DNA from: Mytilus edulis
Lineage: Eukaryota
NCBI RefSeq assembly: GCF_963676685.1
Contig: NC_092345.1
Span: 38,378,001-38,442,000 of the forward strand
DNA: 64,000 nucleotides
Direction of reading: 5' to 3'
In this document: piece by piece, positions 1 through 64,000 of the stretch
Numbering within the stretch: position 1 is the stretch's first letter
Layout: the number at the start of each line of letters is the position of its first letter
The notes under the pieces: generated by a model
Told to the model about the DNA's origin: nothing
The model's input: the letters and a program-made list of their open reading frames with translations, nothing else
Databases searched by the model: none
Position numbers and translations under genes: made by a program

Positions 1-773
1 TTCACAAATGTTGCTTCATACTTGAAAAAAATATTTCATACAGAAATCTAAATACACATATGTTAACAGCTGACTTTCTTGTCTTTTGTTAATGAATGAT
101 ATAGTGATGAATGTTATAGTGTTCCTATGTTTTGGTCTTTTTCCCTATCGTTATTGTTCTTTATAGAAGCAATCATAGTCTTTGTATATGAGTGATGTAA
201 AATTGTTTCATGCTATTTTTAATTTTATGGTTTCTGGTTTATGGTTTTTAAGCTGCGAGAAACAACGCACCTCTGCATATTTTCGAGTTTTTTTATTATT
301 TTCTTTGTGGTCCTTCTTACAGCTTTCAAGATGAGCAACAAAGGCCGTATCTATTGCTGCTTACATTAATTGCATTTGGACTTTAATGAATACTTGTTAA
401 ATTGGCAATCATACCACAGCTCCTTATTTTTCTATTATGAGTCAGAATATTTGTTAAACAATTATAAGCAGAGGTCAGTCCTTTTTTCACCGCTTCTTTA
501 TTTTTCAATTTGTTGAAATAATTTTCTAAAAACAAATTTATTTACAAAGTATGATAAAAAATAAACTGGTTAGATATTTGATTTCCTGACACTCAAGCGA
601 GTTGTCAGTTAAGAATGATGCAATCGTGAAGTTTTGAAGGAATGACTGTCATCCTACAACTAAGCTACAGTTCAAAATTATATGACCTGTTTGACATTCA
701 GTTAACTAAATATGACCGTCATTAAATCTTTTAAAAAAACATCCGCTCTTAAAAATAAGCAAACAAAACTCAC

Positions 774-3700
774 AGAATTCATGTCGTAAAAGAACGATAA
801 CCCCGTTACTGAATGGTGAACATGAGGATGCTTTGTAGTCATGGCAGCACTGGTCACCTGTTTAAGAAAATAGTTTTCAAGCATTTATAAATAGGTAGAT
901 TAACCAATTGTGTGTCTTCAACCCATACATATGGATAAATTTGAGACATATTGATGTTGTATATATATTTATATATTAAATTGTATTTCTCCAAATTTAT
1001 ATCACAAAAGTATTTATGGTGTTAGACCTGTATTTCCACGAGTTATAGGATGGAGAATGCTCGGAGAATGTCTTTCGTGAAGTTGGCACACATGACTTGT
1101 ATAGACGTATAAAATAAATTTAAAGATGTGACAGCATGGTAAATAATATTATCACTTTATACAACAGATAAAACAAAGCTGATCTGAAAGGTTAACCATC
1201 TACTTGCGCCATTATACATCATTTACTGTTTTATACCATGAAGGGGTAATGACAAGCGTAGTTTATTATGTGTTCATTTTAAGATCTTTTGAGGGTATTT
1301 GGGGGTTAAATTTTTCATTTTGAAGCAGATACGGTATATATTGTCCTTACACTGAAACACTTCGTGATACTCATAATATTATCCTTGACGCTTTCAGCAA
1401 TTTATAAACAAAAAGAGCTTTTCCTTCCGGGGAACCGCATCAATTCAACATGAAGTGTGTGTATCGGGACGGGGGGAGGGGGGGGGGGGGGGGGTTACTT
1501 CAGTTTTTGGTTAAAAATGGGTACCAAAGTGCGGCTGGAATGTAACCCACCCCTATTCATATATTAATGCAAAAAAATTTCAGCCCACTCACTGGTTCTG
1601 AACACGGAAACACCAGAAATCAGGTGCGGATCCAGGATTTAATGTTAAGAGGGAGGGCGCAAAAAATATTCAACCATATTGATAATGGTTATTTGTACTC
1701 TTCTACATTTAGAGGCACCAAATAGGTCACTCAATAGCGTGTTGGTATAATGACATCACATTCACATCCCGTATTAGGCACGGACAATTTGATTTTCCGT
1801 GGGATGGGGCTGGGATTGTCATGCGCACCTAGATTTTTTATCATTTAATGTGTTCAGTACACAAAAAGTATTTCCAAATTTTTTTGGGGGGATTGTCAAA
1901 AATGCTAGAAGTGCTCGACAAGTTTGTTTTTTTACCAAATCAGGGTCGGGATATTTTTTGTTATAAATCCCAGTCCGTTTTCACTCTACATGTCACCAAT
2001 TAAAAGTATTTATAAACGCATATTATTTTGATCATTACAATGCATCAAGGGTACAACAATGACATATCCTATGATTAGATCACAAACGCCAATAGTTTCT
2101 GTCGGGAAGACTATTCTTTTGGGTGTCATATTGAGTTGGTATTTCGTCTGTGACACGCTTCAAAAAGAATTAAGATCTTAATATCGCCTATCACCAAAAC
2201 TATATATCTTTAAAAGAGGGACGAAAGATACCAGAGGGACAGTCAAACTCATAAATCGAAAATAAACTGACAACGCCATGGCTAAAAATGAAAAAGACAA
2301 ATAGACAAACAATAGTTTACATGACACAACATATAAAACTAGAATTAGCAACACGAACCCCACCAAAAACCATGGGTGATCTCATGTGCTCCGGAAGGGT
2401 AAGCAGATCCTGCTCCACATGTGGCAACCGTCTTGTTGCTCATGTTATAACAAATACGGTAAATAGTCTAATTCGGTAGGTCACATTCATGAAAGGGAAG
2501 GGGATTGTAGTTATTAGAATGACATTCAAAACAGTGTGGCTGTGGCCATTGATTGACACATTAAATTCATCCATTGGCTGGGACAATTTACGTGAACGTT
2601 TGTATGTAACGACCACTGATCACTATGTACTTTTTAAAGACACTTAAACTATGGGGTCACCAAAGGTTCTCAACACCTTAATAAAGTAATTCGAAAAATT
2701 AATCAGAAATAACACGCTGTTTTGATTTATATCAATTATATAAATCAAAACATAAAGGTTATTCCTGATTATTTTTTCGAATTATTTTATAATTAAAGGC
2801 GTTAAGAAACCTTTGGTAACCCAACAGTTTAAATGTCTATCGTAGGTACGTCGTGAACAGTGGTCGTTACAGACAAACGTTCACGTAAATTGTCCCAGTC
2901 AATGGATGAATTTAATGTGTCAATCAATGGCCACAGCCACACTGTTTTGAATTTTATTCTATTTTATATTAAATTATGAACCAAAGTATATTTCGCTGGT
3001 ATTTTCTAATTATATATATATACTGGTTGTTTGGTTGCTCTAAGAGCGCGGATCACAGTTCAGGCGATGTTGCCAAGATGTAACAAAAGAAGTGTTCGAA
3101 TCCCACTGAGGCAAGAAAGCAATTTAGCGGATTCTGGAATCTAACATTTTAGGCTAAATTTGAGACGAAGTGTATATATTAAGTAGAGGGTTATTCCGGT
3201 ATAACCACGAGTTATATGATTGGGAACGTCTGTCTTAGACGTATATACATGTATCAGTACACGTGATTAAGCGAGCAGTCTATCTGTATTTCACAAAAGG
3301 AATAACAACATTCTGAATAAAGTATACGCTAATTTATTTTCCGAAACATGACTAAAACCTGTCTTTCATTCTCAATGATAGTTATTCATATAGCACACGA
3401 TATATAGGTTTATTAATTACTGTTTATAAAGTTTCTGTATAAAAATATACGCCGAATTTAAGTCGTAACAGTTTTACAAGAAAGATTGACAGCATGATTT
3501 GATTACAGCACGATGAGCTTTTATTTTATATCAAATGAAAGCATTTTTTTGCAAGACAATTTTAGAGGAAAGCGGTTTTTATGTACTGATAGTAAATCGT
3601 GCGTTATTCTGTGTACTTGAAAGGTTCAGTGCTCAGAAAACTAGTTTTTGCCCTCACTTTATAAGCAGGTCACGGCCATACCTAAGACGTTTTTATGTTC

Positions 3701-3968
3701 GCAAGGGAATTGGTGTTGGTGCAGAAATTCTCTATTTAAGATTTCAAATATTCTAGACTCCGATTGAAATCAGAACGTGCCATGTCTAATTGGTCAATTG
3801 ATGCCGCTATCTTGTCATCGCTTGGTTGCTGTCTCATTGACGTATACCAAACATGTTTTAAATACATGTAATGATGAACATACAAATAACAGATACAAAT
3901 GTCGAAATAAAAGATCTTACCAAAATAATACTTGCAAGAAGACCAACTACGGTTATTAAAGACCTCAT
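774..3968 (-). CDS. Secreted BRICHOS-like small protein, paralog A (partial; later exons lie left of the window)
   Basis: Exon 3968-3921 gives MRSLITVVGLLASIIL followed by gtaaga. Exon 857-774 (after cag, before gtgagt) gives VTSAAMTTKHPHVHHSVTGLSFFYDMNS. Phase-0 junctions and the MTT...F[FY][YF]DxxS pattern match paralogs B and C. Confidence 0.75.
2515..2961. mobile_element. Foldback/MITE-like element with about 200-bp imperfect inverted arms
   Basis: TAGAATGACATTCAAAACAGTGTGGCTGTGGCCATTGATTGACACATTAAATTCATCCATTG at the left is reverse-complemented at about 2900-2961; short central spacer; no ORF. Confidence 0.8.
3025..3180 (+). mobile_element. Degenerate tRNA-derived SINE fragment
   Basis: B-box-like GTTCGAATCCC near 3095; the A box is degraded. 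Confidence 0.35.
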
Positions 3969-4490
3969 CTTTGTTGTACATACAATCTGGTAAGTAATCT
4001 TTCGACAGATATCTTCTAGATAGGTAATGGTTTTCTTATCAGCTGAACAAATACCGACCAACTAATAAGAATGCTGTATTTAGTCATGATATTCGAAAAT
4101 ATAAAAATTCCACACTGCTTAATTTCAAAATAATTAATGTCACTTGAATAATTATCCTTGTTATTTTTAAAATAAGTGTTATATTTATCATAAAATAAGA
4201 ATTCATTCAAATGGTTTATCTTTAAAATGCAGTTCAAGATCAAACTATTAAATTTGGCACAATGAATTAGTACCTTACCCAATGTATGAAATCTGTTTTT
4301 CTGTGATTGTCGTTACTTGATGTTAGTCATATTTGGCATTCGTTTATTGATTTTATTTGAAACAGATTTTTTTTTCTCTTGACAATTTATAATGACGAAT
4401 TACTTAAAGCTTTCAATACGGTATGTGTTTTGCTCATTGTTAAAGCTGTATAGTGGCCAATAGTTTTTATACAGGTCTCTGTTGGATAGT

Positions 4491-6141
4491 TGTCTCGTTG
4501 GTAATTATATAAACATCTCTTTATTTTTTCTTAAGTTAAATGTTTGCCAGTGGGCGTTAAACAAACACCAATCCATTTATCCATCTGAATCATCGCCAAA
4601 CAAGCAAGATAAAGGTCAAATGAAATATGTTCATTACAATGTAGTTTGATAGTGTTTTACACCCGACATATTGTGTCAACTTTAACCTATTGGCTCATGG
4701 AAATATAAGAAAGCCGAGAAGAATCATTCAAAATTCAAAATAAAATAAAAAATAATAGTTTATAATTCATAATTTTGTCTCATAATCTTATAGAAGTGCT
4801 ATTACAATTTTTCTTTTTTGATTGATATATAAAAAAAACAGTAACCCCTTGGTCTTCTTCCGATTTGCAGTAAACGCTTGTTCTTGTTTTGCTGTGCAGG
4901 ACACATAGATGATGTTCGGGGTTGCCATGATAAAGGAATTACCAATTAAATTTCCTAAATTTTTAGGTTATACCCTGCTGCTGGTGGACTATAGTACTTG
5001 TCGTGTGATGACCTATAGTTGTTAATTTGTTATGTCAGTTGGATTCTTATGGAGAGTTGTCTCATTGGCACTCATACCGCATCTTCTTTCTATATAAGAT
5101 TACAAAAATACATGTATATTTAACCTAGTAACCAGTGCATTAATTCTGGTCTGATTTATTTGACAGTTTGTGTAAAAATATACTGAGTAAATCATTTTGC
5201 AAAAATGCTAGGGTTTTATCCTCTCTGATGGTTTAAACTGTTTTTGTTACTATCGAAACTAATAAAGATTATTCGAAAAACACTTCCTGAAACTTTCTAT
5301 CTTTTCCAAAAACCTTTGGTAAAATGGTGACAAATTGATATCCAGAAAACACTTCATACAAAGCCGGTAAAACTAGTTACGCATTTTAAATACTTTGATT
5401 TACCACACAAGTCGATGGCATGTACTGGACGTTTTTCCCCGGTGCACACATCAAAATAATTACATTAGATGCATTGTATGTTTCATTATAATACGTTATT
5501 CTGATTGGCTAACTGCACATCGCGTGTTATTCCTTAAGCAATTGCATTACTCAATGAAACTTATCATTCATGTTAACACGAGGTTCCACAATAAAGTGCA
5601 CAGGTGAATTAAATCAAAAGTTGATAAAATTCGTGTTTTCATGATCCTAGCTAAAAAATGTAATTATAAGAATTGAATGCTTCTTTTTGTAACTTCATAG
5701 GGTTGTAAAAGCGTTGACTGTGCGCACATTTTTAGAATGAAGCGCTTCCGCGCTTCATACAAAATGTACTTCGGTCAATGCTTTTACATCCAGGTAGAAT
5801 GAAGTTACAAAAAGAAGCATTCAATTCTTAAGTAGTTTCACAATGAGTGTAAATGAATACAACATTGATTTGTCATCAGGTATTCAAGTATCACAACTAG
5901 AAAAAATAGGAAGCTTCCTGAAATAAACGTTGCTTGAACGTTAAATACATTTTATTCTTCTAAAGTAACAAGACTTTGGATGTGGGTCAAATTTAAATCA
6001 TGGTTGTTTTAATTATTTTGGCATTGTGTCGATATTTGTAGTGGACTATCAGTTTCCGAGTTTATCATCATCTCAGAACATCGTTACTGACATGATTTAA
6101 AACAATGTTTGTTTAGATTTACCGTTTTTCAATTTAGAAAG
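4491..6141 (+). repeat. 1.65-kb direct repeat, left copy (putative giant target-site duplication)
   Basis: Matches 10330-11980 at a constant offset of 5839. The only difference I found is C4877/T10716. Confidence 0.95.
5457..5831. mobile_element. Double-hairpin non-autonomous element (further copies at 11296-11670 and 18363-18728)
   Basis: An arm bounded by TAATTACATT...AATGTAATTA and containing TCTGATTGG is followed by a roughly 165-bp palindrome centred on GAAGCGCTTCCGCGCTTC. Confidence 0.7.
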
Positions 6142-6143
6142 GT

Positions 6144-6593
6144 TTGCCGCACAGGACACATGAAACGCAAAATGAAGGAAACAGAAACATTTCGAAACAA
6201 AATACGGGAAACAATGAAATTACTTATAAAATTCCTGTTCGACTTGAAGGAGTCACTAACAATGTTGAAACGACAAATGAAAACTTTTTTACGGGTGTTA
6301 CGAAGAACAGAACGGCTAGGTATTACATGTCAGGAATTGACTCAAAATCTACACGAGCTGGAATTTTAAATTACTTAGAAAATAAAAATGTACATGTAAC
6401 ATACTTACGTTTGTTTAGCACAAGGAACAATGATCGTCGGATAGCTGCAAAGCTTAACATCACAGAAAATTGTGCAGAAATTGTTGAAACAGAAAACTTT
6501 TGGCCGAAAGGCGTGTATTGTAGAAAATGGTTAAGCAACCGTGAATGGAATCAACGCTTTACGGATGATGTTCATCATGAACCAGACTCATAA
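6144..6593 (+). CDS. LINE ORF1, C-terminal fragment (RRM-like)
   Basis: YYMSGIDSKST...AAKLNI...FWPKGVYCRKW resembles the C-terminus of RRM-type LINE ORF1 proteins; it starts at the 5' truncation point. Confidence 0.75.
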   Translation: MPHRTHETQNEGNRNISKQNTGNNEITYKIPVRLEGVTNNVETTNENFFTGVTKNRTARYYMSGIDSKSTRAGILNYLENKNVHVTYLRLFSTRNNDRRIAAKLNITENCAEIVETENFWPKGVYCRKWLSNREWNQRFTDDVHHEPDS

Positions 6594-6605
6594 TAAACAA
6601 TTAAA

Positions 6606-9600
6606 ATGCAGTGTAAAATTTTATTTTCCCCTGTTACCTTGGTTACCTTGTTTCTTATAATGTCTAGTCTAAAACTTTTAGCATGGAATGTAAGAGGTAT
6701 TATGTCTTCTACTGTATGTTTGAGTAATTTATTAAGAAGTACTGACTGTGATGTTTGTATTATCTCTGAACATAAACTTAAAACCAGATCCTTAAATTAT
6801 TTGTCAAGTATTGAACAAGGATATAATTGTGTATGTAAAGCTGATTCATTGCCTAATTTTTATAACGCATATCATGGTAAAGGTGGTATTGCCATCCTCT
6901 ATAAGAGCACACTTCAATTTTCTATTAATGAAATTCATGATACGAACTCAGAAAGAATTGTTGGTCTTGAGATCAAAACCCCATCTAAAGGGTCATTATT
7001 TATTTTTGGTGCATATTTACCATCTGATGAATCTGTAGATAACTATAGAACTGAACTTAATATATTAGATGCATTATATACTCATTATAGTAATTATGGA
7101 AATGTTATAATCGCAGGGGATTTAAATGCCAGTTGTCTTGAGAAAGATAAATTATGTTCAAACAGGTATAAATCAGTGGAGCTAATAAAATTTGTTAAAA
7201 GATATCAATTGCTGTTTTCAGGTGGAAAAATTAAACATAAAGGGCCAGATTATACATTTATTAATAAGACATCAATGATTGATTATATTCTTATGAATGA
7301 TAGTATATATAGGCAGCTTAAGTCTTATGAAATACTTAGCGAGGGTTCGGTCAGTAGCACATCCGATCATTTACCAGTTTTAGCCGAAATAGAGTTGCAA
7401 CATAATCCTCATCAAATAGTGAATTCATTAAATAAGCTACCAGCATGGCATAAAATAACGGACGATCAAATCGCAAAGTACAAACAATTTTTACACGAAC
7501 CTTTACAAATTTTGATTAAGAAAATGGACTCAGATAATGCAGATATTGATACTATATACAACGATATGGTGACTATTTTACATGCTGCCGCAGATAAAAC
7601 TGTCCCGAAGTGTGGATTTAATCCTTTTACTAAACCGTATTGGACGGCTGGTGTTAAGATTGCCCACGAGAAGGAACGATCATTACGAAAAGCCTGGGTT
7701 ATTGACGGTCGTCCTAGAGGTATGCATCACAATTCATATAAGTTATACAAGAGAGCAAAACATGAATTCCGAAATATACAACAGGCTGCGTATGAACAAT
7801 ATATACAACAAACTAACGATGACATTAATAAGGCAGCTGAATGCGATATCCGTCTTTTTTGGAAACTCATTAAGCGTAATAAAACTGTCTCGTCTAAAAT
7901 TTATCCTGAAATAATCCAAGATGATAATATATGCAACACTCCCGAAAGCATCGCTAATGCATTTATGGACTACTTTTCGAAACTTTACCAACCTGACAGT
8001 GATGAAATGTATGATAATGACACGAAACAACAGATTGAACTTGATTACAATAAAATATTAAAATCTTGTTATGAACAAAACGTGTATTTACCCGGTGGTA
8101 TTATCCAAGAAAGTGAAGTTGATGGTATAATCAAACTCTTGAAGCGTAGAAAAGCTAGTGGTCATGACAAAATTCAACATGAACATCTGTTGTATGGTGG
8201 AAATACTTTAGTCCGATGCTTAACGACGTTATTCAATCTAGTTGTGAGTAAAGGTCGTATCCCTTATGGATGGAAACTAGGTCTTCTTGTTCCATTATTT
8301 AAAGGCAACAATAAACCTAAGACTTCACCGGACAGTTACCGACCAATCACCTTACTTCCATGTGTTCTCAAAGTGTTCGAGCATATTATTAAGTCAAGAT
8401 TGATGTTATATGTCTTCGATGGAAGTGTCTTTCCGAACCCTCAGCAGCAAGGTTTTCAGAAATATCTTGGATGTCTCACTGCATCTTTTAATTTACATGA
8501 AACTATATTTCATAATATTGAATTATTTAGTAAAATTTTTGTAGCATTCCTGGATAGCAGGAAAGCATTTGATACAGTATGGAGGCTAGGTTTAATGTAC
8601 AAACTGTTTAAACTTGGTGTAAATGGTAAACTATGGTTAATTATTAATGACTGTCATTATAATACGAAAAGTGCAGTTATTGTCAATCAATGTCAATCAG
8701 ATTTTTTCCCTGTATTAGAAGGTGTACGACAAGGAGGTGTGCTCTCAGGGTTATTGTATTTAGTTTTTATAAATGATTTAATTTGTGATCTGGAAAAATT
8801 TAATCCAAATACAGGTATTTTCAATATCAATTGTTGTGCACCTGCTCTTGCAGATGACATATCATGTATTGCCACATCTCCAGCTTCCTTGCAACGTATG
8901 CTTAATGTGTGTAACCAATATTCAAAGAAATGGCGTTTTCGTTTCAATGCAAATAAGTCGTGTATCATTCAATTTTCTGTGAATACGAGAGAGATCAATG
9001 TCAATTTTCCATGGTTTATTGGTAATGAACGTATCCCGATAGCAAATAACTATCTACACTTAGGTATAGAACTAAACTCTCGATTTAAATCAAATCAAAG
9101 AACTGAAAGTTCATGTAGAAAAGGCAGAAACGCATACTTTGCATTGAATGGTATAAAGACAAACGCAACGAATCCATGTGTATTACTCAAACTATATAAA
9201 ACTGTGATACTAACCAGTGTATTATACGGGTGTGAGATGTGGAATAACATGAAATCTTATGACAAAGCTACTTTAAACCGGTTTCAACATTTTATAGTGA
9301 AACATATACTCAACTTGAAAACATCGACTCGATCTGATATGTGCGAAAGTATTCTTGGTATTCATCCAATAACAGGATATATTGACAAAAGAAAACTTAT
9401 ATTCCTACAAAAACTGTGTACCTTAGACATTTCCTCTCTTTCTAAGAAGATATTTCTTACCAGGTTGTTTACTTTCTTTTTAGATTCTCAAAGGAAGCAA
9501 TACGGATTTATTCCTGATATCATTGAGATTTTAAAACAGTATGGACTTATGAGTTACCTTCTTGACTATATTGAAGATGGAACATTTCCGTCAAAACAAA

Positions 9601-10115
9601 TTTGGAAGTCTATCGTTTATAGCGCAGTTGATAGTATACAGTTAAACAATTGGTTACACCGTGTTAATTCTGATGACAACTTCACACGTTTCAGGAATAT
9701 TCATACATCAGTGACAATTACGGAATTTTGGAAACACTCAAGTTGTTTTAAGGAGATTAAAAATTCCTTTTTAATCACCAAATTACTAACTGAAATACCA
9801 AATACAACAAGTAATACATGTGATATATGTACAAGGAATTTTAAAGATGTTTATGTACACGCTTGCTGCAATTGCCCAAGTACTAATGAACAGTGCGAAG
9901 TATGGTGGGACATTTTAAGTAACAATTTTCCAGTGCAGCTTTACTGTGAATTAAGCATGTATGACGACGAAATCCTGTTTCAAATTTTACTCGGTCGAAA
10001 ACCACTGACAATTTTTTCAAGCATAGATGAATCCGATCAATTTCTCAAGCTGTGTCATGCACATGTTATCCAGTGTGTAGCAGAATATAGTCGATCTCTT
10101 AGACAGTGTTGTTAG
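6606..10115 (+). CDS. LINE ORF2: apurinic endonuclease + reverse transcriptase + C-terminal Cys/His knuckle
   Basis: APE motifs WNVRG, SEH, GDLNA, IDYI, SDHLPV. RT motifs YRPITLL, QQGF, FLDSRKAFDTV, GVRQGGVLS, LADD, HLGI. C-terminal CDIC-x9-H-x4-C. 1169 aa with no stops. Confidence 0.97.
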   Translation: MQCKILFSPVTLVTLFLIMSSLKLLAWNVRGIMSSTVCLSNLLRSTDCDVCIISEHKLKTRSLNYLSSIEQGYNCVCKADSLPNFYNAYHGKGGIAILYKSTLQFSINEIHDTNSERIVGLEIKTPSKGSLFIFGAYLPSDESVDNYRTELNILDALYTHYSNYGNVIIAGDLNASCLEKDKLCSNRYKSVELIKFVKRYQLLFSGGKIKHKGPDYTFINKTSMIDYILMNDSIYRQLKSYEILSEGSVSSTSDHLPVLAEIELQHNPHQIVNSLNKLPAWHKITDDQIAKYKQFLHEPLQILIKKMDSDNADIDTIYNDMVTILHAAADKTVPKCGFNPFTKPYWTAGVKIAHEKERSLRKAWVIDGRPRGMHHNSYKLYKRAKHEFRNIQQAAYEQYIQQTNDDINKAAECDIRLFWKLIKRNKTVSSKIYPEIIQDDNICNTPESIANAFMDYFSKLYQPDSDEMYDNDTKQQIELDYNKILKSCYEQNVYLPGGIIQESEVDGIIKLLKRRKASGHDKIQHEHLLYGGNTLVRCLTTLFNLVVSKGRIPYGWKLGLLVPLFKGNNKPKTSPDSYRPITLLPCVLKVFEHIIKSRLMLYVFDGSVFPNPQQQGFQKYLGCLTASFNLHETIFHNIELFSKIFVAFLDSRKAFDTVWRLGLMYKLFKLGVNGKLWLIINDCHYNTKSAVIVNQCQSDFFPVLEGVRQGGVLSGLLYLVFINDLICDLEKFNPNTGIFNINCCAPALADDISCIATSPASLQRMLNVCNQYSKKWRFRFNANKSCIIQFSVNTREINVNFPWFIGNERIPIANNYLHLGIELNSRFKSNQRTESSCRKGRNAYFALNGIKTNATNPCVLLKLYKTVILTSVLYGCEMWNNMKSYDKATLNRFQHFIVKHILNLKTSTRSDMCESILGIHPITGYIDKRKLIFLQKLCTLDISSLSKKIFLTRLFTFFLDSQRKQYGFIPDIIEILKQYGLMSYLLDYIEDGTFPSKQIWKSIVYSAVDSIQLNNWLHRVNSDDNFTRFRNIHTSVTITEFWKHSSCFKEIKNSFLITKLLTEIPNTTSNTCDICTRNFKDVYVHACCNCPSTNEQCEVWWDILSNNFPVQLYCELSMYDDEILFQILLGRKPLTIFSSIDESDQFLKLCHAHVIQCVAEYSRSLRQCC

Positions 10116-10329
10116 ATGTGTCAATACATGATGTGTCACTGCATTTTTACTTAAACATTGCTTGCATAGACTATTTATATATTATCTTTTGTGTATTTAC
10201 CTTATATTTTGCTCTTATACTAAAATTGTGTGTGTAATTATATTGTAACGTTTACTTATATTTAATTATTGTATGTTCATTGAATCTCATTTATGAGGAA
10301 TTAAAGATATGAATGAATGAATGAATGAA

Positions 10330-11980
10330 TGTCTCGTTGGTAATTATATAAACATCTCTTTATTTTTTCTTAAGTTAAATGTTTGCCAGTGGGCGTTAAA
10401 CAAACACCAATCCATTTATCCATCTGAATCATCGCCAAACAAGCAAGATAAAGGTCAAATGAAATATGTTCATTACAATGTAGTTTGATAGTGTTTTACA
10501 CCCGACATATTGTGTCAACTTTAACCTATTGGCTCATGGAAATATAAGAAAGCCGAGAAGAATCATTCAAAATTCAAAATAAAATAAAAAATAATAGTTT
10601 ATAATTCATAATTTTGTCTCATAATCTTATAGAAGTGCTATTACAATTTTTCTTTTTTGATTGATATATAAAAAAAACAGTAACCCCTTGGTCTTCTTCC
10701 GATTTGCAGTAAACGTTTGTTCTTGTTTTGCTGTGCAGGACACATAGATGATGTTCGGGGTTGCCATGATAAAGGAATTACCAATTAAATTTCCTAAATT
10801 TTTAGGTTATACCCTGCTGCTGGTGGACTATAGTACTTGTCGTGTGATGACCTATAGTTGTTAATTTGTTATGTCAGTTGGATTCTTATGGAGAGTTGTC
10901 TCATTGGCACTCATACCGCATCTTCTTTCTATATAAGATTACAAAAATACATGTATATTTAACCTAGTAACCAGTGCATTAATTCTGGTCTGATTTATTT
11001 GACAGTTTGTGTAAAAATATACTGAGTAAATCATTTTGCAAAAATGCTAGGGTTTTATCCTCTCTGATGGTTTAAACTGTTTTTGTTACTATCGAAACTA
11101 ATAAAGATTATTCGAAAAACACTTCCTGAAACTTTCTATCTTTTCCAAAAACCTTTGGTAAAATGGTGACAAATTGATATCCAGAAAACACTTCATACAA
11201 AGCCGGTAAAACTAGTTACGCATTTTAAATACTTTGATTTACCACACAAGTCGATGGCATGTACTGGACGTTTTTCCCCGGTGCACACATCAAAATAATT
11301 ACATTAGATGCATTGTATGTTTCATTATAATACGTTATTCTGATTGGCTAACTGCACATCGCGTGTTATTCCTTAAGCAATTGCATTACTCAATGAAACT
11401 TATCATTCATGTTAACACGAGGTTCCACAATAAAGTGCACAGGTGAATTAAATCAAAAGTTGATAAAATTCGTGTTTTCATGATCCTAGCTAAAAAATGT
11501 AATTATAAGAATTGAATGCTTCTTTTTGTAACTTCATAGGGTTGTAAAAGCGTTGACTGTGCGCACATTTTTAGAATGAAGCGCTTCCGCGCTTCATACA
11601 AAATGTACTTCGGTCAATGCTTTTACATCCAGGTAGAATGAAGTTACAAAAAGAAGCATTCAATTCTTAAGTAGTTTCACAATGAGTGTAAATGAATACA
11701 ACATTGATTTGTCATCAGGTATTCAAGTATCACAACTAGAAAAAATAGGAAGCTTCCTGAAATAAACGTTGCTTGAACGTTAAATACATTTTATTCTTCT
11801 AAAGTAACAAGACTTTGGATGTGGGTCAAATTTAAATCATGGTTGTTTTAATTATTTTGGCATTGTGTCGATATTTGTAGTGGACTATCAGTTTCCGAGT
11901 TTATCATCATCTCAGAACATCGTTACTGACATGATTTAAAACAATGTTTGTTTAGATTTACCGTTTTTCAATTTAGAAAG
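10330..11980 (+). repeat. 1.65-kb direct repeat, right copy
   Basis: Begins at the last base of the LINE tail and ends ...ATTTAGAAAG, where it diverges from the left copy. Confidence 0.95.
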
Positions 11981-14900
11981 TATAAAAAAAACCTAAGGTT
12001 TCAGCTCCCTCACACATAGTAAACTTAAATATGGATTTAGTTCATATTCTATGTCCTTATTATTCACATAGCTCACTAGCTGTTGCGATTCTTATACATC
12101 ATTGCTTTAAAGTAGATTATTAGGATTTGATTGTTCCTGAAGAATGTAAATCCAGAATTTCTCGTCTTTTAAAAAGTGGTTGTTTTCCCTTTTTGTCAAT
12201 ACAAAAAAAACTAATAAACCACCAAGTGCATGCTGATTATGGCTGAAATGTATTGATTTATCTTTTTTGCTGAGAAAAAAGGGTTGGTAGTGCTATTTCC
12301 AGTTAAATTGTAAAGCAAATGAAAAAATGTGAAGCGTAAGAAATTCTCTTATCCTTATAATGCATTGTATTATGTCCTGAATATTCCCATTTTATAATGT
12401 ACTTGAACAGTATAAGGAAACTTATCTTATATCCGAAATAGAAATTCGTGACATAAGATTCTTTAGTATGTAATGACCTTAATATTAATACATAGTCGTG
12501 TTGAGTGCGTGGTTTTCTTTTCGACGTAATAATTCTCAAATTGGGTCGGAACTAAATCGTAGTACATTGAAGCAAGCCTGATGTTGCCCGCCTTTCATAT
12601 ACACGGATTTAAAAAAAAGTACATTTACGAGAACTGAACTTTTCATTATAACTGAAGAATGCTAAGAAACTTTAGAAATTAGATACCTAATCTAGTAACA
12701 TCTGCTTTAAAGCCGTAATCATATGCCTATTTTTATTTAATCCTAGAAGTAAAATCTCGACGGCAAGAAGGATATTACACAATAGATATTTTAGCTATAT
12801 AAAACATTGTGGACTTGGTTAATTCGTAGGCAATGTATCTTTCCAATTTAAGCGAATTGACGGACAAACGTATTTATTTTACCCTCCCTGCCTCTTAAAA
12901 GAAGCTAGAGGCATATGAATTTAATTGTCGGGTACACACCATAAATAGGACATCCGCACTTTTTCGGGATGTATCAAATACGTTATGTATCTTCAGAGTG
13001 TGCAATTACACTAAGTTTGAGTCTGCATTATTTGTTAAGAACATATATGTTCATTTGGAGGGCGTTGCTGAGATTTTTTTTAACTGTTACACAATACATG
13101 GAAATGAACAGTAAAATCCGTTACAAATGTCTTTGTCATCAATATGTAACATAACATGATTTTCAAAACAAAAGGATATGTCATATTGACAGGTCGATAC
13201 TTTTTCTTCTATTGCCTAGCTATGATCGGGAGAAATCTGTTTGCGCCAACGAATGTCCTTTTTGTGCAACAAATCATTGGCGCAAATGCTACGTACGTGC
13301 CACTTATTATATACATGCATAGTATAATTAGAACCAAAAAAAAAAGTATACGATTGCACCAATTAAAAGAAAAATGTCTTCCCCCTCCTTTATCCAGTTT
13401 GGCACCGGCAGCCATTTTAAGTAATTTGATAACAAATTTTCAAAACATAAAACTATTAACAGCTGCATGACGAAATAGTTATATCAAACGCTGGATTCGT
13501 AATTCATGTTACTAGTAGTTTTTCGGCTTAGTTTTCCTGGTGCATAGGTCCGATCTTTTCAACTACAAATGATTCCTTTTCTGATATATATGCCTGCATC
13601 TAACAGCTGCTACATGGGTATAGCGCGATTTAATTTAATATGTAGTTTATGTAGTTGCTCGTTATTTCACATTTTGTAAAAATAAAATACAAATCGGGAT
13701 GGATGTGACGACTTCTTTTAGTATGAATAAGTCGACATAATGTGTATTCAAGTTCTATGTGTGTGTATACATACCTTTCGTTGTAATCAAGATATTTGAT
13801 TTCTTGATGTGATTGAAACCGTGATGACGTGTTTTTTAACAAACAATCGGCATTCCCATTGGAACCAACTGTGCTCTTTTTTCTTGTCAACTTGTTTCTT
13901 TATTCATATGAGGCTCCATCGGCAATAAAAGCTTTCCCTTGCTGAATTATTGAACTACTTATTCGTGTTTAGTTTAGTTAGTTTTCACCAGAGCATATGT
14001 CCCAGAGTTGTCATAACTATTCAGATCACTCGTTCTTTGTATGGTCCGGTGCATCGCACATATTCATTAACAAAAGGTCATTCGGTCAACTCTTGTAACA
14101 CAACCTTAAAAGTTTATTTACAAGTCACCCTGTTTCCCTTGGGACAGATTTCTAAACATCCCAAAATAAGTTTTCTTTGTTTAATTGTGCACTGTGACAT
14201 ACCTTTTTTATATTCTGCTTCGTCTTGACTATGTAAATATGGTCATTTAGATTTTTGTTTAATAGTCTAAATATATTCTATTCATTAACTCGTCATGTAT
14301 AAATGATATTAATACTAAGTACGAAATACACAATGAGTACAATGTAATAAAAAGGAGACTATTTAGGACACAAGAACTAGTATATTCTTTTATAATTAAC
14401 AATTATTGAGGAACAAAATTACACAAAAGTACCAAAAAATGCGTGGTTCAGCATTGATATAGAGTAGTGTTGTTGCGTCCCTTTATAAAAACAACACGGT
14501 GTTGAGGTAAAATCTGAAATGTTCTTACAGACGATGAAATTGATGATGATCGAACGATTTAAATAAATTCATAGAACACATTTAGAGCTAGTTGTTTTTG
14601 TATAGACAAATAGAAGAAGTATTGAAAACTTAATGACTTTGATAGACCGCTAGTCGAAATAAATCATGTTAAGATAGTCGGTAAGATAAATTCGTTACAC
14701 AGTGTACTAGTGAACGTATACTTAATACCACCAAATCATAGTACATGTACGTCACATCCGGTTGCATACGAAAATAGGTCGAAAAAATATTCCCTTAAAT
14801 TGAACTGTTGTAGGAAGGTAATCCTAGATTTAATTTCAGTAAAACATTTCTGGATCATTAACGTATATCTTGGGTATTTCAAAGCATCATTATTTTTATT

Positions 14901-15497
14901 TTATTTGGGGGTTTCTATATAATATTTTTGAAGCTTTAGGTTAGATGATTACTAAAGCTTGTATACATACAGATGAAAAAAAGAGGTGAAATTTGATTGG
15001 TTAACTTCCAGTGATGGTTGTGATATTTTTTATAGTACTGGACAGGATAAAACTTTACTCATGACATGTATTTCTTTATTTGAAACTAAGATAAATTCTG
15101 CACAATTTTTTAAAAAGTACAAATTTAACAAAGACTAATAGGGGAAAATCAATGGTGGTATAACACCTATTCGATATATTTGGTGCCTCGCCCTCACCCC
15201 ATATGGATTTTACTGTCCCCATATAGACTATATCGTATTAGGTCTCCAGCACACTATGTAATAAATAGTGTCAGTCGATCTGCAAATATCTGTTTGTAAA
15301 TAAACTCTACATATTTTCAAAGTAAAAACAATTTAGATAATTATTAATAGCAAACACTACATTGGAGGTCATTCGGGGTCTGCACTCTTACGATCACATA
15401 AAGAGTATTCTGTCTACTGTCAATAATCGCTATATTCCAAGATAACATAATTTTTATCCAACAATTTAAGATATAAAAAGTGCAAATATTGTGTGTT

Positions 15498-18066
15498 TTA
15501 TTGTACAAGTTTAATCATATGTTCATGAGCGCAGTGCTTATTGTAGACGTAGTGGGAAACATGGGCATGATCGCCTCCAGTCATTGCCGTGTGAGTAGCA
15601 GATGTCATAAAATGGAACATCTGAGTCTGAAAAAACAAAACAAAATTAACATCGATGAAAAAGTATTATATTTGTTTAAGTGTTTCTCATAAATAAATTC
15701 ACTTTAGGAGTAAAAATACAAAAACGTTACTGGCGGTTTGAATATGACCACTAGGTGAATAGTTTCAGCATTTGCAGCAATGTAATTTTGCAAAAATACT
15801 TAAAGAATACATAAAAGCTGATACAGGCAGAAAGAAAGTACACGAGTTAACATATTAGAGATATAAAACTGTAGATAAGTGCCTGTCTTTGTAAAAATCA
15901 GGCCATTTTGAAAACAACAAAATACTGTAATACATCTGAAAAACCCTACCGACACAACCATCCTATAACAACAACACGGTGTTGAGCTAAACCTAAAAGG
16001 TTTTAACAGACGAAGAAGCTGTTGATAAACGAATGAAATAAATTCATAACATACATTTAAAGCTAACAAGTTGTTATTGTTGTCATTTGTTTTTGTATAG
16101 ACCAATGGAAGTAGGTTCTTAATACAAACGGTATTGAAGCCTTGATCACTTTGATAAGCCACTAGTCTAAATACCACATGTTAAGATAATCGGTAAATTT
16201 GTTACATAGTGTGCCAGTGACTAAATACGCTTCTCTCTCACCCCATATGGAATTGACTGACCCGAGCTTCACTCTCAACCTATATAGAATTTACTGACCC
16301 CATATATATATCATATATTAAGTCACTAGGCTAAGCACAATATGCAACTAATAGTATTTGCTACTTGATGAAAAACCATCATCATCGTCTTCATCGTCAT
16401 CTATTTAACAGATAAAACATCATTTAGTTTTTTATCAGCCGTCAAATTTAGAAGAATAAAAAAAAAGATGAATTATATATACCTCTATTCTCCTCATGCC
16501 ATCGGGATTGTGTACCATGTGTTGCTCAGCAAAAGTCAAAGCCATGAAGTAGCAGTAACCCTTTGTTTTAAGTATCAAATAGTTCTGTAAATATAAATTA
16601 TAATCATGAAGTAGTAACGGGGTAAAAAGTATGTACTGCTTCTTTTTTTGGACTTTAAGTATATTAAAGCTAAGAAGAATTTCCACAAAGCACATTTTAA
16701 TGAGTTTGTTTGATTTAAAACTACCTAGCTGGATATATGCATACTTGAGACTACGTCACGAGACACTGGAACTATCGTTGCAACATTCTAAATAGAAAAC
16801 ATATTATTTCATTCATAAATATTATAAGTAAGGATATCATTTATACGAAAATCAAGACTGTTGTAATGGTCGACATTGATTGATTGTTGAACGCTTCAAA
16901 ACGAGAACATAATAACAATAAAATGAGAATATGGTGTTAATGAGGAAGATGAGGATATATTGGATAAGAACTAATTCCTAGTTTGCAACAGGCCACCTAC
17001 GATCCTCGGAAAGAGTGTTTGTATGGTTATTAACGTACAGAGAGCGTAACACAGTCTATACACGACATTCTGACCGGACATGGCTGCGTTCTTTACATCC
17101 CGCACAGCAAAACGTACACCCATCTTTGGTCAGGGTTTTACTGAAAGACGGAAGAGCCCAAAAGTGACAGTTTTTCTATACCCTTGTCACCCTTGGGGAT
17201 CTGGCGTAATGTACAAATATGCATAACACGTTTAATTCATACTAGATGAGGAAAAAGACTATTCTCGTATTCCGATTATAACATTTTTTTCGAGTACTAG
17301 TATTCGAATTATACACAATGACTGATATCTTACCGAAGTGTCATCGAAGTAAAAGGCTAGACTGTCTTTTTCATATGGTTCACGTGTTGAATGGTGTGTA
17401 TGGGTCATCATAGTGGTCATTGCATCTGTTACTGACTGTAAAGACAATTTCAATGTTAGTACTAATACTTGCATGGCTTCTTTAACTAAAACATCAACGA
17501 CAACAAAACATGCATTTTCCCGTTTAAATGGTTTAACATTAGTAATTTTGGGGGCCCTTTATAGCTTGCTGTTCGGTGTGAGCCAAGGCTCCGTGTTGAA
17601 GGCCGTACCTTGACCTATAATGGCTTACTTTTATAAATTGTTATTTGGATGGAGAGTTGTCTCATTGGCACTCATACCACATCTTCCTATATCTATTATA
17701 GCCAGTATTTAGGCGCCTCCTACTACTACTAGTACTCACAATAATTGTTTACTTGAACTCACTTTGTTTGTTCTTTTATCTGCTTTGAGAATATCATGTG
17801 ATTGAAGTTAATATTATTGTAAAGTTTTGGTAATTCTTCGTAATTCAAGGAACAGTTGTCGCCCGTACATTTATTCCTCCTTTTCCAAAATTGAATCGTA
17901 TGACGTTGGTTTAAAATATTGACATAGATTTTTAAGATTTCTTGATTAATTAAATGAAATGTAGCACATCATATTAAATACTTCTTTAATATTGGTTATT
18001 ATTAAAACATGTAATACTTACAAAAACTGCAAAAACAAAAGCGATTACACAAGCCAAGAACTTCAT
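15498..18066 (-). CDS. Secreted His-rich BRICHOS-like small protein, paralog B (125 aa, 4 coding exons)
   Basis: Exons 18066-18022 (MKFLACVIAFVFAVF), 17435-17334 (SVTDAMTTMMTHTHHSTREPYEKDSLAFYFDDTS), 16584-16483 (NYLILKTKGYCYFMALTFAEQHMVHNPDGMRRIE), 15626-15498 (TQMFHFMTSATHTAMTGGDHAHVSHYVYNKHCAHEHMIKLVQ*). All introns GT-AG, phase 0. Confidence 0.85.
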
Positions 18067-18362
18067 GTTGAAAACTATAAAACTAGACCGATGTCAAGGA
18101 ATAGATAACGTTATATATGAGTGAAAACGTGAAGTCATGAGAACTCTTCACTCTACGTAAGACCTATCTTCCTATCTTAGATAAGCCAGTATACTGACTT
18201 TCCTTGGGTCAAGTCTTATTACATTATCATTATATGTTATGTATTATTTTATATTGATGCAAGTTTCATATGGGACAAAATATTATTTGAGGGGGGGAGT
18301 TGAAATATTTAAACAAATAAAGTTAATTCCAATTAGAAAAAAAAACCGATTGTTATAGTTAA

Positions 18363-18728
18363 TAATTACATTAGATGTATGTTTCATTATAATACTTTAT
18401 TCTGATTGGATAACTGCACATCACGTGTTATTCCGTAAGCAGTTGCATTGCTCAATACAACTTTTCATTCATGATATCACATGGTCCAACAATAAAGTGC
18501 ACAGGTGAATTAAATAAAAAAATATAGAAAATTCGTGTTTTCATGATCATAGCTAAAAAATGTAATTATAAGTATTGAATGCTTCTTTTTGTAACTTTAT
18601 AGGGTTGTAAAAGCGTTGACCGTGCGCACATTTTAAAAATGAAGCGCTTCCGCGCTTCATACAAAATGTACTTCGGTCAACGCTTTTACACCCCAATAAA
18701 TTTACAAAAAGAAGCATTCAATTCTTAA
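18363..18728. mobile_element. Third, diverged copy of the double-hairpin element seen at 5457-5831
   Basis: Colinear with 5457-5831, with scattered substitutions. Confidence 0.75.
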
Positions 18729-20376
18729 ATAAAAACAAAATAGCGTGTCTAGCTTTACAAGGAACATTTACATATTTAAGACATACATTGCATGTCAGCC
18801 TCAACTTTCACATTTTGAATAGAGCAGAGTGTAATTATGCTATAACCCCCTCAGTACTGCATAGAATTTTCCCTAACATATCGTAAAATGTACAAATGCA
18901 ATATTTTTTATGATTTTAATTTTAATATATTTTTTTTTAATGATCAACTGGAGATGCTTAAAATATGGTTTAGTGGGAAATATTATATTAAATTTATTTT
19001 ATAATAGATGTTATAGTTTAGTTTCTATCGTGTGGGAAATTATTTTCTAGTTCTTAATTACAACACAGAAAAACCGAAAAATAATTGTCATTGAATAAAT
19101 TGCAGTGCTTTCGAAAAAGTCATTCAATTTAAAATGAAAAAAATTGTTACATGTAAAACATCTTTGTTGTTTTTGTGTGTTCATTGGATATCTTTTCAAA
19201 AGTTTGTCAATATGTTCGTCTGACGAATATGATCGCTTACTCAAATGTTTTGTTCCACGACCTAGATATCTTGCATACTAAGATGTGTATATGCCATATG
19301 TGGGTATCGTCATATATATATATATATATATATAATGATGATTGTTCAGTTAGTAATATCTAAATTCTGTTTACGTTCTTAACATCAAAGTGTTTGCATT
19401 GCATGTAAAACTTATAAAAAACTAAAGATTTAGTCAAAACGTCAAAGCTTCAAAATCCTACAAGACTGTCCAATCAAGCTCACAATAATCACAGTACAAC
19501 TAAGTTTTATTTTTTTTAAAAGCAAGCTATCATAGTTACAAGACTCAGATTTCCACTCGCCAATTTCATATCGAGTACGGAGTCTTTTTACATCTCATAT
19601 AAATAAGGCTACAATGCAAAGAGAAATTGTGTCGTAGACATTACATAGGACAATCATAGATGTTATAACGAGGGATACATCTATGGGTCAAATAACAGTA
19701 AATGTACTGTCACAGATTTTGCTAACATTTTGCATACAACTCTGTATCGTTAAACTATAACTAGAAATCCACAAAATAACGCATTTATCTCTTTAATCAT
19801 CTAAAATATCACTGATCGAATTCTTTCAAAATATACAGAATAACATACAAGAAACTATTTCGTTTAGAACTACGCATTCTCAATTCGTGTTTAATGCTAC
19901 GTCATCGGCACTCATTGTTGTGTGACTTCAGAAGTGTAAAATTGTCTGACTTGTTTCACATGGGAAATCACTGTATGTAAAAATAAATTATATTGACATT
20001 TCTAAACAGGAATTTTGTATAAATATTCACCTTACAGTATAAAAAAATCATCAATTTATTTATTTCCATGTATCTTTTAAAAAGAAATAATTGACTGGTT
20101 TTTCGATACACCCAATGATTCACATTAAAAGTTAATTCTAGTATTTGTTTTGTATTCCTTGGGAAATGACGGAAATAACAATATCAAAATATGGAATCTT
20201 AATATTCGCTATCTACAGAATTGTTCCCAACAATGTGAATACATGTGGTTTCTAAAAGTATGAATTCGGAGTTGACATACACGAATTGTGTTATCTTATA
20301 GATTTCAGCTTTATAATGTATTGAACACATGTTTGGATTCTCTTGTCACATTTTCATTAGACGACGTCCTTTCAAC

Positions 20377-23300
20377 ATGACAAGAAATTTGTTGAGTGCA
20401 TTTTTGCTTGCATTTGTTCTGTTTGAGGTAAAACCATTTTAAATTTTTATACGATAAGTTAAGATGAAACATTTATTCGTGTTGATAATGCCTTTTTCTA
20501 TTAAATTATTTCCAGCATTTATCTTATGTCAATAATTGTAAGCATTCCTCTTTAAGCGTAAGAAGCTATCAATCTACAAAATGAACGATAAATATGAAAG
20601 TTTTGATAAAACTAAGTTAGTCGAATAAATGTAACAAGGTGGCGAGCTTTGCATTTTAGTTTGCATTTGAATTTGTCTGCGATTGAGAAACTTAAGGCAG
20701 ATAAGATTGTAACTGAAACACATACACTGAATAAAGAACATATATTGTCCAGATACCAACAGGATGACCACTATCGTGAACAAGGAAATAAAAAAGGTAC
20801 TAATTTGGAAAGCAAGGTCAAATTCTGATCGCTTCAACTTATGTATATCAGGTAGTAGCCACAGTTGGTTGGTTCAATAATGCGGCTTAAGATTATACAA
20901 ATAAATCAGAAACTGCACTCCTTACAGGTTTTATAACGTCTTCTAGTAAGTTCAGCTGCAATTGACAATATTTTATGAGACCTCAACAAGATATTAAATT
21001 TGTTCAGACCATCGGGGGTAGGGACAATATCACTCCTGAAGCGGTGGTATAAGTGTTGGATTTCCTGATCTTAAGGCCTCGAGAAACGATGAAGACACAT
21101 TACATGTTGAAAAAAACTCTCGTCCCAAATGTGTTGTTTTTACTGCTGCAGTTAAAGTCATAAACAACATCATAAATCACATTGCATAAACTGCTTGATA
21201 CATGAATTAGTTATAGACAATTCACTTTGAAACTGACACAACAATTACTAAAGAAGAAATCCTGCATAATCATAAATCCGTTCTATGTTTCTTTGGAATT
21301 TCAACCAAAGATGAATAACTGGATCTTCCAACATTATACAAGATACCTAGTTTTCTCGTTTGAATTGTTTTACATTGTCATTTCAGAGCCTTTTATAGCG
21401 GACTATGCGATATAGGCTTTGCCCATTGGTGAAGGCCGTACGGTGACCTATAGTTGTTACTTTTTGTGTCATTTGATCTCTTGTGGAGTGTTGTCTCATT
21501 GGCAATCATACCACATCTTCTTATATATAAACTACATAAGTGTCCATATACCACAAAACGGTATATATAGCTAGGTCTTCCAAGTGCTCCACGAAACCTC
21601 TTCCTAAATTATTAACATCACTTTTATCAGCAATCAAAGCCGGGCTTCAAAGTTATTGTGAAATTACCCACTAGTATTCTAGAGGTGGCGTGAATCAGAT
21701 GTGGATACTTGTGGCGTTTGTTATCACTAAACTAGTATATACATTTGTTTAGGGCCAGCTGAAGGACGCCTCCGGGAGCGGGAATTTCTCGCTGCATTGA
21801 AGACCTGTTGGTGACCTTCTGCTGTTGTCTGTTCTATAGTTGGGTTGTTGTCTCTTTGAAACATTTCCCATTTCCATTCTCAATTTTATTAAAAATTCCA
21901 AAGATCTTTTAGACTACATACAATTTAAGACTGTTTCATCTTGTAATAATATTGAAACATTTGACGTTTTTACACTTTAAACAAATATTCCTCATTCCAA
22001 ACTTAAAGAAAAATTGAAAGAGTTGGTCAAGCTTTCAAAAAAAAAAAGAATGTTCAACATACATTTGTAGATACAGATGTACAAATATCTTGTCTTCTCG
22101 TTTGAATTGTTTTACATTGTCTTATCGGGGCCTTTTATAGCTGACTATGCGGTATGAGCTTTGCTCATTGTTGAAGGTTGTACGGTTACCTATAGTTGTT
22201 AATGTCTGTGTCATTTTGGTCTCTTGTGGACAGTTGTCTCATTGGCAATCATACCACATCTTCTTTTTTATATTAGGGAGAGATAAATCCTACTTTGTAA
22301 AATTTTAATAATAAATCTGATACTAACAAAACATTTCTCTGAAACTGACATTACAAGATGATTTTCAGCAAACAATTGACATTCCCATGGGAATAATTGT
22401 GCGCCCTTGACTTGTTCCTTTATTCATATTAGGCTGATTTCATACAGGAACTTTACTTTCCGCTATATAGATGAAGTTCTCTCATCAAATAATTCAATAT
22501 TTGGTGACTATGTTGAACGCATCTATCCATTCGAACTTGTGATAAACGATACAATAGAAACAGATAAGTCTGCATCATATCTTAATTGACTTACATCTAG
22601 AAATTGACAATGAAAACTTTACGATAAACAAGATGATTTCAGCTTCCCAATTGTGAACTTTATATGTGGCAACTTTCCAGCGTATATCTCCCAGTTCATA
22701 CAATATTCCAAAGCTTGTATTTTCTATCATAATTTAAAGTTGCTGCTCACAAGGAAGATATTAAACCAAAAATTCCAAGCGGTGAAAATGAAATCATCCC
22801 TTCGTAAGCTTTACGGACGCTATCACGTTATGGAATATAATTTTTACAGATGATAACTGACATATTCCTTATGTCGTCCCTTGTTCCAAATGTGACTTAC
22901 CGAATAAAACTTATTACTGGGTTTGTATTAAAAGGTACCACATTTGGGACCGTTTCTGCTTACCCTTCCAGAGCACATGAGATCATCCCCAGTGGCGTTC
23001 GTGTTGCTCATCACTCAGACTTAGTTTAAACATATTTAATTATAGTGGATTGGGAAACAAGTTTTGCAACTTATATTAATCCCTTTCCACTTTGCGGGTG
23101 CGAGTGCTGCCTTGTAGCGGCATTAGCCTGCTCTTTTTCGAAATCTACAAGGGTGTCTCTTAACACGGGTCAGCCATTTATCGTCCTTCCGACGAACTAT
23201 CGTCGTTTCCTCAAGACCATACTCGCAAATGATGTCAAGGGAGCGCCGAAAATTCAGTCCCTGAAATTTTCATCCCAGACGGGAATCGAACCAGGAACCT

Positions 23301-25928
23301 TTGTGTTAGTAGTCCGATGCACTAACCACTACACCACGGCGGATCCTATTTTTTTGTGTTGTGTTTAGTGTGTTGTTATTTGTCTGTTCTTTTTCCTTTT
23401 TAGCCATGGCGTTGTCAGTTTGTTTTTAATTATGGGTTTGAGTTTTCCTGTGGTATCTTTAATCTCTTTTGTCTAAATGTGAATTATGTACAATGCAATT
23501 GTTTCTTTAAAATTCTTAATTTAACTATGTTAAAGCATTGAGGTAAAACCCAGCAAATTGCCTCCATAGGTGAAAATTAATTCAAAAACATACCAATCAA
23601 GGTAAATTAAGCATTTCAGGAAAATGTGTAAAATTTAAGAGTTTTGATATGCAAGCCTATGTTGATAAATAAAAAAGAAATGACAAAACAAAAACTACTG
23701 CTACATCGGTGTATTGTTATATTAAAGTGCATTAGTGATCAGTGGATCTTAAAAAGCGAAGTTCGAACAATAAATTTGTTGCAGGATTTTCTTATTTGTA
23801 CTCATTGGATAACAAAAATACATCTAGTTTACAATGAATTTATATTTTTTTTCGATTGGTTATTGTAGGCCAGCTATGGAATGACAACAAAAAAGCCACA
23901 TCAAAATGAAATGGACAACTATAGATTTTATTATGATAGTATGAGTGTAAGTATTTTATGATAATTTAATTTGCTATTTGACAAAAAATAGATGTTTTAT
24001 CTTTTATCTTGCATGACGAATGTCTTTTTGAATGCAAAACAAAATTCAATTAAATCTTACAATTTCTGGGTTTTTGGCGCTAATCTTATATCAGTACTCG
24101 AATCGACCTAATTCCATTGCCCTTCTTTTACAGGAGTCACAGGTGTCAAATCGAAGACTAAATCACTAAACGCTTTATTAAGCGAAAGAAGTATTACTTT
24201 TGTTCTGAAAGTCAAAACTATTTATTATAGCTTAACAATGATCATAAAATAATGTTAAAATGTCATGATCATTAATAAATCAAATATATCGTCTTGAATT
24301 CATTAAGTTTACTGTATACATTACTTAAGAATATAAGGATGATTTTGTCAAAATGATAATGAAAATAATTTAAATCAATTTAAGCATATGCTTGGCATGG
24401 TAAATGTCTACCATCATGGAGTCACCTGCTACATAATGAACCTATCACAAGACGAACAGCAACAAGTACATACAGTAGATGGAAAGACCAGACTTGAGGT
24501 TTGTATGACTGATTTGTACTGAAATTAATATAAATAAGATTAAATTTGTAGTCGATTTCAGTGATACAACAATTTAAAATTACTCACAAACCGTGAAAAG
24601 TTGTGGAGACTAGCAAATATCTGCCATCAGCAGACACTTTCAAAGTTCCATCATCTAGAAAGTAATCCCTTATGTATAGATATTATCATAAATATGAATA
24701 AAGGACAACAGTCTGGGGTATATATCAGTAACCTTCATACAACAACAAACCCCTAAAAGCAAAAAACATCTAAAGGTCAATTTGAGGTTAGCATAATGTT
24801 CTAATTTTGTTACTTTATAAACTTTCTTTTGATCTTCATGATTTTCATTTTCATAAAGAAAAAAGGAATTTCGGTGTTATTTTCAACGAGACCACCATCC
24901 ACCAGAGTTCAAACGAAGTGGCTGCTAGCAATTATAGGCAACCATTCGGCCTTTAACAATGAGAAAATCCCATATCGTATTGTCGACTATAAGAGGGCCC
25001 GACATGTCAAAATTAATGTGAAACAATTCAAACGAGAAAACTTACTGCCTAATTTATAACACCAATTTACGAAAAACAAACATAACAAACATAAACTAAC
25101 GGCAACCACTGAATATTGGCTTTCATTAATGAGACATATATTCAGCATGTCAATGTTATCTGGTTTTGGTGTGCCTTGCTGAAGAGAATTCCGGAACAGC
25201 TTTTCGAACTAAAATGCTGACACAAATGTCATTTCAACTCACTTATACACACCATACTACCGGCTATTACATGTATTACTGCAGATTTGTGTTAAACCAG
25301 CTATTTTTTTTATCATGTACCAAAGGTTTGTCATCCCGATTGCAAATGATTACCTATTTTTTGCATATATATTGCATCTGCAGTGCCTATATATAACCGA
25401 TAATATGGCTTGTAAAACAAACAATTGATGATAATGGTACAATAAAAGTTACGTAGACTAAGATAATATGGCTTGTAAAAAAAACCAATTGATGATAATA
25501 GTACAATAAAAGTTACGTAGACTAAGTTACTGTGTCAAGTATCGTTGTGACCTACTGTGTTCAAGTGCTTTTTTGAAATAAATTTTCTTTTAATTTTTGG
25601 AGATGTCTTTAACCAGGATCAGCAAATATTGAACAGAATCAAGCAGTTATCATTCGAGTTCACGAGAACCGATCATAATATATGTAAAGTTGGAACATCT
25701 TTAATACCAGTGATATGATTTATCAGTTCATATGAAATAGCGCATGTTCTTTATATAACAAAAACAATTCTATTAGTTATCTATATTTCTTTTTCGTTAC
25801 AGCTAAAGATGCTAACCCATTTAAGTTCAGCCACTACACCAATGACATTGGACGCGCTTACACAATCAAGTCAAAGACTTGGTCATGCTTGTACAAAAGC
25901 CACAAACATATATTCCATGACAATTTAA
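20377..25928 (+). CDS. Secreted BRICHOS-like small protein, paralog C (122 aa, 4 coding exons)
   Basis: Exons 20377-20427 (MTRNLLSAFLLAFVLFE), 23869-23946 (ASYGMTTKKPHQNEMDNYRFYYDSMS), 24385-24498 (HMLGMVNVYHHGVTCYIMNLSQDEQQQVHTVDGKTRLE), 25803-25928 (LKMLTHLSSATTPMTLDALTQSSQRLGHACTKATNIYSMTI*). All introns GT-AG, phase 0. Confidence 0.85.
21541..23470 (+). mobile_element. Degenerate Penelope-like (Naiad-type) RT relic with nested short repeats
   Basis: Frameshifted FTFRYIDEVLS, IYPFELVINDT...SASYL and AYISQFIQYSKAC align to the 42960 ORF. Interrupted at about 21712-21890, 22093-22272 and by the SINE. Confidence 0.75.
23015..23340 (-). mobile_element. tRNA-derived SINE with a Meta-domain-like core
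   Basis: The minus strand starts GCCGTGGTGTAGTGGTTAG (A box) ... GGTTCGATTCCC (B box), then a core with CGGAAGGACGATAAA...TTCGAAAAAGAGCAGG that resembles the MetaSINE domain as I recall it. Confidence 0.8.
25399..25525 (+). repeat. Tandem duplication of a roughly 63-bp unit in intron 3 of paralog C
   Basis: GATAATATGGCTTGTAAAA...GTACAATAAAAGTTACGTAGACTAA occurs twice head to tail. Confidence 0.9.
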
Positions 25929-27349
25929 AAAAACGTAAAGCTTCTTGTTATATATAAATAAATTATTTAAATAATGTACCTCGTTTCGTTTGATATAGAT
26001 CCAGTAGAGGATACATTTTGTCGATTTTGTAGTTCACAGCCAGAATGTGGAAAGTAAACTACAAATTCTTATGAATCACAAGCTATGAATGTTCTTTTGT
26101 AGTTTTTTTTTATTTTAACATATTTTTAAACAATAAAAGTACATGTGTCGTTGGTCATCATTGCGTTTCGATTTTTATTATTATCTGAAATTAGGACGTT
26201 AGTTTTCTCGGTTTTACAATTTGATACATCTTAAATCTTTTGTACAAATGTAGTAGCTTTGCGTTTTGGGTTTTGCTCATTGGTGAACCTCATACAGGGA
26301 CCTATATTAAGTTAGTAAATTATTTGTTATTTTGGCCTTGTGTTGGTTATTAGTCTCATTGCTAATTATACATCATCTATTATTCTTGTCGTGTTTAGAT
26401 ATTTGAAACTCAATACAATGCAGTTATTTTATATACAGTTAAATAAAAAATGCACAACTCCCGCGGAAAATTCAAAACGGAAATTCTATAGTCAAATGAC
26501 AAAATAAACACTCTTATACATAAAACGAATGCAGGGATAACAACTGTCATATACCTGACTTGGTTACTTACAGGGATTTTCTTATGTAGAAAATGGTGGA
26601 TTAAACCTTGTTTTATAGCTACATGTAGATTAACATCTCACTTGTATGACAGTCGCATTAAAATTCCATTATATTGACAACTATGAGTGAAAAAAACCAG
26701 ACAAACGTTGACCTAAAGCTGCTAATTTCTGTGTCATTTGGTCTCTTGTGGAGAGTTGTCTCTTTGGCAATAAAACGCGTACGACATCTTCTTTTTTTTA
26801 TATATAAAAGGTAAAAATGTCAAACATAGGGGTAAAGCAGTCAACGTTGTTTTATAATCTTATTCGCTATAAAACTAACAAATATGTAACAAAGAAACAT
26901 AAAAAAGGCATGTAGACAAAGCATATTAGCAAAAATGAAAGACAAGAATATGACAAAAAAAGCACAATAACACAATAACACAATGACGGGGTGTACAAGT
27001 GCAGAGCCACGTAATATGTAACAAAGTAGCACAAAAAGGCTGTTCGTTGTGAGCCAATGCTCCATGTTGAAGGCCGTATTTTGACCATCATGGTTTACTT
27101 TTATAAATTGTTACTTGTCTCATTGGCACCTGTACCACATCTTCCTATATCTATATAGACAAAGCACATTAGCAAAAATGAAAGAAAAGAATACAATATT
27201 TTTCCATAGAACAATAGCACAATGACGGGGTGTATAAGTACTGTACAGAGCCACGTCAAATGAATATCACCAAAACAAACTAAACAGTAAAAGTTATATT
27301 CATAAATTACAAACAAAAGAATATTATAACACGTTATAACCAAGAATCT

Positions 27350-28350
27350 ATACTTCTATTATTTGTGAAGTTGATACGTGGAATAATTATCAACCGGGTC
27401 TTGGTACCTTCCGTTGAACCTTTTTAGAAGGACGAGACGTTCTTTGACATATTCCTGGTTCATCAACTTTTAACTCAGACACTGGTGACCTTTTGCAAAG
27501 TTTGAGTAGCAGCTGCAAGCTATTGAATAATGAATAAGTTGGGGCATATATTATATCTCATATGCAGGTGAAGTTGGTATATTGGTTCTAAGGTGGGAGA
27601 AATTGATAACTTCAAAATTAAAATCGTCACGTTTATTGTAGATTCTGAAACTGCGATTATACCTTGTATGTCAAATTCGAGGACAATGTATGCGTCTAAA
27701 AATAAGGCAGAAGAAGTCGTGTCTGTTGTTTTTATTTTATTTTCTCGTAATGGGGAATATAATAGTGGAATCACATTAGAAAAGTTTGGATTTATTATAT
27801 TATTTAAAAGAACATTATCAGTATACAAGGTATCTGAATGTGAAACTGAATGATCTGGCTTCTTTGGTCTTTGTTTTTGATAAGTTTCGGATGGAACTCC
27901 GACTTTTATGAAAATAAAAAGAGGTCGACATTGAGAGGCGCACTTAGGAATACCGAAGATTTGTTGAAAAAGTCTTCCTCCAAATTCAACAAATATTTTG
28001 TTAATAAGAAACTCATGCATACTGATCACTTGTTCCTCTGTGTAGCATGTTTTACTGTTTTGTTCACTATTAACAAAACATGCAGTATAATATTCCAAAG
28101 ATATGATTTTATAGCGTATGCTACCATTGAAAAGCATGGTGGATTATTTCTTTTAGACCATTTTTTCAATTTCACATGTGGAATGGTTGAAAAATCAAAA
28201 GTTTTGATAGGACTTATTTCAGAAAAAGATCGAGATTTGAAATTATCATGAAGTTTTATTTAGAGTTTTTTTAGAATCTACATATGGAAGATACCACTAC
28301 GCGAGTAAACAGTTTCACAGTATTTCTGAAAACTCTCTTTTACTGTAGAC
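27350..28350 (-). mobile_element. Degenerate Penelope-like RT relic
   Basis: ORF 27520-28137 contains EFLINKIFVEFGGRLFQQIFGIP and TTDTTSSALFLD, typical of PLE RT; frameshifted. Confidence 0.75.
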
Positions 28351-28560
28351 AGAATTTTTGGTCAATGTAAAGGACAATTCTTTTGTAGAACATGCAGACG
28401 AGCCGGCTATGTACCGATGTTTGTACAGAATTTTGTGGAGCTTACGAATCCCTTATAAACAACATAAGGCCTCCGATTTCCTGTAATATTAAATTATATA
28501 TTTCAGGGTGTCAATATTCTGTCTGTAAGAACATCGATAAATATTCATGTCTTTTATATA

Positions 28561-30396
28561 TGTTGTGTTCATTTTATTATTTTGTACAGGTTATTACTTG
28601 TACAAAAACGTACATACGAGTAATTACTTACTTGTATGATGCCATCATACAAGTTATATCTTGTACAAATATAATTGTACTAGTAATTACTTGTACATTT
28701 TTTGTTGAGAAAAAGATAATAACTTGTACAACACATCATCTTTGAAAAAAATTGAAAACAACACGTTAAATAATTTTATGCGTCTGAAGCGCTTTTCTGG
28801 ATTTACCTTTATCAGGAACGCTCAAAGCCAAACATAAGAAACATAAGATGTATAAGTACCGAAACCGTTGAAGAGCTATATGACAAAAATACCTAAAATA
28901 AATAGCCAAATGCATCTAAAGTCAACTTTGCTTGAAGGAGTTGAAACCTTAGTTTATTATAATTTCAAAATTTATAAACGGACAATTTTAGTAAAGTTTG
29001 TTAAGTCATGTCAGTACCGAAGTACTGACTACTGAGCTGATGATACCCTTAGTGACTGATAGTCCACCAGCAGAGGTATATTGAGTTATGTTTGTTTCTT
29101 CTTTTGCTTTAATGTTTTATCAATACCTTTGCATAGTAGATATGATACAGTACATGTATTTTCGAAATGGTAGAAGATTACAGACAAACGATGGACGCAA
29201 AATAACAACATATTAAGATAACATGACACCTTGAGAAAATTCAGCTAAACAGCTTGTTGCCACTTAAGTACTGGTGCAAAGTGACAAAGTTGTTAAAAGC
29301 AAATAATAAATAAAACCTCTCTACCATTCATTTTCAAATATAAATCATGATAAAAAGATGCATATGTTATATCATATATTGGAAACAAAAGTAAAGCCTG
29401 ATAGATCAAATAACCTATTTATTTGCACAAGATAAGTAAGCATGACAGCTGGAATTACACGGTAAGCTTTTACATGTGTCTGTCATACAGCCACCCTGAT
29501 AACGGCAGTGAATATTCCCTTCGTTGTACTGCGTTCATGACGTTAACCTCAATGTTGTACATGTGTATGTCCAACATTGTCAAATCTTTTCTCTGAATCT
29601 TTTCGATTTGATTTTGACTCATTAAACCAATCATGATTTCAACTTTTGTTCCTATTTTATATCCATTTTTGTCATTATTCAGCACAACTTCTTTGATGTT
29701 TCTACAGTCCATCGGACATCGGTCTACTCTTTGCACTTGTATTAAAGCATTGTCTCCAATTTCTAAATCTTTTAATCATTTTTTGGAATGTACTGTTCTA
29801 ATCAAAGGGTAAAGTTCATCAACTGTACAATAATTTAATAATTTCCTCCACTTTGTGAATGAATTTATCAATTTCTGCTGCATTCAAAACACCATTGTAA
29901 AAAATCTTTTTGAAGTGCTGAATTTAGCTTCCTTTACATTACTTACTTTCCCTCTGTATCTTACCCATGTGAATACCAAATTGTTAGAAGGTTTATTGTC
30001 ATGCCACAAGTTAATGATTTCATCATAGTTTATTTTTTTCTTCACTGTTTTGCATTTTTACACCTTAGTTTGGACTTTTTTTTTAATTTTGCTCATATAT
30101 TTGATATACAAAAAGTACACATAAATTGAAAGTTTATACCTTTAGGTCTAAGTCATGATTTTTTTGTATTATTTGTTTACAGGGAAACGATTTGTTGAGA
30201 ACACCAATCAGGCCAAGGTAGAATAATGATTTGTACAAGTTATTATCTTTTTCTCAGTAAAAATTTTACTAGTAATTACTTGTACAATTGTTTTTGTACA
30301 GGTTATAACTTGTATGATGGCCTCATACAAGTTATTACTTGTATTAAATGTTTGTACAAGTAATAACCTGTACAAAAAAATAACATGTACACGACA
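28561..30396 (-). mobile_element. Ginger-like (KRBA2-type integrase) DNA transposon relic
   Basis: TGT...ACA termini, TATA on both flanks (28557-60, 30397-400), and about 180-bp TIRs. Internal VDRCPMDCRNIKEVV...YKIGTK...QNQI (29470-29736) resembles the C-terminus of KRBA2/Ginger2 integrases. Confidence 0.7.
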
Positions 30397-30777
30397 TATA
30401 GATTAGACCGTTGGTTTTCCCGTTTGAATGGTTTTACACTTAGTCTAGTTATTTTGGAGCCTTTTATAGCTTGCTGTTCGGTGTAAGCCACGGCTCCGTG
30501 TTCAAGTCCGTACCTTGACCTATAATGGTTTACTTTTATAAATTGTTACTTGGATAGAGAGTTGACTCATTGGCACTCATACCACATCTTCCTATTTATC
30601 TCTTTATTGAATTTTCTTATTAATAACTGTATAAGTTTTTATCATGCATGATATATAAATAATAAAGATTGATAGTGAATACCCTACTTACTTAAGATAC
30701 CGGTGTGAGTTTAGATATCACAATATGTACATTAAATACAAAACTACAGATAATGAACCCATATCTGTAATATAAAG

Positions 30778-33700
30778 ATGGCTACCACTATTTCGTTTAT
30801 AATATCATTCTGTGTTATTATAACAATACTTCATACTCAGGTAAATATAGAGGTGCTATATATATGTATGTACATATGTAGATTTTTGAATAACTGATTG
30901 TTTTTTAAATTGGTAAAAACTATGCTACTTCTTGAACACGGTGATTGTGCATACTGAACAATGCGTACTCAAATTAACTGCATTTATATTTATTTTTTGT
31001 TTTAGGTTTTTACAGTGAATAGTGGACCACCTTATGTGCGTTTTGTCCATGTATTATTTATGAATCATTTAGGTATGTATAAATATAATACACTAGAGTA
31101 AGTTCGATAAAAGAGATCTTCAACAAAATCACTATAAAACAGGCTACGCTTCTATAACCGGCGATATTACATAGATAAGTATCACTTGAAAATTACAACT
31201 GAACATTGGCATGATTATAAATGTAACAATCCAAAAATAATTACAGTTCACAGATTGATCGGAACATCACCAAAAGAGCACACAAATTGAATGACAATAA
31301 TATGAATGTATGCTGGATTATTTAATGAATGGCTATTATTTATTTTGAATTTATTGAAACATAAAACTAATTTTTGACTCTTCACATTGAATAATCCGCG
31401 AAGCGGATTATGTAAAATGTGAAGAGTCAAAAATTAGTTTTATGGTTCAATAAAAAATCAAAATAAATTATTGCCATTCATTATAAATAAATTTCTATTA
31501 AAAATAAGGCTCAAAGAACTTTTTATATTAATTATATTAAAACAATAACAACGTACACACAAGTTGGCGTATGTCAGAGTGGGCGTGTCGCCATAAAAAT
31601 TGACAACATTGAAAATAAAACTAATAATTTTAACCAATCAGAAGACAGTAAATACACCAAATTTATTTATTATTCACGTACATGTATCAGGATGTTTAAC
31701 ATGTTAATAATGCATTTGAACCCTACCTAATACTTGACTGACACGCTGTGTCGGTTTGTTTCACGTGCTTGTTTCCAAAGTAACATTGTTCTGACTCCGA
31801 GTCAATCGTCCTTGTTTGTAGTAATCTACTGTGGTGTTATTATGACTCATGCTATGCACACGACTATCATTAAAAACCGATTTTTGGAACAGGCCCCAAA
31901 AAGATATGTTCCCTTTTCTGGCACAAAATACCTAGTATACCTACCAAAGAAGCAGTGACTAACTGATCGAATAAATCTGTTACAGATGTTGGATACAATG
32001 GCATTCCACAGACAGGATTTATCAACAATATATTGAATACCTATTTCCATGAATACTTTCCTCGTGCTGTGAACCTGTCACGAGAACTGAGAGATAAACA
32101 ATACCAGGAAAGGTTTATATATACAACACACCCTTGGCTAGTTAGTTTGTATGTAGATTGTCCACAAGGCTTCATATTAAATAATATTACATTAAAGGTA
32201 GGCTTGCAGTATTTTAGCTTAGTTAATGTTAAATATTGAAACATGTTTTAATGTGTCACAACTCTAACTTATCAATAATTTATTGAATGAGGAGACTTGC
32301 TTTTATGAGTCGCTTTTGACTGTAGCATGACCTCTAACACACATCGGATGGTTTATAATAATTCTGATTTTGATATTGTGGATAAGAAATGTCTTTTACG
32401 TCACCTGATTCGGATTTATGACATAAGTTAGTGTAATTTTTATGATATAAGATTTGCATATAAACCAACAATCTATACAAAAACGCATGACAACACACGG
32501 TCTGAATAAGAGAAACACATGTATAACAGCAATGCACCTCGACGTTCTTAAATGGAAATAAAATTGGGTCCATACTAACGCTATATATTAAAAAAAACAA
32601 ATCCCATGTTCTTATCATTTGGGAAACGAACTATGGCTTATGAATTATTTGACCATTTAGTTCGTGTCTTCTAGTATCTCGATATTTATAATATCCACCA
32701 TTTTACGTTCATATGTTAAAATAAAAATCTGTGATATCAACACGTTGGCAGATGTATCATGTATGAATTATGACTATCACAGACCAAATGAAGTAGACGT
32801 TAGCCTCTATAGGTCACTTTTATTTATTCGCATTAATAATTGTTAATGAAGCCTTATAATGGACGAAGTAGATATTTAGCTATTCAATTGAGCGTCAGCA
32901 ACCCTGAAACAGATCAACCAATTTAACAAAGAAAAAAAAGTACGAGATGACGCCTGTGACCATGATTATCAAAAAACGCGTAACGTTAGCTTTAGTTAGC
33001 TTTAGATTACTGTGTATTAATAGTCGGTATGATTTTTTAGTGTCCATCTGATCAGGACCTAAAAGCATTCAAAGAAGCTGTTACCATATATGGGGATATA
33101 ACATGGCATGCTGGACCAATGAACATGCAGATGGAGAATATGAATGAAATTTTATTAGGACTAAGTTTAAACATTAGTAGTGATTTGGATGAAATGTTTA
33201 ATTTAACACGAAAATATAGGACGCTAAGTCAACGAGATGTTCCAGGTGAAAATAGACTTTAGCAAAGTCAGCTTTTGATTTTAAAATAAAAAAAAAAATA
33301 ATAAGCTTAACTTTCTTCTGACTGACCCTGTAACTATTTCGTTTGGCCTTTTTAATATTCGCTTATGACTGTTATTTCAGATATCCATATGTATTTTGCT
33401 TCTTTATGTTGCTTATTTTATATTTATTTAAATGTTATTGAGTGTTAAACTTCTATATTTTTTGTAAGCAAAAACTTACTTTGTATAATTTATCGTTAAG
33501 GTATGACACAAGCAATTATACCTACATTGGTCAAGAAAGGAATACAAGCCGTCTCCGTTGGTGTGAACCCTGGAACCAGTCCCCCAGCAGTACCAAATCT
33601 TTTCAGGTGGCAGTTTGAAGAGAAAGAAGTACTAGGAACATGGCATGCAGGTGCGATATCTATTATACCTAATACCAGTTTAACAGATTTTCTTTTTCAA

Positions 33701-36700
33701 ATACTAGACTACACTATGAAAATTTTAAAGAAATAGTGACGTAAGTATGAACAACAATGAAAATGAAGAAAAATCATTATGATTAAAATCTTGCTATAAA
33801 TCTTAACAGTCATTGCATTGGCTTGTCTCTGTTTTACGATGTCTCTGGTTTACGATGTAATCTGTAAAATAGGTTATACCATTGTCGTTTCAAGACTCCT
33901 CTATCATTTCCTTGTAAATGTATGCTCACTAGTTAAATGATCGCTGTAATGTCTTCTCTTATCTTTTATTTAGATATAATATGTTCGCTTGATACTAGGG
34001 GTAACGCTATTAGTTTAATCATGATTGGTAATTACTGACATTATATTAGGAGGATATCCACTAAACCCTGGTCCAGATCCTGCTCATCCTGGAGGACTCT
34101 CACGAAAAGATTGTGTGGTAGTTGAGAATGTTACAGAGGCTTTGTGTTTCGCCTTCAGAACAGACAATAGTGGCCCCCCTGAAAATATTGAAGTACGTTA
34201 TTTATCAAATGATCGTGTAAATATAGATCTGTTCCCTTTCATATTACTTTTTATCCAAATACAAATATATCTGTTCGTATGCATTTTGTCAAAAGCGAGA
34301 ACAAAATAATAAAACAGCTATCGTACTAGAAATTAGTGCTTGGATGGGAAAATATGTTAATCCCCTCATTTTATATAAGTTTATGAGTACGACCAGTTGC
34401 TTATAATAACAATTATAGATTGATCTTATTGCTGATGTACTGTTAATCATTATCTTGCATTGATGAATGCGTGTATATATATATATATATATATAAGTAC
34501 GTCTGAGTCAGTGACAACCCTACAACAGATGTATCCATCGGATCGCCATCAATGATGGTGATACATGGCTGTATATATATATATATAATTTAGTTGATAA
34601 AAGTTTCATATACTTCAGGCAAAGAAAGATTAATAGATTAATCTCACAGAATATTTGTGTTTCAATTAAAAAGTAGCCTCAGAAAAAAAGTGCTGCTGGT
34701 ATCATTGGTATATAAAATGGAACTTACGCTTAAGATAATGTGAGTTTTTTTTAAAGAAAGTCATTGTTATTTACGATAAAGCAAAGTGAAAACAAATTAA
34801 CTTTATTTTCAGGAAATCTTGAACTACTACGAAATACTACGTTTACAGTTTCCTGGTGCTGAAATTGATGCTTCAACATTTGAAGATTATATTGAAGCAA
34901 TACAACCAATCAAGAATCAACTACCAGTTTTGACACAAGAAATTGGAGATACTTGGATTCAAGGAATCTCTTCAGATCCCTATAAGCTTACTTTCCAAAG
35001 AGCGTTTCAAACAGGACTTGAACTTTGTTTTCATTCAAGTAATATTATGATTTTAAATTTTATGTAAAATTAAATTAAATATAAAAGATAGTAACAAAAA
35101 AGAAAAATAAGAAAGCTGGCTGAAAGAGAACAATCAACTCTATAATAAATTATGCGTAGGAAATATCGCCATTCTACCAGATAAAGAGAACAAGTAATTA
35201 TTTAACCTTTGGAATATCAATGTATGGTGATATGATGTCATATCTTAAATCAACGTTTCACCACACCATAAAGAGCAATTTCAGTACTTTTAACTACGGG
35301 AAATACCCTTAACGGTTTAAAGGCTACATATTTTATTATGAGCTTGTGACGTAATGTGTTTTTCTTACTGTTTGATTTTTTTTCTTTAAAGATGAATGTA
35401 ATTATACAGACCCTAGGATAAAAGATGCAGTTAGGTTTCTTGTCAAAGTACCCGAGCATACATGGGGTCTTCCAAGTGTTAGAGACAACATTAACTGGAC
35501 AAATGTTGCGTTTCAGAAAGCATTGACAGGTAGCTGATAACGTCAATGTTTGGTTTCATTGACATTTCAAAATTATCATTGTTAGTTCACTTTATTTTAT
35601 TATAACAGAGGATAACCATTATTAAAGTTTAACGGAAAAGATCAACCCTATGAACGATCATAAACTAGCAGGTCCTCGGAACTCACGGTGTTCATTTTTG
35701 AAAGACAGTGACTTCCTTACTGTTTATGTTTCTACAACTATATTTTTTTAACTGGTCCTTGAATGACAAACAATGGCTATGTTTTAAGAGCACATAACGA
35801 GACGTAAAATGTATTCTAAGAGACGACACTTAGAAAACATAAAAGCAGCCTCTAACTAGTGATTATTTAAAACGATTTTTTACCGGGTTCCACAACTCAA
35901 ACAGTCCTAGTTTACCAAAAAATGTACGTAAAAGATGCAGTTTAATAATTGTCCCTTTCGCGCCAAACCTTCTGTTAGACATTAACATTTCCAGTAAAAC
36001 ACACGAAGTAGTATAAAACAGTGCAGACTCGGTTTGCGAATACTGTTTCCCTGCAACCTGTATAATAATTTTGTATACTAGTATTCTCTATTGATAATTT
36101 TTTATAAGTTGTAATCTTCCATATTTCAACAGAAAATACTACTTGAATTTAGAAATCAAGCATTTAGCAGACGATATTTGTTTATTAAAAGATTTGAGCC
36201 CATAAAAATACAGTAGCTCTACAAAGTGTTTTGGAAATCGAGACAATTTCGGACTGATGTTCGACTATCGTTTACATGCAACATATCTTCACGTAGTTTT
36301 CATACCCTTTCGACCACACAACAGTCGTAAAAGCATTTATAGTTTTATTATGAGGGAAACTGTATTGCTCCCTATTTTGCCATGGTCTTTTTTATTTGAG
36401 TGTCACTGAAGAATCTTTTGTGAACGAAATAACGACAACTAAAAGAAAGTAATATGAATACTAAAAAGTAAATATATTTTGACATGTTTCTCGTTAATTA
36501 TGTTTAAGGTTCAAACTACAGAAATTGTGTAATGGCATGGCAAGAACAGCGAGAAATCTTACACGTGGCATTAGATAAATTAGGCAACCATCCACTTGCC
36601 GATATTGTAGAATATCTATTGTCCGAAACTAATCCAGTAGACCCTGATGTTGGCGGTAAGAAAGCTTATACAAAACAAATACACGATTTAGATGATTGTA

Positions 36701-39700
36701 AATGCAAAATGCCATTGTGTGCAGAAAATTAAAATGCAGTTTGATGTTGTATAACATTCTACCCACTTATTTGAGTCAAGACTGCTGTTGGTACTTGTAT
36801 CGTAGTCACCGTTATGAGCCTTCTAACAAATATGTGCTGTTGATAAAATTTATATTCCTATTCGATCGCAAATGACAAATAATCGGTCTAGATTTTATTT
36901 GTTTAAATCGCATTTCAAATAATTAGGCCTCTTCCATAACGAGCACCTAGTGCAGTAAAATTAGTACAGTTAACGTACAACATGCATATTGCTGGATCTG
37001 CCGTGATCTTCGAAAAACTTTTTCCAAAAACATCTATATAAATTTTCATCACCAATCAAAACATGGCTTCAGAGTACTCGTGGTGATACGATGTTGGTAC
37101 TAAAAAAAATGTATGTTATAATACTTTCAATCCAAGCCCCTACAATAGTATAAAATATTTGACCTCTCTTATGTTTACTCCAGTATTCTTCTTTCTAAAC
37201 TAAATGCCAGATTGAAAGAATGCGTTTAATATTTTATCTGACACTGACATCATCACGATATCTCAATGAATTTGAAATACAGGATACCACGTTTACAGTT
37301 AAGTCTGCTACATATGTTGACTAACATAACGAAACTGACAACGATGGTCGATTAAAAACTTATTTTTACGACATAATGTGACTCCAATTTTGCTATTGAT
37401 AACTCACCATAATTAGTGTATAATTAACACTGAAGCCGCACCTGAATATGAAAAATCTATTTCACAGTTGATTCGATATTCCAGGCCTTATGTTTCGTGT
37501 CATGATTTTCTTGAAATAGAGTTTCATAATCTGCTAAAAAGGAAACCGTTGCATTCCAAATTGTAAAGTTTTAAAAGCATTCATTCGAAAGTTTCAAAAA
37601 TGCAATCAGATAAGGAATATATGTTTCATAGATGATTATGAATATTTTCCACTTTATAATTTGTAACGATGCCACGAGCATCACTGAAGAGACATGTATT
37701 GTCGAAATGCGCATCTGGTGCAAGAAAATTGATACCGTTAATTTTATTGTACATGCAATGAGTATTACGACGGATGGCAATAACGAGACAGGAACTGTTT
37801 ACTTATTGTGAGGGGGGGGGGGGGTCTATGTGGGTTTCGTGTAGTATTTTTTAATTGTTGTTCGTCTTTTCATTGTTTTCTTTTTTGCGATAGGTGATGT
37901 TTGTTTTTACTAGATTGATGTTGTTTGGTTGACGTGAAACCTTTTGTCTGTCTTCATCTACAGCTAGTAGCTTGTAAAAGAACTCTTTCTATAATGTAGC
38001 ACGACTTTTGAGTACTAAAATTTATTGGAAAGTTGAATCATAAAGAACGTTATCAAGCCAAGTATATTTTACTGTTATTACTTAGTTTTATGAAATAAAC
38101 ATGCTTTTGAAGTATCATGTGTTTTATTTGTTCACAAATCATTTTAATTGGTCTAGAACGTTAAAATTTAACTACATAACACTATTTCGATTATCAACTG
38201 GGACGATTATAGTATAATAGTCCAAGTTATCAGTGACAATTTAGTTCAAGACATTAAAAGAATATACCTACATTTCAAAATTTTATTAAAAGTGCACATT
38301 GTATGCCCAAAAGGACGACAAGAAGCTCGTATCCTATTAATTAAAGTTGAGTGTAAAGATCTAAAGAATGAACCAAAATGAAACTAAATGAAAATAGCAA
38401 CGCAAAAAAATATATTTTGAAAATAGGACACGCTAAATGTATTTCATTTTCCATTACAACTTTATCCTAAAATATTTTACAGAATACCAAATTCAAAACA
38501 TCACTTCGATTTTAAGCAGAGACTTTGAATGTGAACAGGGAATGAAGATAGGCTTCAATGGTGATGGATCTTTAAGAACTTTGTATGATCCTTTTAACAA
38601 AGTATGTATTACATATATCATATATCAGTGTGCAAGTAGAAAAACATATTTCAGGTCACAACACTAATTCATTTTTGTGTTAAACATCATAAACATTTAG
38701 CTTCTATTATAGTAGGTATCACAACATTTAAAGCTAAAGCTAACCGAAAGACGTTAATACTTTACCAGTTTGGCCTATCTTACTCAAAACACTTATCATA
38801 GAAAATAAAAGTGTAAAGTATGTAATCGTTTATATCATACGGACGAGTTAGGCTAAATACCAGTAGTTGAACTGATGTTTTGTTTCTAAATTTTAAACTT
38901 TACGCCATTTTTATGTGTGCGACAGTTGAAAAAAAGAGTACAAAATTAATTTATAAACCGAACTCCCCCCAAAAAAGCACAAATATGGAAGCACTGAGAA
39001 GTAAAATACACATTCTGAGATTTTAAAACCTAAAATAACACACTGACTGAAATCAAAATTACACACATAGAGATTAAAAAACCCCGAAGAACACACACAC
39101 AGAATTTTAGATTACACACTGAGATTTTTAATAGACATACTAAGATAAATGTATATGGAAAGCCACAGTGAACTCCCCGATTATCATTATTTGTTTCCTG
39201 TAGAAATACATGGAAACAAATAATCTTCGGCTTTTAGAAATTCACGACCTCGTCGATTTTTATCAATTATAAAATCTTCGGCTTTTAAAATAAAGACCCC
39301 GCCGATTATTTTCAATAATAAAATCTTCGGCTTTTAATAATCACGACCCGCCGATTATTCGAAAACCGAAACCATAAAATAATCTGCATAAGTTATTTAA
39401 TGATATTGTTTAAAATTGAGAATGGAAATTGGGAATGAGTCAAATAGACAATAATCCGACCAAAGAGCATTAAACAGCCGAAAGCATGCACCAAAAGGTC
39501 TTCAATACAGAGAAAAAGAAAAAATCCCGCACCCGAGGTGTTTCAGAAAATGTGTACTAGTTCAGTGATCATGGACCTCATACTAAACTCCGAATTAAAT
39601 CTTAAATTTAAATGAACTAAATTAAAAATCATCGAGACTAGTAACAAAGGCCGGACGCTTCTGGCTTGGAACAGGTTACTAAAATACGGCGAGGTTAAAA

Positions 39701-42700
39701 TATATTTTTGAGATTTCAATACTCCCCCTATACCTCTCCCCAATGTAGAAAAAACAAATATCAATTTAGGTAAATTAATTTGAGCATGAACACTCACAGT
39801 CATGTGTAACCCCACCAAGTTCTATATGTAAAATTGAAAAAGGAAATGGGGAATACGTCAAAGCGACAACAACCCGACCATAGAGCAGACAACAGCCTAC
39901 TCTAAATTTTGTGCATATAGTTCAGTGGTTTTCATGGAGCTAAATTGACTAGGCTCCTCCCCGTAGATTATTTTTGGTTCAGATTTTATTAGAATGATAG
40001 TAATAATCGGCGGGTCCTGCAGATTATGTTTGGCTTGGATGTTATAATAATAATCGGCGGGTCCGGGATCCGCAGATTGTCCCGAAGATTGTCCCGCAGA
40101 TTATTTCGGAAGATTTCACAAATACATACGGAGATAACTATGCAAATTTAGAATGAATACTCATGAGATGAATAATTCAACAGATTAATATCTTGGTCTT
40201 CCGAACTCTCGTCATTAAAATAGAATGCGTTTTCTTCAACCATTATTCGTAATACATTTCAAGACTAAATAAGGTTTTTTGCTTACTCATATTCAAAAGT
40301 TTGTTGCTTATAATTCAGATTATTATAAACAGTGTCGCTATCGGGATTTTTTGCTTAAAAATGTTTAAGCATGAGTCCCTTTTAAAAATAAACTCTCAAC
40401 TGCTATCCTGATTTTGCAAAGTAATCTTTATAGTTTTGTTACGTTTATATGCTATAATAGGAACTTGGGTTAACAATTCACTTCATTGTTTTTCATTTTG
40501 CAGATTGTTCCAATACTTTCGTAATCTTAATAAAGTTTTTCACCATTTGGTTATATGTTGTAATGCGAGTAAGTGGGGATTTTTCTTGTATTTTTTTAAG
40601 TCGCCAAATTGAAGGACTAACGATTTATGTCCCCTAACTGTTTTATGCGTGTAAGAGAATCAGATTAAGTATGCGAATTAGATATGTGCGCATATAAAGT
40701 GCGTCTTTTTGAAATATCAGTGTTTAATTTCAATTCTCAGTGTGTTTTACATTTTTTTATAATCTCAATGTGTGTTTATGACTTTTATATTCGTAGTGTG
40801 TAATTTTTTTCAAAAATGGGTTGAAACATAGCTTTGACGAAATCGACTTGTCATAGACAACACATATTTCCGGAAATATCAATTTATTTGTCTTTATTAA
40901 TATTACTTTTAATTTTTGGTCTGGTTTTTTTTTGTGATATCCATTTGACGTGGTCGGTACTTATGCATCCTGTCAATGTGTTGTTCGTATTATCTATTTT
41001 TGCTAGTGTGCTTTGTCCGTGTGACTTTTTGTGTTTCTTTGATACATATACATGTAACGTGGCTCTGTATTTTCAACATCCCGTCATTATGTTTTTGTTC
41101 TATTATGATTTTTGCATACTTTGGTCGACAAAATTATATTATATCTCTACCTGAGTGACGTTTACATTCCGACTTCAAACGCGCGATTATACATCAGAGT
41201 TGATGTTAACCTAGTCATTCGGTAACATGACTTAAGATATTTCAAACCTTTATTGGTTAATTTTAACATACTTAAAAAAAAGTACAAAAATAAGTAAGAA
41301 TGAACGTGGTTGTTAAATTTGATAAATGACTTTTAGTGTTTCCTTGTTAAATATTTGTTTGTTTTTGTTCTGGTTGAGTTTTTGACACGGTGATGACTGC
41401 TGTACCCCTATTTTGACAATTTTGCCTATTATTTCTTTTTTTATTAACGCATTGCTGTCAATAAAATGGAATTTGATGCGATGGTCATACAAGTGAGAGG
41501 TTTAGCACTATAAAACCAGGTTTAATCCACCATTTTCTACATTAGAAAATGCCTGTACCAAGTCAGGAATATGACAGTTGTTGTCCATTCATTTGATGTG
41601 TTTGATCTTTTGTTTTTTCCATTGGATTAGGGACTTACCGTTTTGAATTTTCCTCGGATTTAAGTATTTTTGTGATTTTACTTTTTTTTTTTTAATATCA
41701 TCCGTAAACATCAGGCGACAAAGTGCATTTACATTTTAACATATTATAGTTCAGAATACGCATGTAATGCTAGGCCCTTAACCGTTGCCAGTGAAATTTA
41801 AATTTATTAACTTAAAGAAATAAACAAATAACTATTAAGCTTGAATGAATATTTAAAAAAATAATTAATATTTTTTTGATTAAAAAAAATAGCTGAATAT
41901 TTTACTATTTACCATTTGCCTTTTTAGAATACCATTACAAATTAGTTATCCAAGCTAATATCGAAAGTAGTCTTTGAGTTTTGCTTATTTAAGCCCTTAA
42001 AACAAGTTGAACAGAAAGAACCCATACTTACAAAAGCTTTATGATATCTAATCATTATATCTAGAATATGGATTTACTAGAAGAAAAAACAATTTGAGGT
42101 ACATTAACCTATGTAAAATAAATCTTTGTTTAAAGCAATGCAATTTTCCAACAAAAGATTAATATCTATTTTTTTTCTGATAGAGTTAAGCTTTGGCTAG
42201 TGACATATAGAATACTTATGTCGTATTGTGTATCAGCTTCTTAGTCGTAGTTGTCATTGTCTGGAGGCAATAGTGGGCACATGTATACCTTGGACAAGTT
42301 GCACATTTTGTTCTTCACGTCCCAATTGAAGGACCCTGTGATGAAATTACAGCTGTTACATACAATTGAGGATATGTGTTTAAAAGGGAACATCGTGTAA
42401 TTTTAGCAATCACATATAAAGTACTGATTAGAATTATTTTCAAAATTATCAGAAAGATGATAGAATAACTGTTTGCAATTGCAGGTTAATTGGGCATCAA
42501 ATGCCTCTAACCCAATGGGAGCTATACTATATAACACGTATAATGAATCAGATTTTAGTTATATGTCATCATTGTATAACTACTACGGAGGGGCAGGATA
42601 TGATAAACCTAATTCTACTAAGAATGCAAATCCAGAGTCTAAACTTTGGAAGACTAAATTAAACAGAATGTGGAGATTAGATCAAGGTATGGATTTCAAA

Positions 42701-45700
42701 TATATAATTCTTACATCAACAAGACGTATGACGGCGATTACACCTCCATTTTGTTGGTAGGGTTTAACCTTAATGTTTCTATGTTGCGTCTTGTGTACTA
42801 TTATTTGTCTGTTTGTCTGTTTCCATGTTTAGCCATGGCGTTATCTGTTCATATGTCCCTCTGGTATCTTTCGCCCCTCTTTTACAATGCTTTCCATACA
42901 TGTTTTTGGAATAACTATCTTGACCGAAAGTATATGAAGTCATTAATGAGTTACAATTTATGACAAAAATAAGCAAAGACCCATCGAAACAACATCTGAT
43001 AAACAAATTTAATAATACTTTTAGATATTTGGATGATATTTTGTCTCTCAATAATGACGACTTCAGTATGTATATTAATGAAATTTATCCTGTTGAACTT
43101 ACTTTAAATAAAGCTAATACTAACAATGACCACTGCCCTTTTCTCGATCTTGATATCTATATAACTAATGGAAAGCTGAATACTAAAATTTATGATAAAA
43201 GGGATGATTTTTCATTTCCTATAGTTAATTATCCGTTTTTAGATGGTGACGTTCCCTTGTCACCATCTTACGGTGTTTATATATCTCAACTTGTACGATT
43301 CGCTCGTGTATGTAACAATGTTTTAGATTTTAACGAGAGAAATTTATGTATTACTGAAAAATTATTACACCAGGGTTTTCGATATCACAAACTAGTCAAA
43401 ACATTTACTAAATTTTATCATCGGTATAAAGACATCATTCGTAAATATAGCTCAACATGCAGACTTCTAATACGTTCAGGTATTTCACATCCAATTTTTT
43501 ATGGTAATATTCTTTATAAAGCACAAAGGTGTCAGTATTCACCTCAGAAACTTACAAAACCTTTAAATAGACTTATTAAGAAGGGATATAATTACGATAC
43601 TGTTGTCAAGTCATTAAAGATTGCATATTTTGGCGTTAATATTGAGTCACTGATAAGGTCTTTGCATCGGAACTAAACACATTTATTCTAAAAACAGTTG
43701 TTGGCATGACACGGGTTATGTTCTTCTCATATATGTTATGATGGTATGATACTAAACCCCTAACGGGAAGGATTGTGCCTGATGTTCATATGATGAAATC
43801 ATAATCTTTCAGTCAGTTTAGTTGAAGTCTGGAGCTGGCATGTCAGTTAACTGCTAGTAGTCTGTTGTTATTTATGTATTATTGTCATTTTGTTTATTTT
43901 CTTTGGTTACATCTTCTGACATCAGACTCGGATTTCTCTTGAACTGAATTTTAATGTGCGTATTGTTATGCGTTTACTTTACTACATTGGTTAGAGGTAT
44001 AGGGGGAGGGTTGAGATCTCACAAACATGTTTAACCCCGCCGCATTTTTGCGCGTGTCCCAAGTCAGGAGCCTCTGGCCTTTGTTAGTCTTGTATTATTT
44101 TAATTTTAGTTTCTTGTGTACAATTTGGAAATTAGTATGGCGTTCATTATCACTGGACTAATATATATTTGTTTAGGGGCCAGCTGAAGGACGCCTCCGG
44201 GTGCGGGAATTTCTCGCTACATTGAAGACCTGTTGGTGACCCTCTGCTGTTGTTTTTTATTTGGGCGGGTTGTTGTCTCTTTGACACATTCCCCATTTCC
44301 ATTCTCAATTTTATTAATATCAACATCGAAAAGCATCACATAAAAGTGTAATAGGATCTTAATTTTATTAAATACCACAGCTCCGATTATATTTCATAGT
44401 ATGTGTAAGTGCTGGATGAAACAAATGGAATTCAAACATTGTTATTTTTCTTCTGAATTCAGTAATTCAAGACAAAATATATATCATCGTTTTTTGTAGT
44501 GTAACATCAAACTCACCAATAGAAAAAGATGTGGTATAAGTCACATTCACACAACTCTCTATCCAAGTCACAATGTTTAAAAAGTAAACCATCGTAGGTC
44601 AGAGTATGGCCTTTAACACGGAGCCTTGGCTCACAATGTTTAGCAAGCTATAAAAGGCACAAAACGACTAGTGTAAAACAATTCACAAAGAAAAATCAAG
44701 TCTAATCGGTTAAAGAAACGAAAATCACTTATGAACCACATCAACACACGACAACTACTGAACAACAAGTTCTTGACTTCAGACATGTGCAAAGAAATAC
44801 AGCGGGTATAATCGTTTTAAATAGTAGTATAATATTACATCATAGAAAGACACACTTTAAAAACTTTAAAAATATCAATTGAAATGACTCAACTCGATCA
44901 AAAAGAAATATTAATATAACATTTCTGTAAATATCACCCTTAAACAAAACGTCGCATTATCCACGAGTTTTGTGTACATATACTTTTCCTGGACTAAAAA
45001 ACAAATTTGAATTCCCTGTGTTCTTAAAAAGATCTTGAATTTTTTTTGATACGTATAGATGAAACAGATATGATTATTAAATTATCATCAATATATATGT
45101 TTATACTGGCTTTTATTTAGATTCGTGTAGATTTGTGCTAGAACTTGTGATGGAAAATTCGACTGCAAATACATCCTATGGTGCCCCACAGACCATTATA
45201 GTAGAATACAATGAACGACAGTCAGACGAAACTTCTCCTGCCGGTAAACACGCTGAAGTTTTTAAAATACAACCTTACACATGCATACATCACCTGTCAT
45301 TTATTCCTTTTTTTAAACGACTATATGTGTCAGTGGTTTCAATAAGTACGACAACGTCCAATATCGGGCGAAACCACCGTTCACACGATCATCGAAACAA
45401 ACCTACATATATATGGATACAATGTTGAATTCTTTGTAGATGTAGTTTTTGTCATTCCTGCTGCAAATGTTGAGCTAGTTCTAAACTGACGATACCATAA
45501 CGACCAATTATGTCCCAGATATGTTCAGTGGATACATTGGTGATGTATTTGCACCAGGAATTGGAAAAAGTTCTACAACAAAGTCAACAATAAGTAGACG
45601 GTTAGGATCGCTTATTCGGCATTGAACACTTTTGTGTTTTTTAATACCACTGGTGCATATTATTGTTTCCATTGAAATAGCGCAATTGAATTTTTCTTCT

Positions 45701-48700
45701 TAATAACACCCATAGTTATTTTTTCTCCAACATTTTTATTTTATTTATCCATGTACTCATGTCATGTCGATAACAAAAATTCAAAAGGTATATATACCTA
45801 TGGAGCCTCAAATAATATTTTATCTTATATTCTTTTAGTTTTTACACAAAACCAGGGTGGTGGGATACTTTTTTGAAGGTGTACACTTTAAAAAAAACAC
45901 AATGCTAAACACATCATTTATGCATTTTGGTCTAAACTTGTCCCAGTTCTAAAGGTGTTTACATGTATTGTGTTTAAATATTAACTACAATCCTTAACAC
46001 TTTCATACTTCAACATCTAATACAAAGGTTTAATTTCTAGGCACGAATTTAACAGTGTATATTTTGAAGATTGGGAATGATCTATCTTCAGACACCTTGT
46101 AATCTACTTAATAATTGAATCATTGCTCTATCTAAATCAGTTTGTTTTGGAATTTTGAGACAAACACTTATTGGTCACTTTGACTCGCAAATAATCTATG
46201 CCAGCTTCAGCTGTTTAGAATATAACGATATTATCATTACCATCATCAAATCTTGTTTGAAAACACACAAACGATACATAATGATGTATATACACTCCAC
46301 ATGTGTGTTTCGTATAAGTATGTGAACTCGTGTTCAAAGTTCGTTAAGCCTGCATTATTAGATATTTGGGAGCAATACAATCATCTTGGCCTAAATATAA
46401 AATCTAAAACCCATTTATGTGATCGTTGCCCCAAGTTTTTAAACAATTGTGCATTGAAATGTAGGAAATAGATAATTATGTAATTCATGTAAACATTCAA
46501 AACAAAAAGTACAGAATAAACAAAGCGTCTTTAGTTCCAGATCCCTTTTCGGTGCCCGTCAAGTCACTTATTTCTTATTGAATTATGTCATTAATTATTC
46601 GAAAGGACTTACTTGTTGCTACGATCAAACTTAATTGTTTTTTTTCATTCATCAACGATGCAATACAATGAATACAGAGCATATTTTCTAGCCTTTCGGA
46701 ACATCAGAAATCACTCGTTCAATCTGTAAATGTTGTCAAAACTTTTAAGCATGGAGCCTGTACTTTTCTCTTTGCACTCTTCAAAATTTTCTGTATTCAT
46801 AATGACTATAGTTCTAAATATCCGCACAACAGAGTTAAATCTGCAAATTGGCGGAAGCAAATTTTTGTTCTTCCTTCATAAACTCATCATAGATACCAGG
46901 ACTAAATTTAGTATATATGCCAGACGCGCGTTTCGTCTACAAAAGACTCATCAGTGACGCTCGAATCCAAAAAAGTTAAAAAGGCCAAATAAAGTACGAA
47001 GTTAAAGAGCATTGAGGACCAAAATTCCTGAAGGTTTTGCCAAATATAGCTAAGGTTATCTATGCCTGAGGTAGAAAAGCCTTAGTATTTCAAAAAATTC
47101 AAATATTTGTAAACAGTAAATTTATAAATATAACCATATCAATGACAATTTATTTCAGCACAAAAAATGCTCGTTCTGCTTTGTTGTTAATACTTCCGCT
47201 TTATTTACTCTTGAACAAACCGAATTAATCAATTAGCTTTTGTTCGTTAATGTGAGGAACTAAGTTATCAATTTAATAGAAACGAACAGGTAAATAAATT
47301 AAATCCTGAAATCTAAAATTTAGAAACTTAATACTGGTAAAACTACCCACGCTCTTACAAAAAATAACTTATTTTCACGAAAAGTACAAGTTTTCGTACA
47401 AATGAACAAGTTTAACTATATCATTTAGGCTTTGAAGCAAGAGTTATTTTGAAGAGCAAGACACCAAGCCGTCTAGCGGAATCAATTTCTTACTACTTCA
47501 GTCCAGCAGTACCAAAATCAAACCGAAAGTGGTATTTGTCAAAAGTTGGTTATCTCGTTGATCCTACAAATGTCGTTCAGAATGGAAGTCAATATGTACA
47601 CGGTATAGTAATTTTTAGCTCACCTGACCTGAAAGGTCAAGTGAGCTTTTCTCATCACTTGGCGTCTGTCGTCCGTCGTCGTCGTCGTCTGTTAACTTTA
47701 ACAAAAATCTTCTCCTCTGAAACTACTGAGCCAAATTTAACCAAACTTGACCACAATCATCACTAGGATATCTTGTTTTAAAAATGTGTCTGATGACCCG
47801 CCTGCCAACCAACGTGGTCGACATGGCTAAAATTGAATATAGGGGTAAAATGCTGTTTTGGCTTATATATCTGAAACTAAAGCATTCAGAGCCAATCTGA
47901 CAAGGTGAAAAAAGTTTATGAGGTTAAGATCTATCCGCCTTGAAATTTTCAGACGAATCCGACAACCCGTTGTTTGGTTGCTTCCAACGAGTTGGTGATG
48001 TTAGGAAAGTTTGCAGTTTTTGGTTATTATCTTGAATATTGTTATAGATAGAGATAAACTGTAAACAGCAATAATATTCAGCAAAGAAAGATCTACAAAT
48101 AAGTCAATATTACCAAAATTGTCAGTGGACCCCTCAAGGATTAATTGCCCTTTATAGTAGGGATGGCAACGAGTACTCGTGTACTCGCTCGGAAGGCCGA
48201 AAACTCGAGTACAGTTTTAGTACTCAGATACTCGTTTGCCTGTTATACATCTTGATACAGTTATCTTCACATTTCCATTCGTTTAGTTCTGTTGATATAC
48301 CTCTTTCGTAATACTAAATAAAATCAATTAACAACATAAATATGTTTATCCTGAGGATTTTGTTATAGTAGTGCAAGCAATTGCAACTACCATTCCTTCC
48401 AAGTTAATGTTATCATGTGCACTACTTGTAAAAAAAATATAGAAAGTCAAACAGTCTTTTGTCTGAAATTGTTGACCAGATCATATTTCTAAACAAGAAC
48501 AAAATCCAAGTGACCTGAGGTGAACCCTATGCAACTGATTGGAGAAATTTTTAATGGTGTTGTACACGGATCAACACTTTCATGGATTGATAATTAACTC
48601 ATAAAAATTTACCTTTGTTTGTTAATCAAGACTTCTATGTAAACGTAATTGGTATGAGATGTACATTTAATCAATTTAATTTAATTACTCTGTTTTCGAA

Positions 48701-51700
48701 ACTTAACAATATTTTTTTTATTTACAATTTAGAGATAGGCGAAAGTACGAGAGTGACATTCAAACACAAAAGTCGAAAATCAACTGACAACGTCATGGCT
48801 AAAAAAAAGAAAATCAGACAAACGATTGTGCCAAAAAAAAAACAACTGAAAAATTAATACTGAGCAACACGAAAAAGCACAAGTAATTTGAAGTCCAATA
48901 TTGTTGTTGACAAATTAATGGAGAAGTCGTATTATAAAAAAAAATACCAACTCCTCATGCAGGAACAGATGATACATATAATGTCTACTTTGTCGGACTC
49001 TATATGCAAATATTTTTTTGGATTTTATTGGAATGTGGTTCATGAACATGTACACAAACGATAATTGCTATTATTATAGGTTATTTGTGAAAACTGCGGT
49101 CGGTAATTCATTGTTTAATTGACACAAAAACGACAGAGGAGCAAGCTATATTTGTAATACGTTTGTCTTTCATTAATATGTTTATGAAAGGTAATAACAA
49201 AAACACTGCATCCAACCTAAAATCTAAACTTTTCAATAAGCGTTTAAGATTACTCCGAGTACTCGCGAGTACACGAGTATCATGACCGAGTATCCGAGTA
49301 TTAAATTTCAGATCTTTTGACATCCCTACTTTATAGTCAATTTTTTAACAATTTTTCGTAAATTTTTGTAATCCCTTACAAAAATCTTCTCCTCTGAAAC
49401 TACTGAGACAAATTTAATAAAACTTTGTTACAATCATCACTAGGGTATCATGTTTAAAAATGTGTCCTGAATTTGTGATTTTTATGAAATTTTGCAGTTT
49501 TTATACGACAGCAAAAAATTAACAAAGTTTGGTCGTATATTGGTATCCCTTCGTCGTCGTCGTCGTCAGCGTCGTCCGAAGACAGTTGATTTCAGGATAA
49601 TAACTTTATTATAAGTTAATATAAATAAATAATATTTAAACACAAGGTTTATAACCATTAAAGAACAGTTGGGATTGATTGGGGGTTATGGTCCCAATTG
49701 GAATTAGGGGCCAAAAAAGGGGTTCAAATAAGCATTTTTTTGTAGATTCGAGACAAAAACTTGTGTTAAAGTGTGTGGATCTTTCTAAATTTGTACCACA
49801 AGGTTCCATAGCAAAAAAAGAAACGTTGGGACTGATGTTTTAGGTTATGGCCCAAACTGCTTAGGAATGAAGGGCCAAAAACAATACTTTTCTAATACTT
49901 GCATAAATTGCTTATTTATTGACCAATTTCAATTGGGTTTTATCTTTTAATTCTTGGGCTTCTTTAAAATGCTGACTCTAACAGTTTGTTAAGGCCCTGT
50001 TTTTAAATTGTCCACATTGAGGTCCAAATGGTCCAAAATTAAACTTTGTTTGATTTCAACAATAATTGTATAGATGGGGTTCTTTGATATGCTGAATCTA
50101 ACCATGAATTTATATTTTTTTTATCTTTGGCCCCTACATCAAATTGAGGTCAAAAGGGTCCAAATTTAAACTTTGTTTGATTTCCTCAAAATTTGAATTA
50201 TTGAGGTTCTTTGATATGCCGAATCTAACTGTGTACTTATATTTTTAATTATGGGTCCTGTTTTCAAATGGGTCTACATTAAGGTTCAAAGGGTCCAAAA
50301 TGAAACTTAGTTTGATTTAAAAAAAAAAATGAATTTTTGGGGTTCTTTGATATGCTGAATCTGAACAAGTATTCGGATTTTTAATTTTTGGGCCTCGTTA
50401 TCAAATTGGTTCACATTGAGGTCAAAGGGTCCAGAATTAAACTTTGTTTGATTTCAATAAAAATTGAATTATTGTGTTTCTTTGATATGCTGAATCTTAC
50501 TATGTATTTATATTTTGGATATTGAATATAGCTAAATTTGAAAATTTTAAGTTCAATATGACCCCGTTTATTCTGTGTCAGAAACCTATGCTGTGTCAAA
50601 TATTTAAACACAATCCAAATTCAGAGCTGTACCAAGCTTGAATGTTGTGTCCATACTTGCCCCAACTGTTCAGAGTTCGACCTCTGTGGTCGTATTCTAG
50701 CTGGAACAGTTTATTGGTTATTATAGATAGAGATAAACTGTAGACAGCAACAATGTTCAGCAAAGTAAGATCTACAAATAAGTCAACACGACCAAAATTG
50801 TCAGTCCACCCCTTAAGGAGTTATTGTCCTTTATAGTCAATTTTTAACAATTTTCCTAATTTTTTGTAATCTTTTACAATAATCTTCTTCTCTTAAACTA
50901 CTGAGACAAATTTAACCAAACTTAGCCATAATCATCATTAGGGTATCTAGTTTTAAAAATGTGTCCGATGACTTTTGTTGGGTTGCTGCCCCTGAGTTAA
51001 TAATTTTACGGAACTTTTGCAGTTTTCTGTCATCTTATATCTCATTATAGTATCTAATAATAGCTTATATCTAATACTATTAATTATTATTTTAATCTTA
51101 TTTTACACGATTTCCAAAGCATCAGTAAATACAGGTGAGCGACACAGTCTCTTAAGAGCCTCTAGATTATTTGTATATTTTGTTTTACAATAGCTGTTCG
51201 CAGAACAATGAATTAATTCCGCAAATACGCAATATTTTACAGCACAGACTAGTACAAAGTTTTTGTTGTTGAGGAAGAGACAAACATCACTAGAGAAATG
51301 AATATCGAAATAGCCCTTTCTTTGAAATATAACAAATTCGTGAGCATTTTGCTGTCTTAAAATATGTATCCTCAGACAACGCATGTGTTCGACACCATAC
51401 AAAAAGTTATCTTAAAACAAAGAAATCACAATATATTATAAGACATTTTTTTTCTCGAAAAGGTGAACAAACTAAGCTACATAGAAAATATTTCGAGTGA
51501 AAAAAAATCGATAGTCAAGTTAATGGTTTTTTTAATAAAAATATCTTGAATTAGTAAAGAATATAGTGCAAAAGAAGACTTTTATGTATTTTACAATACA
51601 TTGTAAAACATTTTGTTTTTGTAAAATAGGTATTGTATTCTCTCTACATGTTTATCTTTTAGCGGTTGATAATGGGGCATATTATATTGACGAGTCAGGA

Positions 51701-51940
51701 AATGGTCTTCAGTTAATAACTTAAGATGCACCTTTAGTTGTTATAGGGACAAAAACGAAGCATCCATCACCATTTCCTGTACCACTTGAACCAATTACCG
51801 TTGATGACATTAAAGGCATTGGGTTTAACATCTATAATAACATATGGAATACAAACTATGTTTTGTGGTATCCGTATGATGAAAATGATTTCGACAAATC
51901 TATACAGACACGATATTCAATTGATTTTATGGTGAGGTAA
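30778..51940 (+). CDS. Secreted DUF5054 / GH38-like glycoside-hydrolase-related protein, 14 exons; premature TAA in the last exon of this copy
   Basis: Exons 30778-30840, 31006-31072, 31986-32197, 33041-33245, 33501-33650, 34050-34192, 34813-35038, 35392-35529, 36509-36655, 38483-38601, 42485-42686, 45121-45243, 47429-47602, 51663-51940. All GT-AG with consistent phases; total 2247 nt. Signal peptide, VHVLFMNHLDVGY, WHAGP, QRDVPG, EIGDTWIQG, PEHTWG, DAPLV and NIYNNIWNTNY motifs. Family assignment is from motif recall. Confidence 0.88.
31323..31670. mobile_element. Double-hairpin non-autonomous element, second family (intron 2)
   Basis: A roughly 160-bp palindrome centred on CCGCGAAGCGG is followed by an arm bounded by ATAAATAAATTT...AAATTTATTTAT and containing AACCAATCAG. 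Confidence 0.7.
37230..37630 (+). mobile_element. Highly degenerate Penelope-like RT relic
   Basis: Remnants of EIQDTT, KSATY and ISQLIRYSR motifs with frameshifts. Confidence 0.5.
37678..37721 (+). ncRNA. Type I hammerhead ribozyme motif (intact)
   Basis: GCATCA-CTGAAGA-GACA-tgtat-TGTC-GAAA-TGCGCA-TC/TGGTGC: full core, 6-bp stem I, 4-bp stem II, palindromic stem III, AUC cleavage triplet. Confidence 0.8.
42960..43676 (+). CDS. Penelope-like reverse transcriptase, C-terminal 238 aa
   Basis: FRYLDD, FLDL and IYDKRDDFSFPIVNYPFL...YGVYISQLVRFARVC. The ORF stops without a C-terminal GIY-YIG domain, consistent with N-terminal-endonuclease Naiad PLEs. Confidence 0.85.
   Translation: MTKISKDPSKQHLINKFNNTFRYLDDILSLNNDDFSMYINEIYPVELTLNKANTNNDHCPFLDLDIYITNGKLNTKIYDKRDDFSFPIVNYPFLDGDVPLSPSYGVYISQLVRFARVCNNVLDFNERNLCITEKLLHQGFRYHKLVKTFTKFYHRYKDIIRKYSSTCRLLIRSGISHPIFYGNILYKAQRCQYSPQKLTKPLNRLIKKGYNYDTVVKSLKIAYFGVNIESLIRSLHRN
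43727..43793 (+). promoter_or_regulatory. Type II SECIS element in the PLE 3' UTR
   Basis: ATGAT core (43738-42), helix II GGTATGATACT/AGGATTGTGCC, AAA (43754-56), CCC-ctaac-GGG mini-helix, TGAT (43780-83), helix I TCATAT/ATATGA. Confidence 0.75.
46917..46960 (-). ncRNA. Type I hammerhead ribozyme motif (intact) in a roughly 290-bp retrozyme-like repeat (about 46878-47165)
   Basis: Minus strand reads GCGTCA-CTGATGA-GTCT-tttgt-AGAC-GAAA-CGCGCG-TC/TGGCAT. Confidence 0.8.
48158..49328. mobile_element. Non-autonomous hAT element
   Basis: TIRs TAGGGATGGCAA / TTGACATCCCTA, perfect 8-bp TSD CTTTATAG (48150-57, 49329-36), subterminal CGAGTA repeats. Confidence 0.9.
49500..50712 (+). mobile_element. 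Second HINE-like family nested in the first
   Basis: TATACGAC.../GGTCGTAT subterminal IRs, (GTC)n, about four 130-bp tandem units (GGTCCAAAATTAAACTTTGTTTGATTTC); inserted into a T-tract of the host element. Confidence 0.7.
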
Positions 51941-53219
51941 AGCATGGTGAACACAGATTAATTAAATTAAAAATGTCAAAATAAAATCTTCTGTTTTATT
52001 CGTCAACTTCCGCCAGTAGTATAAAGTGCAATATAAGTATTGTCAAAAGATGTAGTATGATTTATTATGTATAAATATATTAATTGTAGATATATACACG
52101 CATGTTAAATGTACGCAGCATCAATAAAACGTATCAGATAACGAATACAAGTTGTCTCCCATTGAATATATGTTTCGTATAACTATAATCAGTGACATAT
52201 AGCACAAGATTTTCGCAACTGTCCAAATTATCTTTAACTATCACAAACACCAACGAACACTCACGAGAACTCCTTGGTCATTAGAATTACAGAAGGACGG
52301 TCTTAGAAATACTTTTTTTTAAACTGAATAGCTTTCAGTGTAGTAAGGGTTTAGTATGTTTTTTATTACTCTTTCTGCATAAGCGGTTTTGTATTCTTAC
52401 GTAAACGGAAAAAAGTCACAGGACAGAAGGTCACAAATTTGAAATCACAGTCACTACGGCATGTACGGTGGCAGTTCATTCATTTTTGAAAAGACAGTTC
52501 TGACTCACACACATATTATGTTTACCACATTTACGCTATTGAAGATACACAGCATGTGTAGTCATGTAAAATAACATTGCAAAATATGGTGTATTGAATA
52601 CCAGAGAAGAGCTGTTAAAAGTCTGGGTTTTCAGTATTTGCCTAGTTTTTTCCAACGACCCTTTGGAAGAACCCATCCCTTACGAAGAGTCTGATTTAGA
52701 GGGGGAAATCAGCTCTCACCAGCAAGTCTTTAAGGCATTTGGGAATACGTAAAGCCAAGAATATCTAGATTTTTGTTTTATTTCTTCCCAATTTTTGCCG
52801 ATAAGGTGTTATAACTTGTCGGCATATTCGACCGCAAAGTTCTTGTTTTCGTCTTTTAGCAGTATTATTTGTGAAACAAATCCGTTCTATTCGGCTGTAA
52901 GTAATGCTCTTGGTGTAATATATAAGACGATAATAACTCAAAGGAGAAATGTATTGATGTTTGTGTTACGGCTTACAATACATATTTAATAACCTGTTTT
53001 CGTTGGTATCATTTGGTGTCAACGTTTTCAACTTTTGTATCCAAAATCTTCCCAGAGTGACACTCTCCTCTCTGAACCATGGTGCACGTCGTATCAGTCG
53101 GGTGACTATTGAAAATCTGGAACATTTAAAATTGTTATGTAAATATGTTACCTCTAAGAAGACAACTAATCAGAAAATCAAATGCCGACAATGAATTTTC
53201 TACCATAAATACGATACAT

Positions 53220-53900
53220 CAAACCGAGCAACAAGTAATCACTATGCTAGAGTTGACAATATATGTGTTGAATTTATAGGTACACTTTTACAACAAATTA
53301 CCGACATTTCTAACCGAACTAACTGTGCGTCTCTTCTTATCGACCTCTTACTGCCATACACGAATATAAAAGAAGCCAAATCATTTAACTTCACATTCAA
53401 ATTTATTTATGGTGTTTTTTCAATTAACATACAAGACTTTTCTGATATGGTTTTATTATTATATACTCCAAAACAAGAAATTAAAGAAACAGCAGACACG
53501 GCTTTATCTGCCTATTAATTTCAAGACGATTTTCTTGAATACGTAAAAAGCGGTCATCTCAGTACCCGAAACTCTGACAAACAAGAAGTTTTTATTTTTT
53601 TAAATATAACTTTTCACCATCTTAACAGCAATATACCAACTTCACCAGAATATGAGATATACATTTCAATACTTATTCGATATCTGAGATGTTGAAACTG
53701 CTACTCAGACTTTGTAAAACGTCCAAGTGTCTAAGAAAAAGTTAATGAATCAGGATTATGTCAAAGACCGATTCGCCCTTTTTCTCTAAAATTGCAGTGG
53801 AAGATACCAAGACCTTGTTTATATCAATGTCCATGTCAAGTCCACAAATAATGCATGATGGTCTTGAAGTATAGCTTCTATTGTTGATACTTTATTCGTT
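53220..53900 (+). mobile_element. Degenerate Penelope-like RT relic
   Basis: Remnants VDNICVEF, TNCASLLIDL, EIKETADTALSA and SNIPTSPEY...ILIRY with frameshifts. Confidence 0.6.
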
Positions 53901-54549
53901 TCATATTGATTAAAGTTATAAAATTATATTGGCTGTTTCAATTAAATTTATTTTACAGTTTTACCGAGCTGTGAGACTCCTCATTAAGAAGAGCAATTTT
54001 GTTGTTTCTTTTTTTTTCCTAAGAACTCTCTTTTGCTGATAAGATACTACAAATTAAACGAGAAGTCCATGCATTTCCTGTCAATAAAGTATCATTTGAA
54101 TCGAGAATTGTAACATATATCAATATGTTAAATCGATATTCGAAAGACGGTTGTGGCATAATTCATGCCTATCACATACGTTGTCGTATTTATCTGTGTT
54201 TACAAAATATCTTATCGTTTCATCAAATGTTATAGTGCGAAGTATGTACAGCGGTTTTGTCGTTTCATAAATTTTGTTATTTTGTCATAATACATCCATA
54301 ATGTTTGGATTTTTCGCGGATCATGACATTCTTATGAATAATTACTAAAAGTGCATTTTTTATTGAATCAAAAACAAGTATACTCAAAATCTCTGTATAT
54401 AGTTCCAGTCATCACATACACTTATGAAAGAGCAGATGTGTGCTGTGTTACTATTATTTTATTTTACAGGAAACATATTCATTTGTTAATAAAATGAAAC
54501 TTGATCTAGTATCAAATATTTCCGTATATTGTCATTTGAAAAAATAATT

Positions 54550-57500
54550 ATGGCGGTGTTAATCAGTTTTAGTTTGATCATATTAATCTCAGTGATCACC
54601 TGTAAGTACTTTTATCTTTTTCTTTGTTCATTGATTTATATAAAATCACACGATTTTAGAACGATGAGTTTTTTTGTATCGTAGACGTAATAATACATTT
54701 TATATTGCGCTGCCTGTAAGGAGTTCTGTAGGAGGCGAGTGTCTTGCTATTCATTTTAAATTTTAATTTAATAGGTCATGGAATTCTTTCTTCCACTATA
54801 ACTTTAAATGTAATAAGTTATGGAATCATTACATCCCCTCTAACATGTCAATTCAATCCTTGTATTCCCTCATTAATTCTCATGTATGTATTTAAAAAAT
54901 ATAGATGAAGTTAAACCATTTAGGATTATAATCAAGAGAGAAATAGAAGACAATAATCAAATTTGAATTGAAAATAAGTTACATAGTTATGATGAAAATA
55001 GTAATTTATTTTATACAAACATATAAAACTTAGTCGAGATTAAGGATCTAACCTAATGTTCCACGATTCTATTTCACCAAACTCCGTATAACTTACTCCA
55101 ATCTGAAAATTGAAAAGGATGGCTATTTTCAATCTCCTAAAGGAGATGGTTTATCTTAAGTTCTTGAAAACGGGGAAAATTCACTTTTCGAGTGTAAAAG
55201 AGTAATAAATTCAGATAAATTCTCGTTAGAATTTTTTTTTAAAGATGGTAGAACTGAGAACAGAATCACCATAATTTTCCACGTTTTTATATATATATTT
55301 CATGACTGCATCAGTTTAATTCATGTTTACTTTATATTGTATTTAAATTATATGTATAAAACCCTCTTCTTATTTAGCCAAACAGTGTAACATATAGATC
55401 TGAAATATTTTTGTTATTTCCTGCGCGGGATTATAGCAGCCTGCACTGTGTCCAGATTGAATAATTAAGCTTATGTAAAAGTATCTACAACTGTTTATTA
55501 TCAAAGATGAAGTATATCTAAATTTTTTAGTCAGCTTGCATTAGTTTTCCAATACTTACGTGACGAATCAAGAATGTAACTTACAATTCAACAAGCCAGT
55601 TCTCACAGGTAAACAGCTTGGGAACAACCCCTGAAATGAAGGATAATCCCACAATGTAATGACTATCGCTTTTTTAAGGGGTAGATTCCAAGTAATTAGA
55701 AATATTTGTTGTTAAAAAAAACATACTATTTGCAAAAACTTTTCCCAAAGAACTATACATCTATCTAATAACATATTGCTAAAACATGTCTAAGAATTTT
55801 GGAATATTCATGGACTACAATTTTTTTAATTTCAAAATTATAAATAGTAGAATTAAACTCATCATAGAACCAGGATTAAAACTTTATATTTACGCTAGAA
55901 GCGCGTTTCGTCTACAAAAGATTCATCAGTGACGCTCAAATCAACAAATGTAAAAAAAAAATAAAAAAGGCCAAATAAAGTACGTAGTTGAAGAGCATTG
56001 AGAACCAAAAAGAATAGAAAAGTTGTTCTAAATATAATGAATTTTCGCCTTTTTAGCTCAACTCGCCAAAAGGCCCAAGTGAGCTTTTCTCAACACTTTG
56101 CGTCCGTCGTCGTCCGTATTCGTTTACTTTTACAAAAATCTTCTCCTCTGAAAATACTGGGCCAATTTAAACCAAACCTGGCCACCATCATCATTGGGGT
56201 ATCTAGTTTGAAAAATATGTCCGGTGACCCGGTCAACCAACCAAGATGGCGCCATGGCTGAAAAAAGAACATAGTGGTAAAATGTAGATTTTGGCTTATA
56301 TCTCTGAAACCAAAGCATTTAAAGCAAATCTGACAGGGGTAAAATTGTTAATCAGGTAAAGATCTATCTGCCCTGAAATTTCAGATGAATCCGAGAACCC
56401 GCTGTTGAGTTTCTGCCCCTAAATTGGTATTTTAAGGAAATTTTTCCGCTTTTGGTTATTATCTTGAATACTATAATGGATAGAGATAAACTGTAAACTG
56501 CAATAATGTTCAGCAAAGTAAGATCTACAAATAAGTCAACATTACCAAAATGGTCAATTGACACCTTAAGGAGTAATTGCCCTTTATATTCAATTTTTAC
56601 AATTCTTTTACATTTTTTGTAATCTTTTACAAAAATCTTCTCTGGTGGTTCTAAGACAAATTTAATCAAACTTGTCCACAATCGTCATTAGGGCATCTAG
56701 TTTAAAAATGTGTCCGATGACCCCGCCCGTGAACCAAGATGGCCGCCATGGCTTAAAATAGTACATAGGGTAAAATGCAGATTTTGACTCATATCTCTGA
56801 AACCAAAGCATAAAGACAAAATATGCTGTAGATAAAATTGTTCATTAGGCCAAGATCTATCCTCCCTGAAACTTTCAGACCATTCGGGCAACTTGTTAGG
56901 CTGCAGCCTGAATTAGTAATTTTAAGGAAATTTTGCAGCTTTTGGTTATTATCTTGAATATTATTATAGATAGAGATAAACTGTAAATAGCTATAACGTA
57001 AAGCAAAGTAAGAGCTACAAATAAGTCCACTTGACCAAAGTGGTCAATTGACCTCATACGGAGTTATTGTCCTTTATAGTCATTTTTTAAACATGTTCAT
57101 AAATTTTGATCTACAAACACATCACAAACACCAAAACACAATTTTGTCACGAATCCATCTGTCTCCTCAATGGAAATTATTTTTTGGCATACTTGATTTA
57201 CATAGGATTTTTCAATAAAATGTTGAAAATATGCTTTAAACATTGCAAAAAACAAATATTTCATCCTTTTCATATTGGATACAAATTCTATTAAGTCTGA
57301 TGCAGACATTTCATAGTCAAAGCGTTGCAACTGAGATACTACACAGGCGTCAAAAGGCGTCATTATGGAGGAAAGGAATAATAAGCACATAGATCAAAAT
57401 GAGCGACACAGGCTCTTTGGAGCTTCTAGTTTAGTTTAAAAAGCCAAGTTTTTGGTTTTTCTCTTCTATACAACAGCGAATTACTCCCTTTCTGAGGGGG

Positions 57501-60500
57501 CAGTTTATTTGATATAGACATAATTATATATTAACTGTTTACAAAATTTTAATTTTTTGAAATAATAAGGTTTTTCTACCTCAGGAATATATTTAATACC
57601 TTAGCTGTATTTGGCAAAACCTTTAGGAATTGCTTGTCCTCAATGCTCTTCAACTTCGTACTTTTGTTTAGCCTTTTTATCTGATAAGTCCTTTGTAGAC
57701 GAAACGCGCGTCTGGCGCAAGTATAAACAAATTCAATCCTGGTATCTATGGTGAGCTTATTTCTTCATTAAATGAATATCCCTTATAGGGTTTGGGTGAT
57801 ATTTCAATAAATGAATGGATGGACCGTTAACGTTCAGTGGAAACTATAACATTTATGTCATGACGAATATTTGTTGATTTAATATTCACAAAATCTGCAT
57901 TGTACTTAACCGACACTCTGAGCCAAATTTTAAGCATGGAAATTCACAGTGTAAAAGTTCGTAGGTAGACATATCCCCCTCCCAGACCTGTGACAATATA
58001 TTTTCATTCGATACATGGCGAAAAATTAGGATCGACCACTCCCCCATATTTCCGCCTGAATAGTTTAAGTTATAAGCATTTTTTTTTTCGTTTACAACAT
58101 AATTGTCTGTATGGAAAGTAATGTTGTATCTGTATTGGTAAAAGACTGGATATAAATGGTCGGTGAACATCATATTTCATATAGTCTAGCTTTATTATAA
58201 TAAGTTTTCTATGTGTTTTATTCGGGAGCTTAACTTAACTTCTAAGGCCCCCTTAACAAATTCTTTGTTTGATGTTGCCTACCCGTGCCTTGTAGGTTCA
58301 GGTAGGTAGAAAAAGATTATTTTTTGGACCAACAATTTACATGTTTTAAAAACGTTAAAAAAAGTTAGTAACTATTTTGATCTGAGCGTCACTGATGAGT
58401 CTTATGTAGAGGAATACGCATATGGCGTATTAGATTATAATCATGGTACCTTTAATGATTAATTAGAGCACAATTGATTTTTTTAACTTTGTGTTATTAA
58501 CTGATTTGTGTAGATCGCTATTTGGATGGGTAGTTAGGCAGCATCAACCAATTATATGATTCAATTTTATGTCTGGCCTCAATGCCAAATTATTGCTGTT
58601 ACAGATATTTCTGATACTGATGCAGAAACAACGAATGGCCCATGTACATTTACCGACAACAAAGAAGGTATGTCAACAGTATTAATATAATATATTACAT
58701 TGAATTTGTAATATAAGTGATTTCGTAAAATTCCTGAAATTTCAGACCGGTTAATTTCTGTGGCATTTCATTTTATATCAGATATTTCACTTTCCTCTGT
58801 TGGAGATCATTGTCGCTCGTGTAAGATCTGATAACGAGGACAATCTGAGGTGAATGCTTAAAAATAGTCTTAATTAAATGTATAAAGGTCTCCAATATAG
58901 AGATATGATATCACATTGTAGGGTGATTTGTATGAATCACATATTTTTGTTAATCAGTTAAACTGTACGTAATTTATATAAGTCAAAGATTGTTTAAACA
59001 TTCAAAATTTTGTTATTCTGAAAACAAAAACCTTGATTTACCGTACGCAGGGAAATATGAAAAAAATAAAAACACCGAGCTCCCAGGAAATTTCTAAACA
59101 AAAAGTCCTTAAGGAAAAGCAAATTCAAAAGCTCAAACACATCAACCAAATGATTAACAACTGTCATATTCCTGACTGGGTAGGAAATGGTGGGTTAAGC
59201 CTTGTTTTATTGCTAGCTAAATCCCTCACTTGTATGACAGTCGCATAAAATTCCATTATATTGACAACGATGTATGAAAAATAAACACCAGACATAATGG
59301 AAATTTTTTTTTAAATAGTGGCAATTCGACATTGTGTTATCATCTTATTCACTATAAAAACAAACAAATATGTAAACAACCAAAAAAAACATTAAAGCAT
59401 ATAGACAAAGGACATTAGCGAAAATGAATGACAGGAATACAAAAATTCACCATAGCACAATAACACAATGATGGGATGTATAAGTACCTTCCCACATAAA
59501 ATGAATATTACCAAAATGGACTGATCAGTAAACGTAATAATTTACGAAGACAAATAAAAGAATACCATGACACGTTATTAAGATAATACACAAAGTCAAT
59601 ACCTAGAATCTATACTTCAAGACCATCGTGTAGTATTTGTGAAGTTGATATGGAATATTTATCAATAACATGAATAAGGTCTGGGTATTTTCCGATATTT
59701 TGTTTTCGTAAAAGGACAAGACGTCCTTTAATATACCCCTAGTTCATCACCTTTGTTCACCCTCTAGTTCATACTCGTTTTAAGTGAAAGGCATTGTATC
59801 GACGGAATCGAAGTCACAACGACCATTGAATTACTGAACCTCGTGTCATGGTTTTAATGGTATATCGTTGCATATCATTTCCACATCAGATACTACATTT
59901 TTGAGAGAAAAACATAATTAGACATACTTTATTCACAACAATTTACATCAGATGACACTAACACAAGATAAAATACCTTGAACGCCTGTAATATACAAAT
60001 TTACTGACGGTTTATTTATTATTTTATACAAATATGTTAGTGTAAAGTGTCTTAGAAATCTCCAAGTTTACGCTACGTTAATTGTTTTATGAATATCTTT
60101 TTTTTTCTTTTGCAGGAGAACCACTAATGTTTTTTTCAGCAGGATTTATGACAGCATCCTTAGTATTTTCCATCGGTTGCTTTGTTTCAAAACGCAGCAC
60201 CCAACCAAGGTATACACGATATAATATACTCATATTCATATGTTCATTAAAGGTCAACACTACAAAACATAAATCATATCTATTCATCAACAAATTAAGG
60301 TAGCCTTAAAATCCTTAAAGCAAAGTATCTTTAACGGTGTAATTTTGAGACAGAGTCAACTTGAATAAAATGAGTTAACATTTTCTTTGATATTTTTTTT
60401 TAATTTGTTGATGTGTTGAAAATAAAGGGAAATGCACTTCATCTTCTAACACCAACAAACTCTGAATGTTCTGAATTCTTTATAACGATCTCACCCTACC

Positions 60501-62562
60501 AAGGAACTGTGGTCAGCTATCAGAAATCTCCCCCGTCCTCGAAGGCATTTTATTTTAAAATTTATAAAAATAACGACATGTTCACAGTGCAAGTGTTTCA
60601 TTCATTTGCAGAAATCATGCTTTGATTATGCTTACACATTAAGTTTTTGTATCTTGCTTTTTTACCAGATTAGGTATGAGTGCCCATGAGAACACTCTCC
60701 ATCCAAGTACAATGTATAAAAATTAACACCTATAGGTCAAATATGTCTCGTTGGCACTCATACCTCATTTTCTTATATCTAAATACAAAGTAATGAAACG
60801 GAGCCTTGGCTAAATTGCAAATTATGCGTCCTGTGCTCAATTTTTCAATTTAAATAAATTTAGCGTTTAACTGCCATTTTTATATATAACAAAATCACAG
60901 TTCGTGGATGTCTGTTCATTTCTATCTATATATTACTGTTTTTAGTTTACTTTATTCTTATATTCCTCGATTACGACATCATTATCCCCGTAGCTTTGCT
61001 TGCCATGAAGTACACGACAGGTTTCCCTTGTTGATCAAGTACCACATACTAATGCGCATTCTTTGATAATTTTTTTAATAGTATTTTGTCTTTCGTCTTC
61101 TAACTTTAGGATATGGTGTTGTACAGTAATCCTCGACATTTTGATTTTGACTATCCTCAGGGCATCTTCTTCCTCTTTTATTTGTTTTTTTTAATATTTC
61201 TTTATTCACATTTTCAAAGTATTGTATAATACAATCTCAACTAAAATTTAAAAAAATACGACAAATTCAAATTTATTTAACATTTGTCTTATTTGCTTAC
61301 ACTGACTAGTATATTTTATTTTGTTATTCAGCAATAAGAACAATAATGACACTACGATAACTGACCCAGGGGAACTTATGTTTGCAACAGCACCAGATAA
61401 TGTATACGTTAACGAAGGATCGTGTGAGTCCGATCGTAAAAGTTATGGATACTGCAATATTGAAAAGAACTCTGAAAACTGTTCTCAGTCATCGAAATCT
61501 AAAAAGATATTAAGTCAACTAGATTCGTATGATATGGTTGAGCACAATCGTGCAAAATCGCATTTGGGGAATGATGAAGATGATTCAAATCCGTATAACC
61601 ATGTGACAGTCGATATGGAGGTTACCGAATACGACAACGCATGTTTTCAAAAGCCAAGGGCTGCAGTCATGGATCCAACATATTCTCATTTGTCAGAAGC
61701 AAACTTGCATATTGAAAGTCCTAATGCTACAAAACAAAAAGGTGACGAAGTAAACAACCAAACAAAGAGTTCCAATGCTGAAACAAATTCAAAAGATCAA
61801 CAGCAAAACACGTCAGAAAGGCAAAAGCCAAGGAAACCAGAAACGGAAAAAAGATACCAAAGGAAACCAGACTTACCACAGAAGCCTGAAATCAAAACTG
61901 ATTACAGAAAAAAACCAAAACTAAAGGTTTTAGTGAATGGCGAAGAGCAGATACAAGAACATAAGATATGCTTAAATGCTGAAATGGAGGAAAGCTCAAA
62001 TATGACAAATTATGAAACCGACAATGATAAACTTGAAATAAAAGAGGGAAATAGGCTTAACAGAAAGAAGTTTGGATACTCTATCGTCCAGAAAAAGAAA
62101 GAAATCCCAAATAAAGATTCAGCAGAAACACCATATGGATCCGATGCATTTGAAGTTTCATGTGACGACGACGAAAAATCCTTCAAAATCAGGAGTAAAA
62201 ATAAAGAACATAACACTGCAGAGAAATCAACTGAAGCAAAGAATGGGAAATCATCACTTGAGGTTTTGTTCGATCAAAGTAATGGTTCTTTCCTCTTTAT
62301 TTCAAGTTGTGAAGAGAGCAATGAAAGGAGCAACAAACACGTTTTTCCTGAAACCAATGACGGAAAATTAGCATTCCCAAATGGTAGGTATGAAACGTCA
62401 AGTAATAATGATAGTGATTCAGAAACCGAATTACTTCCACCTGGAATGGCCATCAATATTTTGTATGAGGATGTGCCAATTACCAAAGGAAATGTCAGGA
62501 TCAGTGCTGTTGATGAGTCTTCGGATCAGGAACTTGAATCGTCTCATGAACAATCTGAGTAG
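54550..62562 (+). CDS. Single-pass membrane protein with tiny ectodomain and tyrosine-motif-rich disordered tail (about 479 aa, transmembrane-adaptor-like)
   Basis: Exons 54550-54601 (MAVLISFSLIILISVIT), 58605-58667 (YISDTDAETTNGPCTFTDNKE), 60116-60209 (GEPLMFFSAGFMTASLVFSIGCFVSKRSTQP), 61332-62562. GT-AG introns; phases 1, 1, 2 join in frame; total 1440 nt. Confidence 0.78.
56050..57431 (+). mobile_element. HINE/pearl-like element of the same family as 47612-51166
   Basis: Shared 5' TTTTAGCTCA...GTGAGCTTTTCTCA, (GTC)n, tandem internal units and 3' TGAGCGACACAGGCTCT...TCTAG. Confidence 0.75.
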
Positions 62563-63314
62563 AATTACTCTATTTGAACATTTAGCTTATCTGAACAGTA
62601 TAATATACTATGGATTTATTATAATTCGTGGGATGCTAATTTTCGTTGATTTCGTGGTTACAGGTGAACCACGAATCTAAATGTTCAACAAAGAACAAAT
62701 TTTATAAAGGTCTGTATGCACTTCTCACTAGTACTACGAAATCAAATATCCACGAAAATACAAAAGTTTCCTCAATCCATGAAAGTTGGTACCCACACAA
62801 CAGTGAATCCACAGTAGATTAAAATCCTTATTCTACATCGACCTTGAATGACGTAATTTCATTATTTTGATAATCAAGGATATGCACGTTACGGGTACTT
62901 GCTAAATAAATGCCAGAAATTGTATATGCATTTTATAAATTGATTATTTTTTAACAAAATGCTTCAAATTATTACATAGACAGGAGTATTGAGACACTGT
63001 TTTTTTTTGGTGTTTTGTTTTTATTATCTGAAAAACTCAGAGCTTTGTGATACATAGATACATAAATAATTTACGATACAAGTATTACAACTAAATCTGT
63101 GAATAGCAGTCTCAAGCTAAAAAGCCACTTTTAGTATTGCACAACATAAAACAGTTTATTAAAAAATAATTGATAGTTATACTGCATTCATTAGTATTGT
63201 TGTGAAGGATTTATAAAATTACATCCTTTATCAATAGGGAATTAAATCTTTTGACTTGTTGGGAGAGTGCCATGCACGTTAAGAATTTTTTCATGCATCA
63301 GTAGGCGAGCTGTT

Positions 63315-63400
63315 AAAAAACTCATTTTTCGTAGCATATCATATATACCGTCATTTCTAGTTGACTGTATATATGATATGCTACGAAAAATGAGTTTTTT
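63315..63400. repeat. Perfect 34-bp inverted repeat (hairpin)
   Basis: AAAAAACTCATTTTTCGTAGCATATCATATATAC (63315-48) and its reverse complement (63367-400), with an 18-nt spacer. Confidence 0.9.
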
Positions 63401-64000
63401 TTAAATACTGATTTTTTATCCAGTAAAGTAAATCTATTGCATAACTTGACTAATGATTATTTTTATTACTTGTCCTCTTTTGGACCTGAAATGGACAGAA
63501 AAATAAACAAACAGTCAAACAATCAATGCTGTTCATATTTTTATTTGATCATTTTGAATAAACAAAGTGTTTTCCACCAATGAAATTGTTGGATTTGATG
63601 TGTATTAATTATGAAAAATGAATGTAATTCTGTTTATATTCTCTTTATACACATACATACCACACTTTTATTTTGATATATAGATTTTCTATTTTGTCAA
63701 AGAAATTTTGATTATCATAAAAGGACACTCTGAAATACAGAATGGGTACATATTGCCGTAGTTTCACCGTATTTATTAATCATAGACATTAATTCGTTCA
63801 TTCGGTATTTGAAGAAATGAACATATTTTTTCTGACCCTTTTATTATCTCAATAATAATGTTATTCTAGCTATTACAGAGAACGATATTTTCACTTGATA
63901 ACTATATTAGCTCTAATTAATGTTATAAATATGAAATAATGTTCATAATAAACTCATCATAAATACCAGGATTCCAATTTTATATTTACGCCAGACGCGC

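Follow-up and report, generated by a model that had tools for sequence, protein, structure and literature searches.

Kilobase-sized target-site duplications (TSDs) of LINEs are already known from Dualen in Chlamydomonas and from L1 in repair-deficient cells. According to the available text of PMC9977147, Dualen-4b_cRei of Chlamydomonas reinhardtii generates long and variable TSD-like duplications family-wide, with more than half of the insertions above 50 bp and a median of 900 bp, and the authors suggested the two endonucleases of the element (RLE and APE) as the cause, of which the mussel element described here shows only the APE. Human L1, a single-APE LINE like that of the mussel, left TSDs spread broadly from tens of base pairs to several kilobases in NER-deficient and HeLa cells; in the accessible part of PMC5223499, the share of TSDs longer than 100 bp stayed at or below 10% in HeLa cells and rose to 57-91% in the mutants, and the possibility is raised that long TSDs undergo recombination in the manner of LTRs. 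These cases involve an engineered element in cultured cells, whereas the mussel cases are natural germline copies. Among 25 ZfL2-2 insertions in the chicken cell line DT40, one has a TSD of 1,228 bp, which is termed rare in the portion of PMC2666801 at hand and is, as in the mussel, a kilobase-scale example from a non-L1 LINE. L1-associated tandem duplications of 1-10 kb (bioRxiv 10.1101/2024.12.14.628481) and one of 22.6 Mb (PMC7058536) are, as far as the available sections of these reports go, somatic or experimental and rarer than deletions.

The RTE-X and Proto2 LINEs of bivalves are described in the accessible text of PMC10294476 as bivalve-enriched and about 4.9-5.7 kb in length, and the mussel element is probably one of them; the accessible text mentions no TSD length for these LINEs. 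In a search of the literature outside subscription papers, Repbase entries and supplements, long TSDs were not found to be reported for LINEs of bivalves or of the RTE-X and Proto2 groups. The original prediction for the present locus had taken LINE TSDs to be normally a few to tens of base pairs and had missed the kilobase-scale precedents of Dualen, L1 and ZfL2-2. The new observation is that a lineage of animal LINEs in which a single endonuclease is recognisable shows inherited long TSDs at a high rate.

The duplicated locus and its empty allele

The window, a stretch of 64,000 nucleotides from the genome of Mytilus edulis, was compared with itself, and the resulting features are compiled in Table 1. 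The original prediction had described a LINE between two copies of host DNA that differ by one substitution, and the comparison of the 64-kb sequence indeed yielded an ungapped repeat of 1,651 bp (4491-6141 and 10330-11980) at an offset of 5,839 bp, with identity ending sharply at both borders and a sole mismatch, C at 4877 and T at 10716, the C being present also in four runs of other mussels. As predicted, the truncated 5' end and the tail of the LINE fall on the repeat borders: the element starts at 6142, equivalent to position 1,172 of the full-length form, a paralogue of 5,355 bp, with a 2-bp microhomology (AG) at this junction, and the (TGAA)5 tail adjoins the second repeat copy and shares TG with it. 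The repeat ends thus coincide with both LINE ends, as expected of a TSD. The repeat begins midway through a common repeat, since 12 of 18 matches to 4381-4560 in the fetched loci continue across 4490|4491, and it contains the unrelated element that had been noticed, for which the best 40 of 5,257 candidates showed 90-92% identity and self-inverted matches.

Table 1. Features of the LINE insertion and of the duplicated host DNA (positions in the window)
Feature	Position	Strand	Remarks
5' copy of duplicated host target, 1,651 bp	4491..6141		self-comparison; single copy in other animals
MITE-like element, high-copy, inverted ends, within duplicated host DNA	5455..5834; second copy 11294-11673		
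LINE, 5'-truncated, 4,188 bp	6142..10329	+	without first 1,171 bp of 5,355-bp full-length form
ORF1 3' remnant	6142..6593	+	full ORF1 of 536 aa in paralogue, no Pfam match
ORF2, intact: APE endonuclease, reverse transcriptase, C-terminal CX2CX9HX4C	6597..10115	+	
(TGAA)5 microsatellite tail	10310..10329	+	next TG common to tail and target
3' copy of duplicated host target	10330..11980		self-comparison

An empty site with one repeat copy and no LINE, which the original prediction had proposed to seek in other haplotypes, was present in contigs of other mussels. At single-copy depth, contigs bridged 4490|4491 in X15, X5 and X7 and 11980|11981 in X18, X5, X7 and X6; both outer junctions were bridged in samples S5, S7 and S12 and one junction in S6 and S1. 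Two findings named beforehand as contrary to the prediction did not occur: an allele with the duplication and without the LINE was seen in none of five other samples, and the 1.65-kb repeat lay beside no other family copy in loci L001-L060. No read or contig bridging a LINE junction was present among the matches listed for six runs, none of which is known to represent the assembled animal, and contigs lose rare alleles; the filled allele accordingly rests on the assembly. Altogether, the 1,651-bp duplication of host DNA was very probably made by the LINE insertion, and the single-copy empty allele and the absence of the repeat from the other copies agree with the predicted long TSD rather than with an LTR. 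Recombination between the two repeat copies could plausibly excise the LINE precisely. The claim that the LINE is young rests on the close match between its flanks, on an intact ORF2 and on the LINE-free site of other animals, and has to be qualified by an identity of only 94.6% to other family copies in the assembly, in which the subfamily has one whole copy.

Classification of the LINE

ORF2 is open over 1,172 aa from stop to stop, has a dN/dS of about 0.14 relative to its paralogues and matches the Pfam families Exo_endo_phos (E 3e-11) and RVT_1 (E 3.7e-27), as in APE-type LINEs. The dispersed family copies have a common 3' tail and variable 5' truncations, in agreement with an APE-type non-LTR retrotransposon. 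The Pfam scan revealed none of the domains typical of LTR retrotransposons (protease, RNase H and integrase), and no terminal repeat common to every copy was found, the host DNA differing from locus to locus. The motifs GVRQG-x-LS and YGCE-x-W, which we take to be typical of the reverse transcriptase (RT) of the RTE group (RTE-X/Proto2), fit the sequences GVRQGGVLS and LYGCEMW of ORF2, whereas the CR1/L2-type RT in locus L011 reads GVPQGSILGP and IDYCCTVW instead. A quick RT tree, constructed without labelled RTE-X/Proto2 references, placed families A (that of the window) and C separately from L1/Tx1 and L011. From these motifs, families A, B and C are probably members of RTE-X/Proto2. Relatives of ORF2 are present in Mytilus, Pinctada, Mya and Magallana.

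Other assignments were discarded. A CR1/L2-like label, first given from the tail, was dropped on the basis of the RT motifs, and the L1/Tx1 clade was rejected on account of a missing zf-RVT match in Pfam, the microsatellite tail in place of poly-A and the separate tree branch. CR1-Zenon, characterised in the available part of PMC13343379 by a poly-A tail and no ORF1, is ruled out by the 536-aa ORF1 and the (TGAA)n tail, and Dualen/RandI (APE and RLE) is made improbable by ORF2 proteins of 1,151-1,172 aa that give only APE and RT among Pfam domains.

Long duplications in the related families

The survey of TSD lengths suggested by the original prediction revealed a point that the latter had missed, namely that long duplications occur lineage-wide. 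By means of one script, 108 copies from one assembly, drawn from the best 40 candidates per search, were evaluated, and 80 of these copies passed the filters; tandem arrays were rejected before counting, and the counts are small. Clear long duplications were found in 6 of 15 copies of family A (5 of 14 without the window copy), in 4 of 18 copies of family B and in 1 of 13 copies of family C, which has one additional probable case of about 2.3 kb. The control families, whose TSDs in this host are mostly 7-19 bp long, yielded 2 of 34 (L1/Tx1 family D) and 0 of 17 (other poly-A L1/Tx1). Without the window, this amounts to 10 of 45 young copies in families A-C versus 2 of 51 in L1/Tx1 (Fisher p=0.011), and none of 2,400 random positions showed a duplication. 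The L1/Tx1 cases measure 1,490 and 155 bp, with one more being probable, so that the control intended as negative is not fully so; long duplications are not unique to the RTE-like lineage, because L1/Tx1 also has the 1,490-bp case. The RTE-like families take the long-duplication route at about five times the rate of L1/Tx1 in the same genome, which indicates that host and element both matter.

The clear duplications in the three related families range from 40 to 2,707 bp and end at both element ends. In comparison with Dualen, as presented in the accessible text of PMC9977147, they are inherited in an animal and occur at a lower rate, about 22% of young copies, with a median length of 376 bp in 11 clear cases. 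The two copies of a pair show 97-100% identity, some with indels, and in 10 of 13 pairs the value is 99.1-100%, as expected for a template on the same chromatid or its sister. The 5' junctions of the long-duplication copies contain 1-9 bp of microhomology or 3-4 extra bases, and the 3' junctions have intact tails with tail-target microhomology. The longer the insert, the longer the duplication tends to be (rho 0.59, p=0.035, n=13); for the L1 insertions in the available part of PMC5223499, which span only 2.4-4.0 kb, the trend does not reach significance (n=52, rho 0.21, p=0.13).

The LINEs of this mussel lineage likely copy host DNA routinely on insertion, and long duplications probably do not require a pair of endonucleases such as that invoked for Dualen. 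We give somewhat better than even credence to the reading that bivalves harbour an RTE-like lineage of single-APE LINEs in which between a fifth and two-fifths of the germline insertions duplicate 0.04-2.7 kb of host DNA, the length being set by the duration of reverse transcription. If so, such LINEs would be an overlooked origin both of tandem duplications and of insertions cleanly removable by recombination, as well as a natural system for learning how the second strand is primed. A high-rate lineage beside L1/Tx1 in one host makes it possible to tell the effects of the element from those of the host. A duplication of this length can include exons or promoters and can lead to unequal exchange or to precise loss of the inserted LINE, all of which bear on structural variation in mussel genomes, and annotation tools can mistake the respective loci for LTR elements or false duplications.

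Possible routes to a long duplication

By the established scheme of target-primed reverse transcription, the bottom strand at the present locus would be nicked by the endonuclease at about 4490|4491, where the LINE tail primes the cDNA. A replication fork would convert the nick to a break. While reverse transcription is ongoing, the upstream end might then copy 1.65 kb from the sister by break-induced or restart-bypass synthesis, and the extended end would be end-joined to the truncated LINE 5' end at the 2-bp microhomology. We hold this insertion route, in which a free host end is extended by sister-chromatid copying and then joined to the new DNA, to be about an even prospect, leaning slightly in its favour; sister copying is also proposed for the 1-10 kb L1 duplications in the available text of bioRxiv 10.1101/2024.12.14.628481. 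A close rival, to which we attach appreciable though clearly lower probability, is a cut of the second strand 1.65 kb downstream, by the element endonuclease or as a chance nick, with helicase unwinding during persistence of the cDNA flap and filling of both 3' overhangs. In the standard model, the length of a TSD equals the distance between the two nicks (in the portion of PMC2666801 at hand), flap persistence with a distant nick is proposed for TSDs of up to 6.8 kb in NER-deficient cells in the accessible part of PMC5223499, and longer duplications at longer inserts suit a time-dependent unwinding. However, 1.6-2.7 kb of duplex would have to open without synthesis behind, which nicks alone could not achieve because polymerase extension from either nick would head away from the duplicated stretch; moreover, in 10 long-TSD copies the host bases at the 3' junction share no motif evident by eye, and a single nuclease domain is recognisable in ORF2. 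The junctions, sizes and length trend fit sister copying and a distant nick with helicase unwinding alike, and the two mechanisms of the original prediction, a second-strand nick 1.65 kb away or coupling to repair or replication, both still stand as candidates.

It is unlikely that the tandem duplication arose independently at a broken fork or double-strand break and captured LINE cDNA as a repair patch without the element's own endonuclease. L1 can bridge sister chromatids at a pre-existing break, as in the 22.6-Mb duplication described in the available section of PMC7058536, and the lack of an evident target motif would suit this route, but the intact tails with their microhomology to the target, the dependence of the rate on the family and the lack of a duplication-only allele in five other samples argue against it. 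An assembly artefact, with a spurious duplicate built around a LINE insertion present on one haplotype, is very unlikely. It would account for the one-base difference between the copies and for the absence of the filled allele among the matches listed, yet the structure requires two new junctions that a haplotype merge should not produce, a further 12 loci are arranged alike, with the sequence divergence and indels given above, and this layout is rare around equally long L1/Tx1 inserts of the same assembly. Least probable is unequal crossing-over between two alleles with LINE copies inserted at a distance of 1.65 kb, or else an LTR-like element carrying the repeat; both would yield the repeat-LINE-repeat order, but the repeat consists of different host DNA at each locus and recurs beside no other family copy in L001-L060, two nearby independent insertions at at least 11 loci are implausible, and crossing-over is at odds with a subfamily that has a single whole copy.

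Several further repeats were set aside during the survey. Those at C1:106.1M, C13:74.13M and C7:4.12M lie in tandem arrays and were rejected as TSDs, and the arrays at C3:0.716M and C10:12.0M, considered as TSDs grown by unequal exchange, have misfitting or unreadable borders and were treated as later duplications. Four copies are ambiguous: C11:47.09M has a repeat of 62 bp with 92% identity, C7:76.3M a 655-bp repeat at an offset of 1,468 bp that consists of a low-copy piece and a MITE, and the old copies at C3:57.3M and C3:60.74M a repeat of about 200 bp at 76% and an end-only repeat, respectively.

The duplicated target and its empty allele

The two repeat copies flanking the window LINE comprise 1,651 bp each with a single mismatch, as originally predicted, and the match ends abruptly on both sides. 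Enclosed by them are what remains of ORF1 and an uninterrupted ORF2 with APE and RT domains. About half of this ORF2 is 96% identical to proteins recorded for Mytilus edulis and M. coruscus, in line with a mussel as host. By its RT motifs and the exclusion of L1/Tx1, Zenon and a CR1/L2-type RT, the element is probably RTE-X/Proto2. The truncated 5' end and the tail lie on the repeat boundaries, in agreement with the prediction: relative to a full-length paralogue of 5,355 bp, the LINE starts at position 1,172, and its 3' end is a (TGAA)5 tail, with 2-bp microhomology at the 5' junction and TG common to tail and target at the 3' junction. Since the repeat starts within a common repeat and contains a high-copy MITE-like element, the duplicated sequence is host DNA, and the claim that it is not an LTR held.

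Features of the window
Feature	Start	End
Upstream repeat copy	4491	6141
LINE (family A)	6142	10329
Downstream repeat copy	10330	11980
Cluster of diverged local repeats (75-88%)	47612	57089
127-bp tandem array	50013	50506

Contigs from six of 24 listed sequencing runs of other mussels (five samples, five studies) were compared with the window. Single contigs crossed the 4490/4491 boundary in runs X15, X5 and X7 and the 11980/11981 boundary in X18, X5, X7 and X6. Contigs matching up to 6141 continued for 534 (X5), 1,875 (X7) and 281 (X1) letters, all non-LINE, and in X5 and X7 this continuation was the flank from 11981 onwards. Moreover, the read depth of the unique parts of the repeat equalled that of the flank in the runs compared. 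These data show that the single-copy empty allele, for which a search had been proposed, exists in other mussels. Among the contigs listed for the six runs none bridged a LINE junction; contigs drop rare alleles and are silent on the filled allele. The mismatch position reads C in X18, X5, X7 and X6, so that the T in the downstream copy is either new or a base error.

The near-identical flanks along with the empty sites elsewhere indicate a recent and polymorphic insertion. The main family A copies are 98-100% alike among themselves, and the window copy shares 94.6% identity with them; with a dS of 0.145 against a dN of 0.021 in ORF2 (rough count), it derives from a functional source lineage of its own. 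LINE contigs of X1 (organism A) showed 0-3 differences per 309-473 bp to the window copy, with a host flank about 5% different, and runs with flanks matching the window carried mainly the other LINE subfamily. Introgression or transfer between Mytilus species may account for the presence of the window subfamily.

Target-site duplications in related families

Flanks of related copies were fetched after own-genome searches in which only the best 40 candidates per search were scored. A single script compared the DNA starting at the tail with that ending at the 5' end in 108 copies (at least 30 bp, at least 90% match), 80 of which passed the filter of at least 90% identity to the family reference, an intact tail and at least 1.5 kb upstream. 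Excluded beforehand were copies lacking a tail (C8:43.78, C9:2.85, C10:64.1, C6:16.75, C3:104.95), likely duplicates (C6:6.04, C7:4.01, C8:72.99, small contigs), a four-copy array at C10:12.0M and several short or weak matches. The survey reached about 8-9 kb for paired and at least 2 kb for single fetches; family B 5' ends are approximate, and the lengths of target-site duplications (TSDs) include a few bases of microhomology.

TSDs called by family
Family	Called	Kept	TSD length (bp)	Remarks
A (window's)	7/15	6	1,651, 2,707, 1,764, 376, 137, 40	One call rejected (minisatellite)
B (70% DNA identity)	5/18	4	703, 226, 165, 51	
C (31% protein identity)	3/13	1	673	One probable (~2.3 kb), one ambiguous
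D (L1/Tx1)	3/34	2	1,490, 155	One call rejected (tandem repeat), one more probable

Random positions yielded 0/2,400 calls. The proposed survey revealed that long TSDs recur in the window's family; the observed structure at the window LINE is real. The remaining family A copies mostly had no TSD or one of at most 3 bp (by eye), with one of about 15 bp, and the rest of family D mostly 7-19 bp. Young L1/Tx1 control elements were located via zf-RVT; a separate script run on shorter flanks detected no long flanking repeat around 17 long-ORF poly-A copies, and most of the nine whose junctions were inspected have 7-16 bp TSDs. With the window excluded, long TSDs were present in 10/45 RTE-like versus 2/51 L1/Tx1 copies (p=0.011), or 11/45 versus 3/51 with probables included (p=0.018). 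Long TSDs are accordingly possible in this host and arise more frequently from the RTE-like lineage. In the 13 clear cases, longer inserts tended to have longer TSDs (rho 0.59, p=0.035), and all four TSDs of at least 1 kb surround inserts above 4 kb; this trend is a lead only, since the correlation was not significant when computed from Tables 1 and 3 of the L1 study PMC5223499.

Origin of the long duplications

Target-primed reverse transcription from a nick is an established step; here it would begin at the start of the repeat, with which the 3' junction is consistent. The upstream host end would then be extended through the whole repeat by copying the sister chromatid. Of the two mechanisms in the original prediction, the repair- or replication-coupled one is favoured in this form, since DNA synthesis started at either nick would proceed away from the duplicated sequence; the other, a distant second nick with helicase unwinding of the interval, fits nearly as well. 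Sister copying is proposed for 1-10 kb L1 duplications (bioRxiv 10.1101/2024.12.14.628481), and the distant-nick model is that of PMC5223499. An LTR element, as the flanking repeats might suggest, is unlikely given their host origin. Unequal exchange between two inserts, which would likewise leave a repeat on either side, and an assembly artefact are also unlikely in view of the recurrence of long TSDs at other copies. Recombination between the repeat copies is predicted to restore the empty site.

According to the respective reports, a 1,228-bp TSD occurred in 1/25 ZfL2-2 insertions (PMC2666801), L1 in NER-deficient cells yielded TSDs up to 6.8 kb (PMC5223499), and Dualen-4b, with two endonucleases as suggested cause, resembles the mussel RTE-like LINEs in having long TSDs as a family-level habit (PMC9977147). 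Our literature search retrieved no report of long TSDs for bivalve or RTE-group LINEs, on which supplements may bear; no TSD lengths appeared in the accessible parts of PMC10294476 on bivalve LINEs and of a 2026 bivalve structural-variant preprint.

Further elements and loci

Full-length copies of families A and B begin with AAAGATGGCTGCC (L080, L061), a motif that we presume to resemble a YY1 site, and no more than a few bases separate the ORF1 ATG from the 5' end; this ORF1 (536 aa) had no Pfam match. At C7:76.3M (L007/L008), 1,468 bp, composed of 945 bp matching C7:48.88M at 95% and a 525-bp MITE, separate the tail from a 655-bp flanking repeat, a layout reflecting either a complex insertion or later rearrangement. 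In L065 (4502-9269), a family C element is inserted in a family B copy of which about 148 bp are gone, and is thus a case of target deletion in place of duplication. Many 75-bp matches to the family C 3' end (92-95%; e.g. C12:48921088, C11:80843690, C9:47287749) suggest a candidate SINE partner. Recent tandem or segmental duplications carrying old LINE fragments (L051-L056 at C10:12.02-12.07M, L092 at C3:0.716M) have spacings of 3.8-23 kb and identities of 93-99.9%. Full-length L1/Tx1 elements with three long ORFs are present at L151, L153, L155, L156, L159, L162, L167 and L170.
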